The translations under genes and the position numbers were made by a program. The notes beneath the pieces are model-generated. The model did not search any database. It saw only the letters and a list, made by a program, of their open reading frames with translations, and was not told the DNA's origin. Positions 1 through 64,000 of a stretch of 64,000 bases of DNA are shown piece by piece (within the stretch, counting starts at the first letter, position 1; every line of letters begins with the position of its first letter). The stretch spans positions 24,180,001-24,244,000 of the forward strand of contig CM059431.1 in the NCBI GenBank assembly GCA_030390025.1, in the 5' to 3' direction. Origin of the DNA: Squalus acanthias (taxonomy: Eukaryota).

Positions 1-101
1 CCGCACACAGCTAGTTATTTTCTTTTGCCATCAGTTGATTTATTCTGGAAGAGGATCTACTGAAGGTTACCGCAAAGATTGATGTTACTTCTACAATTCA
101 C

Positions 102-219
102 CTTATCCATTAATTTACTGGCATGAAGACCCAGGCTATTGAAGAACATTTTCTTGCTTAGGACATGCATTTCTTCAATTGTGGTCAGCAGTGTAGCTGC
201 ACAGTTTCCTACAATTCCA
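102..219 (-). CDS. COG6: COG6 coding exon (equivalent to human exon 13), 118 bp
   Basis: Translates (S)[39 protein letters not shown], matching vertebrate COG6; flanked by ttcaacag acceptor and gtgaa donor; phase fits exon 1189-1280. Confidence 0.96.
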
Positions 220-499
220 CTGTTGAAAGGAAAAAAAGTAATCAGGATTGCAAGTTTTGGTTGAATATTATTACCAATGAATTAGTGGGTAAATGCACCG
301 TGATGTGGTACCATACAAACATGGAAGATTACTGGTCTGTGCTGAGACAACTCATCTCGGGCAGGGTGGCAGTAGGAGCCCTACAACTGGCACCTCAGCC
401 ACTCCTGATCACTTCCCTGCAATTATTGTGATGCCATTATGGGTTGAATAGCCCGCACACATTGTCTAGGCGCACACAAAGAATAACTACGTTAGCCCT

Positions 500-850
500 A
501 ATAGCTCAGAAGGTTACGTCTGCAAGCCATAGAGGCCTGAAAAGTCCCAGGTTTAATCCATGTCTCTGCTGAGTTAGCTGGGATGGTGTTAGGGACATCA
601 CAATTGGCCTCGGTGCCTCAGGCTTGGACAGGGAAAACTGGCTCAGGTTACCACTCCAGATCACTATCCACCAATCTCTACTGGCAGTGTGTGTGTGTGG
701 ATATTAGGTGAGGACATGGTCAGGTTCTGCTAGGATGCCCCGATAGTTGAATCAGTTGCCGACACTCACCGTCCAGATTTAGGAACTAACACCTCGAAGA
801 CAGAAATAGAGAAGCAAGGAGAGAAAATTGATGGAGGAAAAAAAAATACC
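500..850 (+). mobile_element. Decayed tRNA-head SINE (abundant family 'A' in this window)
   Basis: ccaggtttaatcc B-box-like head, then gctgagttagctg / caattggcctc body shared with copies near 320-490, 4330-4680, 16130-16330, 22500-22820, 23930-24170, 27440-27780, 43850-44060, 46590-46940, 58920-59290. Confidence 0.6.
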
Positions 851-1188
851 TTGCCTAAGGTATCAGGGGACCGCCAACCAGCAATCCCAGCTGTAAGGGT
901 GCATGTGCAAATGCCAAAGGTAGGAGTGGGCACTGTAGACTAACCCGAGTCAGCACGTTTGGCAAAGGAGGGGAGAAAAGGGGAAAGAAACATTTTCTTT
1001 CTGCATAATAGTAGCAGAAAATGTTTATGGGAACAAAACATACTTTGACTACTGTACTTATTTCACAGATTTGCAGTCAGTTTGACTGCTTTAAAAACCG
1101 GTTTTGAATCACAAACTTGTGCACCTAAGGTGTCAACAAAATATCGATGTATTAGTAACTAAATAAGATGTCTTGTTTTCTTGCTTAC

Positions 1189-1280
1189 CTGATAGTGTGG
1201 TGATAAAATTTGAGAAGATTGGAGAGTTTATATAATAGAACTGCACCTGGCTCTGCTACTATAACCTGTTCAATACGGAC
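1189..1280 (-). CDS. COG6: COG6 coding exon (exon 12 equivalent), 92 bp
   Basis: [30 protein letters not shown](S); ttttag acceptor, gtaag donor. Confidence 0.96.
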
Positions 1281-1569
1281 CTAAAACAGCACCAGACAGA
1301 ACACACTGAATTAATATTACATCAGGTTTCTGTAACTAGCTTAATGAAACAGTAACTCTAATCAAGGGTTGTGGAATGATCCCCATACATTGTATGTTAA
1401 TGACTTTTTTCCCTTAAATGCATAGATATGAATAAGCAAAACATTAGAGGGATATGCGGGACTCAATGAATTTGTCATCTTATATGTTTCAATACAAAAT
1501 AATGATAGCAGAACTGAAATGCTTATATCTAACTGAGCATGCACATATTTAATTCAAAGCACTGAGACA

Positions 1570-2070
1570 AAATCCAGGAAATGAATGCTGTTACAGTGTT
1601 ACACTATGCTACCAAGGAACAAGCTATGCTCATGAAGAGAAGCTGATGGAGGCAATGTAATGTCTGTATTGTGATAGGTACAAGTAAAGCCAAGATAGTG
1701 CAGTGCCTCAGAAGTGGATTGCAGATAAGAGACATTAGAGGAGGATGGAATGGGCAACAGTGTTGAAGGTGGTGGAGAGAAATAGGAGAGACAGAGAACC
1801 ATGATTATAATTATTTGTGACTTTCACCCGTGTGGTCTCAGTGCCGTGGGCAAAACTGATGCCAGTTTAGAGCGTCTTAAACAAAGAGTGCTGGGCAAGA
1901 TAGGAATGTAGGCAACGACATTTTCTAGGACTTTGCCATGAAAGAAGGTTGGAGATAGGATGAAAACTGGATAAGAACGGAGGTTTGAGAGAAAAGGAGT
2001 GGTTAAAGGTGGTCATGAACGAGGTAGGGACAGCATTGAAGCATAGGGACAGGCTGACAAGTGTATAATA
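1570..2070 (-). mobile_element. Highly decayed L2-type LINE RT fragment
   Basis: Minus strand retains ...FHPISNL... and neighbouring traces of the NYRPISNLPFLSKVLE region; similar to L2 at 39610-41414. Confidence 0.6.
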
Positions 2071-4329
2071 CACTCGGGTATAATACAGTTTAGATGCACT
2101 GCCTCATGCCTAATAGCTAAACTGAGAAAAATTACCCCACACTGCACTGGTGTGATTTTTCTGCTTTTCACATTAGTCATCTCTGCGGTCTTAGAATGTA
2201 AGTGGTAAATTAGTGCTCATATACCCACCAAGATCAAGATTAGCCTCTTAGAGCCATCACAGAGAAGAGACTTTCAGCTAAAGGCCATTGTTCTAACCTA
2301 CTGTGCCACTCATCCCTCAGATATTCAGTGCCACAGCTTCATTTGTTTTAAAGCAGTTAACCCTCATCGCCACTGAGGTACCTTTTTTTTCAGGAAAGAA
2401 TGACTGCTATGAAATTCACATTGTTGCCCCTGTCAGATTATCTTTACAACAAATCAGTAAACAAAAAAAAAAATGCAAAGCAGTGTCTATTTTCAACAAA
2501 TTCTAATTAATTTTCAATGATCTAATTCAAATCAATCAATACATTTCATTCTAGTTAATTAAAATATTTTGATTTTCATTAAGGAGTTGCAGCTATGATG
2601 CACTGCAATTTTGGACAGATAGCTCCCACATTTACTGCCTTGCACAAATATGCTGAGGGTTCTAATTGATCAGCAAAACTAAGACAAACCAGATGTGCAG
2701 TCAGCAGATGCAAAAACAATACTTTTAAACCATCGCGTTAAAAAGAGGAGGGGAAAAAGCAACAAAACTGAACACAACTATTTTTAGCACTGCCAACAAC
2801 TTACAATTCTCAAAGGGATCCCAACACAATGTCTAAGTGAGAGTCTTTATGTGCACTGAAAAGGCGCTTAGCAGTACCTCAAGATTCCTTTTTTGGCGCT
2901 GCATCAGGATTCCCTTTGAGAATTGACAGTGTTGGCACTGCTGCATCGTAAACAAGTTCCACTAATGTGATTCCCCTCATTGTTCTTCTTTTCTCTTCTT
3001 TGTGTTACGCACCATTCCCTTGTTAAGAGAGAGGGCATATTACCTGCTCTCATTCCTTTGCTATTAAGCTAGGACGTACGGGAAAAAAGGCTAAATGGAC
3101 TCGCCCTCTGATTTTGCCTCCCCAGCAGCCCAGCTGAGATCAGGAACTTGTGTGCAGAATCGCGCAGCAAACTTGTGTCAATCGCTCCTTAGCGCAGTAC
3201 ATTTTTGCATCAATGTACTATGCCATCAAATTGCTTTATATAAATGGGTGTTTTATGTTCCTATTAGTATAGGTTACTTCGTTTTCTAAAAATCTAACCT
3301 TTCTTGGGGAGGGAGATGAAAACCTACTAATTTTACTCAAAACCACCAGTCATGAAATAGCACTAATAGTATCTACATTGCATCAATGTCGCAACTGAGA
3401 ATAACACAGACATGAGTAGTGGTGAAGGACAGGGGGAACTAAGCAAACCATTCAAAAAACTGAATCTGTTGCAAAGCTATCACTTAAAGGTGAATAAGCT
3501 ACCTTTTCTTGTGATTAAAAACTTCAGTGTCTGTAACAACTATTTAAAACCCAATGCTGTTGAGCAGCATTACACACAATGATATAAAGAATTCACTGTT
3601 CTATATGATCTATTTTTATGTACTGTTTTCCTCTAAATTTTCTTTACACATAAGATACTGTGAATGATTGGATCAGCAATGCCTAGCCTATCATAATGTG
3701 TACAAACTATTCCCTAAAACTAGTTAGTTTTGCTCAATGATTGGTAGGTTAATATTTAAATCTGTAATTATTATATTTTATGTCATTTTTAATTTAAAAA
3801 CTTACCAAAAACTGTGCAAAAATGTGCTTACTAGTGACCAGCATAAGCCCAATTTAAACAAAAAAAACCAAATTATCTAAAATTGAGAGTCAGTCCATTA
3901 GGAAAGTAAACCACATTCATAACAATTTAGCCCTTTGCATATCCCCTTCATGAAAAAGATTTTTTCCCCTTTATTGGTCTTCTGACACACCCTCATTGGC
4001 CGAGGGCAGCCAGGCAACTTTCTCCCAGACGTCTTAATTTCAGCTCTACTTTGAACTAGGACAACAAGCAATGCAGCATGACTGACTTTCCTCCTCACTT
4101 TGTGGGGAAGCACTTCATTTCTATCCAAGACCTCTCAGATGACATGGCTAAGATGAGGAACTTCGAGCATGAACTTGTGTAACAGTGTCTGGTATAACAA
4201 TATGTTTAGATATTTTTCCACTAATCCTCAAGTTTTGTTTTAGCACTCCAGTTCATGGAAGAAAACACACTTAAAATAAATACAAGATGTGGATTGAAAA
4301 CTACAAGGATAAATATTTGCTTTTTCATC

Positions 4330-4680
4330 ATCTTTTTCTTGCCAAGTTTCCTCCTTCCCCTCCTGAAGGTGTTTTAGTACGGTATGATCTCACAACCGAA
4401 TGGTACCTCACCCAAGTGTCAATTATTCATGTGTGAGCCTTGGCACACTATTCAAATGCAGTAGCATCACAGACAGCCAAATGCTGTTCTCACTCAACAC
4501 ACACACATTTCCAGCAGAGGCAGCCGGTTAGTGATGAGAAGCAGGAAATTTGACCAATGTTTTCTCCTTAACCCAGGAACCCTGAGGCTAACTGCAGGGA
4601 CCCTAGCTCCAACCATAGACTGAGGCTCAGACCAGACATGTTCGTGACCTGCATGGCTCAGCTACTCACTGGATAAGCTC
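4330..4680 (-). mobile_element. SINE family A copy
   Basis: Reverse-complement match to the body of the 46590-46940 and 58920-59290 copies (gtacctcacccaagtg..attcatgtgtgagcc). Confidence 0.55.
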
Positions 4681-4809
4681 AAAGCCAGCAAGAAGCCCAA
4701 TACTTTTAACAAATTTGAAGTCTGCGACTTTAGGTGGACTACATAAAATCTTCAATGCATCCTTAGCTCTAATGTATCAGATCAAATGTCTAATAAATTC
4801 AGTCTGTAC

Positions 4810-4874
4810 CTTTAAAGGTCTGCATACTCCCTCAGTGATGTGTCCCACCACCTGCTGAATATTATCTTCCACAC
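4810..4874 (-). CDS. COG6: COG6 coding exon (exon 11 equivalent), 65 bp
   Basis: (G)[21 protein letters not shown]; ttacag acceptor, gtac donor. Confidence 0.95.
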
Positions 4875-6812
4875 CTGTAATAATAAACATTCTGTCTTAC
4901 TTTAAAGTACAGCTTAACCTAGCTGTAAGCAAGCCTTTGATTATAACACACTTCTTCCATGATCTCAGCAGAAACCCCATTGCTGGCAGGAGTACAGCTC
5001 ACACCTCAGTAAGATGAAGCTCTGGAAAAATGAGCTACTCTGCAGTTCCTTATAAGTTTGTAATAGTGATATCTAATTTAACTCAGTATTAATATAGAAA
5101 TCAGTGCTGTACTGGTCAACGTTTGACAGTAAAATCAGGTAGTACAATCTACTATAAAATTGAGATATAGAGAATAATTGAAACAAGAGATTGATAATGA
5201 GAATAATGGAAGTGAAGTGTTCGGATGATCTCATTTTGTTGCAGCAATGGTTAAAACTAACAGAATTGCTTCAAAGTGTAGGAGGTACTTTCCCCATCAG
5301 TGCTGTTACAGGAGTGTCCTGCAGGGTTTGGAAATTTGACATTTATTTTTAAACTTATTAAGAAATAATCTTTTTGGGTAGATATTGTGAAGTACTTTGA
5401 ACAAAAAGTACCTATTATCTCTGCTGGACTTTGGTTTTTCTTAAAGCAGATGTGTCCAAGCTTTCTGACTTTATCAGATACTTGGATATGTACCATTGCG
5501 GGCCACACAGAACGTTTAAAGCAATTTTTCACTTGCAAAATTCCCAAGCTGCAGACAGATTTTGGTATTCTGACGTAGGATTCATCAAACAATGGAACAA
5601 CTAGACTAAGATCAGCCCTTAACAAGCCTCCAGGCCCATGAAATTCAAACAGGAAAAATGATTAAGAGATATCAGCACAAACAGAACAGATTATTTGGGC
5701 TTCATGGGCCAGTTTACCCAAGCGTAGTCACTCCTACTTTACAGGAAAAATGTCTTTACACGTAGAATGACCAATGTATAGACTGCCATCTAGTGCAATA
5801 AGATTCAAGTCAGCTGCAGCATTGAAAAGGGAACTGGATCAACTCAGTTCAGGAGAAGAGAAAAATTTGAGCATAGTGTTGGAAAAAGAGCACACCAGTC
5901 AGAGCAAGTCCAGAGAAAGGTCATTCAACTCGCATTGGATGACTGAATGACCTCTTTAAATTCCGACATGCCTTATTGATTCCATAAATTTAACTGAACT
6001 AGAATCTGTATTTGCTTGTTTGGTCAATGATTCAGACCTGCACAATACTCTCTGAAATAAAGATAAGATACTGAAAATAAATGTAATTCAAAAAGAAATT
6101 TGAAACAAGATTTTATCAGTAATTGACAGAAAAAATTGGTTTTTAACATTATATTCAGGGCTCCTAGCACTCTGTGATTCTACAATGATGGAAATCGCTA
6201 CAGAACTTTAATTACTCATTTTTCCACACTCGTGGTGCTGTGACTGCATCTCATTCTGTATTCTGTAATAGCTTCATAAGTGCAGTTGGCAAGCACGGTG
6301 CAGGCACAGTCAGCATCACAAGTAGTCAGCAAGTACACATAGTGGGAGTTGAACACAGAGCGAGTCCCAGACACAACTTCACCATAGATATATCATTAAA
6401 AAAAATCTAGCATTTATTCCATCTTAAAAATGTATTTTCCTCCTTCTTCTATAGGTCTATTTTGCACCATGTAATTTACCTGCTAACAGGTGGCTGGTGT
6501 GTTCCCCAGTTCCCTGCAAATACGGACAGGTATGCAAGAAATACTTAAAAAAAAATCCCCTCCAATTTTTGTTCACTTAATTTAATGGGAAAACTGCTGT
6601 TCAGCTGTTTCTGTGGAGATGAATTATATATTTTATTGAATATAACAAACACCTCACTATAAAGAACAAATCTGATGTCTGTGTAGAATTCTGTTCAGCT
6701 TGCCATGGAAATTGGCCTTGAGGTGCCACTAAATTTTAGGGACCCTGACTATACAAAAAGTTTCTGCGTAATCACAGGAGGAGGCTGCCTATTGAAAGGA
6801 TTAAACAATTAC

Positions 6813-6904
6813 CTTGCATAGTTACGAGCTTCAGCAAAGCTTCAAGATGTTCTTTCTCTGAAGCAGCTGCCTGGTGTAACCATGCCAACATGTCCCCAAC
6901 ATAC
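6813..6904 (-). CDS. COG6: COG6 coding exon (exon 10 equivalent), 92 bp
   Basis: (R)[30 protein letters not shown](G); tttcag acceptor, gtaat donor. Confidence 0.96.
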
Positions 6905-6985
6905 CTGAAAGCACAAGGTTTACTCAAGTCAGGTTTAAGAAAACACTAATACCGCAAGTAAAATGTTTAGCATCCAATGGCATAC

Positions 6986-7114
6986 CTTAAAGGATCATGA
7001 GAATGCATTTCAATTGGCCGAGGAGTTCCACCGGGCCCACCTCTGGTGAGAGCGTCTATAAAACCACGAACCACTGCGCTCCTCCTTGCTGTGCCAAACT
7101 CATCAAGTATGTAG
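6986..7114 (-). CDS. COG6: COG6 coding exon (exon 9 equivalent), 129 bp
   Basis: [42 protein letters not shown](R), the COG6 signature, visible in ORF 6967..7191; ccctag acceptor, gtatg donor. Confidence 0.97.
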
Positions 7115-8614
7115 CTAGGGCAATAAATACATGTGAAATGTGAGAAGGGAATATAAAAACGGTAGAAAGGAGAAATAAACTTGTATAGCAAGTACTCGCT
7201 GCTAAGCAGGCAGCTTATTTTCTAAAAAATTAACTTTCTAAATTATCCCATTTGGAAGGCTTCTCTGTAGAGCCACACGTTCTTCCATTTGATCTGTGGA
7301 GCAAATGTGCATAAACTTGGGGGGAGGGGGGGGCCCCCTTAGAGGAAAAACCTGCTTCCTAACACTGGTGTCTATCCAACTGACCTATTTAAATAAACAC
7401 TTTTCTGCCCTTGATCTTTGACAAATGGCAATCTAAATATTTTAAATGGTAGCTTGCATTCAGTCTGTGAAAACAAACCAACCAATCACATGAACAGCAA
7501 TGTTAAGAAGCAAATAGTCTCTGAGCAGGTTCCCCTAAGATTATACAAACGCGCACCACTGTCCAGAAAGGATCATTGGAATTCGCAGAAGACTTTTTCT
7601 TTCCTCCGCCAAAGATTTATATAAAGACTGTGAATAGTTATTTATCAGAAAATATACATTCTGAAATAAAGGCACCTTTTTCTGCTGCTTGTGACCTATC
7701 ACACGAAGTTCCCTCACTGGAGTTCCTTATAAAGGCTCTCACTTGCTGATTTTAAGCAGCTATAGGATATGGCTTCATACCTACAAATCCACCACCCCGC
7801 CCCACCCTCCCCGGCCAATGAATTCTCAATCTCAGCCAAGCCATCAGAGGGAGATGCCGAACTCTGGCAAGATCCTCCACTCTCATCTACCACCTAGTGG
7901 CTGACTCGTAGGGTAACAATATCTACACATCCTCTTGTTTGGTGAGTTGTACAGAAAAGATAAAGATAGGAATTTTTTTTTTTTAAGTGAGGAAATATTT
8001 CAATTGAGCAACTTGAGACAGCAGGAAAGAAGTTTGAGAACTATTTGCTCTTTAACTCAAACAACAAAATCAGACAAAATCTGCACAAATATTTTTGTCG
8101 AGTCTAAATAGGTAACAGTTTGGCTCGACATTCATGTTAAATACTGGCAGTTTAAGTCAATAATAAGCTGTTATTTTTTACATGCATGCTATGGCTCCAC
8201 CAGCACCAAAATAAAAACAAGACCTAAAGACTGTGGTGGACCTATAGTGCAAGTTTTCTGCTACAAGTGAAGTGCATTATTGTTATATAGTGCACTAGCA
8301 AAATCTAATATCAGCAAACCACCAAAATGGTTACAAATATGGCGAGAAAATTATTGTAAATTGTATGCAGCCCAGTGCTACCAGTTCTTTTGCACAAAAT
8401 TATTTTTTCCAACAGACCTTTACAGTTACTGCTGTAAAGTTAAATTCACCAACAGTGACATTTATTTGATAGAGAAAATTTCATGATTTACATCAATTAC
8501 ATTCATTACAGTGGCTTTTAGTCACATCAACTAAATCAGCTTTTCTTCTAATAGCCCTAGTTTCTGATGACTACTGCACAAGAAGTTGTTAAAATTAAAA
8601 ATGTTGCAAAATTT

Positions 8615-9145
8615 GTTAGCAAAATTGAAGCCCATGGGATTAAATGGGCAGTGGCAGTGTGGATACGATATTGGCTAAGGGACAGAAAGCAGAGAGTAGT
8701 GTTTTTCAGACTGGAGGGAAGTATACAGTGGTGTCCCCCAGGAGAAGGTATTAGGACCACTGCTCTTTTTGATATATATTAATGACCCAGACTTGGGCAT
8801 CCAGGGGATAATTTCAAAGTTTACAGATGACAGGAAACTCAGAAATATAGTAAACAATGAGGAGGATAGTAGCAGACTTCAGGAGTACATAGACTGGTGA
8901 AATGGGTAGACACATGGCAGATGAAATTTGATGCAGAGCAGTGTGAAGTGATGCATTTTGGAAAGAATGAGGAGATGCAATATAAACTAAACAGTACAAT
9001 TTTAAAGCGGGTGTAGGAAGAGAGAGACCTGGGGGTCTATGTACACAAATCTTTGAAGGTGGCAGGACAAGTTGATAAGGCTGTTAAAAAAAACCATACG
9101 GGATCCTTGGCTTTATAAATAGAGGTATGGAGTACAAAAGCAGTT
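8615..9145 (+). mobile_element. CR1 LINE RT fragment, decayed
   Basis: KIEAHGIKW..WLRDRKQRV; stop- and frameshift-interrupted GVPQG / FADD / WQMKF motifs. Confidence 0.85.
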
Positions 9146-9884
9146 ATGCTCGATGATGATCACCACATTTAGACAAAGGAGATCTATATTCTGTTAGTTT
9201 AGGCTGCAGCGGACTTGTGTACTTACAGCCCTACCAAGAAGTGCACTTTTAGTGAATGCTGTCAGGAATAAAGTTTCAACTAAGTGCTTCTCTATTCTGC
9301 ATAATGCGCATGATTTCCGTCTATGCATATTAATCCAGGTCTTGCTGCAAACTCCTTCAGAAGCTACCTCAAACATGCTCTTTCTTAGAAACAAATAGAT
9401 TATTAATTTCCCTACAGGAATAACTGGCTAATAATTACCTGCAACCAGGTTGAGTTTTGGTCTTTAATTAACTAGTTTTGTCACTCGGCTTATTCAGCAC
9501 ACTGGCATCAAGACACGAGGCAAAAAATCAGATTTAGGCCAGTACACTTTCACACATTTTTTTGCTCCTTATGTGATACTCAGTTAATCAGCTCGTATCG
9601 TTCCCACTGCTCCTACTATTTGTACTACATCTAGCGTGATGAGATTTATTTTGCGAGAATCACCTCCCGGTGTGGAGGTGTATGGAAGCATGAGTCTCAG
9701 AAATGGCTTTACAGTGTTACAGCTCTAGCTCCGATCCATATTCCATGCCAGGGACCTCACCTCACAATATTATCCCCATGTCCAAATGCTTGCTCCAGAT
9801 ATGGTTTAGGCTATAAACTACGAATGAGGTTTATTAGAAGTAAACATTAAACAGTGGCAGAAAGACAACATTGCAGATTTCACT

Positions 9885-10500
9885 TTTTTTTATTCATTCA
9901 TGGGATGTGGGCGTCGCTGACAATGCCAGCATTTATTGCCCATCCCTAACTGCCCTTGAGAATGTGGTGGTGAGCCGCCATTTCAGAGGGCAGTTAAGAG
10001 TCAACCACATTGCTGTTAGGTGATTTGGCTATGATAAATTGACCCTTAGTGTTAGGGGGGGATTAAATATGTGGGGTTACAGGGATAGGATGGGATATGT
10101 TAGGGGGAATTAAATACGTGGGGTTACGGGGATAGGGTGGGATATGTGTCGGTGCAGGCTCGATGGGGATTCTGTGTGAGGGGGCAGGGACAGGGTACTG
10201 GATTTGGATGATCAGCCATGATCGTATTGAATGGTGGAGCAGGCTCGACGGGCCGAATGGCCTACTCCTGCTCCTAGTTTCTATGTTTCTATGTTTCTGT
10301 GGGTCTGAAGTCACATATAGGCCAGACCAGGTAAGGACGGCAGATTTCCTTCTCTAAAGGACATTAGTGAACCAGATGGGTTTTTAGGACAATCCGGTAG
10401 TTTTCATGGTCACCATTACCGACACTAGCTTTTTTATTCCAGATTTATTTAATTAACTGAATTTAAATTCCCCAGCTGCCGTGGGGGGATTTGAACTCAT
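9885..10500 (-). mobile_element. tRNA-derived SINE family 'B', 3' part (5' head displaced to 15301-15372)
   Basis: Sequence ...ggatttgaactcat resumes at 15301 as catgtctccggatcattagtcc...; other copies at 15860-16125, 35768-36050, 43725-43830. Confidence 0.8.
10017..10296 (+). mobile_element. 5'-truncated HE1-like SINE fused to a CR1 3' tail, inserted in SINE B
   Basis: taggtgatttggctatgataaattgacccttagtgt...ggggttacggggataggg...gtcggtgcaggctcgatggg, then CR1 tail ending (tttctatg)n; CTGT duplicated at 10013-10016 and 10297-10300. Confidence 0.7.
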
Positions 10501-10779
10501 GGCTGCGATTTCGCCGACCGAGGCGGGTCCGGGGTGGCCGGGGTCGGTGTCGTGGTCCCAGCCCGCTGCCTACTGCAGCCTGCACTCTCCAAGTGATTTT
10601 ACGTTGATTGGGCTTGTTAAGCCCGCCCTGCGAGGTTCCCGGCCAATTAAAAGGAAGCGGGACTGATGACGCGTCTTCAGCCGGTTTCCTTAAAGGGGCC
10701 ATGTCCAAATTGATTTTGACAGTTCTGTTGTCAGTGTTCTGCAGCATTGAAGTGCTGCAAACACTGACGAGCACTGCAC

Positions 10780-10965
10780 AAAGGTGCACGGCTGCACCCA
10801 GGCTCTCCCATAACTCCCCATATGCTTATGCAGGGAGTCACAGCACGCAGAAGAAACCTCCCCAGGAGATCAACGCAGCCTGGTTGCACATTGCACAAGA
10901 GGGCACAAGCAGGGATGTCGTCAGGAGGACCAGACTGCAGTGGTGCAAGCCTTTCAATGACCCCA
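10780..10965 (+). pseudogene. Harbinger Myb/SANT-like DNA-binding protein remnant
   Basis: AAPRLS...KKPPQEINAAWLHIAQEGTSRDVVRRTRLQWCKPFND follows the R-A-P-R-F-S ... W-x-x-I-A ... R-T-x-x-Q-C-R-K-R-F-N-D pattern of Harbinger Myb proteins. Confidence 0.75.
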
Positions 10966-11882
10966 GTAGATCACAAAACATTACTGCCAAGCCACACTCA
11001 ACATCATCCTGCTGTGCCATTCATCACATCCACATCACTCTGCCTTCCCTACCTTACTCCTGCACATCTTTACTCACACCAACTTAACTTGCACCTTCAC
11101 CCATCCCTCTCTATCTACATTATCACTTTGCCATTTCACTAGCCACCTCTCACACTCACCCTCATCCTACTGCAAGCATAGCAACTAACAACACACAAGG
11201 GTAGGCACTTGAGTGGTTTAGCCAATGTTCATGTGAAGTTGCTAGTAATGTGCTGTCAAACATTGAAATCTTTATTTTCAGCACTTTGCGTTCTTGGACA
11301 GATTTGTGTGCACCTTTGGAAGTGGCTTAGTGAGTTGTAGTGAATGGTGAGACATAACGGTACTCCCCACAAAGGTCATGAGTGTGAAAGGAATAGCTTG
11401 GGTACTGTAGGGATGCTTTATGGTGTTAGTGTGGGGTGGTGCCAACCTGGCACATCATTTGGCATCCAGGGTGTACAGCATCAAGTGAAGTAAATCCCTG
11501 GTGTCCCGGGCAGCAATGTGGTCGGATGTTGATGCCGTGTCCTGTGCAGCATCAGCTGATTGCGGAGAAGGTTGGTGTTGTTGTTGGTGCAGTAGGTGTT
11601 GGGGCTGATCGTGGTGGGATTCTGAGGTCCAAGCTGAGATATTTTCAAGGGCAACGATGCTGATGGAATAGATGGCAGGTGAGGTTGAAATGACAGAAGC
11701 GATCTGTCAATGGTGAGAGAGGTTGTTCCAATGAGGTGGCACTGGATAGAGAGTTTGCTCCAAACACTTGCAAACTGCAGAAAGCTCAATATGTCTTCCA
11801 AATGCAGTAACCAACAGTTTCTGAGCTTTGAAAGTGAACAGCTGTAGCATGGGATCTTTTATACAACTTTGGCAGCTGTCAG

Positions 11883-14800
11883 AACATAGAACATAGAACA
11901 GTACAGCACAGTACAGGCCCTTCGGCCCTCGATGTTGTGCCGAGCATTGTCCGAGACCAAGATCAAGCTATCACACTCCCTATCACTCTGGTGTGCTCCA
12001 TGTGCTTATCCAATAACCGCTTGAAAGTTCCTAAAGTGTCCGACTCCACTATCACAGCAGGCAGTCCATTCCACACCCCAACCACTCTCTGAGTAAAGAA
12101 TCTACCTCGGACATCCCTTCTATATCTCCCCCATGCACCTTATAGTTATGCCCCCTTGTAACAGCTGCCTCTACCCGAGGAAATAGTCTCTGAACATCCA
12201 CTCTATCTATCCCCCTCATCATCTTATAAACCTCTATTAAGTCGCCTCTCATCCTCCTCCGCTCTAAAGAGAAAAGCCCCAACTCCCTCAATCTTTCCTC
12301 ATAAGACCTCCCCCCCAAACCAGGCAGCATCCTGGTAAATCTCCTTTGCACTCTTTCCAATGCTTCCACGTCCTTCCTATAGTGAGGTGACCAGAACTGC
12401 ACACAATATTCCAAATGTGGTCTCACCAAGGTCCTGTACAGTTGCAGCATAACCTCACGGTTCTTAAACTCAAACCCTCTGTTAATAAACGCCAACACAC
12501 CATAGGCCTTCTTTACTGCTCTATCCACTTGAGTGGCAACCTTCAGAGATCTGTGGATATGAACCCCCAGATCCCTCTGCTCCTCCACGTTCCTCAGAAC
12601 CCTGCCGTTGACCCTGTAATCCTTATTCACATTTGCCCTACCAAAATGAATCACCTCGCACTTATCAGGGTTAAATTCCATCTGCCATTTTTCGGCCCAG
12701 CTCTGCATCCTATCAATGTCTCTTTGCAGCCTACAACTGCCCTCCACCTCATCCACTACTCCACCAATCTTGGTGTCATCAGCAAATTTACTGATCCACC
12801 CTTCAGTCCCCTCCTCCAAGTCATTGATAAAAATCACAAACAGCAGAGGACCCAGCACCGACCCCTGTGGCACACCGCTGGTAACTGGTCTCCAGTCCGA
12901 AAATGTTCCATCCACCACCACCCTCTGCCTTCTATGAGATAGCCAGTTACTTATCCAATCGGCCAAATTTCCCTCTATCCCACAACTCCTTACTTTCTTC
13001 AAGAGACGACCATGGGGAACCTTATCAAACGCCTTACTAAATCCATGTATACGACATCAACTGCTCTACCTTCATCTACACACTTAGTTACCTCCTCAAA
13101 GAATTCAATCAAATTTGTTAGGCAAGACTTCCCCTTCACGAATCCGTGTTGACTATCCCTGATTAAGTTGCCCCTTTCCAAATGGTCATAAATCCTATCC
13201 CTCAGGACCTTTTCCATTATCTTACCAACCACCGAAGTAAGACTAACCGGCCTATAATTACCAGGGTCATTCCTATTTCCTTTCTTGAAGAGAGGAACAA
13301 CATTCGCCACTCTCCAGTCCTCTGGCACCATCCCCGTGGACAGTGAGGACCCAAAGATCAAAGCCAGAGGCTCTGCAATCTCCTCCCTTGCCTCCCAAAG
13401 AATCCTAGGATATATCCCATCTGGCCCAGGGGACTTATCGACCCTCAGGTTCTTCAAAATTGCTAAAACATCTTCCCTCAGAACATCTACCACCTCCAGC
13501 CTATCCACCTTTATCACACTCTCATCCTCAAGAACATGGCCCCTCTCCTCGGTGAACACTGACGAAAAGTATTCATTCATCACCTCTCCTATCTCTTCTG
13601 ACTCCATGCACAAGTTCCCACTACTGTCCTTGACCGGCCCTACCCTCACCCTGGTCATTCTTTTATTTCTCACATAAGAGTAAAAAGCCTTGGGGTTTTT
13701 CTTGATCCGACCCGCCAAGGACTTCTCATGCCCCCTCCTAGCTCTCCTAAGCTCTTTTTTTAGCTCATTCCTTGCTACCTTGTACCGCTCAATCGACCCA
13801 ACTGAACCTTGTTTTCTCATCCTTACATACGCTTCCTTTTTCCTCTTGACTAGACATTCAACCTCTTTTGTGAACCATGGTTCTCTCACTCGGTCATTTC
13901 CTCCCTGCCTGACAGGGACATACCTATCAAGGACACGCAGTAATTGCTCCATGAAAAAGCTCCACTTTTCGTTTGTGCCTTTCCCTGATAGTTTCTGTTC
14001 CCATCTTATACTCCCTAATTCTTGCCTAATCGCATCATAATTACCCCTCCCCCAATTATAAACCCTGCCCTGCCGTATGGCCCTATCCCTCTCCATTGCA
14101 ATAGTGAAAGTTACCGAATTGTGGTCACTATCTCCAAAGTGCTCTCCCACATACAAATCAAACACTTGGCCCGGTTCATTACCCAGTACCAAATCCAACG
14201 TGGCCCCACCTCTTGTCGGCCTATCCACATATTGTGTCAGGAAACCCTCCTGCACACACTGTGCAAAAACTATCCCATCCGAACTGTTTGACCTATAAAG
14301 GTTCCAATCAATATTTGGAAAGTTGAAGTCACCCATGACAACTACTCTGTGACCTCCACACCTATTCATAATCTGCTTTGCAATTTCTTCCTCCACATCT
14401 TTATTACTATTTGGGGGCCTGTAGAAAACTCCTAACAACGTGACCGCTCCTTTCCTATTTCTAACTTCAGCCCATATTACCTCAGACGGCAGATCCCCCT
14501 CGAACTGCCTTTCTGCCGCTGTTAAACTATCCTTGATTAACAATGCTACTCCTCCACCTTTCTTACCAACTTCCCTACTCTTACTGAAACATCTATACCC
14601 CGGAACTTCCAACAACCATTCCTGTCCCTGTTCTAACCATGTCTCCGTAATGGCCACCACATCGTAGTCCCAAGTACCAATCCACGCTCCAAGTTCTCCT
14701 ACCTTATTCCGGATGCTCCTTGCATTGAAGTAGACACACTTCAAGCCATCTTCCTGTCTGCCAGTACATTCCTGCGACCTTGATACCCTCCTCAGTACCT

Positions 14801-14968
14801 CCCTACACTCACCACTGGCTCGTGGACTACAGCCCTTTTTCCCATCCCCCTGACAAATTAGTTTAAACCCCCCCGAAGAGCCGTAGCAAATTTCCCTCCC
14901 AGGATATTGGTGCCCCTCTGGTTCAGGTGCAAACCGTCCTGTTTGTACAGGTCCCACCTTCCCCAGAA
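11883..14968 (-). mobile_element. CR1 LINE, near-complete ORF2 (APE endonuclease + RT) with frameshifts
   Basis: ORFs 12999..14957 (YFNARSIRNK, ITETWL, MGDFN, SDHN, NYRPVSLTS) and 12052..13002 (GVPQGSVLGP, FADDTK); (ttctatg)n 3' tail; TGTCAG at 11877-11882 and 14969-14974. Confidence 0.95.
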
Positions 14969-15300
14969 TGTCAGGTTATGAGATAATTCAATACTGAATC
15001 CACTCACGACAGGCTGAGCTGATGTGTTCCCCGAGCAGCGGGTAACCCGTGGCGGAGCACGTAAAATTGAAATGTAGGCTTAAAATAACATTTAATTGGA
15101 TGTTAACAACCCATTTAATGATGTGAATTGCCTCCCCCGCCGCTTGGTGTCGGGTCTGTTCAGCGGCGACAGACCCGATACCTGGGAGACTCGCGTGGAG
15201 GCGGGTTGACAGCGGGTTCCCTACCCGCTGTCAATCTTTGCCATTTTGACAGCTGACCCGCCTCCGAACCCACCCTCTGAACGCCAGCAAAATTCAGCCC

Positions 15301-15372
15301 CATGTCTCCGGATCATTAGTCCAGGCCTCCAGATTACTAGTCCAGTAACATAACCACTATGCTACCGTACCC
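15301..15372 (-). mobile_element. 5' tRNA-like head of SINE B split by the Harbinger
   Basis: rc gggtacggtagcatagtggttatgttactggactagtaatc..., A-box-like TAGCATAGTGG. Confidence 0.75.
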
Positions 15373-15859
15373 ATGACTACAGAACATTTAACTACACCCC
15401 CTTGGTCACAAAAGTAATAAAAGATGTAACAATTCATGAATTCTATTGATAATGCCAAATCTGGACCAACTTCCATAACACATAATTTACACGTGTGGTT
15501 TCTTCCATCCACCATGAAGTCTACACATGCTCATTCCACTTGGATTGCAGAACCAATATCCAGGAAGAAGAGTTGCAGTTGGCTGCCCAAAATACACTCT
15601 TCATCTGCTTTAAAGCTTAAACTGGGATACAATAATCTAAAGGCTGGACAAAGCTTTCAAAATAAAGTGATATGGGCCTGAACTTCAACCAGATGTTGAG
15701 GTTCAGATGATTTTCCCCCACTCTATTCTAGATAAGCTATCTGACAGAATGGGAAATCAGTCATATTTCAAACCATAAGTCTCCATACTTTTAATCTGGG
15801 TTTTTTTGTTGCACAAGTCCATTTATAAATGGTTCCAAGCACCTTTACTTTAAATTAAA

Positions 15860-16125
15860 AAGTCAATCATGTAGTGTGGGACTGGAGTCACAGGTAGGTC
15901 AGGCTGGGTAGAAGTGGCAAGGTCCTTTCCCTGAAGGCCATTAGTGAACTAGTTGAGTTTCTACAACAATCTGGCAGCTTTCATGATTGTTTCTTCCTGA
16001 TGCCAGCCCACATATTACCATATTTATTGAATTACTGTAAATTTCACAACTTGCTATGGCGGGATTTCAACTCACAACTTTTGGGTTGCTAGTCCAGTAC
16101 CATAACCACTACACCACCTTACCAG
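15860..16125 (-). mobile_element. SINE B copy
   Basis: Co-linear with 9990-10500 plus 15301-15372. Confidence 0.75.
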
Positions 16126-17400
16126 TGCACAGTGTGTGACCCTTGTGAGTGTTGCCAGCTTATTCCACCATGGAGGGCATCATAGCCGAGACCAACCTTG
16201 TCCATATGTACACACTCTAACGATTCTAGTTCTATCATTCCCCAGATAAGAGGAACTGAGACCAATTGTAGCACCTTTTCATGTTTCTACTGAGGTCATG
16301 TTAACTCAGTGCAAGGGTGTGAATCTCTTAAATAAAGAGAGTGTCCTTCAGTAATTAATTCCGTCCCCCTGCCAAATGACTATAAAAGCTAATTATACAT
16401 GCAGCTTGAACAAATAAAGATATTTGTGAAAATATCTTAAAAACAGATGACACTCCAATACTCCAACTTGTGGGACAGGTTGGATGGACCAGAGTCTTTT
16501 CCTGTTGGTCAGTGTTCATATGTTCGTACTCCACAAGGATTGCAATTTTCTATGAAGGCTAGTTGGGATAAGTGTGGTTGTCTGCAGTCTGATCCCAATT
16601 CACAATCAGTGCATAGTGCACGGTCAGATAGAATAAATTCAAAATCATATCTGTCATTACACTTGACCTTTAGGTGACATGGATGAAGGTGGGACTACAG
16701 GGATGAAGTAATCCAACTAAATGCCCTCAGCAAAGATGAAAAACAATTTTAATTTCCTTTTTGAAAGATTAGCTACAATTTATGGATTATCACTTTTTTT
16801 AATGAAGGCGAGTATACTTTTCCAGCTACATCTTATACATGCATGCAAGGAATTAACATTCATAATTTGTATTTTTCTTAGGATTGGACTGTTCTGCTTG
16901 TTTGCTTCAAAATGTAATTTCTCTCTCCTCTACCTCTCCCATAAGAGAGACACTAGCCAGACCAACATGAACCTTCAAAGACTGTGAAATGTATTTCGCA
17001 CAAATCGACACTTTCATCATTGCAAAGGTCAGCGATTTCTCTGCAAAGGACACTAGACAGACACACATGCTCTGGCTTCAAACTCAAAAAGGCACTTTCA
17101 TCTTCCTTAAACATAACCTTTCCTTTGAATATAAAACCATCTTTATACGTGAAGGCTCACGGCTAGAGAATTAACCTGAATCTCTCCAGTACATAATTCT
17201 TGATTTGCAATTCCACATTTTAATGAAAATGCTCAAGGAGTCCTCCACAACAGTTCACACTGAAATTTTGTATATGCACAAGAAAACAGTGAATTTCAGA
17301 GAGAAAAACATAGAAACATAGAAGATAGGAGCAGGAGTAGGCCATTCGGCCCCTCGAGCCTGCTCCGCCATTTGATGAGATCATGGCTGATCATCTAAAC

Positions 17401-20262
17401 TCAGTACCCTGTACCTGCCTTCTCCCCATATCCCTTGATACCTTTAGCTTTAAGAAATATATCTAACTCATCCTTGAATATATTTAATGACTTCGCCTCA
17501 ACTACCTTCTGTGGTAGAGAATTCCACAGGTTCACCACTCTCTGGGTGAAGAAATTCTTCCTCATTTCTGTCCTAAATGCTTTACCCGTTATCCGTAGAT
17601 TATGACCCCTGGTTCTGGACTCTCCGACCATCGGGAACATTCTTCCTGCATCTAGTTTGTCCAGACCTGTCAGAATTTTATATGTTTCGATGAGATCCCC
17701 TCTCATTCTTCTATACTCCAGCAAGTATAAGCCCAATCGACCCAATCTCTCCTCATATGTCATTCCTGCCATCCCAGGTATCAGCCTTGTGAATCTTCGC
17801 TGAACTCCTTCCATGGCAAGAACATCCTTCCTCAGATAAGGCGACCAAAACTGCACACAGTACTCAAGGTGTGGTCTCACCAAGGCCCTGTACAACTGCA
17901 GCAGGACATCCCTGTTCCTATACTCAAACCCTTTCGCTATGAAGGCCAACATACCATTTGCCTTCTTCACCGCCTGCTGCACCTGCATGCTTACTTTCAG
18001 CGACTGGTGCACAAGGACACCCAGGTCTCGTTGCACTTCCCCTTCTCCCAATCTATTGCCATTCAGATAATAGTCTGCCTTTCTGTTTTTGACACCAAAG
18101 TGGATAACCTCGCATTTATCCACGTTATATTGCATCTGCCACGCTTCTGCCCACTCACCCAACCTGTCCAGATCATCCTGGAGTTTCTCGCTATCCTCCT
18201 CGCTGCACACACTCCCACCCAGCTTTGTGTCATCTGCAAACTTGGAGATATTACATTTAATTCCCTTATCTAGATCATTAATGTATATTGTGAATAGCTG
18301 GGGTCCAAGGACCGATCCCTGCGGTACCCCACTAGTCAATGCTTGCCACTCGGAAAAAGACCCATTAATTCCTACTCTCTGCTTTCTGTCCGCCAACCAG
18401 TTCTCTATCCAAGTCAATACCTTGCCCCCAATCCCATGTGCCTTAACTTTACCCGCTAATCTCTTATGCGGGACCTTATCGAAAGCCTTTTGAAAGTCCA
18501 AATACACCACATCTACTGGTTCTCCCTTATCTATTTTCCCAGTTACATCCTCAAAAAATTCCAGTAGATTAGTCAAGCACGATTTACCTTTTGTAAATCC
18601 ATGTTGACTTTGTCCGATCCTGTCACTGTTTTTCAAATGCTCAGCTATTACATCCTTTATAATGGACTCTAGCATTTTCCCCACTACCGATGTCAGGCTT
18701 ACCGGTCTGTAATTCCCCGCTTTCTCTCTACCACCCTTTTTGAATAGTGGGGTAACATTAGCTACCCTCCAATCCATGGGTACAGTTCCAGATTCCATCG
18801 AATGTTGGAAGATGATCAGCAATGCATCTACCATTTCTAGGGCCACTTCCTTAAGTACCCTAGGATGTAGATTATCAGGCCCTGGGGATTTATCGGCCTT
18901 CAATACCGTCAATTTCCCTAACACCATTTCCCTGCAAATACTGATTTCTTTCAGTTCCTCCCTTTCATCAGACCGTATGTTCTCCAACATCTCTGGGAGG
19001 TTATTTGTGTCCTCCTTTGTGAAGACAGAACCAAAATATGCATTTAATTGGGCTGCCATTTCTTTGTTCCCCATTATAACTTCCCCCGCTTCTGACTGCA
19101 AGGGACCTACACTTGATTTCACTAATCTTTTTCTCTTCACATATCTATAAAAGCTCTTACAGTCAGTTTTTATGTTCCCAGCAAGCTTACTTTCATATTC
19201 TATTTTCCCCTTCTTAATTAATCCCTTTGTCCTCCTTTGTTGAATCCTAAACTGCTCCCAATCCTCAGGGCTACTGCTTTTTCTGGCCAATTTATATGCC
19301 CTCTCCTTGGATCTGATGCTATCCCTAATTTCCCTTGTTAGCCACGGTTGAGTCACCCTTTTTGTTTTATTCTTATGCCACACTGGGATGTACAAATTCT
19401 GTAGTTCATCCATGCAGTCTTTGAATGTTTGCCATTGCCTATCCACCGTCAACCCCTTGAGTGACATTCCCCAATCAATCCTACCCAATTCGCGCCTCAT
19501 ACCATCGTAGTTTCCTTTATTTAAAATCAGGACCCTAGTCTCTGATTCAACTACTTCACTCTCCATCCTAATGAAGAATTCTATCATATTATGATCACTC
19601 TGACCAAAGGGGCCTCGTACAACAAGATTGCTAATTAATCCTTTCTCGTTGCATAATACCCAGTCTAAGATGGCCTGATCTCTGGTTGGTTCCTCGACAT
19701 ATTGTTCCAGAAAACCATCTCGTAAACATTCTAGGAATTCCTCCTCCACAGTATTTTTACTAATTTGGTTAGCCCAATCTATATGTAAATTAAAGTCACC
19801 CATGATGACTGCTGTGCCCTTACTGCATGCTTCTCTAATTTCCCTTTTAATGCCGTCCCCAACCTCCGTATTACTGTTTGGAGGTCTATATACCACTCCC
19901 ACTAACGTTTTCTGCCCCTTGTTATTTCTCAGTTCTACCCATACAGATTCCGCATCATCAGAGCTAATATCCTTCCTTTCAATTGTGTTAATCCCCTCTT
20001 TAACCAGCAATGCTACCCCACCTCCCTTTCTTTTTTGCCTATCTTTCCTAAATATTGAATAACCCTGGATGTTGAGTTCCCAGCCTTGGCCACCCTGGAG
20101 CCATGTTTCTGTAATCCCAATCAAATCGTATTCATTTACCTCTATTTGCGCAGCTAATTCATCCACCTTGTTCCGAATGCTCCTTGCATTAAGACACAAA
20201 GCCTTCAGGCTTGTTTTTTTAACGCTCTCAGACCTATATGAATTATTATTTACTGTGACCAT
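17401..20262 (-). CDS. CR1 ORF2: APE endonuclease + reverse transcriptase, 953 aa, uninterrupted
   Basis: CLNARSIRNK, GITETWL, YRPP, MGDFN, SDHN; KSPGPD, NYRPVSLTS, YLDFQKAFDKV, GVPQGSVLGP, FADDTK; C-terminal RTRGH...FFTQRVVNLWNSLP. Confidence 0.93.
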   Translation of the reverse strand: MVTVNNNSYRSESVKKTSLKALCLNARSIRNKVDELAAQIEVNEYDLIGITETWLQGGQGWELNIQGYSIFRKDRQKRKGGGVALLVKEGINTIERKDISSDDAESVWVELRNNKGQKTLVGVVYRPPNSNTEVGDGIKREIREACSKGTAVIMGDFNLHIDWANQISKNTVEEEFLECLRDGFLEQYVEEPTRDQAILDWVLCNEKGLISNLVVRGPFGQSDHNMIEFFIRMESEVVESETRVLILNKGNYDGMRRELGRIDWGMSLKGLTVDRQWQTFKDCMDELQNLYIPVWHKNKTKRVTQPWLTREIRDSIRSKERAYKLARKSSSPEDWEQFRIQQRRTKGLIKKGKIEYESKLAGNIKTDCKSFYRYVKRKRLVKSSVGPLQSEAGEVIMGNKEMAAQLNAYFGSVFTKEDTNNLPEMLENIRSDEREELKEISICREMVLGKLTVLKADKSPGPDNLHPRVLKEVALEMVDALLIIFQHSMESGTVPMDWRVANVTPLFKKGGREKAGNYRPVSLTSVVGKMLESIIKDVIAEHLKNSDRIGQSQHGFTKGKSCLTNLLEFFEDVTGKIDKGEPVDVVYLDFQKAFDKVPHKRLAGKVKAHGIGGKVLTWIENWLADRKQRVGINGSFSEWQALTSGVPQGSVLGPQLFTIYINDLDKGIKCNISKFADDTKLGGSVCSEEDSEKLQDDLDRLGEWAEAWQMQYNVDKCEVIHFGVKNRKADYYLNGNRLGEGEVQRDLGVLVHQSLKVSMQVQQAVKKANGMLAFIAKGFEYRNRDVLLQLYRALVRPHLEYCVQFWSPYLRKDVLAMEGVQRRFTRLIPGMAGMTYEERLGRLGLYLLEYRRMRGDLIETYKILTGLDKLDAGRMFPMVGESRTRGHNLRITGKAFRTEMRKNFFTQRVVNLWNSLPQKVVEAKSLNIFKDELDIFLKAKGIKGYGEKAGTGY

Positions 20263-20384
20263 GTTTGATTTAAACCGTTGAGTTCTTTGCCTTCTACTTT
20301 TGTTTTTCTCCTTCCTGTCTTTAGCTTTTATCCTTATTTCCCTTTCCTCTGTCTCCCTGCTCAGGTTCCCAACCCCCTGCCACT

Positions 20385-20778
20385 TTAGTTTAAACCCTCC
20401 CCAACAGCACTAGCAAACACTCCCCCTAGGACATCGGTCCTGGCCCTGCCCAGGTGCAGACCGTCCCGTTTGTACTGGTCCCACCTCCCCCAGAACCGGT
20501 TCCAATGTCCAAGGAATTTGAATCCCTCCCCCTTGCACCATTCCTCTAGCCACGTATTCATTTGAAATATCCTCCTATTTCTACTCTGACTAGCACGTGG
20601 CACTGGTAGCAATCCTGAGATTACTACCTTTGAGGTCCTCTTTTTTAATTTACCTCCTAACTCCCTATATTCTGCTTTTAGGACCTCATCCCGTTTTTTA
20701 CCTATATCGTTGATGCCTATGTGCACCACGACAACTGGCTGTTCGCCCTCCCCCTCCAAAGTGTTCTGTAGCCGCTCC
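20385..20778 (-). pseudogene. CR1 ORF1 C-terminal SGNH esterase domain (5'-truncated)
   Basis: VVVHIGINDIG (GxND block) and DGLHL (DxxH block) directly upstream of ORF2; the first ~15 aa of the listed ORF come from non-LINE sequence. Confidence 0.88.
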
Positions 20779-21027
20779 GGAGCCAAAAAAGAAATTGGGT
20801 TTAAAGAAAGGAATTCAGGCAATGATAGGGGGGGGGACAGAAGAGAAGGATAGAGGGGGAAGGAGAAACAGACACACCGTCAAGGCTCATGCTTAGACAA
20901 TAGATCAAAGCCTGGGACATTATTAAACTGTATGGCTCAGTACAAGGTGCGAGTCCGACAGTGCATTTACCATTGAAGGAGCCAAAAAAGAAATTGGGTT
21001 TAAAGAAAGGAATTCAGGCAATGATAG
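20779..21027. repeat. Exact 50-bp direct duplication (20779-20828 and 20978-21027)
   Basis: ggagccaaaaaagaaattgggtttaaagaaaggaattcaggcaatgatag occurs twice. Confidence 0.95.
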
Positions 21028-21111
21028 TATTTTTGTTCTACATTCAAAAGCCTTAGTTAAGAGTAATATAGTGACTTCAGACCAGGGCTAATTATATAAA
21101 GCAGTACTAAC

Positions 21112-21205
21112 TTGTAGAGCACAAGCCTGTCTTGCAGAGCCTCCATAGCTTGAGTTTGTGCTGGAGAAATATCACAAGATTCCTGAGTCAGGGTTCTGCA
21201 TTCAG
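21112..21205 (-). CDS. COG6: COG6 coding exon (exon 8 equivalent), 94 bp
   Basis: (A)[30 protein letters not shown](N); ttgcag acceptor, gttag donor. Confidence 0.95.
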
Positions 21206-21279
21206 CTGCAAAGAATAAAGAAAAAAATAAAAGATCTTTTCATAGTTTTATTGCTCGCGTTTTAATTTTCAATGTTTAC

Positions 21280-21615
21280 ATAGTATTACATAGACACAGT
21301 ATTACATAGTATTTACAGCACAGAAACAGGCCATTTGGCCCAACAGGTCCATGCCGGTGTTTAAGCTCCGCACAAGCCTGCTCCCGCCTTCTTCATCTAA
21401 CCCCATCAACATATCCCTCTATTCCTTTCTCCCTCTTATGTTTATCTAGCTTCCCCTTAAATGCATCTATGCTATTCGCCTCAACTACTCCTTGAGGTAG
21501 CGAGTTCCACATTCTAACCACTCTCTGGGTAAAGAAGTCTCTCCTGAATTCCCTGTTGGATTTATTAGTGACTATCTTATATTTATGGCCCCTAGTTCTG
21601 GTCTTCCCCGCAAGT
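21280..21615 (-). mobile_element. CR1 3'-end fragment
   Basis: rc ...actaggggccataaa...tttacccagagagtggttagaatgtggaactc..., 3' tail with tatgta repeats. Confidence 0.8.
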
Positions 21616-22499
21616 TAGAGCTGCCCCAGCTGAGATCAGCTAACTTAGCACAGACCAGCGATCAAACCTAGGATCATCCTGGTTTATATTGCTCTGTTTC
21701 ATACTGGCCAGAACATTTACCAACATTTACCAGAACAACCATTGGGGAGTTCTATACAACATTGTTGAAAAAAAATACAGAATGTAATGATACAGCTTCT
21801 CCAGCTAATTTTTTCTCAGAATTAACCTGAAACTCTGGCTTAATCCTTCTCATGGTATCTGATCACAATACTGCAGAGCAGAAAGGCAGGCCACATCTCT
21901 CTGACGCTGAAGCAAGTAGAATTTGGGATGCAGTATGATTTTCACTGCTCTGCCTTTCTTTGTACTGTACTGATTCCAGGAAAAATAGGTTGTATTCTCA
22001 ACAAACTAACGTATTATAGGAAGGCAGAGGTTTTGTAGAACACTGAAATTACTAATGATGAGTGGGGCGAAGCGTTCTTGAGAATTCCTGCTCTTCTATC
22101 AACATTTCCAGCCATCTTTGCCACTTCCTTTCTTCAACACTGATTGCATGTAATTACTAAGCCAAGAACTTGAATGTCTAAATGGAGAAAGCGTGCATCT
22201 TTAGCAGCAGAGGCGAGTGGATAATAGTCTACCTTCAACGGTGTTATTGCCTTAATTTTCTCAGCAATGGATGCATCAATTGTGCATCCACTATCCAATT
22301 GGTGATGTCAAAGAGATTGATTTACATAGAGACACTTTTCAGAAGCTCACAAATGTTATTGCCAACAACATTATGTTACCCATTGCAATCCTTGCATGCA
22401 GCAGTACAAGAATAATTCTCATTTCAAGGGGAACCAAGAACCTGATTCGAATTAAATTCAGAGGTCAGTAGCTCTACTTGGAGCTCAATTGTATCTCTT

Positions 22500-22820
22500 G
22501 TGCTACTAAGCCATGCACATCAGAAAAGACCCAGCTTTGATCTTGCGTTTGTACTGAATTAGCTAGTCTCAGCTGGGGTGGCCGTAGGGGTCTACGATTG
22601 ACTTCACTTGGGCGAGTGAAAGGGATTAAGTCAGCAGGGTTCTTGCTCCTCATCAGTACCCAGAGACCCTGCCTTTGTACGTAATTGAGGAGGATGGAAT
22701 CAGGCGGACTTGTAACATGACAACATTCACTGATTTGGCTATTTCAAGAAGAATGGCTACTTCAGTGGGGCATTTGGAGTGCTGTTGTCACCCATGAAAC
22801 CATACTCCAAGCAGGAGTCA
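22500..22820 (+). mobile_element. SINE family A copy
   Basis: ctgaattagctagtctcagctggggtggc...gaagaatggctacttc body shared with other copies. Confidence 0.55.
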
Positions 22821-23309
22821 TGTTTTATGCTGGAACCACTGTGGGGGCTCTATAAAGTTCTCTTTGCTAAAAATGTAAATGTGGATATCTAGCCTCTGAC
22901 TTAGGCAAACTCACGTCACAGTGTGTATTGTGTCCACAAGTTACAGCCATTGAGCGTCACCAAGATAAATGATGCAGCTCCACTCAAGGGAATTTGACCA
23001 CTAAGCTCAGATTTCACAAGAACTCAGTGCAAAGTATAAGCAGCTGAAATAACGTGACAATGGTAAAGTTGCAGCTACAGTATAACAATAAGATAAGCAC
23101 AACAAACTGCCTCTCACTTCAGAAATAATTCAAAAATATTTGGTATCATGAATCACTTGTGTGTGTCAGTTTTCAATTCATTTTTTTTTTACCAAAACAT
23201 TACTGACAATCCTTAATATCTGACTTCGGTACACTTGATGCATTCTGCTTACTTCATACAGAACATCTGCAGTTCCTTACATCAGAAACTCGTTGGACTG
23301 GTAACATAC

Positions 23310-23380
23310 CTTGTGCCCATCTGTAAAGTTTTTCATATGATGTCTCTTGGAGGAGTGCCATCTGTTCCATAATTTCCAAG
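23310..23380 (-). CDS. COG6: COG6 coding exon (exon 7 equivalent), 71 bp
   Basis: (G)[23 protein letters not shown](A); ttttaaag acceptor, gtatg donor. Confidence 0.95.
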
Positions 23381-24796
23381 CTTTAAAACATAGAATGTAA
23401 TTTATTATTCTGCAGCACTTACTGTTACTGTGTACTTATTTTTGCGATTACTGCAGACCAGCCACTACAATACGGACACAGTGTTGCATGACAAGGTGCT
23501 ACACCTACATGCAACACATTCATAGCTTTGTAAAATGATCAGGTTTAGTAAGTAAGGTATATTCTGTCTGATTAAACAGCAAGCTGTGTTTACAAGTGTG
23601 CCCGACAAACAATGCAATGTATCTTTCAAAACAACCTTCCAGGAACCTTCACGAAAAGCTCAAAAAATCAGCAATTTTGTAATGGACCCAGTCTCTAAGT
23701 ACAGACAGACTCCATACGGATGGACTTTAAATCTTGGGAAAATCCCAGAATAAATCTTTGAAGAGATCAATGGCCTTTCACAATTCATTATTCAAAAGTG
23801 AAAGGCTTTAATGATCTTTACTTTGAACAAAATTACTGAAAATTCAACTACAGTAATTGTATGATAATTTTGTTAAAAATTGGGTTAATTTTATTAAAAT
23901 TTTCAGTGACATGAAGGAGTGAATTTATCCAGTGAGTAGCTGGGCCATATGGAATAGGAGGTCCCCTGGTTCAATCTCCAGTGTGTGATGAGTAAGCTTA
24001 TTTCAGCCATGGCAGTAGTACAGATGCTCTAAATGGCCTTAACATCCCATGTTAGGGAATTAAAAATTGGCCAAAATTTCTGCTCCCGATTCAGCAACAC
24101 CTGCACATTGAGCAAGGACAAGATTCAAAGATTCATGGCTGTGAAGTTGCTCTCAATGGCCCTATTTTGCCGATTGTTAACTTGAGAAATGAGACATAAG
24201 ACTAACCGGTGAGGCCAGGCGTGGGCAGGAGGCTCATCAGATTCTTTTTTTTTTTAACAGCAGTGATGATATCCCAGGTACCCGCAACTTTATCAACAAG
24301 TGTGCTGCTCCCCTGGCCTCAACCCAAGATTCCACCCCCACCTCAAGCTCTAGGAACACTTTCCCTCTCAGCCTCATCCCCACTAACCCCTCTGCCAGCT
24401 TCATATTCTGAATTTGCTTTTCCATGGCCATCCTGGGCCCTGGAATTTCCTGCTGTTAATTGCCACCTCACAGGAAATTGATAGCGTTTCATTCCTGCTT
24501 CACACCTCAGGCTTTGAGTCTTGTTTCAGCTCCCATCGGACTGCTCTGTTACCTGGCTCCATGGTCGATTTGCCACTCAGCTCTTCCACTCATCGCCCAC
24601 GTGCTCTGTTCCTCTCCCAAAAAACTCTGCTCCATAGCTTATACCCAAGATTACATCTGAACCAATGCCACGAGAGATGTATTAGTCTATTATTGTTTCC
24701 TTTGCTTCCTCAACTCAACCCATACTTCACCATAAAAGTTACAGCAGTTGGAAATGAGAAGGTTTCTGTAGAGGGACAGTTAGAAATGCTCCTTAC

Positions 24797-24879
24797 CCTG
24801 CAGTTTGCTGGTTTGTTCGTAACAGAATCTTGACGTCATTATGAATTAGCTTCACTTTTCCAAGTGCTTTGAAGAAGTC
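24797..24879 (-). CDS. COG6: COG6 coding exon (exon 6 equivalent), 83 bp
   Basis: DFFKALGKVKLIHNDVKILLRTNQQTA(G); ttctag acceptor, gtaag donor. Confidence 0.96.
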
Positions 24880-24971
24880 CTAGAAGCATATCAAAGATTA
24901 TATGGCACAATTTTGTAAGTGCTATGCAATGCTTCTGCTTCATAATAGGAAGCTGATGACGTGTGGATTAC

Positions 24972-25083
24972 CTCTGTGATCGGTCCCTCTCTTGGACCTC
25001 GGAGGATATTCAGTTCCTCTGCCTTTAGTTGAAACTTGGACAAGAAAGCATCTGCCACCTCGGCTCGGATTTCTAATCGTTGA
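24972..25083 (-). CDS. COG6: COG6 coding exon (exon 5 equivalent), 112 bp
   Basis: [37 protein letters not shown]; ttacag acceptor, gtaat donor. Confidence 0.95.
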
Positions 25084-26339
25084 CTGTAATGTAAAAACAG
25101 TAAGATCAGAGGGGATGGTTATGATTTTCTACTGCTTAGGCTTGCAGTATAACTTCCAGTCTTCAGCTGATTGGGCAAACTCGGAACACCACATGAATGC
25201 AAAGAATTTGATCACATCAGACATTGCTAAATTGAGGTATGATTTGCTGTAAACTTGGTTAACAGTATACCCAGCATAGCTGAAGAAGAGATATTGGGCA
25301 AACTGAATTGATAATGATGGGGCTGGTATTCACTTGTCTAGCGGCTGTATAAATAGTGGGCATCTCCTATACAAATTGCATACAACTTCATTGCATTACA
25401 TTAGCTAGTGTTTGCTTTTATATTGTGTTTTAGCTAATTATGAAATCTTTTTATTTGTTTGGTTAAATCCATCCCATGATTTTTTAAACAGTAGCTGTAT
25501 GAATGAAAAAGAATCAGTTTCACTATTACAACATGAACACTTTGACTAATACATCTCTGATAAGGGCCGGGTTCACCAGCTTTTGCAGGTTTGGTGGAAG
25601 CTCAAACAGCTTCGGAACAGGCTCGAGGGGCTGAATGGCCTACTCCTGTTCCTATGTTCCTTCCTTACAGGCTCTGGGCTCCACCTTGGAGAGACAGGTA
25701 TCCACCTTGGACAGATTGGTGGACTGAATAGATAGAGGCTTTCAAGGAGATACTCATCTTCTAAAGTCTGTTCTCCTGCAGATCAGTGGAAGAGATGAGC
25801 CTCAGCCCCACAGGAGTGGCAGTGGTGCAACGGGAGCGTTACACATTGCCCTCTCTCAGTAGGTCAGTACTTCTGCTCCTTCGCCACCCCCTCAACTAAT
25901 ACCCACCATGGTGCTAGCAAGTCAGCTGGGCCAGACTGCCTTGCAGTCTGCAGCTGGGTCCTCGCAGGCTCGATTACACAGAAGTCACGGGCATCTCGAG
26001 GGTCCCCACATGTGGAACTGTAGCCTTTCACCAGCTTTGCGGAGGCCACTGGGGAAGCACCTCGTAGTAGCAGCAGAGTTAATAAACCTTCTTTTAAGAA
26101 AAGCACCACGGGTGAAAAATTAATGGCAGGCAATTATTATGTTTGTCATTAAATTTATCACTTTGGTCTGCAGTGTGAAAGAAAAAAAGACTTGCATTTC
26201 TATAGAGCCTTTCATGACCTCAGGACGTCCCGAAGCGCTTTATAGCCAATGAAGTACATTGTTGCAATGTGCTTTAATAGCAGCTTCTGAGTCTGCATTG
26301 TCAGTATGCCATTGATATAGAACCTGTCTGAATCGTTAT

Positions 26340-26620
26340 TGCAGCTGTGTACTGAAGACTGGGAGATGCGGGTGATGTCCCCTGTAGCTGACTGAAAGGA
26401 GCCAATGGCAAAGAAATTAAGGGCTGTGGTGACTTTAACAGCCTCTGGCAAAGAATGGCCCCCCTGGTCCAGCAGGCAGCAGGTCCTGTTGCAGGAGGCT
26501 GCAAAAGTATGCAACAGCCTGCTTAGAGAAGCACAGCCTCCTGATGCACTGCTCTTCAGAGAGATCCAAGAAAAGTGACTGTTGGCCTGTACACCCCATG
26601 TGCTGAGTATGGCCTCCTAA
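26340..26620 (-). pseudogene. PIF/Harbinger (HARBI1-like) transposase N-terminal remnant
   Basis: Frameshifted pieces RRPYSAHGVYRP / FLDLSEEQCIRRLCFSKQAV...LLQQDLLP / LPEAVKVTTALNFFAIGSFQSATGDITRISQSSVHSC, the HTH region typical of Harbinger transposases. Confidence 0.85.
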
Positions 26621-28129
26621 GAGCAGCCCCTTTTGCCTGCTGTCTTCCGATAGGCCCAGATTCTGCTGGATGCTGCTGCTCCTCTTCCTCCGAGTTCTTC
26701 CATCCAAATGAAACTAATAATACTAGCACCCACTGTAAACAGATAAAGCTTACTGAAGGTGATAAGGCAAAAAAAAAAGTGAGAAAGAATCGACCTGGAA
26801 GCTGGAAACTCTCCTGGGAATCCAAATAACACAAAGATCCTGTGATCCACTTAACTGCAGGTGAGTGTCCCTTTAAATACTGCTTCAGTGGCGATAAGAC
26901 ATCAATCCCACCAGATTTTACTCAGGCACTAGGCAGGGCTTCCACGAATGTGAGTTAAAATGTACTGGGGTCCTAATTGCATCATACGACCCTGATTTTA
27001 ATACATTCACATCTACCTGTAGCGGGCACCTAGGCCAACTCTGGAAAGTGTGCAGTTAAAAAGGCAGTATGCAGGAACACGTCAGGAACGTAGCAGTAAA
27101 TACTCTATCGCTTTATATTGCAATTTTGTAACAAGGTAGTACGGCAAAGAATCCAATAGGTGGCAGCAACAATCAGCACATCTCCAATTTTTTCCCCGAA
27201 ACAAAATGCAGCTTCTTGACCAATAAAAACACATTAAAAAGTAACTGCAAACTTGAGTTTCAATTCGAGAGGTGCCTTTAAATGCTCAGTCCCCATTTTT
27301 CTTTGCTTAGCACCCTATTTTCTCCCCTTCCCACATTACAACAGTGACCACTTCAAAAGTACTTCATTGGCTGTAATGCGCTTTGAGACGTCCAGTGGTC
27401 ATGAAAGGCGCTATATAAATGCAAGTCTTTCTTTTCTTCTCTTCTGAAGACAGTGACTCACACAGGTGTCTTCAACTTCTTCCCTCTATCTCCACCCCAA
27501 GTACCTCACCCAATTTTCATGTGTGAGCCAAAACAGCGAGGTTATCAGACTGCGCAGCTTAACAACCAAGCCAATTTTGCCCTCAATCAAAATCCATATG
27601 CACATTTTTCAGCAGGGGACACTGAAAAGCGAACAGGAGTGAGAACCCTGGCAACCTTTTCCCCATTAGGTGGGACAGGAATGCCGATTGCTGACTGCTC
27701 CGGCGGGTCAAGGGTTAAACTTCGTTTTCCTGCACAGTATCACGCCACATTGTGCATTTAGCCACAGAGCCATCAGGGGATCTTCGCCTTCCATTTTTTT
27801 TTTTACTCCTGCATAGCATTTTCTCCAAGGCTAAGACAACAAGGTAGAAATGCACAGACAGAAAACACGAAAAAGTTAGCAGCCAACCTCTCAGTGCAGC
27901 AACCCACCAATTAGTCACAGGGAGCATCAACCCTAGCCAACACCACTAGTATGCAAGGTACCTCTCCACCATCCACAAACCCAACTAATTCCAGAACTGA
28001 GGGCTAAACCAGCTTCTTTGCGCCCCCCCCCCACCCCCGCCCAGTGCAGACAGCCTGATATGGTGATACATTCGGACAGTGACTTTCTAAACAAAAAATG
28101 GGCGTGTATGTTCTTGTAAAATGTGTTCT

Positions 28130-28290
28130 GCTAAACACACAATGACTTCATAAAATATCTGTGATTGTACAGCTAAACATACAATGACTTCATAAGTTAT
28201 ATGTGAATGCACACCTGTGTATCACAGCTTCATAAAATATAGGTGTGAATGTACACATATACGTATCATAGCTTCATAAAACGTGAATAT
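28130..28290. repeat. Degenerate tandem repeat, ~42-bp unit x4
   Basis: cttcataa at 28146, 28188, 28228, 28272, each followed by tgtgaat/gtgatt. Confidence 0.7.
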
Positions 28291-28671
28291 ACTTTCCTGA
28301 GAATCCAATAAAAAAAATCTTTTAAGACAATCAGCTATTAGTCAACGTAGAACACACTATGATTTTAATACCGAATCTCGCAAAATCTTATATGAGGTGG
28401 AAACCCTGCTGTACAGATTCAAAATATGAACAGCATAACGGGATATCCAATTAATGAACACAGCATTGCTCAAATCTACAAGACAAGTCTGACAATAGGC
28501 TGGAAACTTAGGATGAATGCTAAATAAGTGTTGGCCTTTCCTGAACTCTTGATTAATTCTGGATGCCAGGCACTGCTACACTGAATGGTAAAACAGGTTT
28601 ACACCTACAATTTCTCACACAGGGTTTTGTTGGGCTATTTGAGGCATTCTCATTAACCTCCTAGCTGGTTA

Positions 28672-30790
28672 TAGAATCATAGAATGGTTACAGCACAGAA
28701 GGAGGCCATTCAGTCCGTCGAGCCCGCGCCGGCTCGCTGCAAGAGCACTTCAGCTAGTCCCACTCCCCCGCCCTTTCCCCATAGCCATGCAATTTTTTTT
28801 CCTTCGGGTACTTAACCAATTCCCTTTTGAAAGCCATGATTGAATCTGCCTCCATCACCCTTTCAGGCAGTGCATTCCAGATCATAACCACTCACTGCAT
28901 AAAAAAGTTTCCCCTCATATCTCCTTTTGTTTCTTCTGCCAATCAACTTTAATCTGTGTCCTCTGGTTCTCGACCCTTCCGCCAATGGGAACAGTTTCTC
29001 TCTATCTACTCTGTCTAGACCAGTCATGATTTTGAACACCTCTATCAAATCTCCTCTCACCTTCTCTGCTCGAAGGAGAACAACTCCAGCTTCTCCAGTC
29101 TATCCACGTAACTGAAGTCCCTCATCCCTGGAACCATTCTTGTAAATCTTCTCTGCACTCTCTCTAAGACCTTCACATCCTTCCTAAAGTGCGGTGCCCA
29201 GAATTGGACACAATACTCCAGTTGAGGCCAAACCAGTGTTTTATAAAGATTCATCATAACTTCCTTGCTTTTGTACTCTATGCCTCTATTTATGAAGCCC
29301 AGGATCCCGTATGCTTTTTTAACCACTTTCTCAACCTGCCCTGTCACCTTCAACGATTTGTGCACACATACCCCCAGGTCTCTCTGTTCGTGCACCCCCT
29401 TCAGAATTGTAGCCTTTAGTTTATATTTCCTCTCCTCATTCATCCTACCAAAATGTATCACTTCGCACTTTTCTACGTTAAATTTCATCTGCCACGTGTC
29501 CGCCATTCCACTAGCCTATCTATGTCCTCTTGAAGTCTATCACTATCCTCTTCACTGTTCACTATACTTCTAAGTTTTGTGTCATCTACAAATTTTAAAA
29601 TTGTGCCCTGTACACCCAAGTCTAAGTCATTAATATAGATCAAGAAAAGCAGTGGTCTTAGTATCGACCCCTGGGGAACCCCACTGTGTACCTTCCTCCA
29701 GTCCGATAAACAACCGTTCACCACTACTCTCTGTTTCCGGTCATTTAGCTAATTTTGTATCCATGCTGCCACTGACCCTTTTATTTCATGGACTTCAACT
29801 TTGCTGGCAAGCCTATTATATGGCACTTTATCAAACGCCTTTTGGAAGTCCATGTACACCACCAACTACATTGCCCTCGTCAACCCACTCTGTTACCTCA
29901 TCAAAAAACTCACTCAATCAAGTTAGTTAAACATGATTTGCCTTTAACAAATCCGTGCTGGCTTTCCTTAATTAATCCACACTTGTCCAAGTGACTATTA
30001 ATTTTGTCCCAGATTATCATTTCTAAAAGCTTCCCCACTACCGAGATTAAACTCACTGGCCTGTAATTGCTGGGTTTATCCTTACACCCTTTTTTGAACA
30101 AGGGTGTAACATTTGCAATTCTCCAGTCCTCTGGCACCACCCCCGTATCCAAGGAGGATTGGAAGATTATGGCCAGTACCTCCACAAATTCCACCTTTAC
30201 TTCCCTCAGCATTCGAGGATGCATCCCATCCGGTCCTGGTGACTTATCTACTTTAAGTACAGCCTGCCTTTCTAGTACCTCATCATCAATTTTTATCCCA
30301 TCCAGTGTCTCAACTACCTCCTCTTTCACTGTGACTTTGGCAGCATCTTCTTCCTTGGTAAAGACAGATGCAAATAACTCACTCATTTAGTACCTCAGCC
30401 ATGCCCTCTGCCTCCATGCGTAGGTCTCCATTTTGGTCCCTAATCGGCCCCACCCCTCCTCTTACCACCCGTTTATTATTTATATGCCTAAAGACGACTT
30501 TTGAATTCCCTTTTATGATTGCTGCCAGTCTATTCTTATACTCTCTCTTTGCCCCTCTTATTTCCTTTTTCACTTCTCCTCTGAACTTTGTATATTCAGC
30601 CAGTTCTTACTTGTATTCTCAACCTGACATCTGTCATATGCCCCCTTTTTCTGCTTCATCTTATTCTCTATCTCTTTCGTCATCCAGGGAGCTCTGGCTT
30701 TGGTTGCTCTACCTTTCCCCCTCGTGAGAATGTACCTCGACTGTACCCGAACCATCTCCTCTTTAAAGGCAGCCCATTGTTCGATTATTG
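28672..30790 (-). mobile_element. CR1 LINE, 5'-truncated and frameshifted
   Basis: ORF pieces KSPGPDGMHP, NYRPVSL, GVPQGSIL, FVDDTK, LEYCVQFW, RTRGH; (attctatg)n tail. Confidence 0.92.
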
Positions 30791-31070
30791 TATGATATTC
30801 ATAGAAGCCAGGGTGCAAACTTTCTTCCTGCCTTCTCAGTTGGGGAATGGAATATTACAACACGTAAGTTACAACACGGAAACAGGCTATTTGGCCCAAC
30901 CGGTCTATGTTGATGTTTACCCTCCAAATGAACAAATGGTGTGCGTGCAGTGTGGTATGGTCAGAAAAATACAACAAACAACCACCGTTCTGGAATGTCA
31001 TCATTCCAGAAGGTTCACCATCACATCCATGATGTTGCTGGTGGATGCAAGAGTGGAGACCTTAGAGGTA

Positions 31071-31137
31071 GGTAGGCCTGAGGCAGGGCCGGAAGGGAGG
31101 CCTGAGGCAGGGCCGGAAGGGAGGCCTGAGCCAGGGC
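31071..31137. repeat. 24-bp minisatellite, ~2.8 units
   Basis: gggaggcctgaggcagggccggaa repeated. Confidence 0.85.
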
Positions 31138-31322
31138 TGCAGCAAGCGACAGCCAAGGGTCCAGGCATTAGAAAGTGGAATACAAGGGGAATGAGGAACA
31201 AGTTAGGGCTAAGGCTTTGCTGGTGATGAAGGTATCAGGAACCTGCTGGAAAGTACTATGGAGGTTAGTTGTGATTTATCTCTTTCCTTCTTTAAATTTG
31301 CTGGACTGGCTATAGAAATTGA

Positions 31323-31548
31323 TGCGGAGATGCCGGTGTTGGACTGGGGTGGACAAAATTGAGAGGTCGCACAACACCAGGTTATAGTCCAACAGTTTTA
31401 TTTGAAATCACAAGCTTTCGGAGCTATCGCTCCTTCCTCAGGTGTATCCAATTTACTTCACCTGAGGAAGGAGCGATAGCTCCGAAAGCTTGTGATTTCA
31501 AATAAAACTGTTGGACTATAACCTGGTGTTGTGCGACCTCTCAATTTT
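31323..31548. mobile_element. Penelope-like pLTR insertion: perfect 90-bp inverted repeat plus tail
   Basis: Arms 31355-31444 and 31459-31548 are exact reverse complements, 14-bp spacer; TATAGAAATTGA duplicated at 31311-31322 and 31548-31559; hammerhead core in each arm. Confidence 0.85.
31458..31495 (+). ncRNA. Minimal type I hammerhead ribozyme motif (mirror copy on - strand at 31408-31444)
   Basis: tcac-CTGAGGA-a-ggagc(gata)gctcc-GAAA-gcTT-gtga: CUGANGA and GAAA cores, 5-bp helix II, TCAC/GTGA helix I, palindromic AAGCTT helix III. Confidence 0.75.
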
Positions 31549-32688
31549 ATAGAAATTGAAGCAGGGTATTCCCATGGCAGCGAAGGGGGACCATTTCCCT
31601 CCTACTATCTGATTAGTTTACTGTTACTAATATGAAAAGCAACCAATCACAAAACTCAGCTTAAACTGAACCAATCAGAAAACTTGAACATGAGCCAATA
31701 TAGATACTAAAAAAAAGCTGAGCTACAAAGATTTATTTTGCCCAGACTGGCTTTGAAAACTAATCAGATTAACAGAACATCTTTTCCTCTAATCACAAAT
31801 GAAAAAAAAACACGATTAGGGCATCTCAACCGCCTCAGTCATTTTGTTTGTGGATCCCACGAAAGAACATTTCAGCATTTAGAATTTGTTCTTACACAAT
31901 CTATGTGGAAATCAATGAGAAACAGATACCTTGATAACAAATATCCTTTTGTATCATATTAACCAAGGAAAGCTTCTTAAATTAAAAAAAATGATCTCTA
32001 ACTCCGCCTTGTAACTGCTTTAACACCAAAAGTAAATACTTAATTCTCTGTTCTTTTTGCCAAAAATACATTTTAACAGTTCAGCAGGTTTTCAAAGCTA
32101 CTGCAGTCACATTAAAATGACATCCTTCTATGAAGACAAACCCGCCATTCATAGTCTGCTCTTCATACATAAACAAAAACGTGCAGAACATGGGAACTCG
32201 AGACAAAAATACCGCCCCTGCACAGGAAAGGAGCTGGAACACAAGCCTGCTTTATATTCCCGGGAGGAACCCAGTGGAGCCAGAGAGCCACAATTATAAT
32301 AGTTTCCAAGGCAATAGAACTTGAGTGTGAGAGCACTCATTCTGGAGTTGTTGTTAACACTGGGCGTTCTTTCTCCTTTAGCACAATACAAAGTGCACTG
32401 CTCTTTGGGATTATCACCCAGGTGTCTCGAAGTATAACAAAATAAAAACGACTCTGCCCTCAACAAGAAAGTACATTTTCAATGCCAGAGAAAGTACTGA
32501 CCCTAGTTCATTGTGATTTTGTCTGAAGTTTAACTTGGTATTTTAAGACCGCACTCCAAGAATGTAACGCTATAGAATGCTCTGACTTTGACATATTAGT
32601 CTGCAAATCTCTTACATTTGATTAATATGCAAAAGTTTTGAGAATAAACGGTTCTAAAATACAAGATTTCTGAACAAGAAGAGACAAT

Positions 32689-33295
32689 GGCCCGGATTTT
32701 GCAGTAGGAATAACGGCGAGGCTATCAGCACTCTCTGTTATTATGGAGTAAATCGGACATCAACTTCTGGCATGGGCACACGCGCAGTTAACTGTACGTG
32801 AATTTTTAACGTCGTGATAAGTCTTAAATACTGCCAAACAACCTCTCTGGCACTGAAAATTTACTTTTACAAGTGTGGCGTCTCATTCCTTCAGATTTTA
32901 AGTATTATTGGAGATTTAAAAAGAATTAAAAATTAATTTTTTTTAAACTTTCTCTATGTCTCTTTTAGCTCTCTCTCTCTTAATCCCATCTTTCGTTCCC
33001 TTTCTTTATTTTGCTTTCTGTACATGATTTTACTTGGGTTAAATATTCTAATTTATACTTCCTGGTTTAGACTGCACCGCTCAGTGAGGATTCTTCAATC
33101 TGATTGGTTGAAGAAACACGCTGTTGCTTGCCCTGTTTGCACAGGTCCCCGATCCCCTGGAGAGGGCACCGGGCTGAAATGGATCTCTAATTACCATAAA
33201 TTGCCGCGCAAAAGCCCAAGAAAAGTCTGTGAGCAGTTGTAAGCGTAATGAATGGCGAGTGCCGTTCCTTCGCCACTGACCGCAAAATCCGGGCC
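32689..33295. mobile_element. Non-autonomous Harbinger-type element
   Basis: TIR ggcccggattttgc / gcaaaatccgggcc, 3-bp TSD AAT; related to 37160-38752 and 62062-62680. Confidence 0.85.
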
Positions 33296-33904
33296 AATGA
33301 TAGAAGCTGGAAATAACAGCATGAGAGAAAAGCGAGAATTGGATTTTTTTTTGCTTGCATATGGTATAGGCGGCACTTCATTGAAAGCCTTACATCCAGA
33401 TATAAATACTGAAATATTGGGATAATCCAAGGGGAGAGAAAAGGAGAGAGAAATTAATGATATAATAAAGAAAAAAAAATTGATCTGACCTGAAGATTAG
33501 TACAACACAAATATTGCCCCGTTACATGTTCCTGAATGTACACCAATTATTATAAGTACAATGAATACACCGATAATGCACACCAATAGGCCTACATGAT
33601 TTATAGTGAGCTACCTACTATGATTTAGGTATGTTTTCAAATCCAAAGAAAAGTTCTAGAATCGAGACAGAAATATTTTTATTTAAATTTTCCAACTATA
33701 TAAAATTTTCTAGGATTTAGCTCGTGAACCTTCTGCCATCCTGTTAGTGCAATATGAAAGCATCAGAGTGTAAACCTCCCAAATGCTACCCAGCAACATC
33801 TGCTGGAGGACAGGTGTGCACAGTTAATAAGGACAAGGCTGCTCTTAGCCAGATGGCCACCACCATCAAATCACTTCAGGTCAAACTTGGTGGTTATATG
33901 CATT

Positions 33905-34540
33905 CATAGCGAGAGGGTTTGAGTACAGGAACAAGGATGTCTTGCTGCAGTTGTACAGGGCCTTGGTGAGACCACACCTTGAGTACTGTGTGCAGTTTTG
34001 GTCGCCTTATCTGAGGAAGGATGTTCTTGCCATGGAAGGAGTTCAGCGAAGATTCACAAGGCTGATACCTGGGATGGCAGGAATGACGTATGAAGAGAGA
34101 TTGCGTCGATTGGGCTTATACTCGCTGGATTTTAGAAGAATGAGAGGGGATCGCATTGAAACTTATAAAATTCTGACAGGACAGGACAAACTAGATGCAG
34201 GAAGGATGTTCCCGATGATCGGGGAGTCCAGAACCAGGGGTCACAGTCTAAGGATAAGGGGTAAGCCATTTAGGACAGAAATGAGGAGGAATTTCTTCAC
34301 CCAGAGAGTGGTGAACCTGTGGAATTCTCTGCCACAGAAGGCAGTCGAGGCCAATTCATTAAATAGATTCAAGAAGGAGTTGGATATATTTCTTAAGGCT
34401 AAAGGGATCAAGGGATATGGGGAGAAAGCAGGGACAGGGTACTGAATTTGGATGATCAGCCATGATCGCATTGAATGGCGGAGCAGGCTAGAAGGGCCGA
34501 ATGGCCTACTCCTGCTCCTATCTTCTATGATTCTATGATT
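33905..34540 (+). mobile_element. CR1 3' fragment, same young subfamily as 17307-20778
   Basis: ORF 33942..34445 nearly identical to the last 167 aa of the 953-aa ORF2; same 3' UTR. Confidence 0.93.
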
Positions 34541-34796
34541 TCCCCTTATAGCAAAATGTAATTAAGGATGCTGCAAGTATCAACAGATTTCTTTTTATAA
34601 TTACTCATTCTCAGGATACGGGCATCAATGGCAAGGCCAGCATTCATTGCCCATCCCTCGAGAAGGTGGTAGTGGGCCGCCTTCTTGAAATGCTGCAATG
34701 AAGGTGCTGCCATAATGCTGTTAGGGATTACAAATTTATTTTCTGAGTTTATAACCATACACGAACCTGATAAAGTTAATGCCTATCTTGCAGCTG

Positions 34797-34992
34797 TGAG
34801 AAGTCGCACAACACCAGGTTATAGTCCAACAGCTTTATTTGAAATCACAAGCTTTCGAAGCGCTGCTCCTTCGTCAGGTGAAGCAGCGCTCCGAAAGCTT
34901 GTGATTTCAAATAAAGCTGTTGGACTATAACCTGGTGTTGTGCGACTTCTCACATTTGTCCACCCCAGTCCAACACCAGCATCTCCACATCA
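34797..34992. mobile_element. Penelope-like pLTR inverted-repeat insertion
   Basis: Arms 34795-34867 / 34882-34954 (1 mismatch) plus tail gtccaccccagtccaacacc...; TATCTTGCAGCTG duplicated at 34784-34796 and 34993-35005. Confidence 0.85.
34845..34881 (-). ncRNA. Minimal hammerhead ribozyme motif
   Basis: rc tcac-CTGACGA-a-ggagc(agc)gcttc-GAAA-gcTT-gtga. Confidence 0.7.
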
Positions 34993-35767
34993 TATCTTGC
35001 AGCTGCAATCGCATTGCCATTCCAGATGTTTGCTTTAGAGTGATAATCTAGAGTGTGTGGAGGAGATTATAAATGTAGATCCTTACTGGCAACACAAGTT
35101 TAAAAAAAGGAGGCACATAAAAATTAAAACGGCGTAAAACATTTTAATCTTATGCGCTATCCCTTGCTCTCCAGTGCAATGTGCAAAATGGACCCAAGGA
35201 TCCCGCTAATTCACACTTGTATTATTCCTTCACCCTCTACCCCAAAGAAATTATTTTGGGAATAAAACTGTAAAGATATATGAGAAAAAGGAAAGAACCT
35301 AGAGTTAAGCCTATTACACACATCTGGTAAGATAGTAATAAAGAGCATGAATCTGGCAGATTTGCCTTTTTTAGCCCAGGGGCCACTGAAGCCAAATGTA
35401 GTTTCTTATTACGATCCCGTGTAAGATCAGGTAATGCTGGTTATGTATTGAAGCTGGGATTTTCCTGATCGCTATGCCGCAGTATCAAATACAGATTGCA
35501 TTTGCTGCCCTCCTGTAGAGAAAGCTACCATCATGATCAATACAGCTCCAAGCATAAAGGCACCACATGGTGTTTCACGGACTAGGAATGTCCCACATTT
35601 GAACCATGCTCAGTGCAGAGTGAGCTCTCAGCCAGAGTTGCAGTGGAACTCCACAACTGGCCTTAGTGTCTCTGACTATGGAAAGGAGAAGAAAAAACTA
35701 CTGACTAGTAGAAGGGATTTCCCTTCTGATCGCTGTCCAATGCAAGAATTGTGCATAGGAACTTCTG

Positions 35768-36050
35768 TGCGGTATGGCAGTGTAGTGGTTATGTTACTGG
35801 ACTAGTAAATCAGATGCCTGGATTAATAATCCAGAGAGCGTGAGTTCAAATCTCACCATGGTAGTTTGTGAATGGAAATAAAAGCTGTTGGATGGTCATA
35901 AAAACCCAACTAGTTCACTAGTGCCCTTTACAGAACTTACCCAGTGTGACCTACGTGACTTAACAGCCTTCTGAAGTGGCCTCACAAACCACTCAGTTGT
36001 ATCAATCCGCACAAGGAAAACAGCAGGTCAAGAAGCAGGCCCATCAACAC
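35768..36050 (+). mobile_element. SINE B copy
   Basis: ggtatggcagtgtagtggttatgttactggactagtaa...gagttcaaatc head with A/B-box-like motifs. Confidence 0.75.
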
Positions 36051-37159
36051 CCTGTCAAGTTGTCTAAAAACATTATTTTCTGAAAAAAATCTAATTAATT
36101 AATTTGAATGAATCAACATAATCTCCTTCCACCGTCTCCATAGGGAGCCCATTCCATTGTGGTGTCCTCTGGTTTTACTGTTCTGGACAAGTTGAAACAG
36201 CTCGTCATGGTCTACATCATCTAGTCCCTATAAAGTCCTAAAAACAGTAATCATGTCACCTCAACCTACTCTTTTCAAGTGAGAACATGTCCAATTTACG
36301 TAATCGATAGTCATAATCTAATCCCTCCATCCCCTCAATCATTTTGGTTGACCTCTTCTGTATGCTTTCAATGGCTGCAATTTCCTTTTTGTACTGCAGT
36401 GATCAGAACTGCACACAGTATTCTAAATGCGGTCGCATTACTGATTTATAAAGTGGCAGAATTGCCTCACTCTTTTGGCTCAATATTGATCTTTTAATGC
36501 ATCCGAACATCTGATTTGCTTTACTCATTGCTCCGAGCATTGTTCCGATAGCTTCGATTTATTGCCAATCAGGGCCCCCCAGGTCTCTTTCATTTTCTAT
36601 ACACATTACTTTCTTTCCATTTTAGTAATAGTTCCTTCCTGGATTTTTTTCTCCCCATGTAAGCACTTTACATTTCTCAACATTGAATTTCATCTGCCAA
36701 CTGTTAGCCCAATTTCTCAAGTATATTCAAATTCTCCTGTGGCTTATCCTGTTCAGCTTTGCAGTCTTCCACCTTTATTAGCTTTGTATCACCTGCAAAT
36801 TCAGCCACTGTACTTGTGACTCCTCGTTCCAGATCATTTATGAAGATAATAAACAAAAGAGGTCCCCAAACAGACCCCTGTGGGACCCCACTGGCAACAT
36901 TCTCCCAGGCTGATGACAATCCCTGTATCACCACCCTCTGGGTTCTATCGGTCAACCAATTACGTATACATTGTGGAATATTTCCACTGATCCCCGTTTT
37001 ATTTTCAGTCCCAGCCTTTCCAGAGGAACTGTATCAAAGGCCTTAAGTGAAGTCCAAGTACACCACATCCACTGCCTTATCCCTATCAAGTTTCTTTGTC
37101 ACAACCACAAAGAAAACCAGTGGCAGATTGGCAAGAGCTCCCCTTCAAGAACCTATATT

Positions 37160-38752
37160 GGCCCAGATTTTGCGGTTAGCGGCGAAGGAACGGTGCTCGC
37201 CGTTCACCACGCTGACAGCTGCCCATAGAGTTTTCGCGGGCTTTTGAGCGGAGACTTGCTGTCATTGGGCATCTGATCCAGCGCTGCGCCTTCTACAGGG
37301 GATCTGTAGCGTGTTTGAGTAGGGCAAGTAACAGCGTGGCTCTTCAACCAATCAGATTGAAGAATCCTCACTGAGACATGCAGGGCTGGATTTTGAAGTT
37401 GGAGTCGGGAATCACACATTCTGGCTTGTGAACCCGCCTCCATCGAGATGTGGCCAACCCACTGTATTTTCCCTTGATTGACCTTGTTGAGCCCGCCCAG
37501 TGGGCTCAGCAGGCCAGTTAAGGGCCACCCGGCAACAGGTGACGTCACAGACTGACATTTCATCTATCAAGAGCTTTTGACAGATGAAATATCAGCGTTT
37601 GACAGCTCTGTGAAGCTGTCAAACACTCACAATATGATTTCTAACTTCAGTCCTTCCTTTCAGGCTGAGTTAGAAATCATTCCACCACAGAAATCAGAAG
37701 GCTGCTGTTTTTGACAGGTCCACGGCTTTCCTGCTTTCTGTGCCGGTGAGATTTCTAACTCCCGAGAACTGAAGGGCTGACACCTGCAGGAGGAAGTTAA
37801 GGTAAGTAAAACTTTTTCCAACACTTAGCACTTACCTTACACACTTACCTCTGCACACATGCACCCATCACTCACCTGCCCACCGGACATATCGACCCCT
37901 CCAACCCCTGCAGACCCACGGCCCGCCCCGATAACTTGGAGTGTTTGCCACCTGTTGGGAAGCGCACACTTTTCCTTTGAAAATAGGGATTATGCAAAAA
38001 ACTGCCTGTTAACTACCTGTTAACAGGCAGTTAATTGTCAGTAATCCCTTCCCGCCTCGGGGAGTCGGGTCTCAGCACAGGTCGGGTACCCGCCGCCAGA
38101 GAAACTGGCACGGAGGCGGGTTGGAGTTGGGATGGGGTCGGGACCCCCGAATCTGCAACTTTAACCCCACCCCCCACCCCGACTCCAAACCCGACTCCAC
38201 GGGTCATTCAAAATCCAGCCCGCAGAGTCTAAACCAGAAAGTATAAATTAGATTTAAATCATGTACAGAAAGTAAAATAAAGAGTGGGAAAGAAAGATGG
38301 GATTAAAAGAGAGAGAGAAGAGGCAGAAAGAAAAAGTAAAAAAAATAATTTTCATAAAAAAAAATCTACAACACTAATTAAATTCTGAAGGAATGAGACT
38401 CCACACTTGTAAAATTACATTTTCAGTGGCAGAGAGGTTGTTTAGCAGTAAGTATGATTTATCACACAGTTAAAAATTCACTTACACGTGAATGCACCAG
38501 CCCTAACATTTTCTACTGTGTTTAGTGGATAACTGGTGGGTAAGTACCGCAACTCCACGCCCTTACATTGATTTCAATGCCGAGTCTATCGGCGAGGTAC
38601 TGTTATAGCGCAGCCTGTGGGGGAGCAGGGTAACTTGGACAGCAACTTCTGGATTTCCACCTTTAACTGCACATGAATTGCTGTCTGATTTACTCCATAA
38701 TAACAGTGAGCGTTGATAGCCTCGCCGTTATTCTAAACGGCAAATCCTAGCC
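37160..38752. mobile_element. Non-autonomous Harbinger-type element (32689 family, opposite orientation) with nested insertion
   Basis: Begins ggcccagattttgcggttagcggcgaaggaacgg (rc of 33260-33295); ends ...ctcgccgttattc...caaatcctagcc; flanks ATT/TTT. Confidence 0.8.
37383..38221. mobile_element. Nested non-autonomous Harbinger-type element
   Basis: Perfect 15-bp TIR gggctggattttgaa / ttcaaaatccagccc, TSD GCA. Confidence 0.88.
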
Positions 38753-39153
38753 TTTTTATTTTATTTCTATCTAGATGCTCCATGATCTCATCTTTAATCA
38801 GGATTTCCATAATTTTACATGCAATGGATGTCAAACTCACTGGTCTGTCGATCCTTAGTCATTCTTGCTACCTTTTTTATGCGCATGTTGGGTAGAGGTT
38901 ATGATTGGGTTTGCCTACAATTGTCTCCATGGTTGAAAAGAATAGCTTGCCAATATACACTGCCAAGGTTCACATGCAAAGGATGGCTGTGTAAGTTATT
39001 AGTGGACTGATGGCACTTATGGAACCATCTCTCAGTTTTCAGAAGGGGAGCAAAAGGGAAATTATCGTAATCAGAAGGGAAAAGGAACCAATCGTGGTCA
39101 GGCAATGTGAAGCATATACAGCACACTTGTGTATACATGCCTTTATAATTTAA

Positions 39154-39327
39154 GAGGTCGCACAACACCAGGTTATAGTCCAACAGTTTTATTTGAAATC
39201 ACAAGCTTTCGGAACTATCGCTCCTTCCTCAGGTGATTTCAAATAAAACTGTTGGACTATAACCTGGTGTTGTGCGACCTCTCAATTTTGTCCACCCCAG
39301 TCCAACACCGGCATCTCCGCATCATGA
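39154..39327. mobile_element. Penelope-like pLTR inverted-repeat insertion
   Basis: Arms 39153-39202 / 39233-39282 perfect (50 bp) plus tail; TTTATAATTTAA duplicated at 39142-39153 and 39328-39339. Confidence 0.85.
39199..39236 (-). ncRNA. Hammerhead ribozyme motif closed by a long helix I
   Basis: rc ...tcac-CTGAGGA-a-ggagc(gata)gttcc-GAAA-gcTT-gtga... Confidence 0.75.
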
Positions 39328-39609
39328 TTTATAATTTAAAACATGAGTCGGATTTCCAGGCAAGAGGACCACAAAGACATTTGGCACAGACTTCAATGAA
39401 CTAGGAAACTGAGCATGCCAACAATGTAACTTTGATCAAGTCTGAATGATGACAGCAAATCACTCCATTTCAAGATGTGCTAAAGCAATCTACATAAATG
39501 AGAGATGTAAAGTACAAATGTAGACCAATTGTTACTTTTTTTCCTAATACTAGCTGATTTCCCATAGCGCTGCAAAAAACTGTCTTTAAAAATGATCTCC
39601 GACAACAAA

Positions 39610-41414
39610 TGTGAGGAGCTCATGGACTTCTTTCTCTAAGATTGAGACCGTCAATTCAGCTGCCTGTGCCACTTCCCTTCCTTCCCCTAGCCCACCAGGC
39701 CAAACTTCCTTTAAGGTCCCCCGCCCCCACCGCACTAGCCCTGAACTTGCTTCTTTCTCCAGTTTCTCTCCAATTTTCCCTCATGACCACTCCGCGCTCA
39801 TCTTGTCCAGGAGACCCACTTCCTGCTCCCTCGACCCTATTCCTACCAAACTGCTGACTACCCATCTTCCTTTTCTGGCTCCCATGTTAGCTGACATTGT
39901 TAACGGTTCTCTTTCCTCAGGTACTGTCCCACTCTCCCTCAAATCTGCCTTCATCACCCCTCTCCTCAAAAAAACAACCCTTGACCCCTCCATCCTTGCA
40001 AACTACTGTCCCATCTCCAACCTTCCTTTCCTCTCCAAAGTCCTCGAACGTGTTGTCGCCTCCCAAATCCGCGCCCATTTTTCCCGCAACTCCATGTTTG
40101 AATCCCTCCAATCAGGTTTCCGCCCCTGCCACAGTACCGAAACGGCATCAAAGTCACAAATGATATCCTTTGTGACTGTGACAAAGGTAAACTATTCCTC
40201 CTCGTCCTTCTTGACTTGTCTTCTGCCTTTGACACGGTTGACCATTCCATCCTCCTCCAACGCCTCTCCACCGTCGTCCAGCTGGGTGGGACTGCACTCG
40301 CCTGGTTCCATTCTTATCTATCTAATCGTAGCCAGAGAATCACCTGCAATGGCTTCTCTTCCAGCTCCCGCATCGTTACCTCTGGAGTCCCCCAAGGATC
40401 TATCCTTGGCCCCCTCCTATTTCTCATCTACATGCTGCCCCTTGGTGACATCATCCGAAAACACAGCGTCAGTTTCCACATGTACGCTGACCACACCCAG
40501 CTCTACTTCACCACCACTTCTCTCAACCCCACCACAGTCTCTAAATTGTCAGACTGCTTGTCCGACATCCAGTTCTGGATGAGCAGAAATTTTCTCCAAT
40601 TAAATATTGGGAAGACCGAAGCCATTGTTTTCGGTCCCCGCCACAAACTCCGTTCCCTAGCCACTAACTCCATCCCGCTCCCTAATATCTGTCTGAGGCT
40701 GAACCACACTGTTTGCAACCATATTTAACCCTGAAATGAGCTTCTGACCACATATCCGCAGCACAACGAAGACCGCCTTTTTCCACCTCCGTACCATTGC
40801 CCGTCTCCGCCCTTGCCTTAGGTCATCCACTGCTGAAACCCTCATCCATGCCTTTGTTACCTCTAGACTTAACTATTCCAACGCACTCCTGGCCAGCCTC
40901 CCACGTGCTACCCCACGTAAACTTGAGGTCATCCAAAATTCAGCTGCCGGTGTCTTAACTTGCACCAAATCCCATTCACCTATCACCCCTGTGCTCGCTG
41001 ACCTACATTGGCTCCCGGTTAAGCAACGTCTCAATTTCAAAATTCTCATCCTTGTTTTCAAATTGCCATTGCCTCGCCCCTCCCTATTGCTGTAATCTCC
41101 TTCAGCCCCACAACCACCCCCCCGAGATATCGGCGCTCCTCTGATTCTGCCCTCGAGTAACCCCTGATTATAATCGCTCAACCATTGGTGGCTGTGCCTT
41201 CTGTTGCCTAGGCAGCTCTGGAATTCCCTCCCTAAACCTCTCTTTCCCTCCTTTAAGATTTAAAACCAAGCTCTTTGACCACAGTTTTGGTCATCTGCCC
41301 TAATTTCTCCTTATGTGGCTCGGTGTCAATGTTTGTGTCTTATAATACTCCTGTGACGCGCCTTGGGACATTTTACTACGTTAAAGGTGCTATATAAATA
41401 CAAGTTGTTGTTGT
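39610..41414 (+). mobile_element. L2-clade LINE, 5'-truncated, frameshifted
   Basis: SCSLDPIPT, NYCPISNLPFLSKVLE, QSGFRPCHSTETA, SAFDTVDH, GVPQGSILGP, MYADHTQLY; tail gctatataaatacaag(ttg)n. Confidence 0.92.
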
Positions 41415-41477
41415 TTATCAGCCTCTACGTTTGTCTGGCAGGGTCTAATTTTAATGACTGTGTACATTTGTAACACT

Positions 41478-41664
41478 GGCCTTGAAATTATGCTGTGGAA
41501 TAATAGCGTACAAATGCTTAAAGTGTTTATCTGAAACTCCACTCTCTGCTACTTTAATGGAGGAATTAATCAATTTAAAATAATTAGGTTACGGGTCCAT
41601 TAAAGTAAGTGGATAAAGGAATTTCAGGCAAATGCGCTTATTATTTCAGTGTAACTTCAAGGTC
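41478..41664. mobile_element. Old fold-back MITE
   Basis: ggccttgaaattatgctg / cagtgtaacttcaaggtc termini, inner arms tactttaatgga / tccattaaagta, ACT on both flanks. Confidence 0.65.
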
Positions 41665-41843
41665 ACTATTTAAAACGGAGTTCATAAATCGTGTAAAGAT
41701 TGATAATGTAGGATAGGAAAAAAATGAAGTATTTAAAAATAGTAAAGAACATTAAGCATTATTCTGAATTAAAAGTTCTGATGCTGCTGTAGTCATTTGT
41801 AGGAATGAATAATCAGTTTGCTTTTTTTTTATTCGTTTACAAT

Positions 41844-42584
41844 GGCCCAAAAATTAGTGCCGCTACGCGGGAGTACGCACTGTGTACTCTCGCGTATTCT
41901 GTCTCCAATTGCCGGTTTTCTGCATGCACTGCGCATGCGCTGAAAACCGGCACTTGGTGAATTCAAAAGGGGGCGGTTCCTAGGTGAACCGCGTGCGCGC
42001 TACAGGCTGCGCGCACGCAGTGCACTTAGTGCTTTGGACGCGCAGGTAAGCATGGAAGATTTTAGACATAAAGAAAGGAGGTGTAAGACCCTCTTTTAAC
42101 AAGGTAAGTACTTAATTAAGTATTATTTTGAATTTTTTTTAACAGGTATATCTTTAGAGACTTTAAAGACAGGTAAGTTTATTTTTATAACTTTTTAAAA
42201 GATTTTAAATTTTTTCAAAAATTTAATTTTTTGTTTAAAATGGTTAATTTATTTAACTATACTTATTTTATTAATGTGATGGTTTTTCTTTAAAATTTAA
42301 TTGAGGTTTAGCTGTTCTTTTGGGGGGGTATAGCATTCATAGCTTTCACAGCCGTGCTGTGAAAGCTATGAATGAAAGATGGTGTGCTGCCATTGGCTCT
42401 AACTGAGTCACGTGATCCCACAGCTCGCACGAATTAACTACGCCTGTGGGATACGAAAGCACTGCACAGCTGCTGTCCAGAACATCAAGTTCGTGCGAGC
42501 TCGGACTGAAAAAGCCAGCGCGCAGTGAGAGATCGCGGGAAGGCCTTACCCTCGCATGAAGGCTCACTCACTAATTTTTGGGCC
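41844..42584. mobile_element. Non-autonomous Harbinger-type element with multi-hairpin interior
   Basis: 16-bp TIR ggcccaaaaattagtg / cactaatttttgggcc, TSD AAT; interrupts the LINE 3' end at 41822-41843 + 42585-42880. Confidence 0.88.
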
Positions 42585-42880
42585 AATATGTGGACAATGC
42601 TGCAAGGCCATATTTATTGCTCATTCTGAGTTTCTCTGAGAAGGTGGTGATGGCCCTTCTTCTTGAACCACTGCAGTCCTTGTGATGATGGTGCTCCCGT
42701 GATGGTGTTAGGGAGGGAATTCAAGATATGGACCCGATGGCAATTAAGAAATGCTGATATATGTCCAAGTCAGGATGGTGCGCGACTTTGGAGAGGAATG
42801 TGGAAGTGATGATCATCCCATGACATTGCCGCTCCAATCCTTCTCGGCAGTAGAGGTTGCAGGCTGGGAGGTGCAGTCGA
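42585..42880 (-). mobile_element. 3' end of divergent CR1-group LINE (family of 53045-55150)
   Basis: atttattgc..gagaaggtggtg..ttcttgaaccactgcagtcc..caagtcaggatggtg matches 53080-53340. Confidence 0.75.
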
Positions 42881-44124
42881 AGTTTGACTCAGATTGCGAT
42901 TTAAGCTCACTGTAAAACAGATTTTACTCGCTGCTTTTGGTTTTTAGGAGTATTTTTGAAAAATTGTTTTGATCTCTCTTTTAGCAGCGTGAGGGCCAGT
43001 GCTGAATTTTGAAGAGCAACCTCCAGAGAGAGCAGTAAATGAGTTAGATGCAGGAAGTTTCAGCTCCCCGGAGTGTAGAGAGGCAGCCTGGGCCATATTA
43101 GTTGTAGAGATAGTTGAAAAGGAGACGTGAGACTTGCTGAGGCCGTCCCAGGAGCCAGCTCACTGAAAATTTAAGATTGGCAGTGGTACTGCTGTTGGAC
43201 CTATGTGCACCATAAACACAATGAATTCAAAGCTCTGATTATTTTGTGTGAAAAGTGTAACTTCTTTTAGGAATGATGTGGCTGCAGAACAGCAATGGGG
43301 AACCTGGCTTATTTTTAGGTGTACATGATAGAGTAGCTGAATGTGTCATGGTGACTATATCTCAGATATGTGTTTAAATGTGTTCTTTTTGTCTAATGTG
43401 AGCAGTCAGAATAGGCTTTATGCAATAAGATTGGGGAGATAACAAAAGCAGAAAATAACCAATTAAAAAGGAGAAAAAAACAGGCAGACGTGATAGTCGC
43501 TAGTCGCAAAAAAAATTATATAGCAGATTTGGAGGCTGTAACTGTACAAGGCTCATTTACTTAAATTTTGTTTTACAGTATCGAATCCATATACATGATA
43601 TACAAGTCCCACATAAATAGGTTCATTCTCAAATCTGTAGATGCTAATCCATTCATTGTATAGTTAAACACTTTATTATTTACCAACTACAACATGCATT
43701 TTGTATCTTGTGTAAACACATAAATTATCAGATTTATTGAATTCAAGATTAAAACCTGCCACAATGGGATTTGAACTCCCTGTCCTCTGGGTTGCTAGTT
43801 CAGTACCATAACTACTAGGCGACTGTACCCTACTACCTACTCTCTACCTCCCCTGGAAGCATTGACTCATAATGAGGTGCAGTTCAATGGACACTGACAA
43901 GCCTCCAGTATTTCCTCCAATTGGCCACCTTTCATGTGAGCCTCGACAGTGAGTGTCAGTACGTTATTCAACAGTGAATATAGTGATCAGAAGTTGGAAC
44001 CTTAGCTGATATTTCTGGATCCCTGGGTCGAGTGAGGCCAAGTGTAGCATCTGACAAAGGGTTATACCTGAACTTTAACCTGTCTTTTCTCTTTACAGAT
44101 GCAGAGCTTTGGCTCCTGATTAAG

Positions 44125-44478
44125 CAATGCCTCAATATTCCCTCCATGGCCTCGCCCCTTCCTATCTCTGTAATCTCTTCCAGTCCTAGAGCCCTCCGAG
44201 ATCACTGCGCTCCTCCAATTCTGCCCTCGAGCATCCCCGATTTTAATCGCTCCACCATTGGCGGCCGTGCCTTCAGCTGCCAAAGCCCGAAGCTCTGGTC
44301 TTCCCTCCCAAAACCTCTCTGCCTCTCTTTCCTCCTTTAAGACGCTCCTTAAAACCTCTCTGCCCTAATATCTCCTTATGTGGTTCGGTGCCAAATTTTG
44401 TTTGATAATGCTCCTGTGAAGTACCTTGGGATGTTTTACTATGTTAAAGGCACTATATAAATACAAGTTGTTGTTGCT
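44125..44478 (+). mobile_element. L2 3'-end fragment
   Basis: Co-linear with 41020-41414 including (ttg)n tail. Confidence 0.85.
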
Positions 44479-44806
44479 GTGTGCCGTCTTTCGGATGAGA
44501 CATTAAACCGAGGCCCCGTCTGCTCTCTTAGGTGGACGTAAAAGATCCCACGGCACTATTTCAAAGAAGAGCAGGGGAGTTATCCCCGGTGCCCTGGCCA
44601 ATATTTATCCCTCAATCAACATCACTAAAACAGATTATCTGGTCATTACCACATTGCTGTTTGTGGGAGCTTGCTGTGTGCAAATTAACTGCCGCGTTTC
44701 CCACATTACAACAGTGACTCCACTTCAAAAGTACTTCATTGGCTGTAAAGCTTTGAGACGTCCGGTGGTCATGAAAGGCGCTAAATAAATGCAAGTCTTT
44801 CTTTCT
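44479..44806 (+). mobile_element. Deu-domain SINE (SacSINE1/AmnSINE1-like), 5'-truncated
   Basis: gtgccgtctttcggatgagac.ttaaaccgaggccccgtctg...aagatccca.ggcactatt...gaagagcagggg...; L2-like tail aaaggcgcta.ataaatgcaagtctttc. Confidence 0.85.
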
Positions 44807-46589
44807 TGTATTTCTAGAATTTTCCCTTTTGTTTCATATTTCCATCTTTTATTTATAGTCTCATTGCTACCTCTGTTGAAATCAGCTAACTCAGAATATA
44901 TCAGATTGAACCTAGACCATTCCTGGTGTGTACAGCTCAATACCACACCAGGCACTGCAGTTACCAACTGAGCCATCAGGAATTCATTTTTCCAGTCAGT
45001 CTAATAAGACTCCCATTTATATTCGTTGCTGTCACACATACTGTAATAGAATGACTGTCATCATTCAAACTTGAACGCAGTTACATTGTGTGCGTACTCA
45101 GTTTTCTCATCAATTGATGTCTGCTGGAAATGACAAAGTCGGGAATAGGTTATAAAGGATTTTCACATTTCCTCACTGTGTATTTTGTTTAAAAGTTATA
45201 GTCATATTACTCATCATCTGGAATGGGGAAATATTTGATGGCTTTATATGAGATAGTGTCAATACTCAATAAATGTCCCCTTTACATTACAGGGTTGTTT
45301 GCAACAGCACAGTTATATGGGTACAGGCTGCACATTATTTATAGCTAAGTCTAGATAATGAGGCCCACTGATTCTCTGACCATAGTAAGGATACCACTTA
45401 TGAGCATTTTCCAACATTAATCTTAAGGTATAACTTGTTTTTTAAACACCTCTTAAAATCACAGGTAAGTGAGAGGGGCCATTCAGCCTTTCTAGCTTAT
45501 CCTTCTATAACTGTAAACACTACTAATGACTTTGTTACACAATTGCCATCTCCTCAAAAGAGCATTTAAAAAAAAATTGAACTCATGCTTGCAATGAAAA
45601 AAATGTACAAAAATATTTCCACAACTTAATTCAATTAAACAAAAAAATTCTCCTTATAAAATATATTTCCTTTTATGCCACTATTAAAGTGTGAGGATCT
45701 TTGATTTATATGTGGGTCATGCTACATAACTGAGACTAGCAAATATTCATTTCATTCCATCTGTTTGGATTGAACTCATATTTGGAGGTCCTAGGGGCAA
45801 AAGGACTGTATTAAAGTATACTATGGCATTAAATCATTCTGTTTAATAAAATATCTGAATGCTGTAGATTAAACAACAAACGTCTGCTTATAACCGGAGG
45901 AAATACTCATGTGTAAAGTCCAAGATATAGGATTCCAATATAACATGGTTTCCAACGGTGAAGCAAGCCCTACTTTTCAACAAATGCATTTACTAAAAGG
46001 TTCAACTTTAATGAGCAGATCCAACTGTGCACATCATATTTTGTGGCTAACTCACTACCATTACTTTCCTAATATATTCAGATTAGCAAAAGACGATAGG
46101 CTGATGGATATTTATCCAATTCACACAACACAATCTGTACAAAGCACTCACACTAATAATTCCTCACCGCTGTCAGCAACAGTGAAAGGCTAATAAGCCA
46201 GCACTCGTTATCTGACAGGGGTATGCTTCAGCCACACAACAAAGCAGATTGTAATTAAGTTGGACCCAAATAGCTGACTGTGTTCTTGGTGATACCCAGC
46301 GGCTTTTGTTAATACACTGTCAGAAGATAATGGTGACAGATATTAGCCACTCTTTCTAAGAAAAGGTTTTAGTTGCAATTTTTTTCTCTGAATACTCAAT
46401 GTTACTGCGTTAGGCTTATTAACACTGCTTATAAACAATGCTTATACAAGTCAATGACAAGAGACAGTGTATTAAATGTATGGAAAGGTTCCACTGAATT
46501 AATGCTTGAACTGATGAGTCAAAATGAATATTGGGAAGTTTTTTTTTTAAGATCACAGCTTGGATTTATGGTTTAATTTATAAAAAAGC

Positions 46590-46940
46590 TATAGCTCCCT
46601 TAACTGCCCAGTGGGTAAATACACTGCCCAATGAAGATCCTCAGCAAAACAAAAAAGTCCCATGTTCGATCCCTACCCTGTTCCAAGTCCGCTGATCTCA
46701 TTGGGCTGGGATGGGAGGGGGTTTAGGGGGCTAATAATTGGCGTCAGTGCTCCTAGGTGAGGGAGGCAGGTTCCTGTTCACTATCCTACTAGGAAGTGGA
46801 CTTCAGGCAGGATCAAGCTTGGCTGTGACACCAATACAGTCGAATAACCTCCTGATATTTACTGCCTTGGCTCGTACATGATGAATGACTAATTCAGCAA
46901 AGTACTGGAGGGCTGTTGGTGCTATGGAGTCATACTGCAG
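46590..46940 (+). mobile_element. SINE family A copy
   Basis: gcccagtgggtaaat A-box-like and gttcgatccc B-box-like motifs, then shared body. Confidence 0.6.
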
Positions 46941-47951
46941 ACAGTATAGAAAAATGTGAACAGATATGTGTTGCAGGGCAAAGTGGTCTTGCATTTTAAA
47001 ATCTATTTACAGATTATTGAACCCATTAACTGCCTCTTTATGAAAGTGGTTAACGTATATCTACTCTTGAGCTCTATCTGCTTTCTCCTCTCTCCTCTCG
47101 TCAGTCCTATAAAAGAGTGCTGTCTTCCTGACCATGACAGTAATGCACTTATTATTTGCTTTCAGATGCTGAACGACTTGCTGTGTATTTCCAGCATTTT
47201 CTGCTCTTATTTCACATTTTTTTGCATTTGCAGTTTTTCTTTTTACCTTTTGGGACACAGTGAGGCAATGGGCAATAGCGAATTGGCAGCCCGATTTACA
47301 TTCTGTCTGAAAAAGAAAATCAGCCAGGGTGTAAAATGGACTGCTGCTTCGCTATCACCTGTTTTGCGCTACTGACCAAGGCCAATTTCACCCTCATTCA
47401 GTCTAAGTTATTCAGTTTGAAGTTGTATCACCAGCAACTTAATCAGTGCTGCTGTACTAGAGACTGGAATTATAATCACTTCAGAAGGCAGTTCTTAGTG
47501 ATATACTGATGTGAGCCTATATCAATCTCCATCATGTCCCATCAAAAGGTTTCTCATTTTTTACTGTGTAAAGATTCTTAGTAAGTTAACAGATATGAAA
47601 ATACCATGGGGAGTGAATAGTTTTTGTACTTTGACTGATGTAGCTCTTTTCTCCTATAATTCTCTCTCTTTATGAGTCTTGTTCTAAGGCAATTGCTGAT
47701 GCCGCAGTATGGCTCCAATGGCACCCTTTAACACATTGCACAAGTGGCCATTCTTCCTGTAAGAACTGGACAGCAAGTGTCGGGTGCTGTTTCACTACAG
47801 AGGAACATCACAGCTGAACCGGATTCTACACTCACTCAATGGCCACAGAGCTCAATTTCCAGCAAGGGCTACTCGACAGCAATCAGGAGTGGCAACCCTT
47901 GCTGATTCTTCCCCTACCTACCTGGAGAACAAAGAGACTAACTGCTTATTA

Positions 47952-48314
47952 CAGGAAACTCTTTATTAACCGGCACCGACGGGACCGGCGTGGTGCCGGT
48001 TAATCAAAAAGTCCGGATAATGGAGAGTTATATCTCCCAACGTACGAGAGCCCCGTACACATTGACATGCGCCTGCATTCGGAGCTCCGTCTCCCCGGGA
48101 ACCGCCAGCTGACCATCTGTCGTGTCCGCTGCCTACCCGAGCTGCACATTCCCCTCCCAATCTACACGCTCCGATACAAGGCAAACGCCTCGGGTTTTTT
48201 TTAAAGTTAATTTTAAACGAGAGATGAAGGAAAACCCCGGTTACCTACTCAAGAATTTTGCCGGTTAAGAGAGATTTCCGGATATTTGGGTGCCGGTTAA
48301 TAAAGAGTTTCCTG
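47952..48314. mobile_element. Tc1/mariner-pogo (Tigger-like) MITE
   Basis: 26-bp perfect TIR caggaaactctttattaaccggcacc / ggtgccggttaataaagagtttcctg, TA on both sides; inserted in a SINE A copy. Confidence 0.9.
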
Positions 48315-48559
48315 TATGCTGTTGAGATCCGCTATCTCAGCACAGGAATAGAACCTGGGCCCATCTGGCTCAGTGTCACAGCATACAGTATCCACTGAAT
48401 TATCAGGGGCATGTGTGGCAAAGCAATTTCCAGCTTTTAAATTTTGTTTACACTGTTCCAGTGTGGAAAAGCAATTCACTAATGCCATGACTATACTTGT
48501 GGACATCAGTAAAATCAACTCCAAAATAGAATGCAATTTGACATCTGATAAACAGCATA

Positions 48560-48910
48560 TCCAGTGCAGTGCTGAGGGAGTGCTTCACTGTCAGAAGTGC
48601 CGTCTTTCAGATGAGACGTTAAACCGAGGTCCCGTCTGCCCTCTCAGGGACCATGGCACTATTCAAAGAAGAGCAGGGGAGTTTTCCTGGTGTCCTGGCC
48701 AATATTTATCCCTCAACCAACAACACTAAAACAGATTATCTGGTTGCTATGTCATTGCTGTTTGTGGGACCATGCTGTCCGCAAATAGGTTTACGCGTTT
48801 CCTATATTACAACAGTGACTACTCTTAAGAAGTATTTCATTAGCTGTAAAGCGCTTTGGGGTGTTCTGATGTCGTGGAAAGCGATGCATGAATGCAAGTT
48901 CTTTCTTTTC
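48560..48910 (+). mobile_element. Deu-domain SINE
   Basis: Co-linear with 44479-44806. Confidence 0.85.
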
Positions 48911-48990
48911 TTTATAATCCAGACAAACAGTATATGTGTGAATCATGCACGTGAGCAGTTATCCACTATTGCCAAATTCAGCCTATGGTA

Positions 48991-49390
48991 CAGGAAACTT
49001 TTGTTTATCCGGCACCCAAATATCCGGAATTCTCGCTTAACCGGCAAAAATCATCCTCCGAAAACTCCTCTCAAATAACCGGCAATGTTGCCGAGTCGCA
49101 GTCGAGTCTCCGCGAACGCCGAGTACTCCGAAAACTCCTCTCAAATAACCGGCAATGTTGCCGATCCCAAGTCCGAGTCCGCGAACGCCGATTTAGTCAG
49201 TAGGGGTAGTTTTCAAAAGTGCCACTACTCGGCCTCCTGGCGCTGTCGGAAGTATACTGCACATTTCTTGATTTATTTATTTTTCTTTGTTAAAAATAGC
49301 CTCGGTAGATATAACTCTCCGTTATCCGGTACTTTCGATAAACCGGCACCACGCCAGTCCCGTCGGTGCCGGTTAATAAAGAGTTTCCTG
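48991..49390. mobile_element. Tigger-like MITE, related to 47952-48314, opposite orientation
   Basis: TIR caggaaacttttgtttatccggcacc / ggtgccggttaataaagagtttcctg, TA TSD; internal ~70-bp-period duplication. Confidence 0.88.
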
Positions 49391-50197
49391 TATAACAATG
49401 GAAGTGATTTGGTGCTACCAGAGCCGAGTGTACCACCTGAAAAGTAAACTCAGACCTGTGTAGTATTTGAGCGAGAAAGTTTGAGTAGTAAGCCCTGACA
49501 TTTAAACCCATAATGATCTGTTTGGAAAGCAGGCATCTTACTATACACCATCATTCATGAGGGTGTTGGTTTCTACTTTTGGTGAAAATTAGTCTTGTTG
49601 AAAAGCTAAATTCATGTGCTTTTCCGATTTTACTGCAATGCAGTTAAGATTGACCAATGGAGAAGCAAGTGGCTTTTTAGCATACATTGGCATGTTGATG
49701 GCTGTTTGTCATACAGTATATTTAAATCAGTTTGTACAGTTTATGACCATTGGCCTGACCTCTGTCCTTTCTGACAACCTTCAGTACTAGCAGTGAAAGA
49801 CTAATTTCCTCTGAATTATTCTAGATGCTACTGAATACACCAAACTTGCAATAGTCAATGAGACAAAATGATCGTTACCTGCTGACTCAAGTTCCATCAA
49901 TAAAGGGGAAAAAAATCACTTCAATCAGAGAGTCATTACAGTATCTAAGCCACCTGTCCAATTATTGTAATGACAATTTAATTGCTGTTTTGGTTTGCAG
50001 AGTTAAGTATTTAAATTGTTTTCAATGTGAATTGATCTTATGGATGAGAACAAAGCAAAATCCAAAATGGATATGCAGCTGTACTCTTATTACATTCACA
50101 ATTTTAAATACAATGTAAATAACTGACAGTTAAAAGTAAATGCTATTTCACGCAACAAATTAGGAAGTTTTTTTCCAATGACTACAATTCACTTGCA

Positions 50198-50560
50198 AGA
50201 AAGAACTTGCATTTGTGGATTGTCTTTCACGTCCTCAGGAGCTCCCGTAGCCAATGAAGTACTTCTGAAGTGCAGACAAAAAATGAGGTAAATGATCAGT
50301 TACTCTGTTTTAGTGGTGCTGTCTGAGGAATAAAATGTTGGCCAAGACACTGGGGGAATTCTCTGTTATTCTTCAAATATGCAATTAGCTCTTTTAAATC
50401 CACCTGAAGAAGCAGACTGTTTACAGTCGGATCCAAAAGATGACACCTCCAACAATGCAGCACTCCCTTTACTAGCCTAAATTGTGTGCTCAAGTCCTGG
50501 AATGTGGCTTGATCCCATAACCTTGAGTGGAGACGAGAGTGTGACCATTGAGCCGAGCTG
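50198..50560 (-). mobile_element. Deu-domain SINE, decayed
   Basis: Reverse-complement match (gaacttgcattt...agccaatgaagtactt...aaaagatgacacctccaacaatgcagcactcc). Confidence 0.75.
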
Positions 50561-51055
50561 ACATTAGTAACTAAATCAACCTTATCAAAAGGTCAGCAAA
50601 TCTTGGCTCGGGTGGAAGTGGGCTATGGAAGGAAAACTCAGTCAGAGATTTCACTACTGACCTTTGCTGGAAAGTGCAGGTCAGGATGAAATGATCCAAA
50701 ATGTGGGTAGCCACCACAATATATGATATGATTTAAGATCCAACTAGGAAGGGAAAAAGTTAGTACAAAAACTAGAACAGCAGATTGGATTAGGGCATAT
50801 TTCAGATAAATGAGTAAGCTAGCTGAGGTGAAGTGGAAGGAGAAACTGGCACACAGAACTGTAAAGCAGCAGTGGGATATGTTTAAGGAAGAGAATGCAA
50901 AGATAGTGAAGAAGTATATTCCATTAAAAAAGGTTACTACTAGGAGTTTCAGGATGCCATGGATAAATAAAGAGGTTGGAAACCAATTAAAATTGAAGGC
51001 GGCAGCTTCACATGAGTTTTCACTAAAGAGGATGTCGGCAAGTACACGACTGCAA

Positions 51056-51080
51056 GTTGTTGTTGTTGTTGTTGTTGTTG
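51056..51080. repeat. (GTT)n microsatellite
   Basis: 8 perfect GTT units. Confidence 0.9.
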
Positions 51081-51529
51081 GGTGAGGACAGGATCAAGCT
51101 TGGCTGTGATACTTTCCACATTTGTAAAATAGATACTATCCTTACTGCAAACCTACTTACAGAACAATGGATTAAAAGCTGCAGATTTAAAAATTACTTC
51201 TTTTACATAAATATGATACATGAAAGAAATATGATACATGTACTATTAGAATCTGTAGTGGAATTTAAACATCTCGAGTATGTGGGAAAATAGAACCACC
51301 AGTTCAATTAAAGGTTTAAAAGTACTAGGAGGATTTAGATGCCAGGACTATTTATGTAAACAACAGGATTCATTTTGCACTAAATTACTGGAAGGCATAA
51401 CTTTTTTTTTAACACCAGGAATGAGAATTTAAATCCAATTATTTTTGTTTGGAAAACATGTGAACACCACTAACTTAACCAACATTAAACTTACTCTTGA
51501 GCAAATAAACGCAGTTGGAATTTCTTTTA

Positions 51530-52470
51530 ATTCATTATCGGGATATGGGCGTCACTACCAAGGCCAGCATTTATTGTCCATCCCTAGTTGCCCTTGGGAA
51601 GGTGGTGGTGAGCCGCCTTCTTGAAGCGATGCAGTCCATGTGGTGAAGGTACTCACACAATGCGATTAGGTAGAGAGTTACAGGATTTTGACTCAGCGAC
51701 AATGAATGAACCAAGTCAAGATGGTCGGGAACTTGGAGGTGATGGTGTTCCCACGCACCCGCTGCTCTTGTCCTTCTAGGTGGTGAAGATTGTGGATTTG
51801 GGAGGTGTTGCGGAGAAGCGTTGACGAGTTGCTGCAGTGCATCTTGTAGATAGTACACACAGCAGCCATGCTACACCGGTAGTGGGGGGAGTGGATGTTT
51901 AAGGTAGTGGATGGTGTGCCAATCAAGCAGACTGCTTTGTCCTGGATGGCGTCGAGCTTCTTACGTGTTCTTGCAGCTGCACCCATCCAGGTAAGTGGAG
52001 AGTATTCCATCACACTCCTGACTTCTGCCCTGTAGGTGGTGGAGAGGCTTTGGGGATGGATGGGAGTCACATACCCTAGAATACCCAGCCGCTGACATGC
52101 TGAAGTGGCAACGGCATTTATGTGGCTGGACCAGTTGAGTTTTGGGTCAGGATGTTGACAGTGGGGAGTTCAGCAATGGTAATGCCATTGACTGTGAAGG
52201 CGAGGTGGTTATGACCTCTCTTGTTGGAGTTGGTCATTGCCTGGCACTCGTGTGGCGCGAATGCTACTTGCCACTTATACGCACAAGCTTGGATGTTATC
52301 CGGGTCTTGCTGCATGCAGGCATGAACTGTTCTATTAACTGAAGAATTGTGAATGGAGTTGAACACTGTGCAATGATCAGCGAACAGCCCCACTTGACCT
52401 TATGATGGAGGGAGTGTTATTGATCAAGCAGCAGAGGATAGTTTGGCCTAGGTGCTGCCATGAGGAAATC
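51530..52470 (-). mobile_element. Divergent CR1-group LINE 3' part (Zenon/L2B-like C-terminus)
   Basis: LFADHCTVF, KWQVAFAPHEC, RSVMEYSPLTWMGAA...LDAIQDKAVCLIG. Confidence 0.85.
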
Positions 52471-52585
52471 CTGCAGTTATGTTTTGGAGCTGCATGGAGT
52501 TCCTCAGGGCATTTAAAGCATTACAAAGATATTGCAAGTTGGTTTCATAGTCACAGTGAACTACGGACTAGGAAAGAGGGAAGGA

Positions 52586-53037
52586 AGTAAGTTATGATGA
52601 ACCTGTATAAAACACTGGTTCGGCCTCAACTGGAGTATTGTGTCCAATTCTGGGCACTGTACTTTAGGAAGGATGTGAAGGCCTTAGAGAGGTGCAGAAA
52701 AGATTTATGAGAATGTTTCCAGGGATGAGGGGCTTCAGTTACGTGGATTGACTGGAGAAGCTGGGGTTGTTCTCCTTCGAGCAGAGAAGGTTGAGAGGAG
52801 ATTTGATAGTGTTCAAAATCATGATGGGTCTAGACAGAGTAGATAGAGAGAAACTGTTCCCATTGGCGGAAGGGTCAAGAACCAGAGGACACAGATTAAA
52901 GGTGATTGGCAGAAGAACCAAAGGCGACATGAGGAAAAACATTTTTACGCAGCGAGTGGTTATGATCTGGAATGCACTGCCTGAAAGGGTGGTGGAGGCA
53001 GCTTCAATCGTGGCTTTCAAAAGGGAATTGGAGAAGT
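52586..53037 (+). mobile_element. CR1 3' fragment (28672 subfamily)
   Basis: RRLRGDLI...EGSRTRGHRLK...FTQRVVMIWNALP. Confidence 0.88.
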
Positions 53038-53044
53038 ACCATTT

Positions 53045-55150
53045 TTTGTATTCATTCATGGGATGTGGGTGTCACTGGCAAGGCCAGCATTTATTGCCCA
53101 TCCCTAATTACCCTTGAGAAGGTGGTGAACCGCCTTCTTGAACCACTGCAGTCCGTGTGGTGAAGGTACTCCCACAGTGCTGTTAGGGAGGGAGTTCCAG
53201 GACTTTGACCTAGCGACGATGAAGAAACAGCGATATATTTCCAAGTCAGGATGATGTGTAACTTGGAGGGGAACTTGCAGGTGATGGTGTTCCCATGCGC
53301 CTGCTGCCCTTGTCCTTCTAGGTGGTAGAGGTTGCGGGTTTGAGAGGTGCTGCCGAAGAAGCCTTGGTGAGTTGCTGCAGTGCATCTTGTAGATGGTACA
53401 CACTGCAGCCACAGTGTGCCGGTGGTGGAGGGAGTGAATGTTTAAGGTGGTGGATGAGGTGCCAATCAAACGGGCTGCTTTGTCCTGGATGGTGTCGAGC
53501 TTCTTGAGTGTTGTTGGAGCTGCACTCATCCAGGCAAGCGGAGAGTATTCCATCACACTCCTGTGCCTTGTAGATGGTGGAAAGGCTTTGGGGAGTAAGG
53601 AGGTGCGACACTCGCCGCAGAATACCCAGCCTCTGACCTGCTCTTGTCGCCACAGTGTTTATGTGGCTGGTCCAGTTAAGTTTCTGGTCAATGGTTACCC
53701 CCAGGATATTGATGGTGGGGGATTCGGCGATGTTAACACTGCTGAATGTCAAAGGGCAGTGGTTAGACTCTCGCTTGTTGGAGATAGTCATTGCCTGGCA
53801 CTTGTGTGGCGCGAATGTTACTTGCCACTTATCAGCCCAAGCCTGAATGTCATCCAAATCTTGCTGCATGCGGGCATGGACTGCTTCATTATCTGAGGAG
53901 TTGCGAATGGCACTGAACACTGTGCAATCATCAACGAACATCTCCACTTCTGACCTTATGATGGAAGGAAGGTCATTGATGAAGCAGCTGAAGATGGTTG
54001 GGCCTAGGACACTGCCCTGAGGAACTCTTGCAGCGATGTTCTGGGGCTGAGATGATTGAGCTCCAACAACCACCTTCCTTTGTGCTAGGTATGACTCCAG
54101 CCAGTGCAGAGTTCTTCCCCCGATTCCCATTGACTTCAATTTTACTAGGGCTCCTTGATGCCACACCCGGTCAAATGCTGCCTTGACGTCAAGGGCAGTC
54201 ACTCTCACCTCACCTCTGGAATTCAGCTCTTTTGTCCATGTTTGGATCAAGTCTGTAATGAGGTCGGAACCCAAACTGCGCATCGGTGAGCAGGTTATTG
54301 GTGAGTAAGTGCCACTTGATAGCACTGCGAACGACACCTTCCATCACTTTGCTGATGATTGAGTGTAGACTGATGGGGCGGTAATTGGCCGGATTAAATT
54401 TGTCCTGCTTTTTGTGGACAGGACATATTGTCGGGTAGATGCCAGTGTTGCAGCTGTACTGGAACAGCTTGGCTAGAGGTGCGGCTAGTTCTAGAGCACA
54501 AGTCTTCAGCACGACAGCCGGGATGTTGTCGGGGCCCATAGGCTTTGCTGTATCCAGTGCGCTCAGCCGTTTTGATATCACGTAGGGTGAAGCGAATTGG
54601 CTGAAGACTGGCTTCTGTGATGGTGGGGACCTCAGGAGAAGGCCAGTATGGATCATCCACTCAGCACTTCTGGCTGAAGATGGTTGCCAACATTTCAGCC
54701 TTGTCTTTTGCACTCACGTGCTGGGCTTCGCCATCATTGAGGATGGGGATATTCATGAAGCCGCCTCCGCCTCCTGTTAGTTGTTTAATCGTCCACCACC
54801 ATTCACGACTGGATGTGGCAGGACTGCAGAGCTTTGATCGGATCCATTGATCCGTTGCTTAGCTCTGTTTATAGCATGCTGCTTCCACCAAGCTTCCCCA
54901 GGTTGGCACCTCATTTTGAGATATGCCTGGTGCTGCTCCTGGCATGCTCTTCTACACTCCTCATTGAACCCGGGTTGGTCCCCTGGCTTGATGGTAATGG
55001 TAGAGTAAGGGATATGCCAGGCCATGGGGTTACAGATTGTGGTGGAATACAATTCTGCTGCTGCTGATGGCCCACAGCGCCTCATGGATGCCCAGTTTTG
55101 AGTTGCTAGATTTGTTCTGAATCTATCCCATTTAGCACAGTGGTAGTGCC
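53045..55150 (-). mobile_element. Divergent CR1-group LINE (Zenon/L2B-like), frameshifted RT
   Basis: KPMGPDNIP, NYRPISL, LDVKAAFDRVWH, VPQGSVLGP, FVDDCT, MEYSPLAWMSAA..LDTIQDKAARLIG..SLHHRHTVAA. Confidence 0.9.
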
Positions 55151-55654
55151 ACACAACACAATGGAGGGTGTTCTGCTTTGAAGGAAAAAAATTTGCAGGG
55201 CTACGGGGAAAGGGCAGGGGAGTGGGACTAGCTGAGGTGCTCTTGCAGAGAGCCGGCACGGGCTCGACGGGCTGAATGGCCTCCTTCTGAGCTGTAACCA
55301 TTCTAATGATTCTATGAAAATTCAGGCGGGGCGCCCAGTCCAGATTAGTATCCAGTGCCTCCTGGTGTATATTGCATGAAGACAGGTTCAATTTCACTAA
55401 TGCCCTCCATGGTTGAATAGCATGCTGATACTCATTGTCTAAGTTCACATGTGAATTAAGGCCACTTGAGAGAGGTGCCTCAATGCAGCTGATGCAGCTG
55501 TACCCCAACATAAGTTACAACTCTCAGGGAGGATGGTAGAAAATGGGGCAGGGAACAGGAACACCACCGTACAGTATGACATTGTGAAGTTTGGTCACGT
55601 CTTTAAGTTCACTGTGGTGAAAATGCTTCAAACTTACAAGTTATATGGATGGAG

Positions 55655-55930
55655 ATAACTACAGCAGGCGCATGGGAACACCACCACCTGCAAGGTCCCC
55701 TCCAAGACATACACCATCCTGACTTGGAAATATATCGCCGGTCCTTCATTGTCGCTGGGTCAAAATCCTGGAACTCCCTCCCCAACACCACCACCCTGGG
55801 AGTATCTTCACCACACGGACCTGCAGCGGTTCAAGAAGGCGGTTCACCACCACCACCTTCTCAAAGGCAATTAGGGATGGGCAATTAATGCTGGCCTTGC
55901 CAGCGATGCCCACATCCCGAAAATAAATAT
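55655..55930 (+). mobile_element. 3' end of the same divergent LINE family, opposite orientation
   Basis: AGAWEHHHLQ...KSWNSLPN and tail tagggatgggcaattaatgctggccttgccagcgatgcccacatccc. Confidence 0.85.
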
Positions 55931-55972
55931 ATTAAAAAAAGTTTTTGGTGGAGGGAAGAATTGTAACTTAAT

Positions 55973-56722
55973 GGGCCGGATATTCCGATCCCTACGGGTG
56001 GGTACGCGCAGTGCACCCACGCGTAGGGACATCGGAAATGCCAGTTTCAGGCATGCACTGCGCATGCGCTGGAAACCGGCATTTCCGATCTGTCAAGAAA
56101 GCTCTTGACAGAGCCTCCGGCTGCACTGGAGAAGGGCCTCTGCGAGCGGATAGTTCCACTTTTTGGAGACCTTCCGCCCGCAGAAAACACTTACAATTCT
56201 TGCACCTGGTAAAAGCAGGCGTAAGGCCTGCTTTTACCAGGATAAGAGTTGAAAAAAAGTAAAAAAAAATTCCACTGATTTATCATTTAAAAATACTTTA
56301 AAGAAAGGTAAGTTTATTTTTAGCTCCGTTAAATACTTTAATTATCTTTTTCAAAAATTAAATTTTTTGTTTAAAAGTTAATTTATGTAATTTCAAGTCA
56401 TTTAAATTTTTTTAATTTTTTTTTATTTATTTGAAGTTTTACTATGTTTTGGGGGTGATCTCCATTCATATATTTGACAGGTCTTCCTGTCAAGTGTATG
56501 AAGGGAGATTCCCTTCTCTGATTGGCTCCCCATGGCCCACGTGATCCCAGGGACGCTGCGAACCACCTGCGCCTCTGGGATACGTGGGCCCTGCGCACCG
56601 GCAGTTTGGAGAGGCCCAGCAACGGAACTGTGCGCCTCCTGGGAGCCCTCAGGTCAGGGCGCAGATTTTTCCAGATCGCAGCCCTCCGCCCGCGGGAGGC
56701 CTACGATCGGAATATCTGGGCC
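55973..56722. mobile_element. Non-autonomous Harbinger-type element with multi-hairpin interior
   Basis: TIR gggccggatattccgatc / gatcggaatatctgggcc, flanks AAT/ATT; homologous to 60408-61140. Confidence 0.85.
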
Positions 56723-57419
56723 ATTACTTTAAAGTTTACATTATGAAATCCTGTCAGAAGAAATTGTAGTAGGAAAGTCCCCGATAACCTTCAAAGGAGG
56801 TGAACTATTGCAGGAATTCAGTTAACAGGGGAAGTAGGTTGGTTTTACAATCTGAAGATAAACAGGGGTAGACCTTCATAAATAAAATGCCTGTCTAAAT
56901 CTGATAACATTGCTACATCCTGTACGTCATATTTTGAATGGTTATAATACATAAATAACTATCGCCTAGATCAAAAAAAACTAAGTGGTGATAAAATACC
57001 AGTTATGTTTCTAGATGAACAATCTTACCAAGAGTAAGAAGCAATAGTAATGAGAAAATTAAGAGCAAATAATGGCCAGACAACAAATGCAGCAGTGAAA
57101 TAAAGGATCCTGCCCTATGAAAACATAACGTCTGATAACACTGAATAATTTATTTTTAAGATAGTGTGGAACCAAACACAAATATCAGTTTTAAAAAGAA
57201 AAGGTCTCAATAAAGATAAAACAGCCATGGCCAGTGCGAGTAAACAGGTTCGTGCCCAATGACTCCCAACATCACAACGTCTGCCAATCAAGGTGGGTGT
57301 GGAGTGAGGTGAGGGAGAGGGGGAAATACTGGAGGCCAGGAATCCATGCCAGTTTCACACACTTGCTAGTGTTGAGTTATAAAGTGATAGAGTGATAGTA
57401 CGAGAATGGATGAAACTTG

Positions 57420-57668
57420 TTTCTTAACTTGTCCCATTACCTCTCCTTTTGCCTCGCACCATCATCCCTTTTGTCAGTCAATCTCTCTTGCCTTCCATCT
57501 TATCACAGACCTTCCCTTTGTTCATTCCTCCCCTCCTCCAAAATCTCTCTTTTCTAACCTTTTCCAGTTCCGACGAAGGGTCCCCGACTCGAAACGTTGA
57601 CTCTGTTTCTCTCTCCTCGATGTTGCCTGATCTGCTGAGTGTTTCCAGCATTTTCTGTTGTTATTTCT
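57420..57668 (+). mobile_element. Second Penelope-like pLTR family with mutated hammerhead core
   Basis: Pyrimidine-rich leader then agtt-CCGACGA-a-gggtc(ccc)gactc-GAAA-cgTT-gact, followed by gatgttgcctgatctgctgagtgtttccagcattttctg; a decayed relative lies at ~47075-47250. Confidence 0.7.
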
Positions 57669-58349
57669 GGAGTACTCCAGCCTGGCTCACTATTATGCAC
57701 AGGATTGCTGCTAGAGTTTACTCAGTTAAAACCATGCAGCTTACCAGCAAAGAGCACTGATCAGCTTTCCAATGCTTGTTGATCCAGGACTACTCTACCA
57801 GTTAGGTAGTGACTGCAGGATTATATGGAACCAAGTGGAAAGAATTTCATCCCCAATCAAAGTTCTACCAATTTAGGTTCCATTAATGGTCTAGGCTAAC
57901 TGGTCAATCATCAACAGGGCCTTACGAGTGCTACAGACCTGCGAGGCAAGTCTACCAGAGTGTTGATTTAGTTCCAAATTTCCATCGCCAGCCATGCCCT
58001 TTTGGAGCCATCTCCACCCCAAATAGACACCCTTTGACTTTTCCTGACCTTCTCCAGGAGGATAACCATATTCTTTCACCATTTCCTAGTCAAGGGTGGG
58101 CAGCTCATCTGTTCTCATGCTTCTATCACTTAATAATCCAAAGCCAAAATGTGAGAGAGACTAGCATGGATTGCTGTCCTCTAGTATTCGCCTCTTTCCC
58201 TCACTTTAGTCCATAGCACCTTGATTAGCAAGCTTTTTCTATGTTAAGAGTCACGGGCACTAATGTGTTTACTATCACTGGGCATGATTGTTCAATAGTG
58301 ATAGAGACATGTACTTTATATTTTTAAAAATAATTGGAGTTCACAATAT

Positions 58350-58705
58350 ATTGGCTCAGTCAGTTAACAGTCTCGACTCTGAGTTAGGAGATCGTGAGTT
58401 CAAGTTCCAAGCCAGGATTTGAGCATATAATCTAGGTGAACACTTTAGTCCTGTACTGAGGGAGTGCTGCACATCAGAGGTGCCATCATTTGGATGACAT
58501 GGTAAACCAATATTCAGTCTCTTTGTTCAGGTAGCATTACTCAAAGAACAACAGGAAGTTCTTCCAATGTTCCGGCCATCACTCATCACCAAAACAGATT
58601 AACTGGTCATTTATTTGTGGAACCTTGGTGTGTTGAAATTGGTTGCTGCATTTGCCTATATAGCAACAATGGCTGCACTTCAAAAAAATAATTAATTGGC
58701 TGCAA
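58350..58705 (+). mobile_element. Deu-domain SINE with tRNA-like head, decayed
   Basis: tggctcagtc..gagttcaagt head, tactgagggagtgctgcac..gaggtgcc body. Confidence 0.75.
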
Positions 58706-58919
58706 ATTTTGGGGTTAGATAGAACCCATGACATTGCAAATTTTGCATAATTCATTCAAAGGAGAAGGTTCGACAAGCCAAATGACCTTTACTAGTTTGG
58801 TTTTGTCATTTTAAGTACAAACATATGTTTTCCTCAAAAAATTAATTCTTCCATCACTGTTGACATTTCATGTTTATTTATTAGGAACACTGTTGAATAT
58901 TTGCCAGTGGCAAATACTC

Positions 58920-59290
58920 TGTCCAGTGTGGAACTGAGCCATATAGGTCAAGAAATTTCCAGGTTTGATACCCTATATATGCTAAGTAAGCTGATTTGAA
59001 TCAGGGCAACAGCAAGGTACTAGAATTGGCTTCAGCATCCCCAGGTTAGGAGGAAGAGGGAAGGAAAATCAGTCAAGTGTCTTGTTCTTCATTGCTATCT
59101 AGTGACCACCTACTGGGAAGTGCATCTATGTTGATGCTGGGTGAGGATAATTTTGGACTCAACTTCACGTTTAAATAGCCTAACACTCACTGCCCCACTC
59201 ACATGAAGAATGGTCATTTAAGCAAGGTACCAGAGAGCAGATGATCCCATTAGAATCATGCTCCAACTTAAGCCATCATCTTAAGGGGGT
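58920..59290 (+). mobile_element. SINE family A copy
   Basis: ccaggtttgataccc head and shared body. Confidence 0.6.
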
Positions 59291-60253
59291 CAAAATTGAA
59301 GACAATGTTCCTAAGATTACTTAAACATTTATATATAGTAAAAGGCAGCCATTTTGTTTACTTTCTACAACACCTTTAATGTGAGAAAAATCATGAGCCT
59401 GCTTTTTAAAAAAAACAAAATTAAATGTCTGGTTTATTTTAAAATCAGAACAGGAAGAAAAAAAGTTATCGGCAAAATTGTTCCCCAACATCCTTAATTA
59501 CAAACTAATTCAGTTAACGTAAATTAAAGATGTACTGTCTGGCATTGTTAAGAGACACACAGATTCTAAACAAAATGTTTGCAATGGAAACAAAATAAAA
59601 ACCAGTCCAAAAACAGCATTATCCACAAGGGTCCTGCTGGCAGAATTCATAAAAAGCAATCTAAGGACACAACTGTGAAACAAATCAACAGTGGTTCTCT
59701 TAGCTATCAGGAAAAGAAATTAGACAGGTTGAGTTGCATTTTTTTTTTACATTATACTGAATTCCACTGGATAATTATTTCCCACAAACAAGTTTTATAT
59801 GGTTTACCAGAACCATCTACTATCCATTTTTTATTGGGGTAAGTGTAAAAATAGTGCATGAAAAATGTTCCTTGAGGACACAGTACTTATAAATTTACTG
59901 TGCACATTTTTTTAAACTTTGAAAATGGCAATTGTGCATGAAAAACAATAGTGTCTCTTTCTTCTGCCAACTGCTATCAAAACACATTTTGTCAGGAATA
60001 TTTATTGTACTCCAGAACAAAATGACTCTCAAGACCCACTTTGCTCTCCATTGTTTAAATGGAAGTAGTCCATTAATTTATTGGTTGCTGGGCACCATAT
60101 TAGGACAGAATGCAAAATAGTTTCTAAGATGCATTTAACAAAAGGTGTTTCCACTACTTCAACAGCTAATGTACCCTTAAGGAAGTACGGAAAGAATAAA
60201 ACATAATCACAATATATTTTAAACTGTTTTCAGGCTTAATATTTAAACACAAT

Positions 60254-60402
60254 AAGAACATAAGAACATAAGAAATAGGAGCAGGAGTAGGCCAATCGGC
60301 CCTTCGAGCCTGCTCCGCCATTCAATAAGATCATGGCTGATCTGATCCTCACCTCAAATCTAAAGAACACAAGAAGTAGGAGCAGGACCCGGCCACTCAG
60401 CC
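60254..60402 (-). mobile_element. CR1 3' tail fragments in tandem
   Basis: (aagaacat)n aggagcaggagtaggcc...tcatggctgatc, then a second aagaagtaggagcagga start. Confidence 0.75.
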
Positions 60403-60407
60403 ACAAT

Positions 60408-61140
60408 GGGCTGTATATTCCGATCCCTACGAGTGTGTACGGGCTGTGTACACACCCGTAGGGACATCGGAAATGCCGGTTTCAGGCATGCCAAGCGCAT
60501 GCACTGAAAACCTGCATTTCCGATCTCAGACGCCTGCCCGAGAGAAGGGCCTCTGCGGGCGGATAGTTCCGCTTTCTGGAGAATCTCCGCCCGTAGAAAA
60601 CCCTTAGAAATCTTACACCTGGTAAAAGCAGGCATAAGGCCTGCTTTTACCAGCATAAGAGTTGAAAAAAGTAAAAAAAAAAATTTCACTCATTTATCAT
60701 TTAAAAATTTTTTATAAAAAGGTAAGTTTATTTTTAGCCCCATAAAAAACTTTATGTACTTTTTTCAAAAAATTAAATATGTTTAAAATATTTAATTTAT
60801 TGTAATTTCAACTCATTTTAAAAATGTGATTTAAAAAAAAATGTATTTAATGTTTCACAGTGTTTTTGGGGTGATCACCATTCATATATTTGACAGGTCT
60901 ATCTGTCAAGTGTATGAAGGGAGATTCCCATCTCCTATTGGCTCCCCATGGCCCACGTGATCCCAGGGACGCTTGCGAACCGCATGCGCCTCTGGGATAC
61001 GTGGGCCCTGTGCATTTCGAGTTTGGAGAGGCCCAGGAACGGAAGTATAAGCACCTCGGGAGACCTCAGGTAAGTCCGTAGATTTTTTCCAGATCGGAGG
61101 CCTCCGCACGCAGGAAGCCTCCGATCAGAAAATACGGGCC
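60408..61140. mobile_element. Non-autonomous Harbinger-type element with multi-hairpin interior
   Basis: TIR gggctgtatattccgatc / gatcagaaaatacgggcc, TSD AAT. Confidence 0.85.
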
Positions 61141-61234
61141 AATCTCTTAGGTATTCTGCAGTCTGACCTAGTTTGTGCCAGTGTAGAAACATGAACTGAT
61201 AACTCATATTTGATTGAATCATATGAAGTTTCAT

Positions 61235-61986
61235 GGCCTGGAGTTTCTGCTCGATTGCGCTGGTTTTTTTCGGCACAATTCACCCGATATCGGCATAACC
61301 GGTGCAAAATATCACAGAATTTTAAGCGCAAATTGCGTTCAGCGCAACTCGAGTTTCTGTGATCTTTTGTGCTAGTTTAAAAAACATCGCACTAGAAGCA
61401 GGCCCCATCCACAAAATTGGCCACGCTCCCAGGGTGAATTAATCACCATTGGGAGTTTCCGCTAATTGCGCTTGTTTGCAGGCCTTCGAGGAGGCTCTAA
61501 AAATTAAGCTGGATCTTTTGGGTGCAAGGACACTAATAGATATGTTTTGGAAGGTTTTTAATGATTTTTTAAAAATTTACTAAGGATCTGACTACTATAC
61601 TCAAATCTAACTTGAAAACAGTTTTGTATATTTTTTTTTAAAAGTCATTTTCAGTAATTTAAAACCAGGTTACTCACAAGTGGTACTGTAGATTGACACT
61701 GTGATTTAAAATGCTTATTTTTTTGTGATAAACCCATTTTCAGCTGTATAAATCAAACTTTACCAAGTTACCACTCTTAAATATATCATGGAATATTTTT
61801 TAAAGCAAGATTTTTTTTAAATGATGTTTCAAAAAGCTGCCCGATTGCGCTGGTTCAAGGCAGATTTTGCATTCAGCGATATGCAAATGAGTTTGAGCGG
61901 AAACCCAGGGGGGGGGAAGAGACGCTTTTCAAAATGGGCGCAATTTGCGCCAGAATCCCGATCGCGGTCAAAGTGGAAACTACCCC
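61235..61986. mobile_element. Probable non-autonomous Harbinger-type element (different family)
   Basis: CAT on both flanks, degenerate termini ggcctggagtttc / gaaactacccc, CpG-rich ends with repeated ttgcgc/gcgcaa around an AT-rich core. Confidence 0.55.
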
Positions 61987-62061
61987 CATATGTTTAATAA
62001 TATATTAATACAAATATAAAATGTCAAAATAGATGACAAGTGCTAAGTTAAAACAGACTCT

Positions 62062-62680
62062 GGGCCAGAATTTGCTGGAGCAGGGCATCTCGTGGTGTGC
62101 CCGGTTAGACATTTTCCTGCACCTTTCAGCTCAAAGATGTTTTGCCGTCTAAGTTTCTGGAAGTGTGAGCGGTGAGGGCAACAGGGTATCTGGGAACTTG
62201 GTGAATGACGGGCCCAGCAGTGTATCTCCTGAACCAATTAGATTTAAGGATTGAGAAATAAAGAGGAAGGACTGAGAGGGAGGGCGAATTCAATCTCAAA
62301 TCAGGTACAGAAAGAGAAATAAAGAGGTAAAGAAAGATTAGATTGTGAGAGAGAGAGAAAAAAGACAGAAAGGAAAATTTAAAAAAATTAAAAAGTAAAC
62401 ATTTTTTAAATCTCCAACAACAATTCACTACCTGAAGGAATGAGACTCCACACTTTTAATTGTTCACTTTCTGGACCAGAAAGGTTGATTGGCATTCATT
62501 AACAATTATCAAGTTGTTAAAAGGGTACTTATACTATTAATTACTGAACTTAACTTTCTGTGGCATGTTTAATGGGCAATTAATCTGCAAATACAGCAAC
62601 TTCATAAAACTCACGGGGAGGTTAAGCGTGAGGTGCCGTTTTCGGGAAACTGTCCAGCAACTTGTAATGTACCCCGAGAA
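62062..62680. mobile_element. Truncated Harbinger-type element related to 32689/37160
   Basis: gggccagaatttgc terminus; GA-rich block and gaaggaatgagactccacactt shared with 38270-38410. Confidence 0.7.
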
Positions 62681-63034
62681 TTGTGAATCTCTACAACAGC
62701 GACTTCACTTCAAAAGTACTTCATTGACTGTAAAGCACTTTGAGATGTCCAGTGGTCGTGAAAGGCGCTATATAAATGCAAGTCTTTCATTTTTTCTTTA
62801 TTTCTTCCTAGACACAATTTGCTGACCGATTTTCATGTTAATAAGTGTAAGTCGTTCACACAATGTTATTTTTTCAGCAAATTCCATCCCTTTATGTTTA
62901 ACCAATCTTTAAAGATGAAGTATATTCATCTAAAGCGCAGCACAATCCTAAATGTATAACCTCCTCTGTTGTTTGTGCATCAGTGCATCAGATGGTGTGG
63001 TACTGAGTTACGCAATTTCCATTTATGTAGCTCT

Positions 63035-64000
63035 CTTCATCGCACCAATGCTCTTCTCGATCTTCCTGGCTGCAATGCTCCATCTCACCCTCAGTAAGCT
63101 CCCCGCTGGAGTGGAGCTAATCTACAGAACAAACGGGAAACTGTTCAAGCTCCGTCACCTCCAGTCCAGATCCAAGGTCGTCCCATCCTCTGTCATCGAA
63201 TTACAGTATGCAGACGACGCTTGCGTCTGCGCACACTCTGAGGTCAACCTCCAAACTATCGTCAACACCTTCACCGAAGCGTACGAGAGCATGGGTCTTA
63301 CACTAAACATCCGTACCTCTACCAACCTGCCCCCACCACACAGTACTGCCCTCCGATTATCAAAATCCACAACAAGGCCTTGGACAACGTGGACCACTTT
63401 CCATATCTCGGGAGCCTACTGTCAACAAGGGCAGACGTCGATGACGAAGTCCAACACCGCCTTCAGTGTGCCAGTGCAGCCTTCGGTCGCCTGAGGAAGA
63501 GAGTGTTTGAAGACCAGGACCTCAAACCCGGCACTAAGCTCATGGTCTACAGAGCAATAGTGATATCCACCCTCCTGTATGCTTCAGAAACATGGACCAT
63601 GTACAGCAGGCACCTCAAAGCACTGGAGAGGTACCACCAACGCTGCCTCCACAAGATCCTGCAAATCCATTGGCAGGATAAGCGCACCAACATCAGTGTT
63701 CTCGCTCAGGCCAACATCCCCAACTACGAAGCTTTGGCCACGCTCGATCAGCTCCGATGGACGGGCCACATCGTCCGCATGTCCGATACGAGACTCCCAA
63801 AGCAAGCGCTCTACTCGGAGCTTCGATACGGCAGGAGAGTCCCAGGTGGGCAAAGGAAACGCTTCAAGGACACCCTCAAAGCCTCTTTGAAAAAGTGCAA
63901 CATCCCCACCGACACCTGGGAATCCCTGGCCCAAGACCGAACAAAGTGGAGGAGAAGCATCCGGGAAGGCGCCGAACACCTCGAGTCTCTTCGCCGGGAG
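63035..64000 (+). mobile_element. RTE-clade LINE (BovB-like) RT and C-terminal region, frameshifted, runs off the window
   Basis: APMLFSIFLAAML...YRTNGKLF...ELQYADDAC; next frame VDHFPYLGSLL..ASAAFGRL..LLYASETW..HQRCL..RWTGHIVRM..RLPKQ..RKRFKDTLK. Confidence 0.9.

Follow-up and report, generated by a model that had tools for sequence, protein, structure and literature searches.

Ends of Penelope-like insertions in the Squalus acanthias genome mark a likely capped RNA start and, less often, a predicted hammerhead cut

We lean towards reading the insertions of a Penelope-like element (PLE) family in Squalus acanthias as a fossil map of RNA 5' ends, with a large peak at a capped start and a lesser but sharp one where the scissile bond of the element's hammerhead lies. 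Germline cutting would remove the cap and the first 37 nt of the RNA, cut and uncut RNAs would be copied by a two-template complex, and the cDNAs would be joined via helix I. The analysis concerns a 64,000-nt window (contig CM059431.1 of GCA_030390025.1, positions 24,180,001 to 24,244,000) with one such insertion in an intron of COG6. Taken alone, that locus is an unremarkable example of an insertion type already described; the valuable part is the family-level end map, whose sequence-based evidence that a PLE hammerhead cuts in vivo is moderate and indirect. A capped start and two-template priming both have a stronger signal than cleavage does.

The COG6 insertion extends from 39153 to 39327, between 12-bp target duplications (Table 1), and is larger than the stretch first described. 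An earlier note on this DNA claimed a perfect 50-bp inverted repeat, and 39153-39202 is the exact reverse complement of 39233-39282. Its further claims, that the plus-strand pLTR copy begins directly after the predicted cut and that the stem encloses a 30-nt minimal core, are borne out by the sequence: the first base of the copy is 39233, and the minus strand from 39232 to 39203 reads CUGAGGA-A-GGAGC(GAUA)GUUCC-GAAA-GC-UU inside the 50-bp stem. By the geometry of the full-length copy L218, the short arm stops 3-6 nt before the likely transcription start site (TSS). That the core lies within a COG6 intron, in sense orientation, also holds, as minus-strand COG6 exons were found on either side of the insertion. 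The Pfam models COG6_N/C are matched by six of seven exon-frame peptides (E<=0.0024), four of these six scoring above the curated cut-off. The nearest exons lie at window 24972-25083 and at about 83,700 (L211:9682-9774), which places the insertion within an intron of about 58 kb and the hammerhead core on the pre-mRNA strand. Two further head-to-head copies occupy the same intron, with the GAAAGCUU half of the core paired in predicted folds. The window has other repeats: a LINE reverse-transcriptase-like fragment was seen by eye in long open frames beside the insertion (window 39596-40728, plus strand), and window 17300-17946 and 33900-34546 form an inverted pair of 647 nt with 92% identity; separated by 16 kb, they are probably both copies of some other repeat.

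Table 1. Features of the COG6-intron insertion and of related sequences in the window.
Feature	Positions	Strand	Basis or remark
Left target-site duplication, 12 bp	39142..39153		identical to 39328-39339; final base common to the arm
Short arm, pLTR copy: helix I 5' strand, hammerhead, to likely proximal RT start site	39153..39236	-	geometry as in full-length copy L218
Minimal type I hammerhead core, predicted cut between 39203 and 39202	39203..39232	-	sequence; covariation in 241 family cores
Junction microhomology GTGA, 4 nt, equal to native helix I	39233..39236		UCAC/GUGA in 221-231 of 241 cores per pair
Long arm, pLTR copy from the base after the predicted cut to just past the element ATG (39324-39326)	39233..39327	+	sequence; comparison with full-length copy
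PLE 'tail', about 45 nt, on one arm only	39283..39327	+	sequence; two RT start sites (PMC11167929, available text)
Right target-site duplication	39328..39339		identical to 39142-39153
Second head-to-head copy, same family, 90-bp arms, 14-nt loop	31311..31548		both cores buried in duplex (predicted fold)
Third head-to-head copy, from a different subfamily, with 73-bp arms meeting in helix II	34793..34992		GAAAGCUU buried (predicted fold)
COG6 exon downstream of the host intron	24972..25083	-	Pfam COG6 matches

The Penelope-like origin proposed in the earlier note is supported by an autonomous parent with an 892-aa RT ORF and pLTR direct repeats, together with the inverted truncated copy, the one-sided tail and the target-site duplication (TSD). 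Reached by following the tail sequence, this ORF is intact in L218 and L219 and matches RVT_1 in Pfam (E=1.4e-8); its ATG comes after the same tail sequence as in the COG6 insertion. The direct repeats flank the ORF, giving two same-strand hammerhead sites, one per side, in L217 and L219. A GIY-YIG/CCHH-like motif was recognized by eye in the C-terminus, where Pfam gave no match at E<=0.1. The Neptune/Nematis clade is defined by an extra CX2-5CxxC linker between RT and EN (PMC8557442, available text), and the ORF carries a C-x4-C-x2-C linker before EN in agreement with that definition. Judged by its sequence, the element is probably an endonuclease-bearing PLE, and it carries the Neptune/Nematis linker. 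Exact genome matches number 6,972 for a 46-nt tail pattern and 63,828 for a 24-place pattern across the cut site, and the family comprises about 64,000 arms genome-wide. Many of its insertions share a small number of AT-rich landing spots inside other repeats such as CR1-like ORFs (e.g., L002, L003, L004, L012, L195), with near-identical flanks in, for example, L087-L089 and L097, which suggests a target preference.

The assignment of the core to the minimal type I hammerheads stands, with a conserved core, helices I and II, a palindromic helix III, and covariation in 241 family cores, which come from fetched loci, junction-selected sets included. In the COG6 copy the features are CUGAGGA, an extra A, a 5-bp helix II, GAAA, the palindromic AGCU and a U at H17. 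Across the 241 cores the 4-bp helix I and 5-bp helix II are kept while N7, H17 (U/C) and loop II vary, and compensatory changes from C-G to U-A occur in helix I in 7 cores and in helix II in 16. An Rfam scan of 36000-43000 gave no hammerhead match at E<=5 and only miRNA-like hairpin matches below threshold. Native helix I, UCAC/GUGA, is kept in 221-231 of the 241 cores per pair, so the homology at the COG6 joint is native helix I itself; a caveat in the earlier note had named CAC/GTG microhomology at this point, correctly as to its presence but not its size, which is 4 nt (GTGA) and takes in all of the helix. CCGACGA replaces CUGANGA in 15 of the 241 cores (L037, L045, L046, L050, L054), and those subfamilies are still spreading; the single CCGA core among 82 window-type junctions is too few, and without a denominator, for comparison with the CUGA-core subfamilies.

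The hairpin as a whole folds at -102.1 kcal/mol (z -19), a value that none of 200 shuffles equalled. As a monomer it cannot close helix III, since A15.1-U16.1 would leave a 2-nt loop. Computed at the level of secondary structure only, the active dimer lies 2.5 kcal/mol above two monomers, whether helix I has 4 or 50 bp. The suggestion that the long helix I improves the ribozyme within the host intron finds no support here: the active form is a double hammerhead whose helix I has to pair from one molecule to the other, and the computed cost of that dimer is not lowered by the longer helix. A co-transcriptionally folded 50-bp helix would swap only slowly into the dimer, and on these models the likely effect of the stem in COG6 pre-mRNA would be to hold the monomer in an inactive state, not to better the ribozyme. 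Domesticated intronic hammerheads of the HH9/HH10 type have a stable helix III that permits monomer cleavage, and they show orthologous conservation. We rejected such a domesticated hammerhead here on helix III, in which A15.1-U16.1 closes a 2-nt loop. In vitro, single minimal hammerhead motifs did not cleave (PMC4209133, available text). By the fold model the intronic hammerhead copy is likely inert, and the COG6-intron copy is likely neutral.

Genome-wide, arms stop mainly at the A of ACTTCACC, 37 nt upstream of the cut, where 3,696 arms end with C or T as the next letter, roughly ten times the count at the cut site. Scored by eye, the next letter is C (sense G) in 81 of the first 100 start-site rows, and C still leads by 50 to 19 after dropping 31 rows in which one-base homology could supply it; at two loci the extra G is present on both arms. 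Copying an RNA cap leaves an extra G. Because arms end at the A of ACTTCACC with just such a G, this position appears to be the capped start of the RNA, a likely assignment from the sequence. The likely core promoter of the element lies at about 5000-5165 of L218, where TATATATG (TATA) sits 32 nt ahead of the A. A junction-blind sample, made up of the first 90 among 100 tail-pattern matches listed (6,972 in total), has 16 of its 90 long arms beginning within -2 to +3 of the A and four within 3 nt of the cut, with the remainder spread out. With the start-site peak as positive control, arm ends can be read as a record of RNA 5' ends. The hammerhead would likely occupy nt 1-41 of the RNA, and the predicted cut, 91 nt before the ATG, would remove the cap. 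Contigs from four sequencing runs of presumed type contained no start or end sites and bear on expression in neither direction.

The earlier note had proposed a tally of this family's inversion breakpoints relative to the cut. The breakpoints are non-random, with a peak one base wide at the predicted cut, but the dominant breakpoint is the likely TSS. Counted over the whole genome at three positions, as a 22-nt anchor whose next two letters are off-reference, ends number 384 at the cut site (+1), 109 at +8, a control raised by a deletion variant, and 81 at -2, a control whose filter leaves out one homology class; the counts include duplicated loci, and the patterns match some of the subfamilies. 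The excess at +1 is 3.5-fold over the +8 control and 4.7-fold over the -2 control, beside 63,828 read-through arms. Restricting the count to ends followed by TG, which leaves out the helix-I class and the CAC|TTCACC class, gives scaled values of about 73 at +1, about 25 at +8 and 14 at -2 (from 19 of the first 100 rows, 23 of 100, and 14 of 81, respectively).

Row tallies made by eye from the first listed contigs resolve the surroundings of the peak. Downstream, 100 rows (8 noise rows dropped) give 32 ends at +1 and 9, 4, 11, 10, 10, 9, 3 and 4 at +2 to +9, a 3.1-fold peak after filter correction and 2.1-fold without the homology classes. Upstream, 100 rows (2 noise rows dropped) give 24 at +1 and 14, 8, 10, 4, 6, 15 and 17 at -1 to -7, the excess at -1 fitting chance extension of +1 ends. 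A script reproduced the by-eye +1 counts on 30+30 rows (10 and 7). T follows the +1 ends in 23 of 32 rows; T is also common after other positions, and special end chemistry was set aside as the source of its excess. In a set of 32 rows, five are plain, non-inverted insertions whose TSD abuts +1 or lies no more than 2 nt from it (L122, L141, L264, L262, L269); as these lack helix-I homology, such homology is not required for +1 ends. Once the filters are allowed for, ends at +1 would amount to about a tenth of start-site ends, the anchors of the two counts being different. Going by these sequence counts, the +1 peak probably reflects ribozyme cleavage.

The exact COG6-type junction recurs in 82 copies genome-wide, in several subfamilies. 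Among the first 30 of these, the tail lies on the +1 arm in 16 (two being duplicates of one locus), on the core arm in 13 and on neither in one, and at least seven core variants are present. Several core variants and both tail geometries imply that the junction formed repeatedly, without descent from one master. It was found in none of the 90 junction-blind copies, which were picked by tail alone; loci fetched with the junction in the query were left out of frequency estimates. A MITE-like non-autonomous family, in which all copies inherit one junction, was ruled out: junctions vary widely, and the COG6-type one spans subfamilies and geometries. A non-LTR retrozyme, which consists of tandem units with a hammerhead in each (bioRxiv 10.64898/2026.07.22.740005, available text), was ruled out by the single head-to-head insertion. 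In another group of hairpins (e.g., G000:C2:126055520, C2:94284019, C1:260461725, C2:31492027), both arms end at or beside the predicted cut and the core is gone.

For the COG6 copy in particular, two cDNAs of uncut RNA could have been trimmed and joined at TCAC/GTGA through microhomology, with no cleavage at all. The 4-nt homology at the joint belongs to a self-complementary helix only 3-6 nt from the main run-off point, and the other arm of this copy ends near the dominant stop. Homology junction classes that need no cut make up 8 and 5 of 100 rows, roughly 60-95 copies when scaled, against 82 strict window-type junctions; because these classes are of similar size, microhomology alone is about as likely as a cut RNA for this copy. 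It would leave unexplained the +1 excess in the TG class and in the host-joined TSD copies, and we give it somewhat less than an even chance. Given the 82-fold recurrence and the 4-nt microhomology, a single copy cannot be shown to derive from cut RNA, and we put the origin of the COG6 copy from such an RNA at only slightly below an even chance.

The +1 peak itself might instead arise from RT pausing or from a protein nuclease that cuts at a structured spot, such as just before the dimer helix III. Arm ends show a second, smaller rise at -7 beside the foot of helix II (17 of 100 rows, in part a filter advantage), which is possibly enzyme pausing and warns that structure-linked stops can also yield peaks; +1 may relate to the dimer helix III as -7 relates to helix II. 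Yet the monomer fold predicts a stop at +5, the foot of helix I, and no peak is found there (11 ends at +4 and 10 at +5, partly homology-driven), and the peak at the scissile bond is only one base wide. Pausing or nuclease cutting is thus an unlikely source of the +1 ends, and ribozyme cleavage is the reading that we prefer.

The two arms of an insertion differ in 15 of 49 head-to-head pairs, and in seven of the 49 both arms bear the marks of different recurrent variants, with hammerheads of different subfamilies in one insertion (L067, L225, L228, L234, L238, L243, L244). This points to two RNAs copied into one site. Such mixed arms argue for inverted pLTRs made from two sense templates and not by self-priming on antisense RNA. 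The idea of self-priming in PLEs was put forward earlier (PMC3846280, available text); here a single cDNA would have snapped back through helix I and copied itself, which suits the 100% complementarity of the arms in the COG6 insertion and could apply to those copies, 13 of 30, whose tail is on the core arm. The +1 arm of the COG6 copy, however, has a tail that the core arm is without, so it was not copied from the core arm, and the mixed pairs also speak against self-priming, which we consider very unlikely. In vitro work with a PLE protein showed nicking and extension of both strands, with two internal start sites that account for the tail (PMC11167929, available text). The COG6 insertion is very probably twin-primed. 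That a MITE-like hairpin master spread the junction by descent, or that the host selected a stabilized intronic ribozyme, is highly improbable even with 82 copies sharing the junction and L002 matching over 173 nt at 100%, as the shared junction spans at least seven core variants and both tail geometries, each copy has its own TSD and arm end, and the active dimer gains no energy from the 50-bp helix.

The account that we favor, with reasonable though far from full confidence, is a twin-primed head-to-head insertion in which one cDNA came from ribozyme-cut RNA and was joined through helix I. Two reverse-transcription events would be primed on both strands of one staggered cut. One cDNA would halt at +1, running off at a hammerhead-made RNA end with TCAC at its own 3' end, while the other, from uncut RNA, would reach or near the start site, and the two would anneal at GTGA, the four helix-I bases. 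A minority of templates, those behind the order of 1% of arms, would be ribozyme-cut, and the 50-bp stem would be a by-product of insertion. Insertion in vitro did not need the hammerhead, and in the anole no RNA-seq reads were seen where the cut would fall (PMC11167929, available text).

The function of PLE hammerheads has been called unclear (PMC8557442, available text). A one-base excess of ends at the scissile bond, beside a cap-marked start-site control, would be in vivo evidence that weak PLE ribozymes cut, and the size of the excess would give a rough measure of that cutting. On the strength of the sequences, the ribozyme likely sometimes cuts RNA that gets copied. In titles and the beginnings of abstracts, subscription papers and Repbase reports falling outside this coverage, we found no report of PLE insertion ends mapped to the hammerhead cut, and the available text of PMC8557442 and PMC3846280 does not count ends relative to the cut.

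Much of the architecture has been described before in the available portions of the literature: inverted truncated pLTRs, tails, TSDs and TATA/initiator motifs (PMC8557442, PMC3846280), and minimal hammerheads (PMC4209133). Like the EN+ PLEs of the first two sources, the COG6 family has head-to-head pLTR copies, a one-sided tail, a TSD, TATA plus initiator in the pLTR, and a parent with RT plus a putative GIY-YIG at its C-terminus; the COG6 insertion differs from those described there in being without an ORF part and in having its joint on helix I at the predicted cut. The metazoan PLE minimal type I hammerheads (PMC4209133, available text) share the core, the extra base before helix II, G10.1-C11.1, the 4-bp helix I and the small palindromic helix III, whereas the COG6 copy has a 50-bp intramolecular stem in place of native helix I. 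The Poseidon element PAc of the anole (PMC11167929, available text) likewise has two RT start sites that give the tail, both strands nicked and extended, and AT-rich targets; its cut falls within the ORF, 26 nt in, and RNA-seq showed no cut ends, while the Squalus element has its cut 91 nt ahead of the ATG, with an enrichment of genomic ends at it. The HDV-like 5' ribozyme of R2 (PMC3774820, available text) offers a parallel, as its cut position shows up in genomic 5' junctions that form through microhomology. In R2, however, the cut defines the normal 5' end, whereas the Squalus cut gives only a minor one, with about a tenth of the ends at the likely TSS.
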